Source: Candidatus Eiseniibacteriota bacterium (GTDB lineage: Bacteria; Eisenbacteria; RBG-16-71-46; JABDJR01). Taken from it: 64,000 bases of DNA. This document shows, piece by piece, positions 1 through 64,000 of the stretch (the first letter of the stretch is position 1; every line of letters begins with the position of its first letter). Under the pieces are notes generated by a model that saw only the letters and a list, made by a program, of their open reading frames with translations, did no database searches and had not been told where the DNA came from. Position numbers and translations under genes: made by a program. Where the stretch lies: assembly GCA_963783375.1 (NCBI GenBank), contig CAWANH010000029.1:960001-1024000 (forward strand), written 5' to 3'.

Positions 1-1
1 G

Positions 2-811
2 GGTAGCGATCGGGACGTGGATCTCAGCTGGCTCGACGACATGGTCAGTCCCGTTCTCACGGGGGACGGGAAAGCGCTCCTCTTCACCGATCAGAGCAGC
101 GAAGCCGGCGTGAACTACGGCGCTGCCTTCCGTCCCACTTCGGGCGGCCCGATCGTCCGCCTGGGAGAGGGAGGGGTGAGCGATGTCTCCGCGGACGGGA
201 AGTCCGTGCTCGTGAGGATCCCCGACACTCCTCCCCGGCTCATGTCCTACCCGATGGGTGTGGGGGAAATCGCGCGATTGGACCGAGGGCAGTTCGAGAA
301 CCTGTCGGTTGCTTCGTGGCTTCCGGATGGACACGTCCTGGTCTGCGGGAACCTTCCGAAGGGCCCGACGCGCGCCTTCGTGCTGGACCCCACCACGCAC
401 GAGGCAACCCCGGTGGGGCCGGATGGACTCTGGTCGTGTTTCCCCTCCCCCAGCGGGAAGACGTTCATCGCGCAACAGGAGACCGGGTGGGTGACCTGCC
501 CTCTGGAGGACGCGGGCGAGGTGACCCCGGCCCCGGGCCTGAGGTCGGACGACCATTTCATCCGGTGGAATCACGGCGGGTCCGCGGTGTTCGTTTTTCA
601 CCTGGCCGAGATCCCGGCCCGGATCGACAGCGTCAGCCTGGCCACGGGGTCGCGCGAAACGGTCCTCACAGTGAGCGAGGGAGAGAACGCCGGTCGGACC
701 GGAATAAGCTCTGTCTCGATGGCGGACGACCTGCGCACGGTTGCGTACGAAGCCGACCAGCTCATCTCGGTGCTGTTCACCGTCACCCGCACGCGCCCAT
801 CGGGTCTCTGA
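2..811 (+). CDS. C-terminal TolB/PD40-like beta-propeller of a probable Ser/Thr kinase receptor (5' end outside window)
   Basis: Frame is open from the window start. It has SADGK/LPDGH/SPSGK-type propeller repeats and an 'LSWLD...DGKALLF' segment like the C-termini of Acidobacteria-type kinase-propeller proteins. Confidence 0.65.
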   Translation, partial: GSDRDVDLSWLDDMVSPVLTGDGKALLFTDQSSEAGVNYGAAFRPTSGGPIVRLGEGGVSDVSADGKSVLVRIPDTPPRLMSYPMGVGEIARLDRGQFENLSVASWLPDGHVLVCGNLPKGPTRAFVLDPTTHEATPVGPDGLWSCFPSPSGKTFIAQQETGWVTCPLEDAGEVTPAPGLRSDDHFIRWNHGGSAVFVFHLAEIPARIDSVSLATGSRETVLTVSEGENAGRTGISSVSMADDLRTVAYEADQLISVLFTVTRTRPSGL

Positions 812-1156
812 CCGCCCTCCCGACGGGGTCCCCCTGGCTGCGTAGGCGAGCGCCATACCGGAGAGTGCAGCGGTCAGGCCTTCAACTCTTGCGGACGGGG
901 GCGCCACGGTGTCCGGGCCGTGTCCGGTCGACGACGCGCCTTGGCGAGGCCGGGGATCCGCACTTGCGCCGGCTGCTCATAGGCATTTGTTCGGCTCGGG
1001 CGTCCATCTTGGGGAATCCCATTCCGGCTGTCGTCCAACACCCCGCCTGGCCATTCTCCGGGTGCGCCGGACCACGAACCGCGATGGAGACAAGAAGTGG
1101 GAATGTGGATCGTTCGGGCCGGGAACCCTCGGAGTAACGCGCTGTCTACCTGACAT

Positions 1157-1245
1157 TGGTGCCGGGAGGGAGACTTGAACTCCCACGGGCCTTGCGGCCC
1201 AACGGATTTTAAGTCCGTTGCGTCTACCCGTTTCGCCATCCCGGC
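1157..1245 (-). tRNA. tRNA-Leu(TAA)
   Basis: Reverse complement reads GCCGGGATGGCGAAACGGGTAGACGCAACGGACTTAAAATCCGTTGGGCCGCAAGGCCCGTGGGAGTTCAAGTCTCCCTCCCGGCACCA: acceptor stem, TAA anticodon, long variable arm, GTTCAA T-loop and encoded CCA. Confidence 0.96.
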
Positions 1246-1696
1246 GTCGGTTGGGAGACCGTAGGTTAGCGCGTTCCCGGGCAAGCCGCCACCGGCCCGT
1301 GTGCCAAGGTTTGTGACGTGTCTGTGCGCCATCCGCCGCACTCCCGCGTGGGCCAGCTGGTCGGCCAGCCGTCCATGGCGCGGGGTTGGCAGGATGGTCG
1401 ACTCTGCCCCACCCAGGCCGACACGGAACATTTTCTTGAAGTTCGAGTGAATACTGGACCACAAACCCGTCCAACCCTGCTATGGTGGTCCCTGCGCATT
1501 AGGCGCACCCTCCTGAAGATCCTCTTGATGCGATCCGGATCAAAGCTCCGAATTTTCTCATGAGTGCTCTCCACGATCCGGTGTTCCAAATACCGTCCGG
1601 GCGTAAGTCTGCCGATAGTACACGGTTGAAGTACCTGCCCGGGCATCCAAGAGGATGTGGGAAGACTTGCGCGTCCCACTCCAAGTAAGGAATCCG

Positions 1697-1969
1697 ATGA
1701 CCCAGAAGATCTATGTGGGCAACATGCCCTTCAGTATGGACGAGGAAAGTCTCCGCGCCTTGTTTTCCAGCCACGGAGAGGTCCAGACGGTATCGGTCAT
1801 TACCGACCGTGAGACCGGGCGGCCCCGCGGCTTCGCCTTCGTTGAGATGGCCACCGGTGCGCCGGAGGCGATCCGGGCCCTCAACAACCACGAGGTCGAT
1901 GGGCGCGCGCTCACGGTGAACGAGGCCAAGCCTCGCGAATCAAGCGGTTCCCGCTCCTCGCGCTGGTAG
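1697..1969 (+). CDS. RNA-binding protein (RRM domain)
   Basis: RNP2 KIYVGNM, RNP1 RGFAFVEM and C-terminal LTVNEAKPR. RBS TAAGGA lies before the ATG at 1697. Confidence 0.95.
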   Translation: MTQKIYVGNMPFSMDEESLRALFSSHGEVQTVSVITDRETGRPRGFAFVEMATGAPEAIRALNNHEVDGRALTVNEAKPRESSGSRSSRW

Positions 1970-1977
1970 TCCGGTTT

Positions 1978-2005
1978 GGGAGGGGGCGACCCGTCGCCCT
2001 CTCCC
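1978..2005. terminator. Hairpin between convergent genes (probable terminator)
   Basis: GGGAGGGGGCGAC-CC-GTCGCCCTCTCCC inverted repeat just after the RRM stop, followed by a pyrimidine tract. Confidence 0.55.
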
Positions 2006-2093
2006 ATCCCTTCCTCCCCTCCCATCTCCTTCTTCCCCCCCCCCCCGGAACTGCCGGTTTCCATCGGCTGAGCCGGGCTCCCTGGATCGGGGA

Positions 2094-2927
2094 TCAGCGG
2101 GACTGGCCGAACCGGCGCTTCAATTCCCCGAAAGTGATCCGCTCCACCGGCGTCTGGGCATCGTAACCGTCGCTGAATTCGATGGCGAAGAAATCCCGGT
2201 AGCTGCTGGACGTCCCCGGAATCAGCTCATCGGCGATCTCGATCACGGGATCGATCGTCCCCGTGGCGGTTCCCGTGGCCACCGCCCCGACACTGACGTT
2301 GAGCATCGATGCAGAGGCCGACATGCCGACGAGGGTGACCGTGTCGACGGGAATCGCCGGAGTCTGGTCGATGGTAAAGGCATCCGTGGCCGGATCGGAG
2401 GTCCCGGAATCCCCGTTCACGTCCAGGCTGGAGGTGATCAGAATCCCCGCGCCCACCGCCTGAAACCGAAAGGACGAGGTGGCGCGCGAGCCGAAGACGT
2501 TCCGGACCGCCCCCCCCCCGGTGGCCAGTAGGTGGACCGGCACGTCGGTCACGCTGACCGGCGGAGTGGCCGTCTCGACGACCCGGAACTGGAAGTCGAT
2601 GGAAACGATGCTGGACAGGTTGAGAGAAGTGTTCCCCTCGGAGATGTTCCAGGTGACCTCCGCCGTTCCTTCCGGAGGTCCCGCGGATCCAAATCCCACG
2701 CTCCCCGCAACCGCGTAGCCGATACCGGAGAGCTCCTCTGTATGAGACTCGGGAATCGCCGAATCGGAACCCTGGAAGCCGGCGGTGCTGGGACCGACGG
2801 TCAACGAAATGTTCTCCTCCCAGAGCGTGGACGAGAGAGGAAACTGCGCCTCAACGCGACCGGCAAGAAGAACCAGACCGGCGGCCATGAGAAGAAGAGT
2901 CGGTTTCATACGATGGGCAAACTTCAT
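2094..2927 (-). CDS. Secreted hypothetical protein with C-terminal TPVERITFGELKRRF tail
   Basis: RBS GAGGAGG, signal peptide (MKPTLLLMAAGLVLLAGRVEA/Q), a Ser/Thr/Gly-rich beta-type body and the C-terminal motif. Confidence 0.75.
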   Translation of the reverse strand: MKFAHRMKPTLLLMAAGLVLLAGRVEAQFPLSSTLWEENISLTVGPSTAGFQGSDSAIPESHTEELSGIGYAVAGSVGFGSAGPPEGTAEVTWNISEGNTSLNLSSIVSIDFQFRVVETATPPVSVTDVPVHLLATGGGAVRNVFGSRATSSFRFQAVGAGILITSSLDVNGDSGTSDPATDAFTIDQTPAIPVDTVTLVGMSASASMLNVSVGAVATGTATGTIDPVIEIADELIPGTSSSYRDFFAIEFSDGYDAQTPVERITFGELKRRFGQSR

Positions 2928-3490
2928 TTCAACATGCCTCCTCGATCGTGGACTCCATTGAAGCCGTCCATGCACCCGACCACGTCGCTGTGGAACGTCA
3001 CGGCATGTCAGCAAGCGGGTTTGTTGCAGCGGTCGCAAGCGTCGCCGCGGCTTTCCGCCCTGGCGACAGAAGGGATGCGGGGCGCGTATCCAGCCGGATC
3101 CTGGGTAAGCCCGTGGCGTCACATCGCTTCGGAGGCACCCGGTCGTCGGGCGAGCCTCGACCTGGTTGCCTCCATGGTTACGGCCCGGATTGCACTACAC
3201 CCGAGTTTCATACGACGAAAGAGTAACACATCCGGACTGACACAGTCCGAAATGGGTCCGGTCCCGGGCTCACGATTTTCGTAACCGATTGGAAATAAGA
3301 TGATTACCCAGGATCCGGCGCCGGTGCTCGAGATTCCAGACCGGCGGCGGGGGCCCGTGCCGCCGTTCCGGGGTAGGTCGGGAAACCGGCGGGCGCCGGC
3401 GCTTGGGGCGGGGCGCCGAACACCGGATCACAGATACTGTGGGGTACCGGGGGGAGGGCACCCGCCGGCCCTCCTTGCCCGACCGGAATG

Positions 3491-6189
3491 CTACTTCGCC
3501 AACCCCCGCCTCCAGTCGGTGACGAGCCGCAAGAAGCCCTTCTCGTCCTCGGAGACGTCCCCCCCCACGTAGAGGAGCCGGTCCCCGTCCGGGCCCAGCG
3601 AAACCGGAATCCCTCCCGCCACCGGCGCGGAGACCTGGGCGAAGAGCTTCGGCGCCCCGGTCTTGAAAGTGGACCCGCTCCCGTCCACGGGCACCTCCAT
3701 GACTTCCCCGGAGGCCTCGATGTAGAAGAGCTTCTTGCCGTGGGGGCCCCAGAACGGATAGACGCCTTCGTCCCGGTCGACCTGCCATTGCCGGTTTCCC
3801 CCGGTCATCGGGCGCACGATGACTTCCCACGCCCCGCTCGCGGACTGCTTGGTATAGGCGAACCACCGTCCATCGGGCGAGACCTGCGCCACCACGTCGA
3901 GCCCCTTGTCCCCGACCTTGAGTTCCATCTTCCCGGTGTCGACCGCCATCTCGTAGATGTTGTAGCCCGTGTCGGGATCCTCCCGGGTGACCATGAGGGT
4001 CGAGCCGTCGGGAGTCATCCCGTCAGAGGTGACTTCCTCCGTCCCCTCGTACAGGACCGTCGCCCCTCCGGTCCCCTCCACCGGCCGGCTCACGATACGA
4101 TAGGTGCTGTCCACCTGCGTTTCGTACAGGACCGACTTGCCGTCTGGGGTCCAGACCGCGTCCTGCTCGTCCCCGGGATCGAAGGTGAACCGCGTCCGGA
4201 GACCGGAGTCCAGGTTCACCAACCACAGGTCCGAGGTTTCGGTTTCGGGGTCGACCACCTCCACCACCGCCTGGGTGCCGTCCGGGGATACCCGCGGCCG
4301 CCGGAACTGTCCCGGCTCCCCCACCCGGCCGAGCTGGGTCCCGCTGGGTCCCGTCCAGGCCAGGAACTGTTCGGCGCTTCCGGTCGAGATCTGGTATGTG
4401 AGCATGCCCTCCCCGGTGGAGGAGTAGACGGCGCATACCGCGCCGCCCGACAGGACGAGGATGTTCTCCACCAGGGGAATACCGTCGGGTCCCAGCTTCC
4501 CGGTCCGGGGATCCATGGGGGTGGCCAGGAGGACCCCCTCCCGAACGGTGAGCAGGCTGCCGGCCGAGTACTCGGCCTGCGCTTCCGACGTGGCGATCAT
4601 CTGCGGGGGGCTTCCGTCCAGGGAGCCGATGTAGACCCGGTTGCTGTCGTTCCTGGCCGGTATCATGCGGGCGAGGAACAGGAACCGCTGTCCGCCGGGA
4701 AGGAACCGCGGCTCCCGGTGCGAGTTCTCGCCGTCATCTCTGTTGATCGTGGTGATCTCGACCGCGGTTCCCCCCGAGGCCGAAACCCGGTGGATCCCGC
4801 TCTTGTGATCGGGAGCGAAGAGGATCACGCCGTCCCGGTTCCAGGTGCCTCCCTTCATGTTGCTCGCCGGGCAGAGGACGACCGGGGGGCCGCCGGCCAC
4901 CGCGACCTTCTTGAGCTTCCCGTCCGAGGCGAACCCGACGTACCGGCTGTCCGGCGACCAGAAGGGATAAACCGCGTCGGTGGTGCCGGTGATGACGGTG
5001 GCGTCGGGGCTGTCCAGCCGCCGCAGGTGGAGGGTCACCGGCCCCGACGCGTCCCGGGCCGCATAGGCCATCATGGTCCCGTCGGGGGAGAGGGCGACCG
5101 GGCCGGGATCGGTCCCGCTGAGATCGAACGCCCCCCCGGGCGGAGGCGGGACGGTGAGGTTCAAGACCTGCGGGGGCGCGGACCGGCCGAGGACCTTCCA
5201 GCCCAGCATCACCCCTCCCACGGCCAAGGCGAGAGCGACCACCACGGTGGCCCAGAGGGGAAGGCCGCGCTTCCACCCGGGCGTGTCCTCCCCCCCTCTG
5301 AAATGCCGCTCAGGGATGACGCGGCCAGGATCGAGGAATCCATGGCCCCGCTCTCCAGGAAGATGCGGGCCTCCCCCACGTCCCGCAGCCGCCGCCGGGG
5401 ATCGCGCTCCAGGCACCGCTCCAGGAGCAGGCGCATACCGCGTGACGTGGTCTTGGGCAGCCGGTCCCATTCGATGTCGGCGCGCAACACCGCGGCCAGG
5501 GTGTCGCTCACCGTCTCGCCCTCGAACAGGCGCTTCCCCGAGAGCATCTCGAACAGGATCACCCCGAAGGACCAGATGTCGGCGCGCCGGTCCACCTTCT
5601 TCCCCCGCGCCTGCTCCGGGCTCATGTAGGCCGCGGTGCCCAGGATCACCCCACCCCCGGTCAGGGCGGCGGTGATGGTGGGCGAGTTCTCCAGGGCCTC
5701 CTCCTCGGCGGTTTCTCCCACGAAGGCCCGGGCCAGGCCGAAATCGAGGATCTTGACCTTGCCCTCGGAGCTCACCTTGATGTTGGCCGGCTTGAGATCG
5801 CGGTGGACGACGTGCCGCTCGTGGGCCTCCTCGAGTCCCGCGGCGAGCTGCCGGGCGATCTCGAGCGTCTCTTCCTCGGGGACCGGCCCCTGAAGAATGC
5901 GCTCGGAGAGGTCGGTCCCCTCGGCCAGCTCCATGGCCAGGAACCCCTGCCCGTCGGCTTCCTCCAGCCCGAAGATCGAGGCGATGTTGGGGTGCTGCAG
6001 CGACGCCAGCACCCGGGCCTCCCGCCGGAAGCGGGCCAGGCGCTCGGGATCCCGGGCGAAGTCCGGAGGCAGGAGCTTGACCGCAACCTCGCGCCCGAGC
6101 TTGGAGTCCCGGGCGCGATACACCTCCCCCATCCCTCCCTTGCCCAGGAACGCGGTGACTTCGTAGTGGCCGAGGGTCTTGCCGATCAG
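3491..6189 (-). CDS. Ser/Thr protein kinase with TM helix and TolB/PD40 beta-propeller; frameshifted at a C7 tract (5290-5296)
   Basis: Kinase motifs GKGGMGEVY, VAVK, HRDLKPAN, DFG and YMSPEQ lie in ORF 5209-6675. The TM helix and WSPD/SPDG repeats lie in ORF 3491-6460. One extra G joins the two frames. Confidence 0.85.
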
Positions 6190-6555
6190 GGGTACTGCTC
6201 CTCTCGGAATCGTGGAAACAAGATCCCGGGGCGGTCGCGTCCAGGAAATGGCGTTTTGAAGGGGACCGGAACGGGCGGAGTTTACCCCGGCTTCTCCGGA
6301 AACGCGAGCCATACCGGGAGGCCGGTTCGCCCTCTCGCCCACTTGGAGTCCCCTGCCGGACTCGACTTTCCCCGTTCGACCAGGCCACCGGCTCCCCTGA
6401 CGCCGATCGAACGGGCCGCGGGAACCCACGCTTCGTGACCGGGAACCCCTGCAACTCCATCCGGGCCGGATGCGTAGTGGAGGACGGGATCCGGGGGACG
6501 GGACGGTCCCTGGACTTGACCGGCGTTGGGAACGCCGCAAGGAGGACAGATCTCG

Positions 6556-7377
6556 GTGCCGGACCATGGCAATCGATCGAGGACCAACGGCTGCGCCCTG
6601 GTCGTCGCGGCCCTGTTGGCGGTGCCGCTCGTGGTGGTGGGTGTCGTGGCCCTGAGGACGTGGATACCTCTGCAACTGGCCGGCCGGAGCCTGGATGAGC
6701 TCGACCGGACCCTCGGGACCGAGGCGCGCTACACGCCTCCGCCTCTCGGCGCGATTCCCGCCGGGAGGATGGATCGCTTTCTCGAGCTTCGGGCTTCGCT
6801 GATGCGTTCGTGCGAGGACTATGCCGTCCTACGGGAAGGATTCGAAGCCGTCGCCTCCCTGGATTCGACCGAGACGCCGGATGTAGAAGGGACCGTCCGG
6901 GCGGCGCGGAGCGTGGGAGGCGCAGCGTTGGCGATCACGCCCTACATGGCCAGGTTCTTCAGGCTACGGAACACGACGTTGCTCGCGGACTCCATGGGGC
7001 TCGAGGAATACTCTTACATCTACGCGATGGCTTATCACGATCGTCTGCTGTCGGAGGAAACGCGTGCGGAGATCTTCTCGGACGGCGACGCCCTCTCCCC
7101 GGAAGCCTCGGAGATGCTGCGAGGATGTCTGGCGAGGCAACTGGAGGTCCTTGGTCCCGAGAACGCCGCGTCGGACTGGCGCGCCTCGCTCATGCAGGAG
7201 CTGGAGCGGATGGAGAGCGATCCCTCCCGGCTCCCCTGGCAGGACGGGCTGCCTCCCCCGATCGCCGCGAGCCTGACGCCCTATCGGGAGCGGCTCGATC
7301 GCGTGTTCTGTGGGGCCACAGCCGGCCTGGAGATGGAGCGGAGTACGCGTCGCGCCCTACGGATCGCACTCTACTGA
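6556..7377 (+). CDS. Hypothetical membrane-anchored protein
   Basis: RBS AGGAGG before a GTG; N-terminal hydrophobic helix (GCALVVAALLAVPLVVVGVVAL); no recognisable family. Confidence 0.65.
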   Translation: MPDHGNRSRTNGCALVVAALLAVPLVVVGVVALRTWIPLQLAGRSLDELDRTLGTEARYTPPPLGAIPAGRMDRFLELRASLMRSCEDYAVLREGFEAVASLDSTETPDVEGTVRAARSVGGAALAITPYMARFFRLRNTTLLADSMGLEEYSYIYAMAYHDRLLSEETRAEIFSDGDALSPEASEMLRGCLARQLEVLGPENAASDWRASLMQELERMESDPSRLPWQDGLPPPIAASLTPYRERLDRVFCGATAGLEMERSTRRALRIALY

Positions 7378-7495
7378 CCACCCGATCCGTGTGCGCACCG
7401 ACCCGGCCGGCCGCGGTGAGGCCCGGCCCGGTGGCAAACGGCGCCCGCCCGAGGACCGGGGCCGGTCCCATCGCCTCAGCGGGCAGGCCCCGGAC

Positions 7496-7524
7496 TTGAA
7501 ATGCTTAGCCCCTAAGTATAAAAT
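7496..7524 (+). promoter_or_regulatory. sigma70 promoter with internal palindromic operator; probably leaderless
   Basis: TTGAAA(7496)-17 nt-TAAAAT(7519). The spacer contains CTTAG-CCC-CTAAG. The ATG is at 7531. Confidence 0.7.
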
Positions 7525-7530
7525 AGGCCC

Positions 7531-7986
7531 ATGAGACTCCCCAGCGACATCCGGAGGAGATTTCAGGAACACGGGAGACGAGGAGGCGCAGAACGCTCCC
7601 GGCGCCTTTCCCCCGGCGCCCGAGCGGCCATCGCCAGACGCGCCGCCCTGAAGCGCTGGACAGCGGTTCGCTTCGGCGGCACTAGCTTCGCCGCCCTGCA
7701 ACTCCCCGGGGGCGAGTTGATCGACGCGGGGGTCGACGATCTCGCCACCGGAAAGGAAACTATCGAGAGCCTCCTGGTCTCGTTGGCCGCCCCCCGGCTT
7801 CGTCGCGAGAACGTCCCCCTCCCTTCGGCGACCCTCTCCGACCCGGACCTTCGCCTCTACCGGTTGCTCGAACGGTCCGAAGGCGACCTCGCGCATTCCA
7901 GATACCTGGCCTACCTGCGACGGGTAAGCTCGTTCGCGGACGCCTGCCACGCGTACTCGGCGGGTCGGAGTCGCCTTGCGGGATGA
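7531..7986 (+). CDS. Hypothetical protein with basic N-terminal nucleic-acid-binding-like module; partner of the downstream nucleotidyltransferase
   Basis: N-terminus GRRGGAERSRRLSPGARAAIARRAALKRW, helical C-domain, and an 11-nt overlap with the next gene. Confidence 0.75.
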   Translation: MRLPSDIRRRFQEHGRRGGAERSRRLSPGARAAIARRAALKRWTAVRFGGTSFAALQLPGGELIDAGVDDLATGKETIESLLVSLAAPRLRRENVPLPSATLSDPDLRLYRLLERSEGDLAHSRYLAYLRRVSSFADACHAYSAGRSRLAG

Positions 7987-8512
7987 ACTCACCCGCGAGC
8001 GGTTGGACGCGCTCATGCGGGAGATCGCCCGCACCGCTCCCCGCCGGGGCAGCTATCGGGTGTATCTGGTCGGCGGGGGAACCGCGGTTTACGCGGGGTG
8101 GCGTGCGTCCTCCATCGACGCCGATCTGTTCTCCGAACAGGAGGCGGTCTTTCACGACATCCAGGGCATCAAGGAGCGCCTCAACGTGAACGTCGAATTC
8201 GCCAGACCCGAACACTTCGTCCCCGCGCTCCGGGGAAGCGCCGGGCGCCACCTCTTCATCGAGACCATCGGACGCGTTTCCTTCTTCCACTACGACCCCT
8301 ACTCCCAGATCCTCTCGAAGATCGTCCGGGGCTTCCAGCGGGACGTCGACGATGCCCGCCACTTCGTGGAGAGCGGCATGGTGGAAGGCCCGAAACTCCG
8401 GGATCTGGTCGAGGGCATCCCGACCCCAGCCTACTCGAAGTATCCGAGCCTCTCCCGGCCGGCCGTCGTCGGGGCCGTCGACGCATTCCTGTCCGAGCTG
8501 CCGCGGGGGTAG
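7976..8512 (+). CDS. DUF6036-like nucleotidyltransferase
   Basis: Pol-beta-type NTase motif VYLVGGGTAV...RASSIDADL and C-terminal LSKIVRGFQRDVDD; TTG start. Confidence 0.75.
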   Translation: MRDELTRERLDALMREIARTAPRRGSYRVYLVGGGTAVYAGWRASSIDADLFSEQEAVFHDIQGIKERLNVNVEFARPEHFVPALRGSAGRHLFIETIGRVSFFHYDPYSQILSKIVRGFQRDVDDARHFVESGMVEGPKLRDLVEGIPTPAYSKYPSLSRPAVVGAVDAFLSELPRG

Positions 8513-8573
8513 AATCCGGTCCTGAAATCCCACGCCCCGGCCCGAACCGGTCGACCACCTTGGAGTCCCGCCC

Positions 8574-9113
8574 ATGCCCGACACCCACGGAACCATCCTC
8601 GAAACCGGGAGGCTCCTCCTCCGGGAACTGACCCTGGGCGATCTGGACGCGCTCGCCGCCCTCTACCGGGATCCCGAGGTGCGGCGCTACTTCCCGGAGG
8701 GCGTCCTCACCCGCGAGGAGACCCGCGAGGAGCTGGAGTGGATCATCCGGGAGTACTACGCCAAGCACGGCTTCGGCCTCTGGGCGACCATCCACAGGGA
8801 GTCCGGCGCCTTCATCGGCCGCTCGGGCCTTCTTCCCTGGACCATCGACGGGCGGGCCGAGGTGGAGGTGGCCTATCTGCTGGCCAGGGAGTACTGGGGT
8901 CGGGGCCTGGGCACCGAGGCCGCCCGGGCCATCGCGCACCATGCCTTCGATACCCTCCCGGTCTCCCGGCTCATCTGCCTGATCGACGCCCGGAACGCGG
9001 CCTCGCGCCGGGTCGCCGAGAAGATCGGGATGACCCTCTACCGGGACGATTTCGAGGACGACAAGGGCCCCGCCCACATCTACGCCATGGCGCGACCGGA
9101 GACGACATCATGA
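8574..9113 (+). CDS. GNAT N-acetyltransferase (RimJ/RimL family)
   Basis: LETGRLLLR start, YWGRGLGTEAA acetyl-CoA motif and NAASRRVAEKIGM. Confidence 0.92.
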   Translation: MPDTHGTILETGRLLLRELTLGDLDALAALYRDPEVRRYFPEGVLTREETREELEWIIREYYAKHGFGLWATIHRESGAFIGRSGLLPWTIDGRAEVEVAYLLAREYWGRGLGTEAARAIAHHAFDTLPVSRLICLIDARNAASRRVAEKIGMTLYRDDFEDDKGPAHIYAMARPETTS

Positions 9114-9646
9114 ACGACGCGATGAAGGAGACCGTCTGGCGACAGTTCGGCGCCGCCATCGACATGCTCGAGGGGGCCGTCCGGGCCTGTCCCGAATCGA
9201 TCTGGCGCGACCGCGATCGCCAACCGGAGACCTGGTACCTGGCCTACCACACGCTCTTCTGGCTCGATCTCTATCTCTCGGGGCCGGTGGAAGGGTTCCG
9301 CCCGCCGACGCCCTTCGGCCTGGAGGAACTCGACCCGGCGGGAGTCCTCCCCGATCGCGTGTACACCCGGGAGGAACTCCTGACCTACCTGGAGCACGGC
9401 CGCCGCAAGTGCCGCTCGACCATCACCAACCTGACCGACGACAAGGCGGCGGAACGACATGCATTCGGCTGGGGGGAAGCGAGCTTCGCCGAACTCCTCC
9501 TCTACAACCTTCGCCACGTGCAGCACCATACCGCGCAGCTCAACCTCATCCTCAGGCAGTCGATCGATTCCGCCCCTCCATGGGTAACCCGGACGGGAAA
9601 CCACCTCCCGTCCTCTGAACTCCACGGCAATCCGCACGCCCGGTAG
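9110..9646 (+). CDS. DinB family protein
   Basis: QFGAAIDML...WYLAYHTLFW...LRHVQHHTAQL (His triad); ATGA overlap with the GNAT gene. Confidence 0.88.
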   Translation: MNDAMKETVWRQFGAAIDMLEGAVRACPESIWRDRDRQPETWYLAYHTLFWLDLYLSGPVEGFRPPTPFGLEELDPAGVLPDRVYTREELLTYLEHGRRKCRSTITNLTDDKAAERHAFGWGEASFAELLLYNLRHVQHHTAQLNLILRQSIDSAPPWVTRTGNHLPSSELHGNPHAR

Positions 9647-9676
9647 CCGCTCCGTCACCCGCGCCGAAACCGGATC

Positions 9677-10684
9677 TCACTTCTCCAGCCGCACGTCGTC
9701 CCACCAGAGCGAGACCGGCTTGCGGACGTGCACGATGAAGAGCGTGACGCTCTGGATCCGGGCCATGTCGAGGAGCCGCGCCCGGGGGCTCCGCCGGATC
9801 TCCTCCAGCGGGATCCGAAAGGTGTTCATCCCGGGTTTGAGGCTCAGGTTCACGTAGGCCGCCCGGGTCCAGTCGTTTCCCACCGTGACGTCGTCGATCC
9901 GAAGCGCCATCGGAATCGTGTCCGGGAGGGTGGAGACCATCTCGAAGTCCAGGCTCCGGTATCTCCGCCAGTCGGGAACCGGCTCGCGGAGGGTGAGCCC
10001 GGCGTAGTCGACCGGCTTCAGGATCAGGTGGGCGGCGCGGTTCTCCGGGTCCTTCCGATACGGAGCCGGCAGGGGTTCAAAGCTCATCTCTGTCTCGTGG
10101 CTGAAGTAGAAGTAGTGCTCCCAGGGCGCGTCGAACCCGAAAAGGAGCGGAAACGCCTCATCCCGCTTCGCGTAGGCGTCCCCCACCTCCACCACCGGCC
10201 GGGCCACGATCCCCACCGGGATGAGGGCCAGCAAGACCACGGTCACCCGGAGGGGGGCCCGCCAGCGGGCGGGAATCCGGAGCGTCGCGTCCACCGCCGC
10301 GGCCAGGAGCAGGCAGGCGACGATCCCGGCCAGGTCCCGCTCCCAGTCCCCCAGGTCGGCGTCCCGCCCGGTGAAGTGCTGGAGGATCTCGCTCCCCAGG
10401 CCGGCGGTCGCGGCCAGGAAGAAGACCCCAACGTACCGGCCGAGCCTCCGCCACCCCCGGGCCGGCCACGCCCGGACCATCGCCCAGAGCGCGATCCAGG
10501 CGAACACCCCGAAGAGCGGGGCATGGCCCGCGTTGAACACCACGTCCCACCAGGCGCTCGCGCCCGGGGGCACGAAGACCTCGAGCACCACGATCAACGC
10601 GGCCAGGGCCAGCGACGCCAGGGCAAGGGAGCGCTTGCGGTGGGGCGCGCCGTGCCCCGACTCGCGGGAAGCGATCGCGCTCAC
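9677..10684 (-). CDS. VanZ-like membrane protein fused to a periplasmic jelly-roll/carbohydrate-binding-like domain
   Basis: NAGHAPLFG and SEILQHFTGRDADLGDWERDLAG are VanZ-like. The C-terminal region DWRRYRSLDF...LKPGMNTFRIPL...WWDDVRLE looks like a beta-sandwich. Confidence 0.75.
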   Translation of the reverse strand: MSAIASRESGHGAPHRKRSLALASLALAALIVVLEVFVPPGASAWWDVVFNAGHAPLFGVFAWIALWAMVRAWPARGWRRLGRYVGVFFLAATAGLGSEILQHFTGRDADLGDWERDLAGIVACLLLAAAVDATLRIPARWRAPLRVTVVLLALIPVGIVARPVVEVGDAYAKRDEAFPLLFGFDAPWEHYFYFSHETEMSFEPLPAPYRKDPENRAAHLILKPVDYAGLTLREPVPDWRRYRSLDFEMVSTLPDTIPMALRIDDVTVGNDWTRAAYVNLSLKPGMNTFRIPLEEIRRSPRARLLDMARIQSVTLFIVHVRKPVSLWWDDVRLEK

Positions 10685-11400
10685 CGCGCCCCCGGCACGG
10701 TCACGGTGACCGGGTCGCTCGGTGCGCTCTCGTTGAAGGCGTCGTCCACCACGGTCACGCGATAGGTGTAGTTCGAGTCGGGCTCGACGGTGAAGTCCTC
10801 GAACCCGGCGGACCGGAGATCGGGGACGAATCCCTGGAGCGGAAACGGCGGATCCCGGAAGAGATTGTAGTGATGGAAAGCGGGATCGTCCGACGCCTCC
10901 CAGCCCAGCACCACCTCGTAGCGACCGGCGATGTCGTTCAGAACCGCCCGGGCGGTGAGCCCCTGCGGGGGCGCGGGAGCGGTGAAATCCACCCGGACCC
11001 ATACCACCCCGGTGGGAAGGCTCTCGATCCCCGCCGGGCTGACCGAGGTCAACCGGTACCAGTAGCGAACGCCGTCCACCACGTCCTCGTCCACCAGAAT
11101 GCTCCCGGTGAAGAGTTCCCGGTTCAGCCGCACGTAATCGGCATCCGCGGGCGGCGACTCCCCCACCGCCCGGTAGACGTTGAAACCGTCGATGAAGGCG
11201 AACAGGCCCGGGTCGGCCTGCCAGGTCACGTTCACCGAGCCCACCGACGGGAGCGCCAGGAGGTCGGTGGGCAGGGGAAGCGAGGCCGGGGCGCGAAAGG
11301 CCGCGGTCGGGGTCACGGTGTGCCCGCAACCCGCGAGCGCGACGAGAACCGCCGGCCACAGGGCGAGCGAAAGAACGCGAAGCCGCGGGCGGCGCCTCAT
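10681..11400 (-). CDS. Lipoprotein with two fibronectin type III-like domains
   Basis: Lipobox LAGC, plus FN3 patterns (VTW...FNVYR...YWYRLTSV...ES and LGW...YNLFR...YTYRVTVVD...NES). Confidence 0.8.
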   Translation of the reverse strand: MRRRPRLRVLSLALWPAVLVALAGCGHTVTPTAAFRAPASLPLPTDLLALPSVGSVNVTWQADPGLFAFIDGFNVYRAVGESPPADADYVRLNRELFTGSILVDEDVVDGVRYWYRLTSVSPAGIESLPTGVVWVRVDFTAPAPPQGLTARAVLNDIAGRYEVVLGWEASDDPAFHHYNLFRDPPFPLQGFVPDLRSAGFEDFTVEPDSNYTYRVTVVDDAFNESAPSDPVTVTVPGAR

Positions 11401-12269
11401 CGCTTCCACCGCCATGCCGGGCTCGTGGCCAACGCGAGGCTCCACCGCGTGCCGGAGAGCGTGTTCCGCCCCCACACCGTGGTTCGCGCCTCCGCCTCCA
11501 CCGCCACTCCGCGCCCAGCGGCCACCGACACCGTCGCGGCCAGGTCGAGGTTGTCGGGATCCACGGTGGAGGGGTCGAAGCGAGTCTCTCCCGGCCGGGC
11601 CGGCGGGGGCCCCACCGCGACGCCGCCTCGGGCTTCGCCCCGAAGACCCACCCGCGAGCCGATGCCCGTCCCCCCCCCGATCGCCCCCTCCACCCGGTCC
11701 CGAAACACCCCGCCCCGGAAGACGTAGGCCGCGTCCAGGTTTCCCCAGTAGCCGGTGAAGGACGACCCCGCCGAGAGTCCCAGGGAGAGATCGCGAATGC
11801 CCGAGCCGAGGGCGGGGTACTCCTCGACCGCGTAGCCGGTGGGGAAGGTGGCGGCGGCCAGGACCGAGGCCACCCCGCGCGATCCCCGCCAGAGCCCGCG
11901 CTTCACCCCCACCGCCAGATCGGAGAACCCGTAGGTCTCGAACACCGCCGAGGGCTGGTTGGCCTGAAGGCGCTTCCAGGACCCCGCGGCCACCAGGTTC
12001 CAGCCCGGAAGGAGCCCGACCTCGGCGTACATCGCCACCGCCAGGTCCTCGTACCGGGTGTTCCGGAAACCGCCCCCGGCGGCGTCGAAGGGGACGGCGC
12101 GACCATCCTGATCGAGCCGCTCCCGGGTGGAGAGCGCACCGGCGGAGAGGCGGAGGTAGGCGGTTCCGGGCTCCTGGAGCCACGCTCCCGCCCGGGCCGG
12201 GCCGGAGCCCCCGAGGAGAGTCACGAGGGCGAGCAGGACGGCCACCCGGGCCCTGGGTTCGAAGCGCAT
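11397..12269 (-). CDS. Exported hypothetical protein, probable outer-membrane beta-barrel
   Basis: Signal peptide ending ARA/GAWLQEPG; amphipathic beta-strand pattern (YAEVGL, GFSDLAVGVK, TGY). Confidence 0.65.
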   Translation of the reverse strand: MRFEPRARVAVLLALVTLLGGSGPARAGAWLQEPGTAYLRLSAGALSTRERLDQDGRAVPFDAAGGGFRNTRYEDLAVAMYAEVGLLPGWNLVAAGSWKRLQANQPSAVFETYGFSDLAVGVKRGLWRGSRGVASVLAAATFPTGYAVEEYPALGSGIRDLSLGLSAGSSFTGYWGNLDAAYVFRGGVFRDRVEGAIGGGTGIGSRVGLRGEARGGVAVGPPPARPGETRFDPSTVDPDNLDLAATVSVAAGRGVAVEAEARTTVWGRNTLSGTRWSLALATSPAWRWKR

Positions 12270-12492
12270 GAGGGGATGATACGGCCTAGGGTGAGGGCCG
12301 GTCGAAGGTAAGGGGACCCGGCCGGACCGGCGGCCCTGACCGACATGAAACGAAATCGCAATTCATTCGTGTATGAACCGGCAAGATGAGGTATCATGCC
12401 GGCCAAGAGGCGTCCCCTGGGAATTCAGCCCCGTCCTCCCCGGACGGTGTGAATCTCCCCCCATGCAACACGGTCATCCCCCGGAGGTACCC

Positions 12493-13335
12493 ATGAGTTC
12501 CTTGCGAAAACATCCCGAGTCCCCGCTCCGTTCCCGTCCGCTGGCCCTCATTCTCTTCGGCCTGGTCGCGCTGGGCCTGGCCGCCGCCCCCGCGGCCCAG
12601 GCCGGGTCGATCTTCCTCACCGGTCATGATCCGGACTTCCACGCGACCCGGGGACTGAACGCGGCCGGCGCCCAGACCATCAACAACGTGGCCATCAACT
12701 TCATCCGCGATCCCGGATTCAACCCCTACTTCGCCACCGCCCCCAAGTTCCTGTACGTGGAGTCCAGCATCACCCCGCCCACCGGCCATACCGTGGGCAA
12801 GGCCGGCATCGTGGCCAGCGGCTACGTCGAAGGGGTCGACTTCGACCATCACGACGCCTCCACCCTCGCCGCCGCCCTCGGCCAGCTCGGCCAGCCCGGC
12901 GGCTACTGCGCCATCGTGGTCGGCTCCGATTTCGGGGGGATCCTCACCCAGGCCGAACTCGACATCCTGAACGCGAACCAGGCGGCCATCGCCACCTTCG
13001 TGAACTCGGGCGGGGGAATCTACGCCATGTCCGAGGGGAACTCCGGCGCCGGTCTCACCCCCGGCGGCGGACACTACGCGTTCATTCCCACCGTGGTCTC
13101 GGCGGCCAGCGTGGACCAGGGCGAGACCGGGTTCACCGTGACCCCGTTCGGAGTGGGGCTGGGGCTGGCCGACAGCGACGTCAACGGGAACGCGTCCCAC
13201 GTGGTCTTCACCGCCACCGCGGGGTTGAGCGTGGTGGACACCGACGCCTCCGGCCGGATCCTCTCCATCGCGGGGCGGGAGCAGGTGATCCCGACCCGGC
13301 CCACGACCTGGAGCCGGATCAAGTCGCAGTACTGA
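12493..13335 (+). CDS. Secreted protein with C-terminal IPTRPTTWSRIKSQY tail
   Basis: RBS GGAGG, signal peptide ending AAQA, GSIFLTGHDPDFHA domain and the C-terminal motif. Confidence 0.85.
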   Translation: MSSLRKHPESPLRSRPLALILFGLVALGLAAAPAAQAGSIFLTGHDPDFHATRGLNAAGAQTINNVAINFIRDPGFNPYFATAPKFLYVESSITPPTGHTVGKAGIVASGYVEGVDFDHHDASTLAAALGQLGQPGGYCAIVVGSDFGGILTQAELDILNANQAAIATFVNSGGGIYAMSEGNSGAGLTPGGGHYAFIPTVVSAASVDQGETGFTVTPFGVGLGLADSDVNGNASHVVFTATAGLSVVDTDASGRILSIAGREQVIPTRPTTWSRIKSQY

Positions 13336-13410
13336 TCGTCCTCCCCGCGCGGCGGGGGTCGGTTCTTCTTCGGGCGGGGCGTGGTCGGAGCGACCGCGCC
13401 CCCGCCCGTT

Positions 13411-14178
13411 TTACGCCGGGGCCTCGGAGGCCGCGGACACCCACGCCGGGGGGAGCCCGGACGCCGCCGCGCGATCGAGGAGCCAGAGCGCCGGCCGCGA
13501 CGCGCTCACCACCATGCGGGCCGGATGCCGCGGGGTGGCCTCCTCCGCGGTGAGGGTGCCGGCCACCGCCTCGGCCTTCTCCTCCCCCGAGACCAGGAAC
13601 ACCGTCCGCCGGCTGGAACGCAGGGCTTCCGGGGTGAGGGTGACCCGGTCCTGGCCGGCCGGGTGTCTGGTGGCGAAGGCCAGCCACGCTCCGAAGTCGG
13701 GCCACTCCTCGGCGGGAAAGAGCGAGGCGGTGTGGCCGTCCGACCCCAGCCCCAGGAGCACCAGGTCGAAGAGCGGCACCCGCTCCGCCCAGGCCAGGAG
13801 CATCTTGTGGGCCTTCCGGGCCGCCTTCTCCGGCGGGTCCTCGCCGCGGAGCCGGATCATGCGGTCGGCGCTCAGCCCCAGCGGCTCGAGGAAGGTCTCC
13901 CGGGCCATCCGGTAGTTCGAATCCTTGTCGTCGGGGGGGACACAGCGTTCGTCGGTGAAGGTGAACCGCACCCGTCCCCAGCCCACCCGGTCCCGCAGGG
14001 TCGGCGCGGAGAGCCGCTCGTAGAGGGGTACGGGGGTGCTCCCCCCGGCCAGGGCCACTCGCGCCCCCGCCCGCGCCTCGGCCAGGGCGGCCACCACGAT
14101 CTCCGCGGCGCCGTCCAGGAATGCGGTCTTGTCCTCGAAAAGGCGGATCTCGTGTCCGTCGGGCAGGGAGTCGCTCAC
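13411..14178 (-). CDS. pgl: 6-phosphogluconolactonase
   Basis: ALAGGSTP, DERCVPPDDKDSNY and LLGLGSDGHTASLFP. Confidence 0.95.
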   Translation of the reverse strand: MSDSLPDGHEIRLFEDKTAFLDGAAEIVVAALAEARAGARVALAGGSTPVPLYERLSAPTLRDRVGWGRVRFTFTDERCVPPDDKDSNYRMARETFLEPLGLSADRMIRLRGEDPPEKAARKAHKMLLAWAERVPLFDLVLLGLGSDGHTASLFPAEEWPDFGAWLAFATRHPAGQDRVTLTPEALRSSRRTVFLVSGEEKAEAVAGTLTAEEATPRHPARMVVSASRPALWLLDRAAASGLPPAWVSAASEAPA

Positions 14179-14179
14179 C

Positions 14180-15310
14180 TCAATCCTCCTTCAGATCCTC
14201 GAAGCCCAGGGCGACCCCCATGGCGTCGCGGGCCGACGGATCCAGAATCGCCTCGTGAAGCTCGTGCACCACCGCCGATGCCCGGCTGGTCTTGGACTGG
14301 TTGAGCCGGGCCACCCGGGATCCTCCCCGCTCCACCACGATCGCCCGCTCCTCGGAGAGGCGCCGCCAGGAGAGCGGGGGATCCCCGCCTCGGAACGTCA
14401 TGCCGACCCCGAGGGTGGCCGCGGGGTCGATCTGGGGATCCCCCCGGGTCACCACCGCCTCGATCCCCCCCGAGGGCCCCTCGAACCGCCCTCGGCTCCG
14501 CGTACCGGCCTCCTCCGCCCACCGCCAGCCGAGCCGGGCGGCGAGCCAACCGAACAGCAGCCACGCCTTGAGCCGGGCTCCCGGACCTTCCCCCACCTCG
14601 ACGGTCACCCGTTCCAGCCGCTCGAGGGACCGCGCCTCGCCGGACCGGTCGAAGGGGAGAGCCAGGGCCCGCCGCCAGTCCACCAGCCGCGACCACAGGA
14701 CGTCGCGGTAGGAGGGCGGATCGTCCCCGCTCTCCCCGCAGCGTTTCCAGAGGGCGATTCCCGAGGCCTCGTCCAGGTGGGTGCCGTCCCCCAGGACCAC
14801 GTCCACGTGACCGCCGAGAACCCCCAGCCACCCGAGGGCCAGGGGCGACACCCGCTCCGCCACCACCTCCACCGGCACCCCTCCCACGCTCAGCGACCGC
14901 ACCGCGCTCGCCACCAGCCGGTCGGTCCCGGGGCCCGCCTCGATGTTCACGGTCTCGCAACAGATGAGGGACCGCCCGCTCGAACCGCGGCTGCACGCCG
15001 CGCTGACCCAGGCCTCGGCCTCTCCCCGCCCGAGCCCGGGGTCGTGGTGGACCACGATCACCCGCGATGGGTGGAGCCGGACCAGGTCGTCGGTCAGTTC
15101 GTGAGCCTCGTCGTCCGGACGAAGCGGGAGCACCAGGGTGGCGTGGCAGACCCGGGTGACCGGGCCATCGTCATCGCGCGCCGCTCCCTCCTCCATCCAG
15201 AGCGTGGCCAGGTCGCGCTTCACCGCTTCGGCGTCGAGTCCCCGGGAGGCCTTCTCGCCCAGGTGGATGATGTCGTCGTGGGTGGGGGTCACGATCACAC
15301 CCGCAGCCAT
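14180..15310 (-). CDS. opcA: Glucose-6-phosphate dehydrogenase assembly protein OpcA
   Basis: Lies between zwf and pgl; HPSRVIVV, ICCETV, DVLWSRLVDWR and GWLAARLGW motifs. Confidence 0.85.
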   Translation of the reverse strand: MAAGVIVTPTHDDIIHLGEKASRGLDAEAVKRDLATLWMEEGAARDDDGPVTRVCHATLVLPLRPDDEAHELTDDLVRLHPSRVIVVHHDPGLGRGEAEAWVSAACSRGSSGRSLICCETVNIEAGPGTDRLVASAVRSLSVGGVPVEVVAERVSPLALGWLGVLGGHVDVVLGDGTHLDEASGIALWKRCGESGDDPPSYRDVLWSRLVDWRRALALPFDRSGEARSLERLERVTVEVGEGPGARLKAWLLFGWLAARLGWRWAEEAGTRSRGRFEGPSGGIEAVVTRGDPQIDPAATLGVGMTFRGGDPPLSWRRLSEERAIVVERGGSRVARLNQSKTSRASAVVHELHEAILDPSARDAMGVALGFEDLKED

Positions 15311-16884
15311 TTCCGGCCGTCGGCCTGGATCAGGCGATCCGCGGCCTCCGGCCCCCAACTCCCCGCTTCGTAGGGCGCCGGCTTGTCCCCGGGCTCGGCC
15401 TCCCACGCCCCCACGATGCTGTCCACGATCCCCCAGGCCAGCTCCACCTCGTCCCGCCGGGCGAAGAGAGTCGAATCGCCGACGATCGCGTCGAGGATCA
15501 GGCGTTCGTAGGCCTCGGGAGGCTCCTTCCCGAAGGAGGTGGCGTAGAAGAAGTCCATCCGCACCTCCTCCACCCGCATGGCCTGGCCGGGGAACTTGGA
15601 TTCGAAGGAGAGCGAGATCCCCTCGTCGGGCTGGATGCGGAGCCGGAGCACGTTGGGCCGGGGGCGCAACGACTTGCCGTCGCCGAAGAGCTCGTAGGGG
15701 GGCTCGCGGAAGACGATGCCCACCTCGGTGGCCCGCTTGGGAAGCCGCTTCCCCGAGCGCAGGTAGAATGGCGTCCCCGCCCACCGCCAGTTCTCCACCC
15801 CGAATCGGGCGGCGAGAAAGGTGTCGGTCCGGGAATCGGGAGCGACCTTCTCCTCCTCGTGGTATCCCGGCACCTCCTTCCCGCCGGCCACCCCCGCGGT
15901 GTACTGCCCCCGCACCACCCGGGCCCGAACCTCGTCCGGGGCGAAGGGGCGGATGGCGGTCAACACCTTGGCCTTCTCGTCGCGGACCGCGTTGGCCTCG
16001 AATCGGACCGGCGGCTCCATGGCGGTGAGGGTCAGAAGCTGCATGATGTGGTTCTGCAGCATATCCCGCACCACACCCGCCTCCTCGTAGAACCCGGCGC
16101 GGCTCCCCACCCCGTCCGTCTCCGCCACCGTGATCTGCACATGGTCCACGTGGCGTCTATTCCATAGTGGTTCAAATATTCCGTTGTCCAGCCTAAAAAT
16201 CAATATATTCTGGACGGTCTCCTTCCCCAGGTAGTGATCGATGCGGTAGATCTGGTCCTCGTCGAAGACCCCGAGCATGTGCCGGTTGAGCGCCCGCGCA
16301 GTGGCGAGGTCCCGGCCGAACGGCTTCTCCACGATGATGCGGCTCGACCCCTCGGCTTCCGGGTCGCGCACCAGGTTCGCCTTCCCCAGGTTCTCCACGA
16401 TGGTCTCGTAGGCGCTGGGAGGCGTGGAGAGATAGAAGAGGTGGCAGCCAGGGTGGTTCCGGCCCCGATCGATCTCGGCCAGCCGCTCCCCCAGAGCGCG
16501 GTACGCCGCCTCGTCCTGGAACTCCCCGCGCACGTAGCTCATGTCGTCGCAGAGCTGGCTCCACACCGCCTCATCCACCGGCTTCCGCCGGGAATGCGCC
16601 TCCACTCCCTCCCGCATGACCCGGCGGAAGTGGTCGTCGCTCCAGTCGCGCCGGGCGAATCCGACCACGCTGGTGTCGGGATGGAGGAGCCCCTCCCAGG
16701 CCAGGTTGTAGATCGCGGGCATGAGCTTCCGGGAGGCGAGGTCCCCGGTGGCCCCGAAGATCACCAACGTGCAGGGGATGGGTTCCCGGACCCGGGACAT
16801 TCCCTCGCGTAGGGGGTTGGTCCCCGGCTCTCCGGCGGCTCCGGTCTCTTCGTCCACGCGCGTCGCGGATACGGTCTTGGTCAT
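15295..16884 (-). CDS. zwf: Glucose-6-phosphate 1-dehydrogenase
   Basis: IFGATGDLA, EKPFG, RIDHYLGKE and RWAGTPFYLRSGK. Confidence 0.98.
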   Translation of the reverse strand: MTKTVSATRVDEETGAAGEPGTNPLREGMSRVREPIPCTLVIFGATGDLASRKLMPAIYNLAWEGLLHPDTSVVGFARRDWSDDHFRRVMREGVEAHSRRKPVDEAVWSQLCDDMSYVRGEFQDEAAYRALGERLAEIDRGRNHPGCHLFYLSTPPSAYETIVENLGKANLVRDPEAEGSSRIIVEKPFGRDLATARALNRHMLGVFDEDQIYRIDHYLGKETVQNILIFRLDNGIFEPLWNRRHVDHVQITVAETDGVGSRAGFYEEAGVVRDMLQNHIMQLLTLTAMEPPVRFEANAVRDEKAKVLTAIRPFAPDEVRARVVRGQYTAGVAGGKEVPGYHEEEKVAPDSRTDTFLAARFGVENWRWAGTPFYLRSGKRLPKRATEVGIVFREPPYELFGDGKSLRPRPNVLRLRIQPDEGISLSFESKFPGQAMRVEEVRMDFFYATSFGKEPPEAYERLILDAIVGDSTLFARRDEVELAWGIVDSIVGAWEAEPGDKPAPYEAGSWGPEAADRLIQADGRKWLRV

Positions 16885-17648
16885 GTCTGCTCCTCGCTGC
16901 TTCCTTCCTTCCACACGCATGCTCCGGGCGCCGCCGCCCGAGCCACCGAGGCCACCTCGGCCGGCTCCCAGGCGATCCGTTCCGGCGGGAGGAGCTTCGC
17001 CTCCTCGAGCTTCTGCCGGGTGAAGGGCGTGGCCAGCCCCACCACCCGGATCCCCGCGGCGAGCGCCGCCCGAACCCCCGACGGGGAGTCCTCCAGGGCC
17101 AGGCACTCCTCGGGCCGAAGCTCGAGCTCCCGGCAAAGCCGGTGATAGATCTCCGGGTCGGGCTTGGTGCGCTCCACATCCTCGTAGGTGAGGATCCGTC
17201 GGAAGGCGCCGCGAAGCCCGAGGGCGTCCAGCACCTTCTCCGTCTGGTCGCGGTGGGAGGTGGTGGCCAGGGCGGTGATGCACCCCGCCTCCACCGCCCG
17301 GTGAAGGAGGTCGATCACCGGGGGCCGGCGGTTCTTGCGGAGCACCTCGGGATCGTGGGTCAGCTTCTCGTAGTGCCCGAGCCGGACGGCCACGTAGGCC
17401 TCCCACGGTGTCGACGCCCCCAGCTCCCCCATCCGCGCCCGGGCCGGTCCCTCCAGGCCGAACCGGTCGAGAAGCGTGGTCGCCGCGTCCTTCCGCGACC
17501 GCCCCACCACGTCCTTGAAGGCCTCGACCACCTCGGCTTCGTCGAGCTCCGGCCGGAGATCGACCGCGGCGCGGGCGTAGGAGGTCGCCTTGAGCTTCTC
17601 GGTCTGAACCAGCGTCCCGTCCAGGTCGAAGAAGAGCGCGCGGATCAT
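16881..17648 (-). CDS. HAD family phosphatase (beta-phosphoglucomutase-like)
   Basis: FDLDGTL, KPDPEIY and LEDSPSG; ATGA overlaps on both sides. Confidence 0.9.
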   Translation of the reverse strand: MIRALFFDLDGTLVQTEKLKATSYARAAVDLRPELDEAEVVEAFKDVVGRSRKDAATTLLDRFGLEGPARARMGELGASTPWEAYVAVRLGHYEKLTHDPEVLRKNRRPPVIDLLHRAVEAGCITALATTSHRDQTEKVLDALGLRGAFRRILTYEDVERTKPDPEIYHRLCRELELRPEECLALEDSPSGVRAALAAGIRVVGLATPFTRQKLEEAKLLPPERIAWEPAEVASVARAAAPGACVWKEGSSEEQT

Positions 17649-19618
17649 GAGCCCAGCTCCCGCCGCCTGGCCACGTACTCCCGCACCGCGGCCACCACGG
17701 TGGAGTGACTCCAGGTGAGAGGGCTCACCGAGAGCGGCTCGCCGGTGAACGGGTGGACCTGCTCGGCCATGATACCGCTCGGCAGGGTGTGGTCCGCCAC
17801 CCACTCGAAGATCTCCAGCGCGCCCTTCAGCCCGTCGCGGTCCCGGGCGGCGGCGATCCGCCACTGGGCGAGCCAGAGGGTGCAGATGAACCAGGGGTTT
17901 CCGGGCACGTCGTCCGACACCCGGTGGTAGGCGTCGTTCTCGTAGCGGGCCACGCCGCCGACCTCGGTCTTCACCCAGAGCCGATCCTCCACCGCGCGCA
18001 TGGTGGCGGCGATGCGCGGGTCGTCGGCCGGGAACATCCCGAAATACCAGAGCCCCATGAGCGAGGCGTCGACGGTGAGATCGGGGGTGAGCCCTCCGTC
18101 CGGCCCGCGGGTGAGCATGCGGGCGAAACGCTGCTCCTTCTCGGACCAGAAATGGGTCTTGACCGCCTCGCGCATCTCTTCCGCCGAGCGCCGGCAGTCG
18201 GCGGCGATGGCGGTCTCCCCGAACGCCTCGGCGAACTCCGCCGCGGCGGTCAGTCCCCCCCAGACCGCCCCCACCGTCCAGGCCATCACCCCCCGGCGCT
18301 CCTCCCAGAGGTCCCAGGAGGGAAGCGGCAGGTGGTCGGCGGGATCCCGGTAGGCGGTCATCCAGCCCGCGGCCCGGGTGATGAGGTCGCGGTAGAGGGG
18401 CTTCACGAACTCGACGTCGCGGAATCGCTGGAAGTGGCGCCACAGGGCCCAGAGGACCAGCGCGGTCTCGTCCTCCTGCACCGGGAGCACCTTCTCCCCG
18501 TCCTGGTACCAGCCGTGCCAGGAGGAGGCCAGGGATCCGTCCGGGTTGTATTTGTGCAGGAGGTAACCCTCCTCGGTGATGGCCCGCAGGCAGAAGTCGA
18601 AGAAGCGGCGGGTGGTGTAGGCGTGGCCGGAGAGAATGAGCGACGAGCTCACCAGCGCTCCGTCCCGGGGCCACATGTAGGAATAGGTGTCGCGGGCGTA
18701 GCGGGCGATGTCGTAGTCGTTGGCCGCGATGATCGCGCCGCCGTTGTCGATCTGGGTGCGAAGCACGATCAGGCTCCGCCGGTAGAGACGGCACACCTCG
18801 GGGGAAAGGTCCGCGAGGTCCTCGGTCTCGTCCTTGGTCAGCCAGAGGTTCCAGTAGTGACCGGTCCGGTCCAGGAATCCCTCGGGGCCCCGCTCACGCA
18901 CGATGCGGTTCACCAGCACCACGTTGGGAAAGCAGTCGGCCACCGCGATCCAGTACCAGGCGGCCGCGCTTCCGCCCGGGTCCACCGCCAGGTGAACCGC
19001 CCCCACCGAGTCCACGCTCCCCTGGGCCACCGGGTTCCCGGAGAGCGCTCCGTCCTCGGCGTCCCGCCACGTTCCCTCGCGACCGGGGGTTTCCTTCTGG
19101 CCCACCGCCCACGCGTGAAACCCCAGGTTCCAGGCCCCCGCGGCGCCGGTGGCCGCGTTCATCATGAACCAGCGCTCCCCCTTGTAGTGGAAGAGCGCCT
19201 TCCGCTCGGGCTCGTAGTAGGCGGAGTCGGCGACCTCGGTGCCGTAGATGTGGAAGTCGTGGTGGAAGAAGAGCCGCACTTCCCGGCGGCGGTCGCTCTC
19301 GTTGTGGACCTGGATCCGCCGGAGGTAGAGGTTCTCGTGGAAATCCACCCCGTCCCGGCATTCCAGACGCACCCCCAGATCGGGATGGCGGAGCCCGACC
19401 CGGCTCAACAGGGTGGCGTCCTCGTAGTCGAGGGTCCGCGTCCAGCCCTCGTCGGCGATCCAGCGGAAGGCGCCGTCCACCCAGACCCCGAACCGGAAGG
19501 GGTGGCCGGCGGTATGGTTCTCCTGCCCGACGTGGGGCCAGTAGATGTCCCGGAGCTGGTAGGTCCGGTCGAAGTTCACGAGCAGCGACCCGTTTCCGAG
19601 CGGGATGTCGCGAGGCAT
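17645..19618 (-). CDS. Glycoside hydrolase family 15 (glucoamylase-like)
   Basis: YSYMWPRDG, QEDET, DLWEERRG, MAEQV and SPLTWSH. Confidence 0.92.
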   Translation of the reverse strand: MPRDIPLGNGSLLVNFDRTYQLRDIYWPHVGQENHTAGHPFRFGVWVDGAFRWIADEGWTRTLDYEDATLLSRVGLRHPDLGVRLECRDGVDFHENLYLRRIQVHNESDRRREVRLFFHHDFHIYGTEVADSAYYEPERKALFHYKGERWFMMNAATGAAGAWNLGFHAWAVGQKETPGREGTWRDAEDGALSGNPVAQGSVDSVGAVHLAVDPGGSAAAWYWIAVADCFPNVVLVNRIVRERGPEGFLDRTGHYWNLWLTKDETEDLADLSPEVCRLYRRSLIVLRTQIDNGGAIIAANDYDIARYARDTYSYMWPRDGALVSSSLILSGHAYTTRRFFDFCLRAITEEGYLLHKYNPDGSLASSWHGWYQDGEKVLPVQEDETALVLWALWRHFQRFRDVEFVKPLYRDLITRAAGWMTAYRDPADHLPLPSWDLWEERRGVMAWTVGAVWGGLTAAAEFAEAFGETAIAADCRRSAEEMREAVKTHFWSEKEQRFARMLTRGPDGGLTPDLTVDASLMGLWYFGMFPADDPRIAATMRAVEDRLWVKTEVGGVARYENDAYHRVSDDVPGNPWFICTLWLAQWRIAAARDRDGLKGALEIFEWVADHTLPSGIMAEQVHPFTGEPLSVSPLTWSHSTVVAAVREYVARRRELGS

Positions 19619-19752
19619 GCGTCCTCCCGATGGTTGATTGCTTGATGAGAGGCGCCGCCCCGGGCCCGGCGCGAAGTTCAAGTTTCCTCTCTCCGGGTGG
19701 ACCCGTCAAATGATGAACGGTCCTCGGAGCGCGGCCTCTCCGGGAGAGCGGC

Positions 19753-20523
19753 CTAGAGATCCCCCTCCGCGGGGCGAAGCACGATCTCCTCGGGGACGAG
19801 CGCCGGGTCGGTGGTGAGCGCCCAGATCGCCGCCTCGGCCACCGCCGCCACCGGCATCAGGCGCCCCTCCGGCGGCCGGTCGGGACCGTCCCACATCGCG
19901 GTGTCGGTCCCCCCGGGGATGAGGGCGGTGACCCGGACGCCGGACCCGCGGGTCTCCGCCCGGAGCACCCGGGTGAAGCCCAGGAGCCCGGCCTTGGACG
20001 CCCCGTACGCTCCGCACCCCTCGAACGCCCGGATCGCCGCCACCGAGACGTTCATCACGATGTGCCCCTCGCCGGCTTCGAGCATGCCGGGAAGGAGCGC
20101 CCGGGTGAGGAGGAACGGCGCCCGGAGATTCACCTCGATCATCCGGTCCCATTGCTCGACGGTCAGCTCATGGGCGGGAGCGTATTCCGCCACCCCCGCG
20201 TTGTTCACCAGGACCGTCACCTTCCCCAACTCGCGCGTCGCGGCGGCGGCCACGCGGTCCGCTTCCCCGGGATCGCGGAGATCGGCGGGAAGCGCCATCA
20301 ATCGCCCTTCCGAGGCCTCGGAGGCGGTGAGCGCGGCGGCCCGCTCCTCCAGGGCGCGCAGGGGCCCGGGGCGGCGTCCCACCCCCGCCACCCGCATCCC
20401 CCGGCGCACCAGCCCCAGGGCGATCTCGCGGCCGATGCCCGAGCCCGCCCCGGTCACCAGCGCCGCGAGTCCCGTCAGGGAGCGGACCGGCCCCGGAGCC
20501 GGAGTGCGGTCGTCGCCAGTCAT
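19753..20523 (-). CDS. SDR family oxidoreductase (candidate sepiapterin reductase)
   Basis: TGAGSGIG, NNAG and YGASK; directly downstream of folE. Confidence 0.88.
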   Translation of the reverse strand: MTGDDRTPAPGPVRSLTGLAALVTGAGSGIGREIALGLVRRGMRVAGVGRRPGPLRALEERAAALTASEASEGRLMALPADLRDPGEADRVAAAATRELGKVTVLVNNAGVAEYAPAHELTVEQWDRMIEVNLRAPFLLTRALLPGMLEAGEGHIVMNVSVAAIRAFEGCGAYGASKAGLLGFTRVLRAETRGSGVRVTALIPGGTDTAMWDGPDRPPEGRLMPVAAVAEAAIWALTTDPALVPEEIVLRPAEGDL

Positions 20524-20525
20524 CG

Positions 20526-21188
20526 CTAGAACTCCGTCCGGCGCTTCACCAGGTCCAGGAACTCGTTCCGGGTGGCGCGATCCTCGCGGAACACCCCGAG
20601 CATGGCGCTCGTGACCGCCACCGAGTTCTGCTTCTGCACCCCGCGCATGGTCATGCACATGTGGACGGCCTCGATCACCACCCCCACCCCCTGGGGTTTC
20701 AGGAGCTTCATGATGGTCCTGGCGATCTGGGTGGTGAGGCGTTCCTGGACCTGGAGCCGCCGGGCGTAGACGTCCACCAGCCGCGGGATCTTGGAGAAGC
20801 CCACGATTCTCCCGTCGGGAATGTAGGCCACGTGGGCCTTTCCCGCGAAGGGGAGAAGATGGTGCTCGCACATCGAGTAGAGCTCGATGTCCTTGATGCA
20901 GATCATCTCGTCCGATTCCTCGGAGAACAGCGCGTTGTTGAGAATCGCTTCCGGGTCCTGGCCGTAGCCCTGGAGATTGAACCGCCAGGCCTGGGCCACC
21001 CGATGGGGCGTCCGGAGCAGGCCCTCCCGCTCCGGGTCCTCGCCGACCTCCACCAGCAGCTCCCGGATGACGGCCTCCATCCGCGCGTCTTCGGGGACGG
21101 AGGCTTCGCTCACCGGGAACTCCCCGGCGGTGAGTCCTCGCGCCGCCTTCCCCCGTGCCGGCGGGTGATGATCCTTTCGCGTGGTCAT
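20526..21188 (-). CDS. folE: GTP cyclohydrolase I
   Basis: [30 protein letters not shown] and HMCMTMRGV. Confidence 0.97.
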
Positions 21189-21661
21189 GCCCGATTCCTT
21201 TCTCGTTCGCCCGCCCTTCCGCCGTCGCCCGGATCGTCTCCGTCCTCCGGGCCGAAGTACTCCACCACGTTCCGCTCGGTTTCGTGCAGCCGCAGGCGAT
21301 AGAGGGCGCCCTTCCCGAAGGCCGGCTCCAGCACCTCCCAGGCCGCGACGACGATGTTCTCCGCGGTGGGGATCCGCCCTTTCATGAACTCCACATCGTG
21401 ATTGAAGTCGCGATGGTCGCACTTCTCCCAGAACTCCCGCCGGATGATCTCCTTCATGTCCTTGAGATCGATCACCATGCCGGTGTCCGGATGGACCCGG
21501 CCCCGCACCGTCACCTCCAACACGTAGTTGTGTCCGTGTCCCCCCGCGGTCGCGCACTTCCCGAACACCGCCAGGTTCTTCTCGTCGGACCAGGCGGGGT
21601 TGTGGAGCCGGTGGGCGGCGCAGACCCCGATCTTCTTGGTGAGGTAGAGGGTCCCGCTCAT
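21185..21661 (-). CDS. 6-pyruvoyl-tetrahydropterin synthase / QueD family (CX5HGH type)
   Basis: [38 protein letters not shown] and LHETERN. Confidence 0.9.
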
Positions 21662-21686
21662 CGACGTGCCTCCTCCCGGGTGGCGC

Positions 21687-22892
21687 TCATGCGGAGTCTC
21701 CCTGGGCGGCATCCGGTCCCGCCGCCGCGAAGTGATCGAACAACGAGGCCTCGGCGCCGGCGGGGACCCGGCCCTGGGCCACCAGCTTGGACCCGCCGCC
21801 CCGTCCACCCACCGCGGCCAGGAGCGGCCGCGCCATCCCCCCCGCGTCGAGCCCGGAATCCGCAGGAACGGCCAGGGCCACCTTGACCCCGTCCGGTTCG
21901 GCCGAGACCAGAAGCACCGGCTCCCCGCGCCGCCCGGCCAGCTCCGACGCCGCGCCGGCCAGCCAGGCCCCCCGGCCCGGGCCCAGGTCCCGGGCGAAGC
22001 GGCCCGCGGCGGGTTCCGCCGCCCACTCCACCACCAGCCTTCCGCGAAGCTCCCCCTCCGTCTTCTCCAGCCGGGAACGCGCGTCCTTGAGCTCGGCGAG
22101 GAGCGCGGCCACCCGCCCGGGGACCTCGAACTCCTCGGTGGTGAGCGCCAGGGCGGCGCCGCGAAGCGCCCGGTGGCGTCGCGCATAGTCCAGGAGCGCC
22201 CTTCCCCCGCAGACGAATTCCACCCGGATGCCCCCCTTCTTCCGTTCGGCGCGGAGCAGCTTGATCGGCCCCACCTGCCCGGATCGGGGGCAGTGGGTCC
22301 CGCAGCAGGGGGTGGCGTCGAAGTCCCCCACCGTCACCACCCGGATGTCCCCGGCCACCGGCGCCTCCTTCCTCACATGGGGCGGAAGCGCCGACGGGTC
22401 ATCGTACCAAGTCGCCGCCACCTCGAGATCGGCGGTCACGATTTCATTGGCCCGGGCTTCGGCCCGCTCCAGCGCGGCCTCGTCCAGACCCTCCCGGTTC
22501 AAGTCGATGGTGCAGCGCTCGGCTCCCAGATGGAACCCCACCGTGTCCGCTCCGAACAGGTCCACGAAGGCCCGGCTCAGGATGTGCTGCCCGGTGTGCT
22601 GCTGGCGATGATCGACCCTCCGCGCCCAGTCCACCTCGCCGCGGAGCGGAGCCATCGGCGGACGGGCGGCGAGGCGGTGGATCACCCGCTCCCCCTCCTC
22701 GAACACGTCGGTCACCGGGATCCCTTCCAGCGTGCCCCGGTCGTGGGGCTGGCCGCCGCCGGTGGGGTAGAACGCGGTCCGGTCCAGCGCCGCGTCCCAG
22801 GTCCCTTCGGGGCCGGGGCGAAGATCCACGACCTTCGCCTCGAACGTGCGAAGCTCGGGATCCGCGTGATAGAGTCGCTGCGTTCTTTCCAT
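21687..22892 (-). CDS. Alanyl-tRNA editing protein (AlaX) with DHHA1 domain
   Basis: TAFYPTGGGQPHDRG, HTGQH and CCGTH zinc motifs, and a C-terminal GGRGGG. Confidence 0.9.
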   Translation of the reverse strand: MERTQRLYHADPELRTFEAKVVDLRPGPEGTWDAALDRTAFYPTGGGQPHDRGTLEGIPVTDVFEEGERVIHRLAARPPMAPLRGEVDWARRVDHRQQHTGQHILSRAFVDLFGADTVGFHLGAERCTIDLNREGLDEAALERAEARANEIVTADLEVAATWYDDPSALPPHVRKEAPVAGDIRVVTVGDFDATPCCGTHCPRSGQVGPIKLLRAERKKGGIRVEFVCGGRALLDYARRHRALRGAALALTTEEFEVPGRVAALLAELKDARSRLEKTEGELRGRLVVEWAAEPAAGRFARDLGPGRGAWLAGAASELAGRRGEPVLLVSAEPDGVKVALAVPADSGLDAGGMARPLLAAVGGRGGGSKLVAQGRVPAGAEASLFDHFAAAGPDAAQGDSA

Positions 22893-22919
22893 GATCCTCG
22901 GTTTCCCTGGAGAAAGTCG

Positions 22920-23408
22920 TTGAGTATACGCGAATCGGATCCTTCCGAGCCGGCCTGGCCGGAGCGCGTGACCCGGGAGGGGAAGCGCGTCCGCACCGCC
23001 TTCCGCGTCCGCTACGCCGAGACCGACCAGATGGGCATGGTGTACTACGCCAACTACCTGGTCTGGTTCGAGGTCATGCGCGGGGACTTCATGCGGGCGG
23101 CGGGGGTCCCCTACTCCCGCATGGAGACCGACGGATGGTTCCTGCCCATCGCCGAGGCCCACGTTCGCTACCTCCTCCCCGCCCGCTACGACGAGGCGGT
23201 GGAGGTGGTGGCATGGATCCGGGCGGTCCGATCCCGCCTGGTGACCTTCGAGTACCGGGTGGAGCGCGGGGGGGAACTCCTGGCCACCGGCTGGACCACC
23301 CACGTGCCGGTAGGCCGGGACGGCCGGCCCCATCCACTTTCCCGGGAACTCCTGGACACCCTGGAAGTGTATAAGGAAAGCGCGACCGGGGAGGAATCAG
23401 GCCGATAA
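22920..23408 (+). CDS. Acyl-CoA thioesterase (YbgC/FadM family)
   Basis: VRYAETDQMGMVYYANYLVWFE hot-dog motif; the TTG start is approximate. Confidence 0.9.
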   Translation: MSIRESDPSEPAWPERVTREGKRVRTAFRVRYAETDQMGMVYYANYLVWFEVMRGDFMRAAGVPYSRMETDGWFLPIAEAHVRYLLPARYDEAVEVVAWIRAVRSRLVTFEYRVERGGELLATGWTTHVPVGRDGRPHPLSRELLDTLEVYKESATGEESGR

Positions 23409-23479
23409 CCTTTGGATGGACAACCGGTTTGTCTGATATACTGCCTTCCTCGCTAGTTCGGGCCATACCAGGGAGATGG

Positions 23480-23890
23480 ATGAAGAAGCTGCTCGCCTCC
23501 ATATGCGCCGTTTTTGGCGTAACGTGCTGTGTAGCTGCGTCTTACGCAGCCACGCCGCGTGCCGGGGTTCAGCTCTCCACCCTGGACCGTCCCACCCTCT
23601 CCGCCCAGGTATCCCCTCTCAGCCTCTTCGGATCGACCGGACGTCAGCCCGACCTCTTTCCGGTCGAATCCCGGACCGACTCCAGGTTCGACTACTCCCG
23701 GCTGGCCTACAAGATCTCCTACGCCGGGGCCATCCTCCTCACCGCGGATCACGTGGTCCGCTCGGTGAACTCCCTGCTTGATTCCATGGAGTACACCGGG
23801 CGCGACGGCACCTCGATCCACTTCGTCATGGAACCGAAGAGCAAGGGCTTCGATGTCATGCTGAAGTTGAACCGTCCGCTGGGTTTCTAG
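23480..23890 (+). CDS. Exported hypothetical protein
   Basis: RBS GGAG, signal peptide MKKLLASICAVFG..., and an extended -10 TGATATACT upstream. Confidence 0.65.
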   Translation: MKKLLASICAVFGVTCCVAASYAATPRAGVQLSTLDRPTLSAQVSPLSLFGSTGRQPDLFPVESRTDSRFDYSRLAYKISYAGAILLTADHVVRSVNSLLDSMEYTGRDGTSIHFVMEPKSKGFDVMLKLNRPLGF

Positions 23891-23942
23891 TCCCGGGCCA
23901 TCGCGGCCGTCGCTTCGTCTCCCCCGTCGACTCCCCTCGCAT

Positions 23943-23971
23943 TTGACGTTGTCCGAACGCGGTGCTACCTT
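23943..23971 (+). promoter_or_regulatory. sigma70 promoter of the HIT gene
   Basis: TTGACG-17 nt-TACCTT. Confidence 0.5.
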
Positions 23972-24057
23972 GCCGGCATACGGAGCTTTGGGCGTCGTTT
24001 CCCGGCCTCGCTGCCGTGGTCGAGGCATTCGGCGCCGCGACGGGAACGAGGAGGGCT

Positions 24058-24405
24058 ATGAGCGAGCCGTGTCTCTTCTGCCGGATCGCGCGACGCGAGG
24101 TGGACGCCGGCGTGGTCTTCGAGGACGACGCGGTCATGGCTTTCCGCGACGTCAACCCCCAGGCCCCGGTCCACGTGCTCATCATCCCCAAACTGCACGT
24201 GGCCACGATCAACGATCTCCGTGAAGAGCATGCCGACCTTCTGTCCCGGCTCTTTCTGACCGCGGCCAAGATCGCCCGGGATCACGATGTCGCCGACGAA
24301 GGCTATCGCCTGGTGGTGAACTGCCAGGAAGGCGCGGGGCAGTCGGTCTTCCATCTGCACATGCACGTGTTGGGAGGCCGGCAATTCAAGTGGCCTCCCG
24401 GCTGA
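24058..24405 (+). CDS. Histidine triad nucleotide-binding protein (HINT)
   Basis: CLFCRI, PQAPVHVLIIPK and GQSVFHLHMHVLGGR. Confidence 0.95.
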   Translation: MSEPCLFCRIARREVDAGVVFEDDAVMAFRDVNPQAPVHVLIIPKLHVATINDLREEHADLLSRLFLTAAKIARDHDVADEGYRLVVNCQEGAGQSVFHLHMHVLGGRQFKWPPG

Positions 24406-24753
24406 TGAGGGACCGAGAATCGAGGGCGGTGGAGGATGGACCGGGGAATCAAAACCCCGTCCGGGGTGTAAAATTATGTGAGCGGTGCGGTTGGGAGGGG
24501 CGAAGCGGCAGTCAGCTGCCGTGGCGCGCGGACGCCGAAGTGCCAAGAAGTTGGCCGACTGGAATCGCACCCGGTACCGGATGGTCCGGTTTCAGGTCCG
24601 ATTCCCGCATCGGATCGGCGAGCGCAGTTCGGGGATCGCCGGCATCCCCCCACGGGTTTCGGGCATCGGACAACCCGGTGCGGGACAAAAGCTTTCTGCG
24701 TACCTTCCCACGACCTCCCTCCGCCCGGAGTTCCCCCCCTCTCCGTCCATGCG

Positions 24754-24769
24754 TGGCACGAAAGTTGCA
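24754..24769 (+). promoter_or_regulatory. sigma54 (-24/-12) promoter upstream of prkA
   Basis: TGGCACG-AAAG-TTGCA matches the TGGCACG-N4-TTGCW consensus about 107 nt before the ATG. Confidence 0.8.
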
Positions 24770-24875
24770 CTTTGCAACGTCAGGATTAGCGCGGCGTGTA
24801 CCCAAGCCGCCCGCCCGGATCGTAGGCCCGGCGGGTGCGGCCCCCGCCGGGGCTTCCCTAAAGGAGTGAAGGCGA

Positions 24876-26924
<2,049 letters not shown>

Positions 26925-27011
26925 CGGGCGGCTGAACACGACCGGCCCGGTCCGGCGGGGCCATTCCCGGCCGGACGGCGGGGCCGCTACCTTGAACGGG
27001 GTGATCACGTT

Positions 27012-28112
<1,101 letters not shown>

Positions 28113-28116
28113 CGGG

Positions 28117-29624
28117 GTGACCACCAACCTCAGTCCCCGGCTCTCCGAGATGAAGGCGCGGGTCGAGGAACTGGCGCGTTCCCAGGGCCTCGACTTCTAT
28201 CCCGTGATCTTCGAGATGATCGACTACGAGCAGATGAACCAGATCGCGGCCTACGGCGGCTTCCCCACTCGTTACCCCCACTGGCGGTTCGGGATGGAGT
28301 ACGAGCGGCTCTCCAAGTCCTATCGCTACGGGCTCTCCAAGATCTACGAGATGGTGGTGAACACCAACCCGGTCTACGCCTACCTGCTCACCGCGAACAG
28401 CGAGATGGACCAGAAGCTGGTGATGGCCCACGTCTACGGCCATGCCGACTTCTTCAAGAACAACATCTGGTTCTCCCCCACCAACCGGAAGATGATGGAT
28501 GAGGCGGCCAACCACGCCGCCCGGGTGCGCCGCTACATCCAACGCTACGGCATCGAGAAGGTGGAGACGTTCGTGGACGCCTGCCTCTCCCTGGAGGATC
28601 TGATCGATCCCCATTCCCTCTTCATCAAGCGGCGGAGCCCCCGCCCCAGCGCCGAAGAGGAGCGGGACCAGGCCGATTCCCCCCCCCGGCGGTGAAGCGT
28701 CTGAAGAGCAAGGACTACATGGAGAGCTTCATCAACCCCCGGGAGTACCTGGACGCCGAGGAGAAGCGCCTGAAGGACGACCACGAGCGCAAGCCCCGCT
28801 TCCCCGAGGAGCCCGAGCGCGACGTGCTCCTGTTCCTGATCGAGCACGCTCCCCTGGAGGCGTGGCAGCGGGACGTCCTCTCCATCATCCGGGAGGAGGC
28901 ATACTACTTCGCCCCTCAGGCCCAGACCAAGATCATGAACGAGGGATGGGCCTCGTTCTGGCACTCCCGCCTCATGACCGGCCGGCTTCTCACCGACGCC
29001 GAGGTGATCGACTACGCCGATCATCACTCGGGGACGGTGAGCATGCAGTCCGGCCGGTTGAATCCCTACAAGATCGGCCTGGAGCTTTTCCGCGACATCG
29101 AGGACCGCTGGAACCGCGGGCGGTTCGGCAAGGATTACGAGGACTGCGACGATTACGTGAAGAAGCGCGACTGGGACCTCAAGCTGGGCGAGGGCATGGA
29201 GAAGGTGTTCCAGGTGCGCCGGATCTACAACGACGTGACCTTCATCGACACCTTCCTCACCGAGGAGTTCTGCCGGGATCAGAAGCTCTTCACCTTCGCC
29301 AAGAACGATCGGAGCGGCAACTTCGAGATCCAGAGCCGGGAGTTCCACCGCGTGAAGCAGCAGCTCCTGACCGTTCTAACCAATCACGGCCGTCCCTTCA
29401 TCTACGTCCAGGACGGCAACTTCGGCAACCGGGGAGAGCTCTGCCTCAGTCATCGATTCGAGGGGCCCGAGCTCCAGCGCGACTACGCCGAGGCCACCCT
29501 CGAGAACCTCGCGCTGATCTGGGGCCGGCCGGTGCATATCGAGACGGTGTTCGAGGACACCCCCACCCGCCTCACCTGCCGGGACGGCAAGATCGACGAA
29601 GCGGAGATCCAGGCCGAGGTCTGA
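28117..29624 (+). CDS. SpoVR/YcgB family protein; frameshifted at a C9 tract (28679-28687)
   Basis: N-part has [12 protein letters not shown] and [13 protein letters not shown]; C-part has [13 protein letters not shown] and NPYKIG. One extra C fuses the frames. Confidence 0.9.
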
Positions 29625-29713
29625 GCCCTCCCCACCGGCCTCCGGGGGCCCTTTTCAAGCTCCCGCCCCACGCCGCCAAAGTCCGACCCCCCCGCTTCCG
29701 ATAACCCCTTACG

Positions 29714-31375
29714 ATGCAACCGGAACGGGTCCCGATACAACCGCCGGCTCCGGGCCGGCGTCTGGGCGTGATGGAAGGCCGGAGCCGAACGCTGTACTGG
29801 GCTCCGATCGCCGCCGCGGTATGGGCGCTATGCCTGGGGGCCGCGCTCACCCGCCACGGGGCCGCGGTGACTCCCGACTCCGTCCAGTACCTGAGCGCGG
29901 CCGTTCACGCCGCCCGGGGCGATGGGCTCACGAGCTCGATCACCGAGCTCTCGGCGGCCGGCCTCCGGGTTCCGTTCGCGGCCTGGCCCCCGCTGTATCC
30001 CCTGGGGCTGGCCGGACTCCTCGGGCTGGGGGTCCCGCTCTTCGAGGCCGCGCGCTGGCTGGGAGTGGCGCTCACCGCGCTCTGCTTCCTCCCCCTCGCC
30101 GCGGTGGCCCACCGCGCCGGAGGCCCCCGCGCGGTGACCCCGGCGGTGCTTGCCTACGCCGTGTTCTTTCCGCCCCTCATGCTCTCCACCTTTGCCTGGT
30201 CGGAGCCGGCCTACATCTTCCTGTCGCTCTCGAGCCTGGCCTTTCTCGGGCGGGCGCTGGCCGGGGAATCCCGCGCCGCCTGGCCGGAGGCGGCGGCGGG
30301 GCTGCTGGCCGGAGCGGCCATGCTCACCCGCTACGTCGGGTTCACGCTGATCGGGGCCTCGATGATCGGGCTGTGGCTCCTCACCCTGCACCGGCCCCCG
30401 CGGCGGTTCTGGGGCGGTCTCCTCGCCTACATCCTCCCCGCCGCGCTCCCCAACGCGCTCTGGCTCTGGCGGAACCACCTGGCCACCGGCTTCTGGTTCG
30501 GAGACGCCCGCCCCGAGGCCTGGTTTCCGGTCGATCGGATCCTGGCCGATCTCGGACGGACCCTGGCCCTGGACTGGACCGCCCCCGCCGCGCGGCTGGG
30601 CGGGGCCGCCGGGCTGATTCTCGGTCTGGCCGGAGGCGTGGGCGCCCTGCTGCTTCTCGGTCTCCTCGCCTCCCGGACGCGGGCCCTCCGCTACCCCGAA
30701 CCTCGGGCCGGGGGCGGGCTGGCCTTCGTCCTCTGGCTCTACACGGCGGGGTTCCTCCTGGCCATGATCGCCCTATCCCGCGAGGTCGGCTTCGACCCCC
30801 TGAACACCCGCTACCTCGCCCCGGCCTATCCGGCGCTCCTGGTCCTGGCGGTGGGTGCGATCCGCTGGGTGCTCGGAAGCGATCGGCGGCGGGGCCTCGG
30901 GCCGGCGGGCCGGAACCTGCTCGCCACCTCCGCGCTGCTCCTGGCCGTCCCCCAGATCGCCGCCACCGCGGTGCTCGCGGCGCGGGCGGGGACCGAGGAT
31001 CGTACCCTCACCCGCCCGTACTGGACCAGCACCCTGTGGAACGACGCGTCGTGGGCGAGCGATCCGGGGCTCGGACGGCTCTCGGAGCTGGCCGGGACCG
31101 ACGGGCTCGTGATCTCCAACGTGTGGGAGTTGGTGGGGCTTCGGCTCGGCGTGCCGGCCAAGCCGCTCCCCGAGGCCGCCTCCTCCGACTTTCCCGCCCG
31201 GCTCGCCGACTTCCCGGGCGCGGTGATCGCGGTGGACCGGAAGCTCCGGGCCTATCGGGCGGGCCCGGCCGACCTCCGCGCGGCGATTCGCGGTGGAGCG
31301 CCCTTCGAGGACCTGGGGGAGACCGGCGACTGGAGCTTCTTCCGGGTGCTCCCGAAGCCGGGGGCCGGCCGATGA
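29714..31375 (+). CDS. Multi-pass membrane GT-C-like glycosyltransferase
   Basis: TPDSVQY luminal loop, WPPLYP, WSEP and LTRYVG, with many TM helices. Confidence 0.7.
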   Translation: MQPERVPIQPPAPGRRLGVMEGRSRTLYWAPIAAAVWALCLGAALTRHGAAVTPDSVQYLSAAVHAARGDGLTSSITELSAAGLRVPFAAWPPLYPLGLAGLLGLGVPLFEAARWLGVALTALCFLPLAAVAHRAGGPRAVTPAVLAYAVFFPPLMLSTFAWSEPAYIFLSLSSLAFLGRALAGESRAAWPEAAAGLLAGAAMLTRYVGFTLIGASMIGLWLLTLHRPPRRFWGGLLAYILPAALPNALWLWRNHLATGFWFGDARPEAWFPVDRILADLGRTLALDWTAPAARLGGAAGLILGLAGGVGALLLLGLLASRTRALRYPEPRAGGGLAFVLWLYTAGFLLAMIALSREVGFDPLNTRYLAPAYPALLVLAVGAIRWVLGSDRRRGLGPAGRNLLATSALLLAVPQIAATAVLAARAGTEDRTLTRPYWTSTLWNDASWASDPGLGRLSELAGTDGLVISNVWELVGLRLGVPAKPLPEAASSDFPARLADFPGAVIAVDRKLRAYRAGPADLRAAIRGGAPFEDLGETGDWSFFRVLPKPGAGR

Positions 31376-32811
31376 GGCGCGCCCCGCTCGCCGCGGCCGC
31401 CCTGCTCCTGGCCGCTCTCCTCGGTCCGCCCGTCGAGGCCGCCGACGGCTGGAGCGCGCGGGTGGACGCCAACCGGGCCGACGCCGATTCCCTGTTCGCG
31501 CTGGGGCGGGAAGCGGCGGCGGAGGGACACACCGGGGATGCGATCCGGGCCTACGAGGCCGCGGCGGCCGTGGATCCCGCCCGCCGGGGCGAGGCCCGGG
31601 CCGCGCTGGCCTACCAGTACGCCTGGGCGGGGCGGCTGGGAGCGGCCCGAGACGCCTTCGCCGACGCGCTCCAACGACAACCTGGCGACTACGATCTTCG
31701 GATGGGCGCGCTCCTGGTCCGGAACTGGATGGGCGATCACCTGACCGCCTCCCGCGGGTACGCGGAGCTGGCCGCGGAGTTCCCCGGCCGGCCGGGGCCG
31801 CGGACCGGCCGGGCCAAGGCGTATCAATACCTGGGACGCCGGGATCTCGCGCTGGCCGAGACGCGCGCGGCGCTTCGCCTGGACCCCGGCGATCGCGATG
31901 CCCGAGCCCTCGACGCCGGTCTCCGCCGCGGGCTCCGCCCCACCGCCGGCGTCTACTACGACGGCTCCGAGGACTCGGATCACTACCGGGTCAATTCCGG
32001 GTGGTTCGAGGCAAGCATCCATCCCCATCCCCAGCTCGAGGTGGCGCCGTTCGTGAACGTGGTGGGGATCCGCCGGACCGGCGCCGTTCCGATCGACGAG
32101 ACCTGGGTGGGGCTCACCGCCGCCGGCCAGCCCGCGACCCGCCTCACCGCGCGGTTCCGCGCCGCCGTCCTCACCGATCGCCCCGCCGGCGCCGCCTACG
32201 CCCCGGTCACCGGCGATGCGAGCGTGGACTGGCGGCTCTCCGACCGGGCCGAGCTCGGCCTGGCCGCGAGCCGCTTCGCGGTGGTCTCCTACCGGACCTG
32301 GCCGGAGAAGATCACCGGAGAGGCCTGGGGAGGATTTCTGGATGTCCGGCCGAGCTGGCGGTCCGCCGTCCGCCTCGACGCCGACCGCGCCCGGTACGCC
32401 CCGGTCGCCGGCTTCGCGGCCAACCACCGCTGGAACGCACGGCTCACCGCCTCGCGCGAGGTCTGGGCGCCGGTCCGGCTGCGCCTGGGGGCCACCGGCC
32501 GGTACTTGGACTTCGAGCACGACCAGGACAACGGCACCTGGACCCCCCGCCGGTTTCGCGCCGGCGCGGCCACCGTCGCGTGGAGCTACGGTCCGCGGGA
32601 CCGCTGGTCGCTCGACGGCTCGGCGGAGCTGGGGGCGGCCCGGGAAGGGACCGGCGGGACCACGCGCTACGCGGCCTGGCGGATCGGCGCGTGGCGGTCG
32701 CTGGGACCGGTGGCGATCGAACTCACCGCGGGGCACTCCGAGGGGAACGTGGAGACGGGAAGCGGGTACGATCGCTCCTACGCCCACCTCGGGGTGCGCC
32801 GACAGTTCTGA
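31372..32811 (+). CDS. TPR-containing outer-membrane beta-barrel protein
   Basis: Signal peptide, TPR-like helical repeats, and beta-strands ending in a BAM-type signal (YAHLGVRRQF); ATGA overlap with the upstream gene. Confidence 0.75.
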   Translation: MRRAPLAAAALLLAALLGPPVEAADGWSARVDANRADADSLFALGREAAAEGHTGDAIRAYEAAAAVDPARRGEARAALAYQYAWAGRLGAARDAFADALQRQPGDYDLRMGALLVRNWMGDHLTASRGYAELAAEFPGRPGPRTGRAKAYQYLGRRDLALAETRAALRLDPGDRDARALDAGLRRGLRPTAGVYYDGSEDSDHYRVNSGWFEASIHPHPQLEVAPFVNVVGIRRTGAVPIDETWVGLTAAGQPATRLTARFRAAVLTDRPAGAAYAPVTGDASVDWRLSDRAELGLAASRFAVVSYRTWPEKITGEAWGGFLDVRPSWRSAVRLDADRARYAPVAGFAANHRWNARLTASREVWAPVRLRLGATGRYLDFEHDQDNGTWTPRRFRAGAATVAWSYGPRDRWSLDGSAELGAAREGTGGTTRYAAWRIGAWRSLGPVAIELTAGHSEGNVETGSGYDRSYAHLGVRRQF

Positions 32812-32956
32812 CCGCGGCCGGTTGGCTTCGCTTCTGATTCGACTCATGGCAGACCTGGACCTATCGACCAAACCGCCTCTTGGCCGTCGACCCCCCGTCC
32901 GGTAACCTCAGTGGTTTCCGGTCATCATCCCTCAATCAATCGATCCGAGGAACTCC

Positions 32957-33967
32957 ATGCCCACCATCAGCGTGATCCCGGGGGACGGGATCGGCCCCAG
33001 CATCGTGGAGGCCGCCCGCCGCGTCCTCGACGCCGTGCTCCCCGACATCGCCTGGGAGGAGGTCCCGGCCGGGGACGCGGCCTACACGCTCACCGGCGAC
33101 CCCCTCCCCGCCGACACCCTGAAGTCCATCCACGCCACCCACGTGGCCCTGAAGGGTCCCTGCACCACCCACGTGGGAATCGGGTTCCGGAGCATCAACG
33201 TGGCGCTCCGGCGCGAGTTCGATCTCTACGCCAACGTCCGACCGGCCCGCGCCTTTCCCGGCGTGAAGTGCCTCTTTCCCGATCTCGACATCACGGTGAT
33301 CCGCGAGAACACCGAGGGTCTCTACTCGGGGATGGAACACTGGGTGGGCGAGGGCCACAACGCGGCCATGGGAATCGGGATCAACACCCGGGCGGGCATG
33401 GAGCGGATCTGCCGGTTCGCCTTCCAATACGCCCGCGAGAACGGGCGGCGGAAGGTCACCGCGGTTCACAAGGCCAACATCCTGAAGATCCTGAGCGGGC
33501 TTTTCCTGGAGGTGGCGCGCGAGGTCGCCCCCGCCTACCCGGACATCGAGTTCGAGGAGCGGATCGTGGACAACATGGCCATGCAGCTCGTCCGCGACCC
33601 CTACCAGTTCGACGTGGTGGTGAGCACCAACCTGTTCGGGGACATCCTGAGCGACCTCGCCGCGGGGTTGATCGGCGGGTTGGGCCTCGCCCCGGGGGCG
33701 AACATCGGCACCGAGGCGGCCATCTTCGAAGCGGTTCACGGGACCGCCCCGGACATCGCGGGGAAGGACCTGGCCAATCCCTGCTCGGTGATCCTGGCCG
33801 GGATCATGATGCTCCGCCACCTCGGCTACCGCGGGGAGGCGGACCGCGTCGAACGGGCGGTGGTGGACGTACTCCGCGAGGGGCGCTCGGTCACCCGCGA
33901 CCTGGACCCCCTGGCCGGCGTGGGCACCCGGGCCATGACCGAGGCGATCCTGGCCAAGCTCCGCTGA
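32957..33967 (+). CDS. Isocitrate/isopropylmalate dehydrogenase family (NAD-IDH-like)
   Basis: IPGDGIGP, HKANILK, NLFGDILSDL and EAVHGTAPDIAGK. Confidence 0.93.
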   Translation: MPTISVIPGDGIGPSIVEAARRVLDAVLPDIAWEEVPAGDAAYTLTGDPLPADTLKSIHATHVALKGPCTTHVGIGFRSINVALRREFDLYANVRPARAFPGVKCLFPDLDITVIRENTEGLYSGMEHWVGEGHNAAMGIGINTRAGMERICRFAFQYARENGRRKVTAVHKANILKILSGLFLEVAREVAPAYPDIEFEERIVDNMAMQLVRDPYQFDVVVSTNLFGDILSDLAAGLIGGLGLAPGANIGTEAAIFEAVHGTAPDIAGKDLANPCSVILAGIMMLRHLGYRGEADRVERAVVDVLREGRSVTRDLDPLAGVGTRAMTEAILAKLR

Positions 33968-34103
33968 TTCCCCTCCCGAGCGCCGGCGGGCGGCCCGTCC
34001 CGCCCTGGCGTGCCGGAGCCGGATTCGCTAGAATCGGGCTTTCTGCGCCCGGCGCACCCCGTCTTTTCATGAATCCCCCGGAGTGGACAGGAGGAGGAGG
34101 ACG

Positions 34104-35660
34104 ATGCCCAACGTAGCCGAATTCCGAAACGAACCGCTTACCGATTTCACCAAACCCGAAAACCGGAAGGCCCAGGAAGAGGCGCTGGCCGAGGCCAGAA
34201 GCCGGCTCGGCCGGGAGTACCCCCTCCTGATCGGCGGCAAGGAGGTGAAGGCCCCCGCCACCTTCAAGTCCACCAACCCCGCCCGGAAGGACGAGGTCAT
34301 CGGGGTCTTCCAGAAGGCGGACGAGAAACTGGCCGTCCGGGCCCTGGAGAACGGCTGGGAGGTGTTCGAGAGCTGGAAGCGGACAACCCCCGAGCATCGC
34401 GCCGGGATCGCCTTCAAGGCCGCGGCTATCATGCGCCGCCGCAAGTTCGAGGTGAACGCGTGGATGATCCTCGAGGCCGGCAAGTCATGGGTCGAGGCCG
34501 ACGCCGACACCGCCGAGGCCATCGACTTCCTCGACTTCTACGGTCACGAGGCGCTCCGCTACGGAGCCGAGCAGCCGGTGACCCCGATCCCCGGCGAGAA
34601 GAACCAGCTGGTCTACATCCCGCTCGGGGTCGGCCTCAGCATTCCGCCGTGGAACTTCCCCATGGCCATTCTCACCGGCCTCACCTCCGCGCCCTGGATC
34701 GCCGGGAACTGCGTGGTGCTGAAGCCGGCCTCCGCCACCCCGATGATGGGCCAGCTCTACATGGAGATCGTGACCGAGGCCGGGCTTCCGGGCGGGGTGG
34801 TCAACTTCCTCAGCGGTCCCGGAGCCATCGCCGGCAACGTCCTGGTGGAACATCCCAAGACCCGATTCATCGGGTTCACCGGCTCCAAGGAGGTCGGTCT
34901 GGGGATCACCGAAAAGGCGGCCAAGCACCATCCGGGCCAGCTCTGGATCAAGCGGGTGGTGGTGGAGATGGGCGGCAAGGACGCCATCATCGTCGACGAG
35001 GAGACCGATCTGGACGTCGCCGCCCAGGGGGTGATGGTGAGCGCTTTCGGCTTCCAGGGTCAGAAGTGCTCGGCCTGCTCCCGGGCCATCGTCGAGGAAT
35101 CGGTCTACGACGCCTTCATGGAGAAGCTTCTGGCCAGGATGAAGACGATCAAGCAGGGCGATCCCGTCGATTCCGGGAACTACATGGGTCCGGTGATCGA
35201 CAAGAACGCCTTCGAGAAGATCATGTCCTACATGGAACCGGGGAAGAAGGAAGGGAAGCTGGTCGCCGGCGGCGAGGGCGACTCCTCCGAGGGTTGGTTC
35301 ATCCAGCCCACCGTGTTCAAGGATATTCCTCCCGACGGCAAGCTCGCCCAGGAGGAGATCTTCGGTCCCGTCCTCGCGGTGATCAAGGCCAAGGACTGGA
35401 AGGACGCTCTCCGGATCGCCAACAACACCGAGTACGGGCTCACCGGCGCGGTTTATACCGACAACCGGAAGAAGCTGGACGAGGCCGAGGCCGAGTTCCA
35501 CGTCGGGAACCTGTACCTGAACCGGAAGTGCACCGGAGCCCTGGTGGGCGGCCAGCCCTTCGGCGGGTTCAACATGAGCGGCACCGACTCCAAGGCGGGA
35601 GGACGGGATTATCTGCTGCTCTTCCTCCAGGCCAAGGCCATATCGGAAAAGGTGTCGTGA
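34104..35660 (+). CDS. pruA: L-glutamate gamma-semialdehyde (P5C) dehydrogenase
   Basis: FRNEP, PWNFP, FTGS, EMGGKD, GQKCSACS and GGFNMSGT. Confidence 0.95.
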   Translation: MPNVAEFRNEPLTDFTKPENRKAQEEALAEARSRLGREYPLLIGGKEVKAPATFKSTNPARKDEVIGVFQKADEKLAVRALENGWEVFESWKRTTPEHRAGIAFKAAAIMRRRKFEVNAWMILEAGKSWVEADADTAEAIDFLDFYGHEALRYGAEQPVTPIPGEKNQLVYIPLGVGLSIPPWNFPMAILTGLTSAPWIAGNCVVLKPASATPMMGQLYMEIVTEAGLPGGVVNFLSGPGAIAGNVLVEHPKTRFIGFTGSKEVGLGITEKAAKHHPGQLWIKRVVVEMGGKDAIIVDEETDLDVAAQGVMVSAFGFQGQKCSACSRAIVEESVYDAFMEKLLARMKTIKQGDPVDSGNYMGPVIDKNAFEKIMSYMEPGKKEGKLVAGGEGDSSEGWFIQPTVFKDIPPDGKLAQEEIFGPVLAVIKAKDWKDALRIANNTEYGLTGAVYTDNRKKLDEAEAEFHVGNLYLNRKCTGALVGGQPFGGFNMSGTDSKAGGRDYLLLFLQAKAISEKVS

Positions 35661-35675
35661 CCCGGTCACGTCGGG

Positions 35676-35710
35676 GGCCGGCGGGGTTCTTTCCCGCCGG
35701 CCTTCTTCTT
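35676..35710 (+). terminator. Intrinsic terminator after pruA
   Basis: GGCCGGCGGG-N7-CCCGCCGGCC followed by TTCTTCTT. Confidence 0.75.
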
Positions 35711-35896
35711 GCCCTCGGGACGCCGGCGGTGGCCTCCTGCTCCGCCGGGATTGCGACGGGCACCTGAGCCCGGTGGCCGTCTCGCACGACAAGCGTGTCC
35801 GTGGCACTCTCGTATGCGTTGTCGGCCGTCCCCGGTGACCCGGTTTCTACCGATCGTGGGCATACGGGGCTGCAGGGGATCGGCCCGCAGGTCGAT

Positions 35897-36388
35897 CTAC
35901 GGCGTTGGTTCGGCCCGGTAGAACTCGGTATCGCCCCCCCGGTACGCTTTGTAGGCCTGGCGGGCCCGGGCCACGCGCCAGCTTCCGTCCTCCGCGCGGG
36001 CCAGGCGGTACTGGGTCCAAATCCCCGCGACGGAATCGTCGAGGAGCCGGTCCATGATCACGGTCACCGTGGAGCTGTCCGGCGCCTCGCTGCGGTTGTC
36101 CTCGCGGTAGAGGCGCACGCGGGGCGCCTCGGTGGCTTTCGACACCCATAGCGCGACCAGGCCGGGGTCCCGCACCCAGCCCTCGCCGCGGCGGGCCGCC
36201 GCCCCGATTTCCACGTTGAACGTGGCCGGTTCAACGTTGGTGGAGGAACGCATCATCGGGATTTCCGCGAACCCCGCCGGGATCGCGGAAACCGGCGGGG
36301 GCGGGGCGTTCATCGCGGGTTTGCTTCCGGCGCACCCGGCCACGCCGAGAGCAACGAGAGCGACCGTTACCTTGACCACTGGCTTCAT
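35897..36388 (-). CDS. Hypothetical lipoprotein
   Basis: RBS GGAGGA and lipobox VAGC. Confidence 0.7.
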   Translation of the reverse strand: MKPVVKVTVALVALGVAGCAGSKPAMNAPPPPVSAIPAGFAEIPMMRSSTNVEPATFNVEIGAAARRGEGWVRDPGLVALWVSKATEAPRVRLYREDNRSEAPDSSTVTVIMDRLLDDSVAGIWTQYRLARAEDGSWRVARARQAYKAYRGGDTEFYRAEPTP

Positions 36389-36696
36389 CGGGGATCCCTC
36401 CTCCGGTTCCTAGTGACTCCGACCCGGCTCGGGCTCCGTTCCGGTATGGCTGAAGCCCGACCGCCAGAGTACTCCACCCCACCCCGGGGAGAAAGCCGGA
36501 TGGGGCGTCCCGGCGCGGACCCGGCTCTCCGGCCCCTGGGAGCCCCCGGGATGCCCACGCGCCCGTAGAACCCCCCTCCCCGAATCTGCTAAACTGATGC
36601 GCTGGAATCGAGTCCCAATCAAGAGGTTGCGCGTCCGGGGATCCCGCCGGAGCCTCGAAACGCCGACCGGCGCCACCTCCATTCAAGGAGTCCCGC

Positions 36697-37881
36697 TTGA
36701 CCGAAGTCTCCCTGGTGATGCCCTGCCTGAACGAGGAAGAGACCCTTCCCATCTGCCTCCGGAAGGCCCAGGACACCATCAAGAAGCTGAACCTGGACGC
36801 GGAGATCGTGGTCGCCGACAACGGATCCACCGACCGCTCGGTGGAGATCGCGGAGTCCATGGGGGCCCGGGTGGTGCACCAGCCCCTGAAGGGCTACGGG
36901 AACGCCTACCTGGCCGGGTTCGCCGGCGCCCGGGGCCGCTACCTCATCATGGGCGACTCCGACGACTCCTACGACTGGACCGACATCGGGCGCTTCCTGG
37001 AGCCCCTCCGCCGGGGCTACGACATGGTCATGGGAACCCGGCTCAAGGGGACGATCGAGCCCGGGGCCATGCCCTTCCTCCATCGCTACCTGGGAAACCC
37101 GGTGCTCACCGGGATCCTGAACCTCCTGTTCCGGACCGGCATCTCAGACGCCCACTGCGGCATGCGGGGCTTCACCCGCGAGGCCTACGAACGCATGCAC
37201 CTTCGCACCTCGGGGATGGAGTTCGCCTCGGAGATGGTGATCAAGGCGGGCAAGGCCCGGCTCAAGATCGCCGAGATCCCCATCACCCTGCACAAGGATG
37301 CACGCACCCGCGCGCCCCACCTCCGCACCTGGCGGGACGGCTGGCGCCACCTCCGGTTCATGCTCATGTACAGCCCCACCGGACTCTTCCTGATGCCGGG
37401 AGCGCTCCTGCTTCTCCTGGGGATCGCCCTCCTCGCGGTTCTCTATCCCGGGCCGCTTCATGTCGCCGGCCGGGAGATCGACATTCACTCGATGGTCCTG
37501 GGTAGCCTCCTCACCATCCTCGGCACCCAGGTCATCACCACCGGTCTCTTCGCCAAGGTCTATTCCTACGAGCGGCACTTCGACAGTCGGGACCCGGTGC
37601 TCCGCACCCTGGCCCGCCGGTTCAACCTGGAGCGCGGGCTCGTCCTGGGGGTGCTGGTGTTCATCGCCGGGTTCGTTCTCGACCTGGTGGTGGCGGTGGA
37701 GTGGATCCGGAGCGGGTTCGGCCCCCTGAACGCCATGCGGCAGGCCATCCTGGGGAGCACGCTCCTGGTGGTGGGGGCCCAGATCATCTTCTCCTCGTTC
37801 TTCCTGAGCATGCTCTCGGTGCAGGTCACCGAGCTCAAGTCCGACTCGGCCGAGGCCGACACCCAGCGTCAGGCCTCATGA
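36697..37881 (+). CDS. GT2 glycosyltransferase (polyprenol-phosphate glycosyltransferase/DPM1-like) with C-terminal TM helices
   Basis: VMPCLNEE, DNGSTD, MGDSDDSYD and SDAHCGMRGF. Confidence 0.92.
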   Translation: MTEVSLVMPCLNEEETLPICLRKAQDTIKKLNLDAEIVVADNGSTDRSVEIAESMGARVVHQPLKGYGNAYLAGFAGARGRYLIMGDSDDSYDWTDIGRFLEPLRRGYDMVMGTRLKGTIEPGAMPFLHRYLGNPVLTGILNLLFRTGISDAHCGMRGFTREAYERMHLRTSGMEFASEMVIKAGKARLKIAEIPITLHKDARTRAPHLRTWRDGWRHLRFMLMYSPTGLFLMPGALLLLLGIALLAVLYPGPLHVAGREIDIHSMVLGSLLTILGTQVITTGLFAKVYSYERHFDSRDPVLRTLARRFNLERGLVLGVLVFIAGFVLDLVVAVEWIRSGFGPLNAMRQAILGSTLLVVGAQIIFSSFFLSMLSVQVTELKSDSAEADTQRQAS

Positions 37882-37926
37882 TCCTTTCCGCCACCTCGCG
37901 CCTTCACCCCCCCGGAGCGTCCTGAG

Positions 37927-39864
37927 ATGTGCGGTTTCGCCGGCATCTACCGCCATGGGGGACGGCGGGACCCCGATGATGAACGCACCCTGCGCGGCAT
38001 GATCGGGACTCTCGCCCATCGAGGGCCCGACGACGAGGGCGTGCACCTGACTCCCGAGGCCGCCCTGGGATTCCGCCGGCTGAGCATCGTCGACCTCGAA
38101 GCGGGCCACCAGCCCCTTCCCAACGAGGACGAGACGATCTGGCTCCTTCTGAACGGCGAGATCTACAACCACGCTGAGCTTCGCCCGGAGTTGGAGGGCC
38201 GCGGCCATCGCTGGCGCACCCGCTCCGACGCGGAAGCGGTGATCCACGCCTACGAGGAGTGGGGACCGGACTGCCTGAAGCGCCTCCAGGGCATGTTCTC
38301 CCTGGCGCTCTTCGACGCGCGGAAGAACCGGCTCTTCGCCGCCCGGGACCGCCTGGGGATCAAGCCCTTTCACTACACCGAACTCCCGGGGGGAGAGCTG
38401 GTGTTCGGCTCCGAGATCAAGTCGCTCCTCGCCCATCCCCGGGTCCCCCGCGAGGCCTCGGCGGAGGCCGCTGCGCTGTTCGTGACCTATCGATACCTTC
38501 CCTCCCCCCACACCCTGTTCCGGGGGATCCGGAAGCTCCCCCCCGGCCACCGGCTGATCGCCGACGGGAACGGGGTGCGGACGGATATGTGGTGGGACGT
38601 GGACCTGGACACCCGGTGGACCGGCACCTACGAGGAGGCGGTCGAACGGCTCCGCGACCTCATGAAGCAGAGCGTCCGCGACCGGCTCATGTCCGACGTT
38701 CCCCTGGGGGCCCTCCTTTCCGGCGGCCTCGACTCCAGCATCATCGTGTCCCTGATGGCGGAACTTCACCAGGGCGCGGTCAAGACCTACTCGGTGGGAT
38801 TCAACGGGGCGGGGGGAAACGAGGACGAGCTACCCTTCGCCCGGGAAGTGGCCCGGGCCCTCGGCACCGAGCACCACGAGCTGGTGATGGCGGAGAAAGA
38901 CCTCCCCGGCTACATTGCCCCCCTCATCTGGAACATGGACGAGCCCCTGGTGGAACCGGCGGCCATCCCGGTCTACCTGATCTCGCGCCTGGCCCGCGAG
39001 ACGGTGACCGTGGTCCTGACCGGAGAGGGGGCGGACGAACTCTTCGCCGGCTACCCCAAGTACGGCCGCGACGGCCTGGCCCGCGCCTACGCCCGGGTCC
39101 CGAAGCTCCTCCGCGAAGGCGTGGTGCGACGCGGGCTGAACGCCATTCCCCTGCCGCTCCGCCGGGTGCGGGTTGCGGAACGGAGCCTCTCCCTGGACGA
39201 TCCCCTGGAGCGGTGGCCCTCCTGGTTCGCCGGGTTCGCCGGCACGGCGCGGCGGGAGATCCTGCAGCCCGACCTGCTTCGGCGCCTCGAGGATCCCGCG
39301 GCCCGGGCGCCGGTGGCGGAATGGGTGAAGCGGGCCGCGGGCCGCGACCCCCTCACCCAGATGCTCTTCGCCGACGTCAAGACCTGGCTGGCCGACGATC
39401 TGCTCATGAAGATGGATCGCATGAGCATGGCCACCTCCCTGGAGGCGCGCGTCCCCTTCCTGGATCACCGCATGGTGGACTTCGCCTTTTCCCTCCCCTC
39501 GGAGTGGAAATGGGGAGACGGACGCGGGAAGAAGATCCTCCGTGACGCCTTCGGGCCCGGGCTTCCCCCCAGCGTCCTGGCCCGCCCCAAGGCCGGTTTC
39601 CCCGTCCCTCTGGCCCGCTGGTTCCGGGAGGATCTCCGGGAGTTCGTGGCCGACACCCTGCTGAGCGAGAGCGTGGGCCGGCGCGGGGTCCTGAACCCGG
39701 CCGCGGTGCGGCGCGTGGTGGAGGACCACGCGGCGGGAAGGCGCGACTACCGGCGCGAGATCTGGACGCTGTTGAACCTCGAGCTGTGGTATCGCATCTT
39801 CATCGACCCGCCGTCCGCCCCCCGGAATGCCCTCGCCGAGACGGCCGCCGCGGCCCGCGGATGA
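37927..39864 (+). CDS. asnB: Asparagine synthase (glutamine-hydrolysing)-like amidotransferase
   Basis: N-terminal MCG, HRGPD, NGEIYN, LSGGLDSS, GEGADE and EARVPFLD. Confidence 0.95.
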   Translation: MCGFAGIYRHGGRRDPDDERTLRGMIGTLAHRGPDDEGVHLTPEAALGFRRLSIVDLEAGHQPLPNEDETIWLLLNGEIYNHAELRPELEGRGHRWRTRSDAEAVIHAYEEWGPDCLKRLQGMFSLALFDARKNRLFAARDRLGIKPFHYTELPGGELVFGSEIKSLLAHPRVPREASAEAAALFVTYRYLPSPHTLFRGIRKLPPGHRLIADGNGVRTDMWWDVDLDTRWTGTYEEAVERLRDLMKQSVRDRLMSDVPLGALLSGGLDSSIIVSLMAELHQGAVKTYSVGFNGAGGNEDELPFAREVARALGTEHHELVMAEKDLPGYIAPLIWNMDEPLVEPAAIPVYLISRLARETVTVVLTGEGADELFAGYPKYGRDGLARAYARVPKLLREGVVRRGLNAIPLPLRRVRVAERSLSLDDPLERWPSWFAGFAGTARREILQPDLLRRLEDPAARAPVAEWVKRAAGRDPLTQMLFADVKTWLADDLLMKMDRMSMATSLEARVPFLDHRMVDFAFSLPSEWKWGDGRGKKILRDAFGPGLPPSVLARPKAGFPVPLARWFREDLREFVADTLLSESVGRRGVLNPAAVRRVVEDHAAGRRDYRREIWTLLNLELWYRIFIDPPSAPRNALAETAAAARG

Positions 39865-41840
39865 AGGCCTGGCACCTCCGCCGCCTCGCCGCGATGCCCT
39901 GGGGCGAACGGCGTCTCCGGATCGCGCGCGCCCTCCGGAACCTCCGCGACCGCCGGGTCTGGCTCCGGGATGGACCGGAGGCGGTGCTCGGGCCTCCGCC
40001 GGATCCGGGGGAGTTTCTGGCCGGGTGGACGGACGCGCCCTGGGTCCTGGAGCCGCGCCGGCTGGCCGGCCTGGCCGCCCGCTGGCCCGAGGCCTGGACG
40101 GCGCGGACCTGCGCCGAGGCGAAGGAGATCCTGGGCGGCGCCTACCGCTGGCTCGGAGCAACGCGCGAGATGGGACCCCGCCCCCGCTGGCGCCGGGAGG
40201 CGGTTTCCGGCGTGGACTTTCCCGCGAGCTGGTGGAGCCGGATCCCGCTTCGCTCCCCTCTCGGTGCCTTCGACCTGAAGCACCTGTGGGAGCCGAACCA
40301 GCACCGGGCCTTCACCACCCTGGCCAAGGCGTTCCTTCTCACCGGCGATCCCCAGTATCGCGATCATCTGGCGGCGATCTGGGACGACTGGATGGAGCAG
40401 AACCCGCCCTTGGCCGGACCCAACGCGGTCTCGCCGCTCTCGGTGGGTCTTCGGCTCCTTCATTGGGCCGCCGCCCTTCGGTTCTTGGCCGCGCGGGAGC
40501 GTCCTTCTGAGGACCATCTCAGGGCCGTCTGGCCCCGGGTTCATGACCAGCGCGAGTTCATCGTCCGAAACCTCTCCCGCTATTCATCGGCCAACAACCA
40601 CCTGATCGGCGAGCTGGCCTCGGTGTTCCTCACCGATCTGGCCTTCCCCGGAATCGCCCCGCCCGCCGAGACCGAATCCGTGGAGCGCGAGCTTCGGACC
40701 GAACTCATCCGCCAGTTCCACCCCGACGGCGGCAATCGCGAGCAGGCCCTGCACTATCACGCCTTCGCGCTGGCTTTCGGCCTCCTGGCCGCCACCGGCG
40801 CCGAACGGCGCGGGCGCCCCTGGCCTCCGGAGACGCGCCTTCACCTCCGAAGGGCGGTCGCATTCCTGGACGCGGCCCGCCTGGGGGAGGCCGCCGGCCC
40901 CGAAGCCTTCCTCTTCGGTGACGGCGACGATAGCGAAGTGCTTCCCCTGGCCGAGGGAACGCGCCTCCTCTATGCACCGCTCGTGGCCCAGGGGCGCGTC
41001 TTGGCCGGCGAACCGGCCGGGCTCGGGCCCGAGGGGGATGAACGGACGGCCTGGCTCCTGGGCGAGCCGGGGCTCCCCGACCCGGATCGTCCCACCCCGG
41101 CTCCCCCGCCGGGCGCGGCGTTCCCGGACAGCGGCCACGCGTTCCTTCGCCGGGGGCCCCTGGCCGCCCACCTGAACGCCGGGGAACTCGGCTACCTCTC
41201 GATCGCCGCTCACGCCCATGCCGATGCCCTCTCCGTCCAGGTCGCCTATGGCGGAACGCCGATCGTTCTCGATCCCGGCACCTTCACCTACCGGGGGGGA
41301 AACCCCTGGCGGGACGTCCTGGCCGGCACGCCGGCCCACCCTACCGTGTCCCTGGAGGGCGGCAACCAGGCGGAGCGCCTGGGGCCGTTTCTGTGGGGGC
41401 GCCGCTACGTCGCGCGCCTCGACGAGGTCTCGCTGGACGGCGAGCCGCTCCAGGCTCGGGGGACCCATGACGGATACCGGGATCTGGGGTTGGTGCACCG
41501 GAGGCGCCTGGAACTCTCCGATCCGTCGACCGTGGTGGTGGAGGACGTCCTGGAGGGATCCGGGGTGCGGACGGTCCGCCTCAACTGGCCCCTGGGGCCC
41601 GGAGAGGCCGTCGTCGAGGCCTCGGGGATCGTTCTCCGCGCTCCCGGGGTGACCGCCCGGATCACCGTGGAGGGCTTTGCCGCCCCGGCCCGCCTGGAGC
41701 GGGGAGACCCGGAGCGCCCGGGTTCGCCCTGCTTTTCGAGGGGTTACGACCGTCTCCAGGCCGGGCAGGCCGCGGTCTGGGAGGGGCGGATCCCGCTCCC
41801 CGCCCGCTGGGTGACCCGGATCCGGATCACACCTTCTTGA
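39861..41840 (+). CDS. Heparinase II/III family protein
   Basis: SANNHLIGE, EQALHYH, AHAHADALS and DPGTFTY. Confidence 0.85.
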   Translation: MKAWHLRRLAAMPWGERRLRIARALRNLRDRRVWLRDGPEAVLGPPPDPGEFLAGWTDAPWVLEPRRLAGLAARWPEAWTARTCAEAKEILGGAYRWLGATREMGPRPRWRREAVSGVDFPASWWSRIPLRSPLGAFDLKHLWEPNQHRAFTTLAKAFLLTGDPQYRDHLAAIWDDWMEQNPPLAGPNAVSPLSVGLRLLHWAAALRFLAARERPSEDHLRAVWPRVHDQREFIVRNLSRYSSANNHLIGELASVFLTDLAFPGIAPPAETESVERELRTELIRQFHPDGGNREQALHYHAFALAFGLLAATGAERRGRPWPPETRLHLRRAVAFLDAARLGEAAGPEAFLFGDGDDSEVLPLAEGTRLLYAPLVAQGRVLAGEPAGLGPEGDERTAWLLGEPGLPDPDRPTPAPPPGAAFPDSGHAFLRRGPLAAHLNAGELGYLSIAAHAHADALSVQVAYGGTPIVLDPGTFTYRGGNPWRDVLAGTPAHPTVSLEGGNQAERLGPFLWGRRYVARLDEVSLDGEPLQARGTHDGYRDLGLVHRRRLELSDPSTVVVEDVLEGSGVRTVRLNWPLGPGEAVVEASGIVLRAPGVTARITVEGFAAPARLERGDPERPGSPCFSRGYDRLQAGQAAVWEGRIPLPARWVTRIRITPS

Positions 41841-42069
41841 CCAGCTTGACCAGGGCAAGAAGGAGGACCGCGCCGAAGAGGGCGGTCAGGAAGGCGCCGA
41901 TCCCGCCCCGGGGGACCACCCCGACCTCCCCCAACACCCACCCTCCGGCCACCGCGCCCAGCACCCCCACCACCGCGTCCCCCAGACACCCCAACCCACG
42001 GCCCCTTACGATGATGCCGGCCAACCAGCCCGCCACGAGCCCGATGATGATGAAGACGAGCAAGCTCAT
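41827..42069 (-). CDS. GlsB/YeaQ/YmgE family (transglycosylase-associated) membrane protein
   Basis: IIIGLVAGWLAG...VVGVLGAVAGG...ALFGAVLLL; RBS GGAGG. Confidence 0.9.
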   Translation of the reverse strand: MSLLVFIIIGLVAGWLAGIIVRGRGLGCLGDAVVGVLGAVAGGWVLGEVGVVPRGGIGAFLTALFGAVLLLALVKLVKKV

Positions 42070-42234
42070 CGTTCCCTCCCGGAATCGACCGGCTCCCCCG
42101 GTAAGACCGAAAGCCCCCGGCCTGGAGTCCGATATACTCTTTCGGGTGCGGAGGATCCGCCGGGCGCACCGTCCGGTCAAGGGGCGAATCGCCGGCGACC
42201 GTCTCCCTGCATCCGAGGACGGTCCGAGGAGTCG

Positions 42235-43794
42235 ATGAAAACGTTCGAAGCCCGTGAGACTCAACCTGCGGCATACCGCGCCCCATGGCAGGACCGCCTG
42301 CCGCGACCGATCGGTCGTATGGTTCGCCTTCCCTGGTGGCAGATCGGGGCGGCGGCGGCGGCGGCGTTCCTACTCTCCCAGCAGATCCTGGAGCCGCAAT
42401 CCCGGGTGATCAAGGCGGTGGCCGGGCTGGTGCTGTTGATCATCGCAATCCGCACCAGACCCTTCTACGCGCTCTGCTTCATCGCCCTGACCTTCGCCTT
42501 TCCGTTCTCGATCTTCATCGGGTCGAGCACCCTGATCTTCGTCGGGCTGGCCTTCACCGTGTACCTGGCCCGCCTCACCCTCGGCCAGGTCCCGCCCCTG
42601 GTCCGGACCCCGGTGGACGCCGGGATGGGCGTGCTGGTGGGTTGCTACATCCTCTCCTTCTACAACATCGACAACCCGGTGATCCTCGGGCGCGCGGTCC
42701 AGAATCTGTTCAGCATTTTCGCATCATTCATGCTCTTCTACCTGACCGCCAACTTCATTCGCACCGAGGACGAGCTCAAGACGTTCAGCAAGATCCTGGG
42801 AATCGCCCTGGCCTTGATCGTGTTCGTGGGCATCTACGAGCTGCTGCTTCCCGGTCGCGCGCTCATCCCCCACTGGATCCTGGGAGGGGGCAGCGGGCAC
42901 ACGCAGATGCGCGAAGGGTACCGGGTGGGGGGGGCCTTCTACGACTTCGAGCTGTACGGGGAGTTCATGGCGGTGAGCTTCTTCCTGGCCCTCTTCCTGT
43001 TCCAACGGGCGAGCCGGCCCAACCTCCGGTTCTTCACCGCCATCCTCACGATTTTCACCGTGTTCGGGCTGCTCACCTCCGTAACCCGGGGGGCCACCCT
43101 GGCTTTCATGGGTGGGGTGGTGTACTTCACCTGGCTCATGCGCCGCCGACTCAAGTTCCGCGACTTCGCGGCCGCGCTCCTGATCGGAGTGACCGTCTAC
43201 CTGGGTCTGGAGTTCGTGGTCGCCGATTACACCAGATCGGGATCGGTGTTCGACCGGCTCTTCGCCACCCATTTCGTGAACGGCCTCCCCGACTCCCGGG
43301 CGATGTGGCCGATCATCTGGGAACGGGTGCTGGAGCATCCCATCGTGGGCCACGGTCCCTATTACGATCTGGGCCTCCAGCGGGGCATCACCGGCCGCGG
43401 CCTGTACGTTTACACCTGGCCCCACAACCAGTACCTCTTCTACGCCCACACTATCGGGCTTCTCGGTACCGCCGCCTTCCTCTTCATCGGGGTCCGGCTC
43501 CTCGTGGTGTCGTTCCGGGACCGCGCCGCGGGGCTCCAGGAGCCGTCTTTCCCCCGGAGCTTCATGCTGGCGCTCCACGTCATGCTGCTGGTGTTCCTGG
43601 TGGACGAGCTCAAGATCGATTACCTGCGGAACCCGATCTACATGTACTACCCGTGGCTCCTCATGGGGCTGATCGCCGCCACCCACCGCATCATCCAGCA
43701 ACAGGCCACGGCAGGGGCGGGAAAGATCGGGGCCTCGGCGCCGGGCGGGCGAGGCTCCCCGTCCCCGGCCGCCTCCCGGCCCAGCGGGGCCTGA
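42235..43794 (+). CDS. O-antigen ligase/polymerase (Wzy_C) family
   Basis: Multi-TM protein with TSVTRGA, HPIVGHG and PHNQYL; start approximate. Confidence 0.85.
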   Translation: MKTFEARETQPAAYRAPWQDRLPRPIGRMVRLPWWQIGAAAAAAFLLSQQILEPQSRVIKAVAGLVLLIIAIRTRPFYALCFIALTFAFPFSIFIGSSTLIFVGLAFTVYLARLTLGQVPPLVRTPVDAGMGVLVGCYILSFYNIDNPVILGRAVQNLFSIFASFMLFYLTANFIRTEDELKTFSKILGIALALIVFVGIYELLLPGRALIPHWILGGGSGHTQMREGYRVGGAFYDFELYGEFMAVSFFLALFLFQRASRPNLRFFTAILTIFTVFGLLTSVTRGATLAFMGGVVYFTWLMRRRLKFRDFAAALLIGVTVYLGLEFVVADYTRSGSVFDRLFATHFVNGLPDSRAMWPIIWERVLEHPIVGHGPYYDLGLQRGITGRGLYVYTWPHNQYLFYAHTIGLLGTAAFLFIGVRLLVVSFRDRAAGLQEPSFPRSFMLALHVMLLVFLVDELKIDYLRNPIYMYYPWLLMGLIAATHRIIQQQATAGAGKIGASAPGGRGSPSPAASRPSGA

Positions 43795-43902
43795 TCGGAG
43801 GCGGGCGGGAGCGAGGAGGGCTGCGATGGCGCCGGGGTCGACCGGGGCTCCATTGGAGCTTTACTTCGAACCCTCGAACCCGTATTCTCCCATTGATTCG
43901 AT

Positions 43903-43937
43903 CGCTTTTCATCCATAAATGAAGGGCGCTTGTTTTC
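43903..43937 (+). terminator. Possible intrinsic terminator after the Wzy-like gene
   Basis: CGCTTTTCAT-CCATAA-ATGAAGGGCG stem (two G-U pairs) followed by CTTGTTTT. Confidence 0.4.
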
Positions 43938-44172
43938 GTCGGCTTTCTTCCGTTCCGCCTCGATGATAAGGTGAAACGGGACCGCTACCCGACGGGTTCA
44001 ACGTGCGGTGGGCTATAGTTGAGGCAAGGTGACGGGGCACGAACAGCTCCCACCTTCGGCGCCGCGCCGCTGCGGTCGGGCGCGCGACCTTCTCCGGGCC
44101 GATTAATCCCCCAATTGGTGCCCGGGCCTCTTGGAGAATTCTCCCCACAACGGAGAATGGGGGACTTGTGCG

Positions 44173-45144
44173 GTGAAGCTGGTCATTCAGATCCCGTGTC
44201 TGAACGAGGAGCACATCCTGCCCCGCACCCTCGCCGATCTCCCGCGATCAATCCCCGGAATATCCAAGATCATGATCCTGGTGATCAACGACGGGAGCAC
44301 GGACCGGACGGTGGACGTCGCCCGGGAGAACGGTGCGGCAAGGATCGTCAACTTCTCCTGCCGCAAGGGGCTGGCCAACGCATTCTATCGGGGTCTGCAC
44401 GAGGCGCTGGCCATGGGCGCCGACATCATCGTCAACACCGACGGGGACAATCAGTACCGCGGCGCCGACATCGCCGCACTCATCCAGCCGGTCATGAACG
44501 GAGATGCCGACATGGTGGTGGGTTGCCGGCCCATCGAAGAGAACCCGGAGTTCTCCGCCCTCAAGAAGCGGCTCCAGCGGCTGGGGAGCTGGGTCGTCCG
44601 CCAGCTCTCGGGAACCAAAGTGCCGGACGCCACCTCGGGGTTCCGGGCCTACAGCCGCGAGGCGGCCCTCCGCATCACCGTGCTCTCGAATTTCACCTAC
44701 ACCTTGGAGACCCTGATCCAGGCGAACAGGAAGAACCTGTCGGTGTCCTATGTCCCCATCGGAACCAATCCCAAGACCCGCGAGTCCCGCCTGTTCACCT
44801 CGATTCCCTGCTACGTGCGGCGATCGCTGGCCACCATGTTCCGGGTGTACGTGCTCTACCAGCCCCTCCGCTTCTTCTCCATCATCAGCGGCGTCGTCAT
44901 CGGGAGCGGGCTGCTGCTGATCCTGCGGTTCCTCTACCTGTACCTGGTCACCGAGGGCCCCACCGGTCACATTCAATCGCTGGTTCTGGGGGGCGTTCTC
45001 GTGGTCGTCGGTGTCCTGGTCAGCGCAATGGCCGTCCTGTCGGACCTGACCGCGGTCAACCGAAGGCTCCTGGAGGAGCTTCTCTACAACCAGCGGAAGC
45101 GCTTCCTGGGAGAGGAGACCGGGGCGATCGGGCGGCGACCATGA
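44173..45144 (+). CDS. GT2 glycosyltransferase (DPM1-like)
   Basis: IQIPCLNEE, NDGSTD, NTDGDNQY and DATSGFRAY; two C-terminal TM helices. Confidence 0.92.
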   Translation: MKLVIQIPCLNEEHILPRTLADLPRSIPGISKIMILVINDGSTDRTVDVARENGAARIVNFSCRKGLANAFYRGLHEALAMGADIIVNTDGDNQYRGADIAALIQPVMNGDADMVVGCRPIEENPEFSALKKRLQRLGSWVVRQLSGTKVPDATSGFRAYSREAALRITVLSNFTYTLETLIQANRKNLSVSYVPIGTNPKTRESRLFTSIPCYVRRSLATMFRVYVLYQPLRFFSIISGVVIGSGLLLILRFLYLYLVTEGPTGHIQSLVLGGVLVVVGVLVSAMAVLSDLTAVNRRLLEELLYNQRKRFLGEETGAIGRRP

Positions 45145-45758
45145 GCGGAGCGTGCTCCGCCCCGGTCGCCGGAAACGTCTACAACAAGTACGATTCGCGG
45201 AATCCGATTTCCAGGAAGCTCATGGCGGGCTTCACCCGCAGCATGTTCGACCTGCTCTCGGCGGCTGGGGACGCGACCACGATCCTCGAGGTTGGTTGTG
45301 GGGAGGGATTCATCTCCCGGATGGTCGTCGAGCGCTTCCCCGACGCGCGGTTCCTCGGCACCGACCTGTCGGCCGAGGTGATTGAAACCGCCCGCCGGTT
45401 GAACCCGGGCGTCGCCTTCGAACCCTGCTCGGTCTACGAGCTCGAGTCCCTGGGCCGGCGGTTCGATCTGGTGGTCGGGAGCGAGGTGCTCGAGCATCTG
45501 GACGAGCCGCTCACGGCGCTGCGGTCCATGAGCCGGATCTGCCGAAACCGGCTGTTCGTGAGCGTCCCCCGCGAACCTCTGTGGCGCGTCCTGAACCTCG
45601 CCCGTCTGAAGTACGTCGCCGCTCTCGGCAACACGCCGGGTCATGTCCAGCACTGGAGTACCGGGCGCTTCCTCGACTTCCTGCGGGGGGAGGTGGTCGT
45701 GGAGGCGCACCGGACCCCCCTGCCATGGACCCAGGCGCTATGCCGGCCCGCATCATGA
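45141..45758 (+). CDS. Class I SAM-dependent methyltransferase
   Basis: LEVGCGEG, EVLEHL and SVPREP. Confidence 0.9.
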   Translation: MSGACSAPVAGNVYNKYDSRNPISRKLMAGFTRSMFDLLSAAGDATTILEVGCGEGFISRMVVERFPDARFLGTDLSAEVIETARRLNPGVAFEPCSVYELESLGRRFDLVVGSEVLEHLDEPLTALRSMSRICRNRLFVSVPREPLWRVLNLARLKYVAALGNTPGHVQHWSTGRFLDFLRGEVVVEAHRTPLPWTQALCRPAS

Positions 45759-46699
45759 AGCGCCGCTTCCTTTCCCTGCTCCTGAAAATCGGCGTCTCCG
45801 GGATCCTCATGCTCCTGGTCCTGCGGAGCGTGGAGCCGGAGGCGATCCTCGAGGCGGCGGGGCGGCTCCGGGGGATCACCGTGCTGGAGGTGCTGGCCCT
45901 CTCCCTCGCCGCCTACCTGGGCCGCGCCCTGCGCTGGACGGTTCTCCTCCGTCGGATGCGGGTCCGGGTCGGAGCCGGGACCGCGTACCGGTTGACCCTG
46001 CTGGGGGTCTTCTACGGGATTCTGACCCCGGGGCGGTTCGGGGAGTTCGGCAAGGCGCTCCATCTCGGGGCCTCCCGCACCACGACGCTCTCCACCGTGT
46101 TCGTTGAGCGCCTCATGGATGTGCTCTTCCTGGAAGCGGTTTCGGCTCCCGCCTTCATCCTCTTCGAGGACTGGCGGGGGGCTCCGCGGCTGGTGTACCT
46201 CGTCCTCACCGCGCTTACCCTCGCCCTGGTCCTCCTCCTCGTCTCAGGCGCCGTGAAGCCCCTCCTCCGTTCGGGGATCATGCCCGCGCGGATCCGCGAC
46301 GCGGTGGCCGAGGTCGCGCCCGGTCGCATGAACCACCCGCGCACCCTGCTTCTCGGGTTCTTGGGAACGGCCTCGTTCTACGCGCTCGGGTTCTCGGGAG
46401 GTCTCATCCTGCTCCGGGATCTGGCTCCCGGCGCCCCCCCGATCTTCGTGGCGGTCTTTCCCGTGATCATCCTGCTCGGAAACCTCCCCCTGGCCTTCGG
46501 GGGCATCGGGCTCCGCGAACAGGTGGCCCTGATCGCTTTCACGAGCCTCGGGCTGGCCCCCCGGATCGGTCCGACCTTCTCGCTCCTCTGGTTCACCCTG
46601 GTCTCCCTCATCCCCGGGCTTCTGGGGGTGGCCGGCAACGCCCTGGCCGGCGCCCACCTCCGTTCCGGCGACCGGCGGCGAAAGACGGTGGAGACATGA
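45755..46699 (+). CDS. Lysylphosphatidylglycerol-synthase TM / flippase-like protein
   Basis: TPGRFGEFGK, VERLMD and LPLAFGGIGLRE. Confidence 0.85.
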   Translation: MKRRFLSLLLKIGVSGILMLLVLRSVEPEAILEAAGRLRGITVLEVLALSLAAYLGRALRWTVLLRRMRVRVGAGTAYRLTLLGVFYGILTPGRFGEFGKALHLGASRTTTLSTVFVERLMDVLFLEAVSAPAFILFEDWRGAPRLVYLVLTALTLALVLLLVSGAVKPLLRSGIMPARIRDAVAEVAPGRMNHPRTLLLGFLGTASFYALGFSGGLILLRDLAPGAPPIFVAVFPVIILLGNLPLAFGGIGLREQVALIAFTSLGLAPRIGPTFSLLWFTLVSLIPGLLGVAGNALAGAHLRSGDRRRKTVET

Positions 46700-47979
46700 G
46701 TCCCGAATCCTCGAACCGGGAGCGGGGGCTCGGGTTCCGGGGTCCGGCGATGATCTTCCTGGGAGCGGTCCTGGTGAGGATCCTCTTCGTCTTCGTGGTC
46801 TATCCATTCACCCCCGGCTCCCATCCCGGGATTGTTCGGGCGGGGGACGGCTACACCGACGTCGCCGAGAACCTGATCCGGGGGAACGGATACATCCGCG
46901 CCGAGGCGCTGGGTCCGGAGCTCCAACGTCCGCCGGCCTACCCGCTCCTGAACTACCTGGTCTTCCTGGTGGCCGGGGTGAACGACCGGGCGATGGTGGT
47001 CTTTCAATGTCTGGTTGGCGGACTGGACGCGCTACTCGTCCTGTGGGTGGGGAACCTCCTGATTTCGAGGCGCGTCGCTTTTCTCTCCGCCGCGGTATTC
47101 GCCGTGTTTCCGGTGCAGATCTTCTACACGACCCTGCTGGCCCGAGAGACCCTCGATCTCCCCCTGACCCTGGGGCTCGGCGCCGCGCTCTGGTCGGCGC
47201 TCTCCAACCGCTCGCGAAGGCGCGCCCTCGCCTTCGCGACTCTGGCCGGGGCGCTCACCGGCCTCGCCGCGCTTACCAACGCCATGTGGACCCTTCTCGG
47301 TGGATCCTGGTGCCTACTCACCGCGTGGCTGCTCCGGACCCGGATCCGCCCTGCCCCGGCCGTGCTCGCAATCCTCATCCTGGTGCAGGCGGCCGTCATC
47401 CTTCCCTGGACCTACCGGAACTATCGCGTGACCGGACGCTTGGTCCCGATCTCCACCTCGGGCGGCCTCACCCTCTGGCAGGGGACCTTCCTCATGGACT
47501 TTCCCTGGAACTCCCCGTACGACCACAGCCAACAGGTCAAGCAGTGCCTGGAGGCGGCGCAAGGGATCACCAATCGGGGAGCGTTGAACCCGAGCCCGGA
47601 GGATGACGCCGTCTTCCGCCGGCTGGCGGTGGAGAACATCCGAAACCACCCCGGGCGATGGGTGCGGGCCTTGGCTCGGAACAGCCTGAGGATCTGGTAC
47701 TACAACGCGAGGCGGAACCGGATCCCGTTCATCCTGACCATGCAGCTTCCATTCCTGGTTGCCGCGGCGTGGGGATTCGTTCTTCTGCTCCGGGAGAAAC
47801 CCGCGGTCGCTCTCTTCCTCGCCTTCCCCGTGCTCTACAACGTGGTCCTGCACATGCCGTTCGTGGCCATCGTGCGATACTCCACATCCTCGACACCGTT
47901 CCTGGCCATCTTCATCGGGTTCCTGATCGCACGGTGGATCGCCCGGAGCCGGCGTGCGGATGGCCTGCAGCGGGCCTAG
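46696..47979 (+). CDS. GT-C (ArnT/GT39-like) glycosyltransferase
   Basis: DGYTDVAENL..G.GY, RPPAYP and PWTYRNY...GGLTLWQG. Confidence 0.8.
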   Translation: MSPESSNRERGLGFRGPAMIFLGAVLVRILFVFVVYPFTPGSHPGIVRAGDGYTDVAENLIRGNGYIRAEALGPELQRPPAYPLLNYLVFLVAGVNDRAMVVFQCLVGGLDALLVLWVGNLLISRRVAFLSAAVFAVFPVQIFYTTLLARETLDLPLTLGLGAALWSALSNRSRRRALAFATLAGALTGLAALTNAMWTLLGGSWCLLTAWLLRTRIRPAPAVLAILILVQAAVILPWTYRNYRVTGRLVPISTSGGLTLWQGTFLMDFPWNSPYDHSQQVKQCLEAAQGITNRGALNPSPEDDAVFRRLAVENIRNHPGRWVRALARNSLRIWYYNARRNRIPFILTMQLPFLVAAAWGFVLLLREKPAVALFLAFPVLYNVVLHMPFVAIVRYSTSSTPFLAIFIGFLIARWIARSRRADGLQRA

Positions 47980-48012
47980 CGCCGATGGCCGGAGCGGTTC
48001 GAGCGTGGGGCC

Positions 48013-49656
<1,644 letters not shown>

Positions 49657-49733
49657 TCAAGGAGTACGGGGCCGTCTCGCCCCCCCGTCGAACCGGCCGT
49701 CCGACGAGGGAGGACCGGCGCTCGGGCCGGCGG

Positions 49734-50018
49734 TCAGACCCGCCCGAGGATCTCCTCTTCCCGAAGGATCAAGTACTCCTCACCGCCCAGCTCGACCTTG
49801 GAACCGGCGTAGCGCTCGAACAGGACCTTGTCTCCGACTTTGATATCCGGGGCGCGCCGCTCCCCGTTCTTGTTCAGGGCTCCGGGGCCGACCGCGATCA
49901 CCTCTCCCTTGAGGGACTTCTCGCGGGCGATCTCGGGAATCAGGATGCCCGAGGCGGTCTTCTCCTCGGCTTTGATGGGGCGAACCACCACGCGATCGCC
50001 CAGGGGCTTGATCTTCAT
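49734..50018 (-). CDS. groES: Co-chaperonin GroES
   Basis: MKIKPLGDRVVV, TASGILIP, AVGPG and VGDKVLF. Confidence 0.97.
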   Translation of the reverse strand: MKIKPLGDRVVVRPIKAEEKTASGILIPEIAREKSLKGEVIAVGPGALNKNGERRAPDIKVGDKVLFERYAGSKVELGGEEYLILREEEILGRV

Positions 50019-50165
50019 TCGTATACTCCTTGCCGGACGCTCGCCGAGGTTCCGCGGTCGCGGCCGGATCGGGGGGCCGCCTCGGACTCCGTGTTTCGGG
50101 CCGGGGCGTGAACGACGTCGAGCCGAACGAGTGTATCCGCTCCGCCGGACCCCCATCAAGACGGG

Positions 50166-51242
50166 TCAACCCTCCACCACCTGGGCCAGGGCGGAAAGAC
50201 CCTCCCGAAGCGGCTCCGGGTCCAGGGCGAACCCCACCCGGAGACCGGTGTCGTCCCCGAAGAACCGCCCGGGCACCGCCCCTACCCGGTGATCGACAAG
50301 GAGGCGCTCTGCGGCTTCGGTCCCGGTGAGCCCGGGGGGAAGCTCGAACCAGGCGTGGATCCCCCCGTCGGGGGGGTGCACCCGGGGGAACTCGCGCTCC
50401 GCGGCCCACTTCGCGACGGTGTCCCAGCCCGAGGCGGCGCGGGCCAGCCCCGCCTCGCGCAGCCGGTCCGCGTGGCGAAGTCCGGCGCGGACGTAGGGGG
50501 CGGCGGGAAGAGGATCGACGGCGTACATCACGTTGAGGATCGACCGCATGCGGGCGATCCGCGCCGGAGAGGCGAGGATCCAGCCCGCCCGAAGCGGCCC
50601 CAGCCCGTAGACCTTGGTGAGGCTGGAGACGGTGATGACCGCCTCCCCGAGCCCCCGCGCCGTTCCCACCGGCCCCGGCCGGAAGTCCCGATAGACCTCG
50701 TCCACCAGAAGGCAGGCCCCCCGGGCCTCCGCCTCCCGGGCCAGGACGGCAAGAGCCCCGTCCCCGGGTGTGCGCCCGGTGGGGTTGTGGAGGTCGCTCA
50801 CCAGCACCATCTTCACCCCCGGCTCCCAGAGCCGGAGCACCACCTCGGGTTCGAGCCGCCATCCGGCCTCCCGGCGCCGGGGAAACGGGATGATCTCCGC
50901 TCCTACCGCCCGCGCGGCGGCCCGCAGGGGCTCGTAGGCGGGATCCTCCACCATGACCCGGTCCCCGGGCCGCAGCACCGAGGCGGAGGCCAGGAAGAGC
51001 CCCATGCTCGTGCCCAGGACGGGGAGAACCTCGGCCTCGGGGACGGCGTACCGGCCGGCCACCGCGGCCCGGATCTCCGGATCGGCGGCCGGTCCAAAGC
51101 GACTCCGTTCCACCTCTCCCGGCTCCACCCCGAGCTCGCCCAGGGGAGTGGAGAGCCCACTCAACAGCATGGAGACCCGCCAGGGACGAGGTTGGAACGC
51201 CTGGGCCCACTCGAGATAGGCGACCCGGGCCTCGTGCAGCAT
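50166..51242 (-). CDS. PLP-dependent aminotransferase class I/II
   Basis: HNPTG, VDEVY and SSLTKVYGLGPLRAGW. Confidence 0.9.
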   Translation of the reverse strand: MLHEARVAYLEWAQAFQPRPWRVSMLLSGLSTPLGELGVEPGEVERSRFGPAADPEIRAAVAGRYAVPEAEVLPVLGTSMGLFLASASVLRPGDRVMVEDPAYEPLRAAARAVGAEIIPFPRRREAGWRLEPEVVLRLWEPGVKMVLVSDLHNPTGRTPGDGALAVLAREAEARGACLLVDEVYRDFRPGPVGTARGLGEAVITVSSLTKVYGLGPLRAGWILASPARIARMRSILNVMYAVDPLPAAPYVRAGLRHADRLREAGLARAASGWDTVAKWAAEREFPRVHPPDGGIHAWFELPPGLTGTEAAERLLVDHRVGAVPGRFFGDDTGLRVGFALDPEPLREGLSALAQVVEG

Positions 51243-51339
51243 CGTGAGCCTCCTCCGGCCGGACCGGACCGCCTTCCCCCTCGACCGGAGGCGGGTGGGA
51301 CTGGGGTTGCCTCCCGGAGGAGGCCTCGAGGGTCCGGCG

Positions 51340-51368
51340 TTGCAGAACCGGGGGCCGGAGTGTACCAT
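51340..51368 (+). promoter_or_regulatory. sigma70 promoter of rpiA
   Basis: TTGCAG-17 nt-TACCAT. Confidence 0.5.
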
Positions 51369-51447
51369 TGGCCGGTTCTGGATGCGCCGGGGTGTTCCCC
51401 CGGCGTTTCCGTGACGATTGCCATCGAACCCACAAATTGGAGCATCC

Positions 51448-52128
51448 ATGGACCCGAAGGAGCAAGCGGGCCGCAAGGCGGCCGAGTACGTCAAGGACGA
51501 CATGGTGGTGGGCCTCGGAACCGGCTCGACGGCCGCGTGGGCGGTCCGCGCCCTGGGCGACCGGGTGAAGAGCGGGGACCTGAAGGGGATCCAATGCATT
51601 CCCACCTCCGTCCAGACCCGCCATCTGGCCGAGGAAGTCGGCCTCTCCATCCGGGGCCTCGAAGACGTGGACTGGGTCGACCTCACCATCGACGGGGCCG
51701 ATCAGGTGGACGACAACCTGAACCTCATCAAGGGAGCGGGCGGCGCCCTCCTGCGGGAGAAGGTGGTTGCCTTCAGCTCCGGCGAGGTGATCATCGTGGT
51801 GGACGAGTCCAAGCTCACCAAGCAGCTCGGGGACGGGGTGCCGGTCCCGGTGGAGGTGCTCCCCTTCGCCGAAGCGGTGGTGCGGGCGGCGTTGACCAAC
51901 TTGAGGGCCGAGGTCGAACCGCGCATGGAGGGGGATGACCCCTACATGACCGACAACAACAATTTCATCCTGGACTGCCTGTTCAAGGAGCCCTTCGAGC
52001 CCAAGCGGATGGAACGGGAGATCAAGCGCATTCCCGGCGTGGTGGAGAGCGGCCTCTTCACCGACATGACCGACCGGCTGGTCATCGGGCGTACGACCGG
52101 TGACCCGAAGGTCGTCGACGCGGTCTAA
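51448..52128 (+). CDS. rpiA: Ribose-5-phosphate isomerase A
   Basis: GLGTGST, DGADQVD, KGAGGALLREK and GVVESGLF. Confidence 0.97.
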   Translation: MDPKEQAGRKAAEYVKDDMVVGLGTGSTAAWAVRALGDRVKSGDLKGIQCIPTSVQTRHLAEEVGLSIRGLEDVDWVDLTIDGADQVDDNLNLIKGAGGALLREKVVAFSSGEVIIVVDESKLTKQLGDGVPVPVEVLPFAEAVVRAALTNLRAEVEPRMEGDDPYMTDNNNFILDCLFKEPFEPKRMEREIKRIPGVVESGLFTDMTDRLVIGRTTGDPKVVDAV

Positions 52129-52154
52129 CCCCCGTTGACCCGGTCGACGGGCCA

Positions 52155-53411
52155 GTGATCCCGGGCGGACTCCGGTCCCTCTTCACCGACTACGCCGCCC
52201 ACATCCGGCTTTTCTCCCGCAACGCCCGGCTCTATCTGGCCGGGGCGTTTTGTTTCGGGTTCGGATTCGGCACCTTCTGGGTGCTCCTGAACCTCTACTT
52301 CCGGGCCCTCGGGCTCACGGACACCCAGATCGGGCGGGTGCTCTCCTTCCAGTCCTTCGGCACGGTACTGGTGGCCATCCCCGCCGGAATCATCGCCAGC
52401 CGAATCCGCCTCAAGTGGCTCCTCATCGCGGCCACCGGGGTGAGCGCCACCGCCTATACCCTGTTGGTCACCGTTCGCCCCTTTCCGCTCCTCCTGGTGT
52501 TGGCCATGATCGCCGGAGCCGGGTTCATCATTCACGGCGTCCTCGCCGCCCCTTTCTTCATGCGCAATTCCTCCCCGGCCGAGCGCCTGCATCTCTTCGG
52601 TATCAACCAGGCGGTGGAGATCCTGGCCAGCGTGGTGGGGGTGGCCGGCGGAGGCTGGCTGGCCGGCTTCCTCGGGGAACGCTGGCACTCGGACCTCCTG
52701 GGGCTTCGCGTGACCCTCCTGATCGCGGTGGGGCTACTCTGCCTGGCCGTCATCCCCTACGCCCTGATCCACTCGCCTCCCCCGTCTCCCCTGGAGACCT
52801 CGAGGTTCCGCATCCGGGGGTACCGGAACCCGAAACTCCTGTTCAAGCTCGCGCTCCCCATCTTTCTGGTGGGATGCGGCGCCGGCCTGGTGATCCCCTT
52901 CCTGAACCTCTACTTCCGCGACCGCTTCGCCCTGGATCCGCCTTCCATCGGACGGATCTTCGCGGTGGCCCAGGGAATCACCGCGCTCGGATTCATCCTC
53001 GGCCCGATCATGGCCCGCCGGCTGGGGCTGGTGCGGGCGGTGGTGACCACCGAGCTCCTATCCATCCCGTTCTTCCTCACCCTGGCCTTCACCCACCGCC
53101 TCGACGTGGCCATCATGGCCTTCTGGATGCGGGGGGCGCTCATGAACATGAACCAACCCATCTCCCGGAACTTCGCCATGGAGGCGGTGGGCGTCGATCA
53201 GCAGCCGATCGCCAACTCGATCCTGGAGATGTCCTGGAATCTGTCGTGGATGATCTCCGCCCAGGTGGGGGGATGGCTGATCGATCGGCACGGATTCGCC
53301 TATCCCATGCTGATAACCGTCGTGCTATACTTCACTGCGTCCAACCTGTATTTTCAGTTCTTCCGTCGATTTGAAGAACGTCCGGAACCGGCTACGGTGA
53401 ACCCCGCCTGA
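52155..53411 (+). CDS. MFS transporter
   Basis: About 12 TM helices; FSRNARLYL and PFLNLYF. Confidence 0.9.
   Translation: MIPGGLRSLFTDYAAHIRLFSRNARLYLAGAFCFGFGFGTFWVLLNLYFRALGLTDTQIGRVLSFQSFGTVLVAIPAGIIASRIRLKWLLIAATGVSATAYTLLVTVRPFPLLLVLAMIAGAGFIIHGVLAAPFFMRNSSPAERLHLFGINQAVEILASVVGVAGGGWLAGFLGERWHSDLLGLRVTLLIAVGLLCLAVIPYALIHSPPPSPLETSRFRIRGYRNPKLLFKLALPIFLVGCGAGLVIPFLNLYFRDRFALDPPSIGRIFAVAQGITALGFILGPIMARRLGLVRAVVTTELLSIPFFLTLAFTHRLDVAIMAFWMRGALMNMNQPISRNFAMEAVGVDQQPIANSILEMSWNLSWMISAQVGGWLIDRHGFAYPMLITVVLYFTASNLYFQFFRRFEERPEPATVNPA
53323..53331 (+). promoter_or_regulatory. Extended -10 element inside the MFS 3' end (probable internal promoter for 53444-55404)
   Basis: TGCTATACT (TGnTATACT) in a locally AT-richer patch. 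Confidence 0.35.
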
Positions 53412-53443
53412 TCCGTTCCGGACCCTGATCCGGAACGAGCGCC

Positions 53444-53944
53444 TTGGAACGATCCCCTCAGCGGACCAGGGCGAGGCGTACCCGATTCTCCCCCAGAGCC
53501 TGGCTCGCCGCGCTCATCGCGTTGCTCGTCGTGTCGACCGTGGGCCGGTGGCCGGTCTACCGGGACCGGCTCGCTTCGAGCTGGGCCCAGACCCTGCTCC
53601 TCCCGCATCGGCTCACCGAGAGCCTCGACGCGATCACCTTCGATTGTGTGGGCACACCCTACGGCATCATGGAGGCCACCCGCGTCCGATCCTTCGACGA
53701 TGCGGTGATCGTGATCAGCGACGATCCCCGCGACGCTCCTCTCGACAACGTCCTCTGGTGCGCGTACTACCTCTATCCGAGGGTGCTGGTGCACGAGTCC
53801 GGCCTGGCCCCTGAAATCCAACCCGACTTCGAGATCACGACCGCCCACTTCGGCCGGGGCCCCTCCGGCGAAGGCGGCGGGGCGGGCCTCCGCGCCCTCT
53901 CCGAGCGGGCGCGGCTGTTTGCGGCCGCGAACTGGAATCCATGA
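53444..53944 (+). CDS. Hypothetical membrane protein
   Basis: N-terminal TM helix and YYLYPR; ATGA overlap with the next gene. Confidence 0.6.
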   Translation: MERSPQRTRARRTRFSPRAWLAALIALLVVSTVGRWPVYRDRLASSWAQTLLLPHRLTESLDAITFDCVGTPYGIMEATRVRSFDDAVIVISDDPRDAPLDNVLWCAYYLYPRVLVHESGLAPEIQPDFEITTAHFGRGPSGEGGGAGLRALSERARLFAAANWNP

Positions 53945-55404
53945 CCGAGGCGGCGGGGTGGCTGGGGCCGCTGGCGGTATGGGTGTCGGTCACCCTGGGG
54001 GGCCGGGGGTTCCTGAACGCGCTCGGCCTCCGCTGGTGTCGCGCGGGTAGCTGGGGTGCCGCTTTTCTCCTCGGCTTCACCCTCCTCACCGGATTCATCT
54101 ACGCCGGAGCGATTGTCGGCGTCCCGGTGGGCGTGCCTCTCATCCTCACCGCGGCGGGAGCGGTGACCGTGGGAGGGCTTTTCGCCGCGCGCCGCCGCGA
54201 GGTTCCCGCGCCGACCTTCCCTCCCTGGACACCTGCGGAATGGATCCTCGCCGGCGCGCTCGGCGTTCTCGCCCTGGTGATCGCGCAGAACGCGCTTTAC
54301 TTCCCGGTCCTGGCCACCGACGCCCACTCCTATACGGGACGCGCCCTCTATCTGCTCCACGACCGGACCCTGAACCTCGCCCTGTATCACTGGCCGGGGA
54401 CGGGGGGGATCGCGGACACCAATATCGCCTACCCGCCGCTCATGAGCCTGGGCTTCGCGGTCACCTACGCCCTGGAAGGCTGGCAACCCAAGATCGTCAC
54501 CTTGTTCTTTGCTCTCGCCTGGCCGCTGGTGACCTTCGGGGTTCTACGCGCGCTCCTCCCCCGCTTCGCCGCCCTGGTATGGACCCTGGTCCTGACCTTG
54601 ACCCCCGAGCTCCTGGCGCACACCTCTCTCGCGCTCCTCAACCTCCCGGCCATGGCCCTGGCCACCGGGGAGGCGGCGGCGCTGGCCCGCTTCCTCGCCA
54701 CCGGCCGGCGGGGTTGGCTTTTCCCCGCCGGGGCGCTGGCCGCGGGAGCCGCCGGCGTCCGGCCGGACGCGATCGTGGTGCACGCCGCCCTCGGTCTCGC
54801 CGCACTGTTGATCCTTCTCGTCCATCGCGACCGGCGGGTCCTTCGCCGCGCGCTTCCCGGCCTGGTCCTGGTCGGGGCGGCCCCGCTCCTCACCTGGGGG
54901 AGCTGGACCGCCTACCTGGCCGGGGTGGTCGGCGTCGAGAGTCTGGGACCGGTCGCCCGGGGGACCACGATCGGGCTTCCCGAAGTGCTCCGCCACCTGG
55001 GCCGGCTTCTGGTGAACTGGCCCGCCTTCGGGGTCACGTTCCTGCTCTGGCTCGCAACCCTTCCCTTCTCCTTCACCCGCGCCGGGACCGAGGCCCGGTT
55101 CTACCGGGTGGCCGCCCCCCTGGTTCTTCTCGCCCTGGTGAGCGTGTTCAGTTCTCTCGACCGAAGCTTCGGCGGCGGCCCCGCCGACGTCCTGACCTCA
55201 TCCTTCAAGCGGGCGCTGTTCTACGTCGTCCCCCTGGCCGGGCTCGCCGCGGCGCTCACCCCGCCCTGGAGCCTCCTCGCCCGCCGGGGTTACGGCTGGG
55301 TGCACCTCGATCTGCGGGACGTCGGGCCGGCCGCCCCCGGGAGGGGGACCGCCGTCCCGGCTCACCGCCCCCGCTTGTCCGGCCGGCGGCGGGCCTCGAG
55401 ATGA
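53941..55404 (+). CDS. Multi-pass membrane protein, GT-C-like
   Basis: ATDAHSY and YPPL luminal motifs; many TM helices. Confidence 0.6.
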   Translation: MTEAAGWLGPLAVWVSVTLGGRGFLNALGLRWCRAGSWGAAFLLGFTLLTGFIYAGAIVGVPVGVPLILTAAGAVTVGGLFAARRREVPAPTFPPWTPAEWILAGALGVLALVIAQNALYFPVLATDAHSYTGRALYLLHDRTLNLALYHWPGTGGIADTNIAYPPLMSLGFAVTYALEGWQPKIVTLFFALAWPLVTFGVLRALLPRFAALVWTLVLTLTPELLAHTSLALLNLPAMALATGEAAALARFLATGRRGWLFPAGALAAGAAGVRPDAIVVHAALGLAALLILLVHRDRRVLRRALPGLVLVGAAPLLTWGSWTAYLAGVVGVESLGPVARGTTIGLPEVLRHLGRLLVNWPAFGVTFLLWLATLPFSFTRAGTEARFYRVAAPLVLLALVSVFSSLDRSFGGGPADVLTSSFKRALFYVVPLAGLAAALTPPWSLLARRGYGWVHLDLRDVGPAAPGRGTAVPAHRPRLSGRRRASR

Positions 55405-56441
55405 ATCCGGCGCCACCGCTTCCGCTCGGCCAGCCGAAGCCGGACGTCGGACCGGGCGGCCTCGTGGCGGACCTCACGCTGAAGCTTCCGGTAGGCGGCG
55501 AAGCGATCCGGGGATAGGGCGCCCGCGCGCACGGCCTCGCGCACCGCGCATCCCGGTTCGGCGTCGTGGCCGCAGTCCCGAAAACGGCAATCGGCGGCGA
55601 ACCCCTCCACGTCCTCGAACACCCGGCCCAGACCCTCCTCACCCTCCCACATGATGACCGTGCGCATCCCCGGAGTGTCCACCAGCATGCCTCCCCCGGG
55701 CAGCACGATCAGGCGCCGGGCGGTGGTGGTGTGCCGGCCGCGGTCATCCTCCCGGATCTCCCGGACCGTAAGAATCTCCCGGCCGGCCAGGCGGTTGACG
55801 ATTGTCGACTTGCCCACGCCGGAGGAGCCGACCAGCGCCACCGTGCGACCGGTCCCGAGGTAGGGTTCGAGCGCGCGAAGCCCCTTCGGTTCCCGGGCGG
55901 TCACCGGCAGGACCGCCACCCCCGGAGCCGCCTCCTCCATCGCGGCCACGATCGATTCGGGATCCGGACAGAGGTCCGCCTTGCTGAGGACGACCACCGG
56001 TATCGCCCCGCTTTCCCATAGGAGCGCCAGGTACCGCTCCATCCGCCGTGGATTCAGATCGTGGTTCAGGGACTGGACCAGGAACACGGTGTCCGCGTTG
56101 GCCGCGATCACCTGCTCCGCGGCCCGCCGCCCGGCCTCCTTTCGCGAGAACGCGCTCCGCCGGGCCAGGACCCGGCGGATCAGCGCGGTCCCACGATCCG
56201 GCCCTCCCTCGGGGAGCCGGGCCAGCACCCAGTCCCCGACCACCGGGCGCCCGGCGGCGGCGTCCAGCTCGTGGATCAGGCGCCCGGCCGGTTCGGCGAA
56301 CCACTCCGAGCCCGTCCCGTCGAGGATGCGGTAGCTCCCACGTTGCTCCTCCACCACCCGCGCGGGGGCCCATTCCCGGTCTTCCGGGGTCATTTGGTGT
56401 TCGAAAAAGGGACTCCATCCCAGGGATTCAAGACCGTTCAC
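55362..56441 (-). CDS. rsgA: Ribosome small subunit-dependent GTPase A
   Basis: VVGDWV, SKADL, GSSGVGKST, GRHTT, DTPG and a CRFRDCGH..EPGC zinc finger. Confidence 0.95.
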   Translation of the reverse strand: MNGLESLGWSPFFEHQMTPEDREWAPARVVEEQRGSYRILDGTGSEWFAEPAGRLIHELDAAAGRPVVGDWVLARLPEGGPDRGTALIRRVLARRSAFSRKEAGRRAAEQVIAANADTVFLVQSLNHDLNPRRMERYLALLWESGAIPVVVLSKADLCPDPESIVAAMEEAAPGVAVLPVTAREPKGLRALEPYLGTGRTVALVGSSGVGKSTIVNRLAGREILTVREIREDDRGRHTTTARRLIVLPGGGMLVDTPGMRTVIMWEGEEGLGRVFEDVEGFAADCRFRDCGHDAEPGCAVREAVRAGALSPDRFAAYRKLQREVRHEAARSDVRLRLAERKRWRRIHLEARRRPDKRGR

Positions 56442-56639
56442 CTTCGTCCTCCGGTGTACGTGGCCGATGACGGCCCGGGCCGGCGCCGGCGCTTCAGGGA
56501 AGACGCGCGGCCGCGTCACCGCGGATCGGCGGCGACGGGAATCCGGCTCGGGATTCAGCGAGGTGCAGGAGGAGCCGGCCCGCGGATGGGCCGGTGAACG
56601 AAGCTCCAGGGCGCGGCGAGCGCGACCCGGGTCAGCTTC

Positions 56640-56684
56640 TCAGCGGCCGGCGGGGGCTCCCCCGAACGCAACGGCGGTGGTCAT
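56640..56684 (-). CDS. Putative leader peptide MTTAVAFGGAPAGR upstream of rsgA
   Basis: GGAGGA RBS 6 nt before the ATG; same strand as rsgA and about 200 nt upstream of it. Confidence 0.5.
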   Translation of the reverse strand: MTTAVAFGGAPAGR

Positions 56685-56936
56685 GCGGCATTCCTCCATC
56701 GGTTGGGGGGAGAAGATCGGCCCGGGCAAGCGCCCGACCCTGAGGCCGTACGATAGCCGATCCGGATCCCCGGAGTCCACCCCGACTTCGATCCCCTTGG
56801 GGAGCGCGGCCGGGCGGAGTACACTCGGCGGTTCCTTCTCCGGCGCCCCCAGGGGGACGCCGGGAGGCGACGCCCGTCGGACGGAGGTCCGGTCCGGGAC
56901 CGACCCGATCGACGACTGCCCAGGAGACCCCCCAAC

Positions 56937-58376
56937 GTGAACGCCTACCCGGTCAAGAAAGGCCAGACCCTCCCCCTCGTGATCGAACGGCTCGCCTTCG
57001 GCGGGAAGGGCGTAGCCCGGGTGGAGGGCTACGCGGTGTTCGTGGAGGGGGGGCTCCCCGGCCAGGAGGTCCTGGCCACGGTGGTGAAGCGGAAGCGCGC
57101 CTACGCCGAGGCGCGGATCGAGCGGGAGATCGCTCCCGCCCCGGATCAGGTGACCCCGCGATGCGAGCATTTCGGGGTGTGCGGCGGGTGCGTGCTCCAG
57201 CACCTGAGTTACGAGGCCCAGCTCGAAGCCAAGCGGGGCCACGTGCGGGACGCGCTGGTCCGCCTCGGCGGCTTCCCCGAGGGCACGCCGGCGGTCGAGC
57301 CCACCCTTCCCTCCCCCGATCCGTTCGAGTACCGGAACAAGATGGAGTTCTCGTTCTCCCCGACCCGCTGGCTCACGAGCGACGAACTCGGCACCGAGGC
57401 GGCGGAAACCGACCGGTTCGGGCTGGGCCTCCACGTGCGCCGGCGGTTCGACCGGGTGGTGAACGTGAACCGCTGCCACCTCGTCCCGGAACCGGCCTCG
57501 GAGATCCTCCGACGGGTTCGGGAGGTCTCGCGCCGGAGCGACCTTCCCCCCTATTCCACCCGCACCCACACCGGATTCTGGCGCTTCCTGGTCCTCAGGG
57601 ACGGCGTCAACACCGGAGAGCGCATGGCGCACATCATCACCCACCAGGCTCCGCCGGGCTCACCGCGCGCCCGGGCGGTGGAGGCGGTCGCCGACGCGCT
57701 GGCCGCCCCCGAGTTCGGGATCACCAGCCTGTTGCACGGGACCACCACCCGCAAGGCCTCGGTGGCCTTCTGCGAGGAAGTCCGCCCTCTCCGCGGCGAG
57801 CCGGTGATCACCGAACGCCTCCTGGGGGAGACTTTCGAGATCGGTCCCAACACCTTCTTCCAGACCAACACCCGGGGGGCGGAAGCGCTCTTTCGCCAGG
57901 CCCTGGATCGCGGCGCGTTCACCCCCGAGGACACGGTGTGGGACCTCTACTGCGGGGTGGGGGCGCTGAGCCTCCCCCTGGCCCGGAAGGTGCGCCGGGT
58001 GGTGGGGATGGAACTGGTGGTGGAGTCGGTGGCGGCGGCGCGGCGGAACGCGAAACGGAACGGGGTCGAAAATGCCGAGTTCCTGGTCGGGGACATTCGC
58101 GCCCTCCTCGCCGATCCCGAGCTTCGGCGAACCCTGGCCCCCGACGCGGTGGTCCTGGATCCGCCCCGGGAGGGGATCCACGCCGACGTGGCGGCGGCGC
58201 TGATCGATCTCGCTCCGGGCCGGATCGTCTACGTCTCATGCAATCCGGCCACCCTGGCCCGGGACCTGGCCCTCTTCGCCGCCGGCGGCTACCGGCCGGA
58301 GCCGGTCCTCCCGGTGGACATGTTCCCCCACACCGCTCACGTGGAATGCGTGACCGCGCTCCGGAGAGCCACATGA
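56937..58376 (+). CDS. rlmD: 23S rRNA (uracil(1939)-C5)-methyltransferase
   Basis: TRAM domain, CEHFGVCGGC Fe-S motif, FFQTN, DPPREG, YVSCNPATLARD and DMFPHTAHVE. Confidence 0.95.
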   Translation: MNAYPVKKGQTLPLVIERLAFGGKGVARVEGYAVFVEGGLPGQEVLATVVKRKRAYAEARIEREIAPAPDQVTPRCEHFGVCGGCVLQHLSYEAQLEAKRGHVRDALVRLGGFPEGTPAVEPTLPSPDPFEYRNKMEFSFSPTRWLTSDELGTEAAETDRFGLGLHVRRRFDRVVNVNRCHLVPEPASEILRRVREVSRRSDLPPYSTRTHTGFWRFLVLRDGVNTGERMAHIITHQAPPGSPRARAVEAVADALAAPEFGITSLLHGTTTRKASVAFCEEVRPLRGEPVITERLLGETFEIGPNTFFQTNTRGAEALFRQALDRGAFTPEDTVWDLYCGVGALSLPLARKVRRVVGMELVVESVAAARRNAKRNGVENAEFLVGDIRALLADPELRRTLAPDAVVLDPPREGIHADVAAALIDLAPGRIVYVSCNPATLARDLALFAAGGYRPEPVLPVDMFPHTAHVECVTALRRAT

Positions 58377-59266
58377 CCCCCCTCCCCACGATCCGGCCGG
58401 CCCGGTCGGGCGACCTCGGCGAGGTGAGCCGGCTGGTCGGACGGTTGAACGCGCTCCCCGAGCAACGCTCTCTCATGCTGGACGAGACGGTGGACGGGGT
58501 CCGGAAGAACCTCGAGGAGTTCGACGACCCCTGGGAGTCCCGCTTCGTGGTCTCGGAGATCGGGTCGGGGATCACGGGCGCCGCCGGCGCGGAGTGGACC
58601 CTCGCCAATCGCCGGGGCCGGCTGTTCGGACCCTTCGTGGAGGCCGAACCCGCGGGCCCGGCGTTCGGAGGCCTCCTCACCGCAGCGGTGGCCCTGATTC
58701 CCCCGGGGATCGACACCCTGGACGCCTTCATCGATCACGCCGCGGTGATCGCCCGCCGAGGCCTCGAAGCCGGCGCGTTCGAGGAGATCCGGCGGGTGCT
58801 GATCTACACCGCGCCACTCCCCGGCCGGAACCCCACCCCCGTCGAGCCCGGCCGCGATCTTTCCCCCGAACACGAGAAAGCGTTCCTCGAACTCCACCGG
58901 CTCTGCTTTCCCGATTCCTACACCGAGGGACGAACGCTTCTGGCCTCACGGGACGAGCGGAGCCGGATCCTCATGGCCACCGAGGGTCCGCGCCTCAGCG
59001 GCTACCTGGCCGCGAACCTGGAGGAAGGGCCGAGCGAGGGGTTCGTGCAGTACCTGGGGGTGGCGCCGGATCTCCGCGGGAGGGGCCTCGGCCGACGGTT
59101 GTTGGCGCAGTCGCTTCGATGGTTCCGGGAGACCGGCATGCCCCAGGCCTCCCTCACCGTGGAGGACAAGAACACCGGGGCCCGCGGCCTTTACGAGAGC
59201 GTGGGGTTCTCGGTGTTCCGGAGCGGGGTGGTGCTCCGGAAGGATCTCGCCGCCGCGACTCCCTGA
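58373..59266 (+). CDS. GNAT N-acetyltransferase (tandem GNAT)
   Basis: LGVAPDLRGRGLG and NTGARGLYESVGF. Confidence 0.85.
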   Translation: MTPLPTIRPARSGDLGEVSRLVGRLNALPEQRSLMLDETVDGVRKNLEEFDDPWESRFVVSEIGSGITGAAGAEWTLANRRGRLFGPFVEAEPAGPAFGGLLTAAVALIPPGIDTLDAFIDHAAVIARRGLEAGAFEEIRRVLIYTAPLPGRNPTPVEPGRDLSPEHEKAFLELHRLCFPDSYTEGRTLLASRDERSRILMATEGPRLSGYLAANLEEGPSEGFVQYLGVAPDLRGRGLGRRLLAQSLRWFRETGMPQASLTVEDKNTGARGLYESVGFSVFRSGVVLRKDLAAATP

Positions 59267-59303
59267 GGCCGACCCGCGCGCCGGGCGGGTTCAAGGCGGG
59301 GGG

Positions 59304-60080
59304 TCACGATTTGGCGGCGCGCTCCCATACCAGCCGGATCCCGTTCACGGTCAGGGATTCGTCCACTGCGGTGATGGTCTCCGAGGCCTCGGCAATGGCG
59401 GTCGCCAGCCCCCCGGTCGCCACCACCGGGAGCCCCGGTGCCAAACCCATCTCCTTCACCACCGCCCGCACCAGCGCGTCCACGCCCCCCACCGCCCCGT
59501 AGAAGATCCCCGCCTGCATGCTCTCCTCGGTGGTGCGGCCCACCACGTGGGCCGGACGCTTGATCTCCACCCGGGCCAGGCGCGCGCCGTGGGAGAACAG
59601 GGCGTTGGCCCCGGTGGAGATCCCCGGGGCGATCACCCCCCCGGCGTACTCCCGGTTCGCGGTAATCACGTCGAGGGTGGTGGCGGTGCCGAGATCCACG
59701 ACGATGGATGGCGCGCCGTACCCCGCGATGACCGCGACCGCGTTCACCAGGCGGTCGGCCCCCACCGAGGCGCGATCGTGATAGAGGATGGGAAGGTCGG
59801 GGACCGCCCGGTGGTCGATCACCATGGCCTCCCGGTCGAACAGCCGGCGGGCCAGGACGCGATACTCGGGGGTGAGTCCGGGCACCACCGAGGACACCGC
59901 CATCCCGGTGATCTCCCGCTCCTCGGCGCCCACGCTGCTCAGGAGATAGTGGAAGAGCACCGAAAGCTCGTCCCCGGTCTGGCGGGGGGAACTGGTGAGC
60001 CGCCAGTGATGCTTCAGGGTCTCCCCCTCGAAAAGGGCGACCAGGGTTTCGGAGTTTCCGACGTCGACGGCCAACAACAT
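59304..60080 (-). CDS. coaX: Type III pantothenate kinase
   Basis: DVGNS, VGADR, VDLGTATT and ATGG. Confidence 0.95.
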   Translation of the reverse strand: MLLAVDVGNSETLVALFEGETLKHHWRLTSSPRQTGDELSVLFHYLLSSVGAEEREITGMAVSSVVPGLTPEYRVLARRLFDREAMVIDHRAVPDLPILYHDRASVGADRLVNAVAVIAGYGAPSIVVDLGTATTLDVITANREYAGGVIAPGISTGANALFSHGARLARVEIKRPAHVVGRTTEESMQAGIFYGAVGGVDALVRAVVKEMGLAPGLPVVATGGLATAIAEASETITAVDESLTVNGIRLVWERAAKS

Positions 60081-60105
60081 GGTCTTTTCCTTTCCGGCCT
60101 CGGGA

Positions 60106-60930
60106 TCAGTCCTCGGGAGCCTCGGGTTCCGCCGGCTCCCCGGCCTCGCGCTCCCGGCGCCGTTCCTCCCGCTCCTCCCGGGCTCGAGTGGCGCGCTTTC
60201 CCTTGTAGACCGTGGACGAGACGATGAAGCTCAGGACGAGGAGGATCAGCAGAGGGATGGCCAGGGCGATCTGCGATATCGGGTCCGCCGGGGTCAGCAC
60301 CGCGGAGGTGATGAAGATGACCACCACCGAATGGCGCCAGAAGCGCTTGAAGAACGACGGGTTCAGGACGCCGATCGAGGTGAGGAACGCGGAGAAGAGC
60401 GGGAGCTGGAAGATCAGCCCGCAGGCCAACCCCATGGCGAACACCATGTCCAGGAGGGAACCCACCTCGATCTGGGGGGCCAGGTTCAGGGTGCCGAAGC
60501 CGATCAGCACCCTCACCATGAGCGGGGTCATGATGAAGTAGGAGAAGCTGATCCCCACGTAGAACAGCAGCACAGAGGAGACCACCCCGGGCAGCACCAC
60601 CTTGCGCTCCCGGTCCAGGAGACCCGGCCCCACGAAGCTCCAGATCTTCCAGAAGATGTACGGCAGGGTGAGAATGATGCCGAGGATGATGGCGACCTTG
60701 AGCCGGGCGAGGAAGGCCCCCTGGGGTTTGAGGAACACCGCCTTCGTGGTGGTGGAGTTGATGAGCCAGGTGAGGATGCGCCCCGAGAAGGACCAGGCCA
60801 GCGCCCCTCCCACCGCGACGGCAATGATGACGCGGATCAGGGTCTGCCGGAGTTCCTCCAGGTGCTGGAGGAAGGGCATGACCCTCTCATCCTGGGAGTC
60901 GCCGATCCGGTCGGGGGAATCCACGGGCAA
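60106..60930 (-). CDS. tatC: Twin-arginine translocase subunit TatC
   Basis: MPFLQHLEELR, FVGPGL, FQLP and LTPADP. Confidence 0.95.
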   Translation of the reverse strand: MPVDSPDRIGDSQDERVMPFLQHLEELRQTLIRVIIAVAVGGALAWSFSGRILTWLINSTTTKAVFLKPQGAFLARLKVAIILGIILTLPYIFWKIWSFVGPGLLDRERKVVLPGVVSSVLLFYVGISFSYFIMTPLMVRVLIGFGTLNLAPQIEVGSLLDMVFAMGLACGLIFQLPLFSAFLTSIGVLNPSFFKRFWRHSVVVIFITSAVLTPADPISQIALAIPLLILLVLSFIVSSTVYKGKRATRAREEREERRREREAGEPAEPEAPED

Positions 60931-60935
60931 GGGAG

Positions 60936-61415
60936 CTACTCTCGGGATCGCGGCGGCTTCGGCTCACCGGCGCCCAGCCCCTGGATCTCGTCGAGAAACT
61001 GATTGACGTCCTTGAACTGCCGGTAGACCGACGCGAACCGGACGTAGGCAACCTCGTCGAGACCCTGCAGCTCTTCCATCACCCGCTCCCCGATCAGCTT
61101 GCTCGGGACCTCGCCCGGGGCCCGGCGCTGGATCTCGGTCTCGATCCGGTCCACCATCTCCTCGATCTGGGTGAGGGAAATCGGCCGCTTCTCGCAGGCC
61201 CGGGAGATCCCGGCGATGATCTTCTCGCGGCTGAAAGTCTCCCGCTTCCCGTCCCGCTTCACCACCACCATGCTGGCGTTTTCCACGTACTCATAGGTGG
61301 TGAACCGGTTTCCGCACCCGATGCACTCCCGGCGCCGGCGGATGGCTCGGCCTTCCTTGGTGGACCTGGAGTCGATGACGCGGTCCTCGAGGTGGCCGCA
61401 TTTCGGACAGCGCAT
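60936..61415 (-). CDS. nrdR: Transcriptional repressor NrdR
   Basis: MRCPKC, RRRRECIGCGNRFTTYE, ATP-cone and VAYVRFASVY. Confidence 0.98.
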   Translation of the reverse strand: MRCPKCGHLEDRVIDSRSTKEGRAIRRRRECIGCGNRFTTYEYVENASMVVVKRDGKRETFSREKIIAGISRACEKRPISLTQIEEMVDRIETEIQRRAPGEVPSKLIGERVMEELQGLDEVAYVRFASVYRQFKDVNQFLDEIQGLGAGEPKPPRSRE

Positions 61416-61462
61416 GGCTTCCCCCCTCGCTCCCGGGAGCGCAGGATCTCGTGGGAGGTGGG

Positions 61463-61491
61463 ATGCTACCCGCCATATCTGGGGCTGTCAA
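61463..61491 (-). promoter_or_regulatory. sigma70 promoter of nrdR with NrdR-box-like spacer
   Basis: Minus strand TTGACA-GCCCCAGATATGGCGGG(17 nt)-TAGCAT. Confidence 0.7.
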
Positions 61492-61661
61492 CGCGTCCCG
61501 ACGGCCCGCCGCTTGGCAAAACGGACGCTTCTGGTAGGTTTAGGGCTCAACTTCCCGCCGTGACCACCGACCCTATCGCCTCAGCATCCCAGGAGAATCC
61601 GGTTCCGGCCGATTCGCGAGCCCCCGCGGCGCGGTTTTCACAGGATGCCGGAACGAGCACC

Positions 61662-64000
61662 ATGAAGCTTGGACGGCTCTCCCTCCTCATAGTTCTCCTC
61701 TCGGCCGGGATCCCCGCGCCACCCGGCGGGCTGCCGCCTCCACCCCGGTTCCGTACTGGGACCTCTCCCGCGACTGGAACCCGGGCCAGATCACCTTCTT
61801 CAACCCGGACAGCCTGGACGGCCAGAATGGCGTTCCGGTCAAGGCGGCGGATCTGAACGGGGACGGCCGGGACGAGGTGGCGGTGAGCGCCTTCAACGGC
61901 GACGGCCCCAGGCGGCGCCATCCGGGAGTCGGCGGGCGAGATCCACGTGTTCTTCTGGGACGGGTCCCGTTCGGCTTCGCGGTGGATTTCGCCCGCGCCG
62001 ACCCCCGGGTCCTGGAGATCTTGGACCCGGACCGGGGGTACCTCGGCAACGCCCTCGGGACGTGGACGTGGACGGGGACGGCAGCGGGGACCTGCTGGTC
62101 GGAGCCTTCGGCGCCGGCGCCGCCGACGGCCGCATCCACGCCGGGCGGGTCTACGTGCTCTTCGGGGACTCGACCCTGGCCGGGGGGCGGACGGTGGACC
62201 TGGCCGACAGCCTTCCCCCCGACATGACCACCATCCTCGGCGCCGCCACCGACGACCGGCTGGGGGTCTGGGTCTCCGGCGGCGACGTGAACGGCGACGG
62301 GTCCACCGACCTGGTCCTGGGCGCGGACCGGGACGACGGGATCGGCGGGACCAAGCCCCAGGTGGGGAAGGTGGTGGTGCTCTACGGACCCATCCCCCGC
62401 GGGGTGCAGATCGACCTCGCCGACCCCTCCTGGCCCCGCACCACCATCTGGGGAGTCGACACCGAGGACCACTTCGGCGCCACCACCGCCTGCGGAGACA
62501 TGGACGGCGACGGCCGGGCGGAGGTGATGGGGGCGGCCGCCTCCGACCACCTCTCGCGCAACACCTACGACACCGGGGGGTCCGGCGACGGCCCCCCTCA
62601 ACTACCGGCCCGACGCCGGCGAGACCTGGATCGTGTGGGGGGGCCCCGGACCTCCCCGACACCGTGGACCTGGCCGATCCTCCGGCCGGTGTGTCCCTGA
62701 CCGCGATCTACGGACGGGTGCGGGGGGCCCACTGCGGCGAGGAGCTGAACCTGGGGGACGTGAACGGCGACGGGCTCCCCGATCTCCTCGTCGGCTCCCT
62801 GACCACCGACGGTCCCCCCGGCGACTATCGCCGAACGGGGGCGAGGGATACGTCTTCTACGGCGGGTCCGCCCTCGGGACACCCTGCTGGACATGGCCTC
62901 CACCGCCTTCCCCCATCTGACCATCTACGGGAAGAACGGCTCCATCGCCACCGACTCCTTCAACGCCGGGGACGTGAACGGGGACGGGATCGACGACCTG
63001 CTGGTGGGGATGCCCCACGACCCGGGCCCCGCGGGACGAAGGCGGGCACCCTGGCCGTCATCTACGGCGGGCCTTCCCTGCCCGCGGTGATCGACCTGCC
63101 GATCCCCTCCCAGTCCGGCACCCTGATCGAGGGGGCGGATCCGGACGACGACACCGCCTACTGGGCCTACGCCGGGGACGTGGACGGGGACGGTACGAGG
63201 ACGCGATCACCAACGCCATGTCCGGGGACGGCCGGCGGAACAGCCGGCCCGTGGCCGGCGACGCCCGGCGTGGTCGGGGCGCCTGGCTCACCCGGCACCC
63301 CGCCCCCCCCTCCGGACCTGCGGGCCGCGGCGGAACCGGGCGGGGTGGCGGTCCGGCTGAGCGCCCTCCCCCACCCCGGAGACCACCGGCTACCGGGTCT
63401 CCGGGCGCGGACGGACCCTCACCCCAACCGGGGCCGTCCTGACGGGCCGGGCCCTGGTGCCCGCTCCCCCGCCGGGCGCACCACCGGTACCCGCGGTGCA
63501 GGCGGACGGGGGCCCGGGAGCCGCACCTCCGACCCGGCGCCGCGAGCCGGGACCACCCTCCGGGCGGTCCGCCGCGGGCGGAACCGAGTGGTCGACCTCA
63601 CCTGGGAGGCCCCCCCGACCTGATCGGCTACCGCCTGTACCGGGTCAGAGGTCGACGAGGCGGACCAGACCCCCCTGCCGACGGCCAAGATCTCGTCACC
63701 CCGGAGATCCTCACCGGGACCGCGCCCGGGACACCGCGGCGCCGGCCTTCCGCGACCTCAGTCCGGGTGACCCGGGAGGGGCCTGTTAAGTCCCCTCGAT
63801 GCGGCGGACTATTCACCCGGCCCGACTCGACCGGACCGGGACTGCTGGTGGTCAACGACTACAACTGGACGACCTACTCGGACGGCCCCTCCCCACTACC
63901 GGGGGACCCCTACGAGATCTACGCTTCCCGCGCGCTGACCGGGAGCGCGGATTTCGACTTCTGGGACATGCGGAAGGGCTGGACCTACCCCCCGGCTACG
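61662..64000 (+). CDS. Secreted FG-GAP (integrin-alpha-like) repeat protein, multiply frameshifted and truncated by the window end
   Basis: Signal peptide MKLGRLSLLIVLL, and repeated GDVNGDG/DVDGDG-x-DLLVG motifs spread over several reading frames. Confidence 0.7.

What the first reader, a model, noticed from the sequence alone, without database searches (positions are those of the whole stretch)
2094..13335. Shared C-terminal xP-x4-T[WF][GS]x[IL]Kxx[YF] tail on two unrelated secreted proteins: candidate undescribed sorting signal
Seen: two non-homologous proteins with N-terminal signal peptides end in the same motif with identical spacing: TPVERITFGELKRRF(GQSR) (about 2097-2153, minus strand) and IPTRPTTWSRIKSQY (about 13288-13332, plus strand). 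The tail is an amphipathic helix with no TM segment and no basic cluster after a TM, so it is not PEP-CTERM, LPXTG, GlyGly-CTERM or a T9SS CTD. From recollection (not a search), such tails occur in many copies in Eisenbacteria/Krumholzibacteriota/Poribacteria proteins, and the GSIFLTGHDPDFH domain occurs elsewhere with PEP-CTERM tails. Interchangeable tails on diverse exported domains are the hallmark of a protein-sorting or surface-anchoring system. Its processing machinery is unknown to me.
Basis: partly seen in the sequence, partly recalled or inferred. Interest (0 to 1): 0.75.

Follow-up and report, generated by a model that had tools for sequence, protein, structure and literature searches.

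The report
Uncatalogued TWG C-terminal protein sorting tag
About seventy otherwise unrelated exported proteins of this uncultured bacterium, and many in several other uncultured phyla, end in the same short, uncatalogued tail that sits exactly where relatives carry known surface-address labels, so it is likely a new address label, possibly a miniature signal for type IX secretion.

Summary
Confirmed. Both window proteins end in P-[VT]-E-x-x-[TS]-W-[GS]-x-[ILV]-K-x-x-Y. The genome holds 72 such ORFs (68 of 72 regex hits lie within 10 residues of a stop; shuffles give none there). They fall into 46 unrelated clusters, 61 have signal peptides, and none also carries a T9SS CTD. No Pfam or NCBIfam model covers the tail.

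In homologs it replaces PEP-CTERM (39 vs 81 of 120) and the T9SS CTD (53 vs 28 of 120) at the same junction. It occurs in 116 of 121 genomes of the phylum, in Poribacteria, Fermentibacteria and 19 of 61 Latescibacterota, and in 0 of 81 Bacteroidota.

Exosortase, cohesin, PorV2 and a DUF5683-like protein do not track it. Tail-bearing genomes nearly always have SprA, and all 19 tail-positive Latescibacterota keep canonical PorU (0 of 26 PorU-less ones have tails).

A sorting tag is about 0.9 likely; reading by the type IX system about 0.45. Against the latter: the tail also sits on lipoproteins and on an inner-membrane anti-sigma-like protein. This scan noted the same tail earlier in four other genomes.

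The parts
2094..2927 (-). Exported protein 1 (277 aa, no Pfam/NCBIfam match) carrying a drifted TFG form of the tail
   Evidence: all 25 hits (the protein itself plus 24 homologs) end in the tail or its TFG/TMG/TLG/TIS variants
2847..2927 (-). Predicted Sec signal peptide of protein 1 (27 aa, ends VEA)
   Evidence: read from sequence; heuristic score 2.83; no SignalP available
2097..2153 (-). TWG tail of protein 1 (TPVERITFGELKRRF plus four residues)
   Evidence: HMM score 16.5
12493..13335 (+). Exported protein 2 (280 aa; alpha/beta domain, weak fold likeness to peptidase E, no match at E<=0.001); homologs carry either the TWG tail or PEP-CTERM
12493..12603 (+). Predicted Sec signal peptide of protein 2 (37 aa, ends AQA)
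   Evidence: read from sequence; heuristic score 2.99
13288..13332 (+). TWG tail of protein 2 (IPTRPTTWSRIKSQY); predicted low-confidence helix after the last strand of the domain
   Evidence: (score 26.4)

Best explanation
The tail is a short C-terminal tag on Sec-exported proteins that likely acts as an address label, most likely read by the type IX secretion (T9SS) machinery these phyla encode, as a miniature third class of T9SS signal for small cargo. Shown: the tail is modular, C-terminal, many-to-one, on signal-peptide proteins, exclusive with the T9SS CTD, and swapped with PEP-CTERM, CTD, dockerin and TM tails at one junction. Inferred: after Sec export the Thr/Pro linker (T[PAG]V[ED]) spaces the folded domain from an 8-residue helix whose W, I/L, invariant K and Y face is bound by a receptor. 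Guessed: that receptor is a PorV-family carrier, SprA or another T9SS part, the cargo crosses the outer membrane through SprA, and PorU may trim and anchor it. A sorting/anchoring role is about 0.9 likely; the T9SS route about 0.45.
For: Sorting tag. Five of 40 scanned passengers are choice-of-anchor E, V, W or X domains (E, W, V and one X over the cut-off, second X 31.9 vs 25 also over). T9SS link: (1) In the choice-of-anchor V family the tail replaces a T9SS CTD (53 TWG, 28 CTD, 7 TM tails, 32 other of 120). A linker motif falls at the same offset (median 10) in 27 of 46 TWG and 20 of 28 CTD proteins but 4 of 37 others (motif chosen after seeing the data). (2) P0354 has the P-L-A-V-E-L-S-A-F module, which from recall usually precedes CTDs, followed by a TWG tail (one case). 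(3) 0 of 72 tail ORFs also have a CTD although 124 ORFs do; median length 224 vs 678 aa. (4) SprA in 118 of 121 own-phylum genomes, 60 of 61 Latescibacterota, and SprA-like plus PorV matches in 5 of 5 tail-bearing genomes of three other phyla (SprA over the cut-off in 2 of 5). (5) Latescibacterota: tail in 19 of 35 genomes with canonical PorU, 0 of 26 without. (6) PMC3120885 (abstract and one results section): a 22-residue CTD stub took GFP to the surface in a porT-dependent way. PMC10994853 (abstract and passages): the only near-invariant CTD residue is a Lys near the C-terminus that contacts PorV; the tail's Lys is 72 of 72 invariant, with 4 residues after it in 36 of 72.
Against: No CTD fold: the tail is predicted helical, whereas CTDs are 7-stranded sandwiches. 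SprA is just as common in tail-negative Latescibacterota, and 0 of 81 Bacteroidota have the tail, so T9SS is not sufficient. Three tail-bearing fragmented genomes showed no SprA (G113, G116, G140). The 26 PorU-less genomes may be one clade (kinship not given), and Poribacteria have 38-95+ tails with only long PorU-like proteins below the cut-off. The tail sits on about 3-5 lipoprotein-like proteins, against 0 of 110 CTD genes, and on an inner-membrane anti-sigma-like protein in 5 of 5 homologs of one family. PorU cleaves sequence-independently (PMC4804311 abstract), which weakens the linker argument. The CTD Lys was dispensable in GFP fusions (PMC3120885 section 9), and this genome's CTDs have R more often than K at -6 (56 vs 40 of 120). 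Tail genes are not enriched beside CTD genes (10 of 67 vs 6.5 random).
Confidence: 0.45

Rival explanations
1. The tail is an uncleaved docking peptide for a dedicated, still unknown envelope receptor or scaffold (periplasmic, outer-membrane or S-layer) independent of T9SS, working like a mini-dockerin.
For: It swaps with dockerin tails in the same family (PF00404). It was gained by a membrane-tethered anti-sigma-like protein (5 of 5 family-f1 homologs vs 0 of 20 others) and occurs on lipoproteins. W/I/K/Y form one face. Cargo is small (64 of 67 at most 400 aa). It is missing from T9SS-rich Bacteroidota.
Against: Cohesin does not track it (none in tail-bearing G001, G123, G124, G186; present in tail-negative genomes). 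No recurring neighbour gene. Its range so far lies inside T9SS-bearing lineages.
Confidence: 0.3
2. The invariant lysine is the acceptor for a covalent cross-link, to peptidoglycan by an L,D-transpeptidase as with Braun's lipoprotein (recalled), or to PorU-activated cargo.
For: K is 72 of 72 invariant while W and Y tolerate F; it lies 3-16 residues from the end; PorU tracks the tail in Latescibacterota.
Against: Lpp uses the very last residue (recalled), and here K is never last. Passengers elsewhere carry surface anchors rather than cell-wall ones. No transpeptidase was profiled.
Confidence: 0.12
3. The tail is a generic amphipathic helix that holds proteins on a membrane surface, like the C-terminal anchor of E. 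coli PBP5 (recalled), with no dedicated reader.
For: Predicted helix; interfacial W and Y; net charge +1.9 from W to the end.
Against: Only about 8 residues; moment 0.35 at 100 degrees; invariant K in the middle of the apolar face and invariant G/S imply sequence-specific reading.
Confidence: 0.08
4. The tail is a truncated PEP-CTERM/IPTL-CTERM signal processed by an exosortase.
For: It starts at the same junction as VPEP and resembles the recalled IPTLxxWG signature; this genome has one exosortase.
Against: No TM segment. The genome has four true PEP-CTERM targets. Exosortase was not found in tail-rich G006 (65 tails, 99% complete), G001 (42, 100%), G082 (71, 99%), G015, G048, nor in 5 of 5 tail-bearing genomes of other phyla.
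Confidence: 0.02

Closest known systems
T9SS type A C-terminal domain (TIGR04183 / PF18962; FlgD_ig PF13860) with SprA, PorV, PorU
   Same: C-terminal, on Sec cargo, many-to-one, same passengers and junction linker, a conserved Lys near the end, same genomes
   Different: About 15-20 residues and predicted helical instead of a 70-80 residue beta-sandwich; small cargo; also on lipoproteins and an inner-membrane protein; not found in 81 Bacteroidota
Tripartite sorting signals: PEP-CTERM (PF07589)/exosortase, IPTL-CTERM, GlyGly-CTERM, MYXO-CTERM, LPXTG
   Same: Meets attributes 1, 2, 6, 7, 8 of 10.1101/2023.06.07.544157 section 5; replaces PEP-CTERM at the same junction
   Different: No transmembrane helix, no Arg cluster after one, signature at the end rather than the start, exosortase not required
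Type I dockerin (PF00404) / cohesin (PF00963)
   Same: Alternative C-terminal module on the same passenger family; short helix after an S/T pair
   Different: No calcium-binding repeat; no dockerin motif gene in this genome; cohesin does not track the tail

Membership tests
Tripartite C-terminal sorting signals (Haft attributes) | [quoted passage not shown] | tested here: met
   68 of 72 regex hits within 10 aa of a stop; up to 72 (capped) per genome in the phylum
Tripartite C-terminal sorting signals (Haft attributes) | Signal peptides on carriers; carriers otherwise unrelated; homologs carry other signals | tested here: met
   61 of 72 with a signal peptide; 46 clusters; swaps
Tripartite C-terminal sorting signals (Haft attributes) | Hydrophobic transmembrane helix followed by an Arg cluster | tested here: not met
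   Mean hydrophobicity about 0 over W..Y and net charge +1.9; alignments
PEP-CTERM / IPTL-CTERM with exosortase | Co-occurrence with an exosortase (PF09721) | tested here: not met
   0 of 5 tail-bearing genomes of other phyla; not found in 32 of 121 own-phylum genomes including tail-rich near-complete ones
T9SS type A CTD | Seven-stranded beta-sandwich matching TIGR04183/PF18962/PF13860 | tested here: not met
   No match; 0 of 72 hit a CTD profile built from this genome; predicted helix
T9SS type A CTD | Host encodes SprA, PorV and PorU | tested here: met
   own genome; PorU 401.5 bits vs cut-off 420; others; three fragmented tail-bearing genomes without an SprA match
T9SS type A CTD | Conserved Lys close to the C-terminus | tested here: inconclusive
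   K 72 of 72 in the tail but at about -5 in a helix; this genome's CTDs have R/K at -6
T9SS type A CTD | Binds PorV in the SprA pore; removed by PorU; cargo reaches the surface | not testable with these tools
Dockerin-cohesin | Duplicated calcium-binding motif and a cohesin partner | tested here: not met
Lpp-type lysine cross-link | Terminal Lys coupled to peptidoglycan by an L,D-transpeptidase (recalled) | tested here: inconclusive
   Lys never terminal; transpeptidase not profiled

The most novel reading that the evidence does not exclude
The TWG tail is the label of an undescribed many-to-one envelope sorting or docking system, with no transmembrane segment and no folded domain, shared by at least five uncultured phyla. 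Its unknown receptor reads a W-x-x-I-K-x-x-Y helix on soluble cargo, lipoproteins and even an inner-membrane anti-sigma factor, which would use it to sense that machinery.
Probability: 0.35. Interest if true: 0.85.

Novelty: new variant of a known kind. Interest (0 to 1): 0.72.

Why it matters
It labels roughly 2% of the genes of this genome and up to about a hundred or more in Poribacteria, nearly all unannotated, so one short profile assigns them to the cell envelope. If the type IX system reads it, a 15-20 residue helix replaces a folded 70-80 residue domain, which changes what T9SS can recognise, extends it well beyond Bacteroidota and offers a very small display tag. If another receptor reads it, it is a sorting signal of a design not among the tripartite or CTD kinds.

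Tried and rejected
Reader candidates that do not track the tail:
- Exosortase.
- The orphan PorV2-like barrel: 79 of 80 genomes, tail-positive and tail-negative alike.
- Cohesin: 69 of 80.
- The DUF5683-like protein of the PorU operon: 70 of 80.
- SprA itself, universal in Latescibacterota.

Neighbourhoods gave no recurring partner in this genome, around SprA or PorV in other phyla, at 21 Latescibacterota tail loci (several lie beside a CTD gene, mostly one locus family) or at 20 loci of tail-poor family f5 (same passengers as here).

Other tests: the ESM Atlas gave no usable hit for the last 31 residues. The fold search of protein 2 gave nothing at E<=0.001. A tree of 114 of the 120 protein-2 homologs (6 dropped, anchors not found) needs 3 label changes, with 1 not excluded (quick tree). 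A PorV-plus-tail complex prediction could not be run, so binding is untested.

Eight full-text searches found no description of the tail: (listings and abstract starts only). The library lacks most subscription journals, bioRxiv supplements are closed, and I read no supplements, so a mention there is possible.

Limits: tail counts come from short profiles with capped candidate scoring, so they are lower bounds, and 'tail-negative' genomes may hold diverged tails.
Full report
Observation. Neither protein matches Pfam or NCBIfam.

Genome-wide family. The regex finds 72 hits in six-frame ORFs, 68 within 10 residues of a stop; shuffled ORFs give 0-2 hits, none near an end. A profile gave a working set of 72 ORFs, four of them near-duplicate contig copies; four more degenerate tails appear. 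Column counts: P at -6 in 62 of 72, T/S at -1 in 72, W in 70, G/S in 72, I/L/V/M at +3 in 72, K at +4 in 72, Y/F at +7 in 70. A permissive signal-peptide heuristic passes 55 of 72 against 936 of 3165 control genes. Of the other 17, six have clear signal peptides by eye, one has an N-terminal membrane segment and ten are fragments or frameshifted. The passengers form 46 BLAST clusters, 34 of them singletons. Among 40 scanned, five are choice-of-anchor E, V, W or X domains, with cupredoxin, beta-helix, Ig-like and phosphoesterase domains among the rest; no model covers the tail. The genome also has 124 ORFs with a T9SS CTD, none with the tail; tail proteins are small (median 224 vs 678 aa; 64 of 67 at most 400 aa).

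Swapping. Of the best 120 of 680 homologs of protein 2, 39 end in the tail and 81 in a PEP-CTERM-type TM tail (78 by rule, 3 by eye), both starting right after the last strand. A quick tree of 114 of them needs 1-3 swaps. All 25 hits for protein 1 carry the tail or drifted forms. Of the best 120 of 231 homologs of a choice-of-anchor V protein, 53 carry the tail, 28 a T9SS CTD, 7 a TM tail and 32 other ends including dockerins. The T[PAG]V[ED]-like linker is in register in tail and CTD forms (27 of 46, 20 of 28, vs 4 of 37; motif chosen post hoc). In this genome the same motif precedes 49 of 102 CTDs vs 32 of 395 control windows and opens 34 of 72 tails.

Shape. AlphaFold puts a low-confidence helix at W..Q after the folded domain. 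W, I/L, K and Y fall on one face, and the hydrophobic moment is modest, which fits a recognition surface better than a lipid anchor.

Range. Three Poribacteria hold 38, 95 and 52 matches among 150 scored candidates each. Latescibacterota 19 of 61, verified as T-A-V-E-x-x-T-W-G tails on signal-peptide proteins. Bacteroidota 0 of 81 with the same profile. A Krumholzibacteria protein has it (P0331).

Machinery. This genome encodes SprA (split in two frames), six PorV-family genes over the cut-off, six C25 peptidases including a PorU-like one, and one exosortase with four PEP-CTERM targets. Exosortase is dispensable for the tail. SprA is found in 118 of 121 own-phylum and 60 of 61 Latescibacterota genomes; the misses among tail-bearing genomes are fragmented assemblies. 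Canonical PorU is over the cut-off in 35 of 61 Latescibacterota; all 19 tail-positive genomes are among them and none of the 26 others has a tail. Those 26 also show few CTD-like candidates and may be one clade, so this may be a single event; Poribacteria carry only long PorU-like proteins. PorV2, cohesin and a DUF5683-like protein do not track the tail. Binding to PorV could not be modelled.

Results against a simple T9SS signal. The tail occurs on lipoprotein-like proteins (C28:946861, 947580, 948269; degenerate on 945968 and 1456758), while 0 of 110 CTD genes have a lipobox. It was appended to a single-TM protein behind an ECF sigma gene: 5 of 5 family-f1 homologs end in it, 0 of 20 others do (25 of 42 matches examined). 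PorU cleavage is sequence-independent (PMC4804311, abstract). The CTD Lys contacts PorV (PMC10994853, abstract and passages) but was dispensable in GFP fusions, although a 22-residue stub sufficed for surface delivery (PMC3120885, abstract and section 9).

Comparison. By the attributes in 10.1101/2023.06.07.544157 (passages and section 5) it behaves as a sorting signal but fails the transmembrane and Arg-cluster features, and it fails the CTD fold. It is therefore not a member of either family, though it likely works like one. Eight literature searches found no description. Earlier notes of this scan saw the same tail in four other genomes; one prompted the cargo-size check and said nothing linked the tail to T9SS, whereas the register, exclusivity and PorU nesting found here give a modest link.

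Verdict. Real, widespread and uncatalogued. Sorting or anchoring tag about 0.9; T9SS-read mini-signal 0.45; dedicated docking receptor 0.3; Lys cross-link 0.12; plain membrane helix 0.08; exosortase 0.02. Interest 0.72.

Noticed in passing
L252:1951-3739 (G000:C28): ECF sigma gene followed by a single-TM anti-sigma-like protein that gained the TWG tail in family f1 only (5 of 5 vs 0 of 20); next to tonB/exbD-like genes.
   Followed up: partly
L253 (G000:C28:945968-948916): Four tandem paralogous lipoprotein-like genes, three with the tail and one with a degenerate tail.
   Followed up: partly
G000 PorV loci (L234-L243): Most PorV-family genes lie directly behind a large CTD-bearing gene, suggesting cognate carrier-cargo pairs; two are orphans, one PorV2-like and near-universal.
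   Followed up: partly
Latescibacterota handles G132, G138, G142 and 23 others: 26 of 61 genomes keep SprA but lack canonical PorU, have only a ~1900-aa PorU-like protein and few CTD-like candidates: a reduced T9SS.
   Followed up: partly
L001 (G000:C29:765039-771346): sprA is split into two reading frames; many other genes are frameshifted too, probably assembly errors.
   Followed up: no
G000:C29:1503407-1503844: Broken paralog of window protein 1 with a further drifted tail; the protein-1 subfamily relaxes W to F/M/L/I.
   Followed up: partly
window 3491-6132 (-): Ser/Thr kinase ORF and PD40 propeller ORF in different frames, probably one frameshifted gene.
   Followed up: partly
window 7531-8512 (+): Overlapping two-gene pair; the second has a weak DUF6036 nucleotidyltransferase match, toxin-antitoxin-like by recall.
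   Followed up: partly
window 1157-1245 (-): tRNA-Leu(TAA) about 850 bases from the end of protein 1.
   Followed up: no
L081 / G191: A genome titled Pseudomonadota has three Poribacteria-type tails and no PorU match; possibly misbinned contigs.
   Followed up: no
L195-L198, L207, L208, L213: A ~310-370 aa unnamed tail-bearing family is expanded in tandem in Latescibacterota, often beside a gene ending in a FlgD/CHU_C-like domain.
   Followed up: partly
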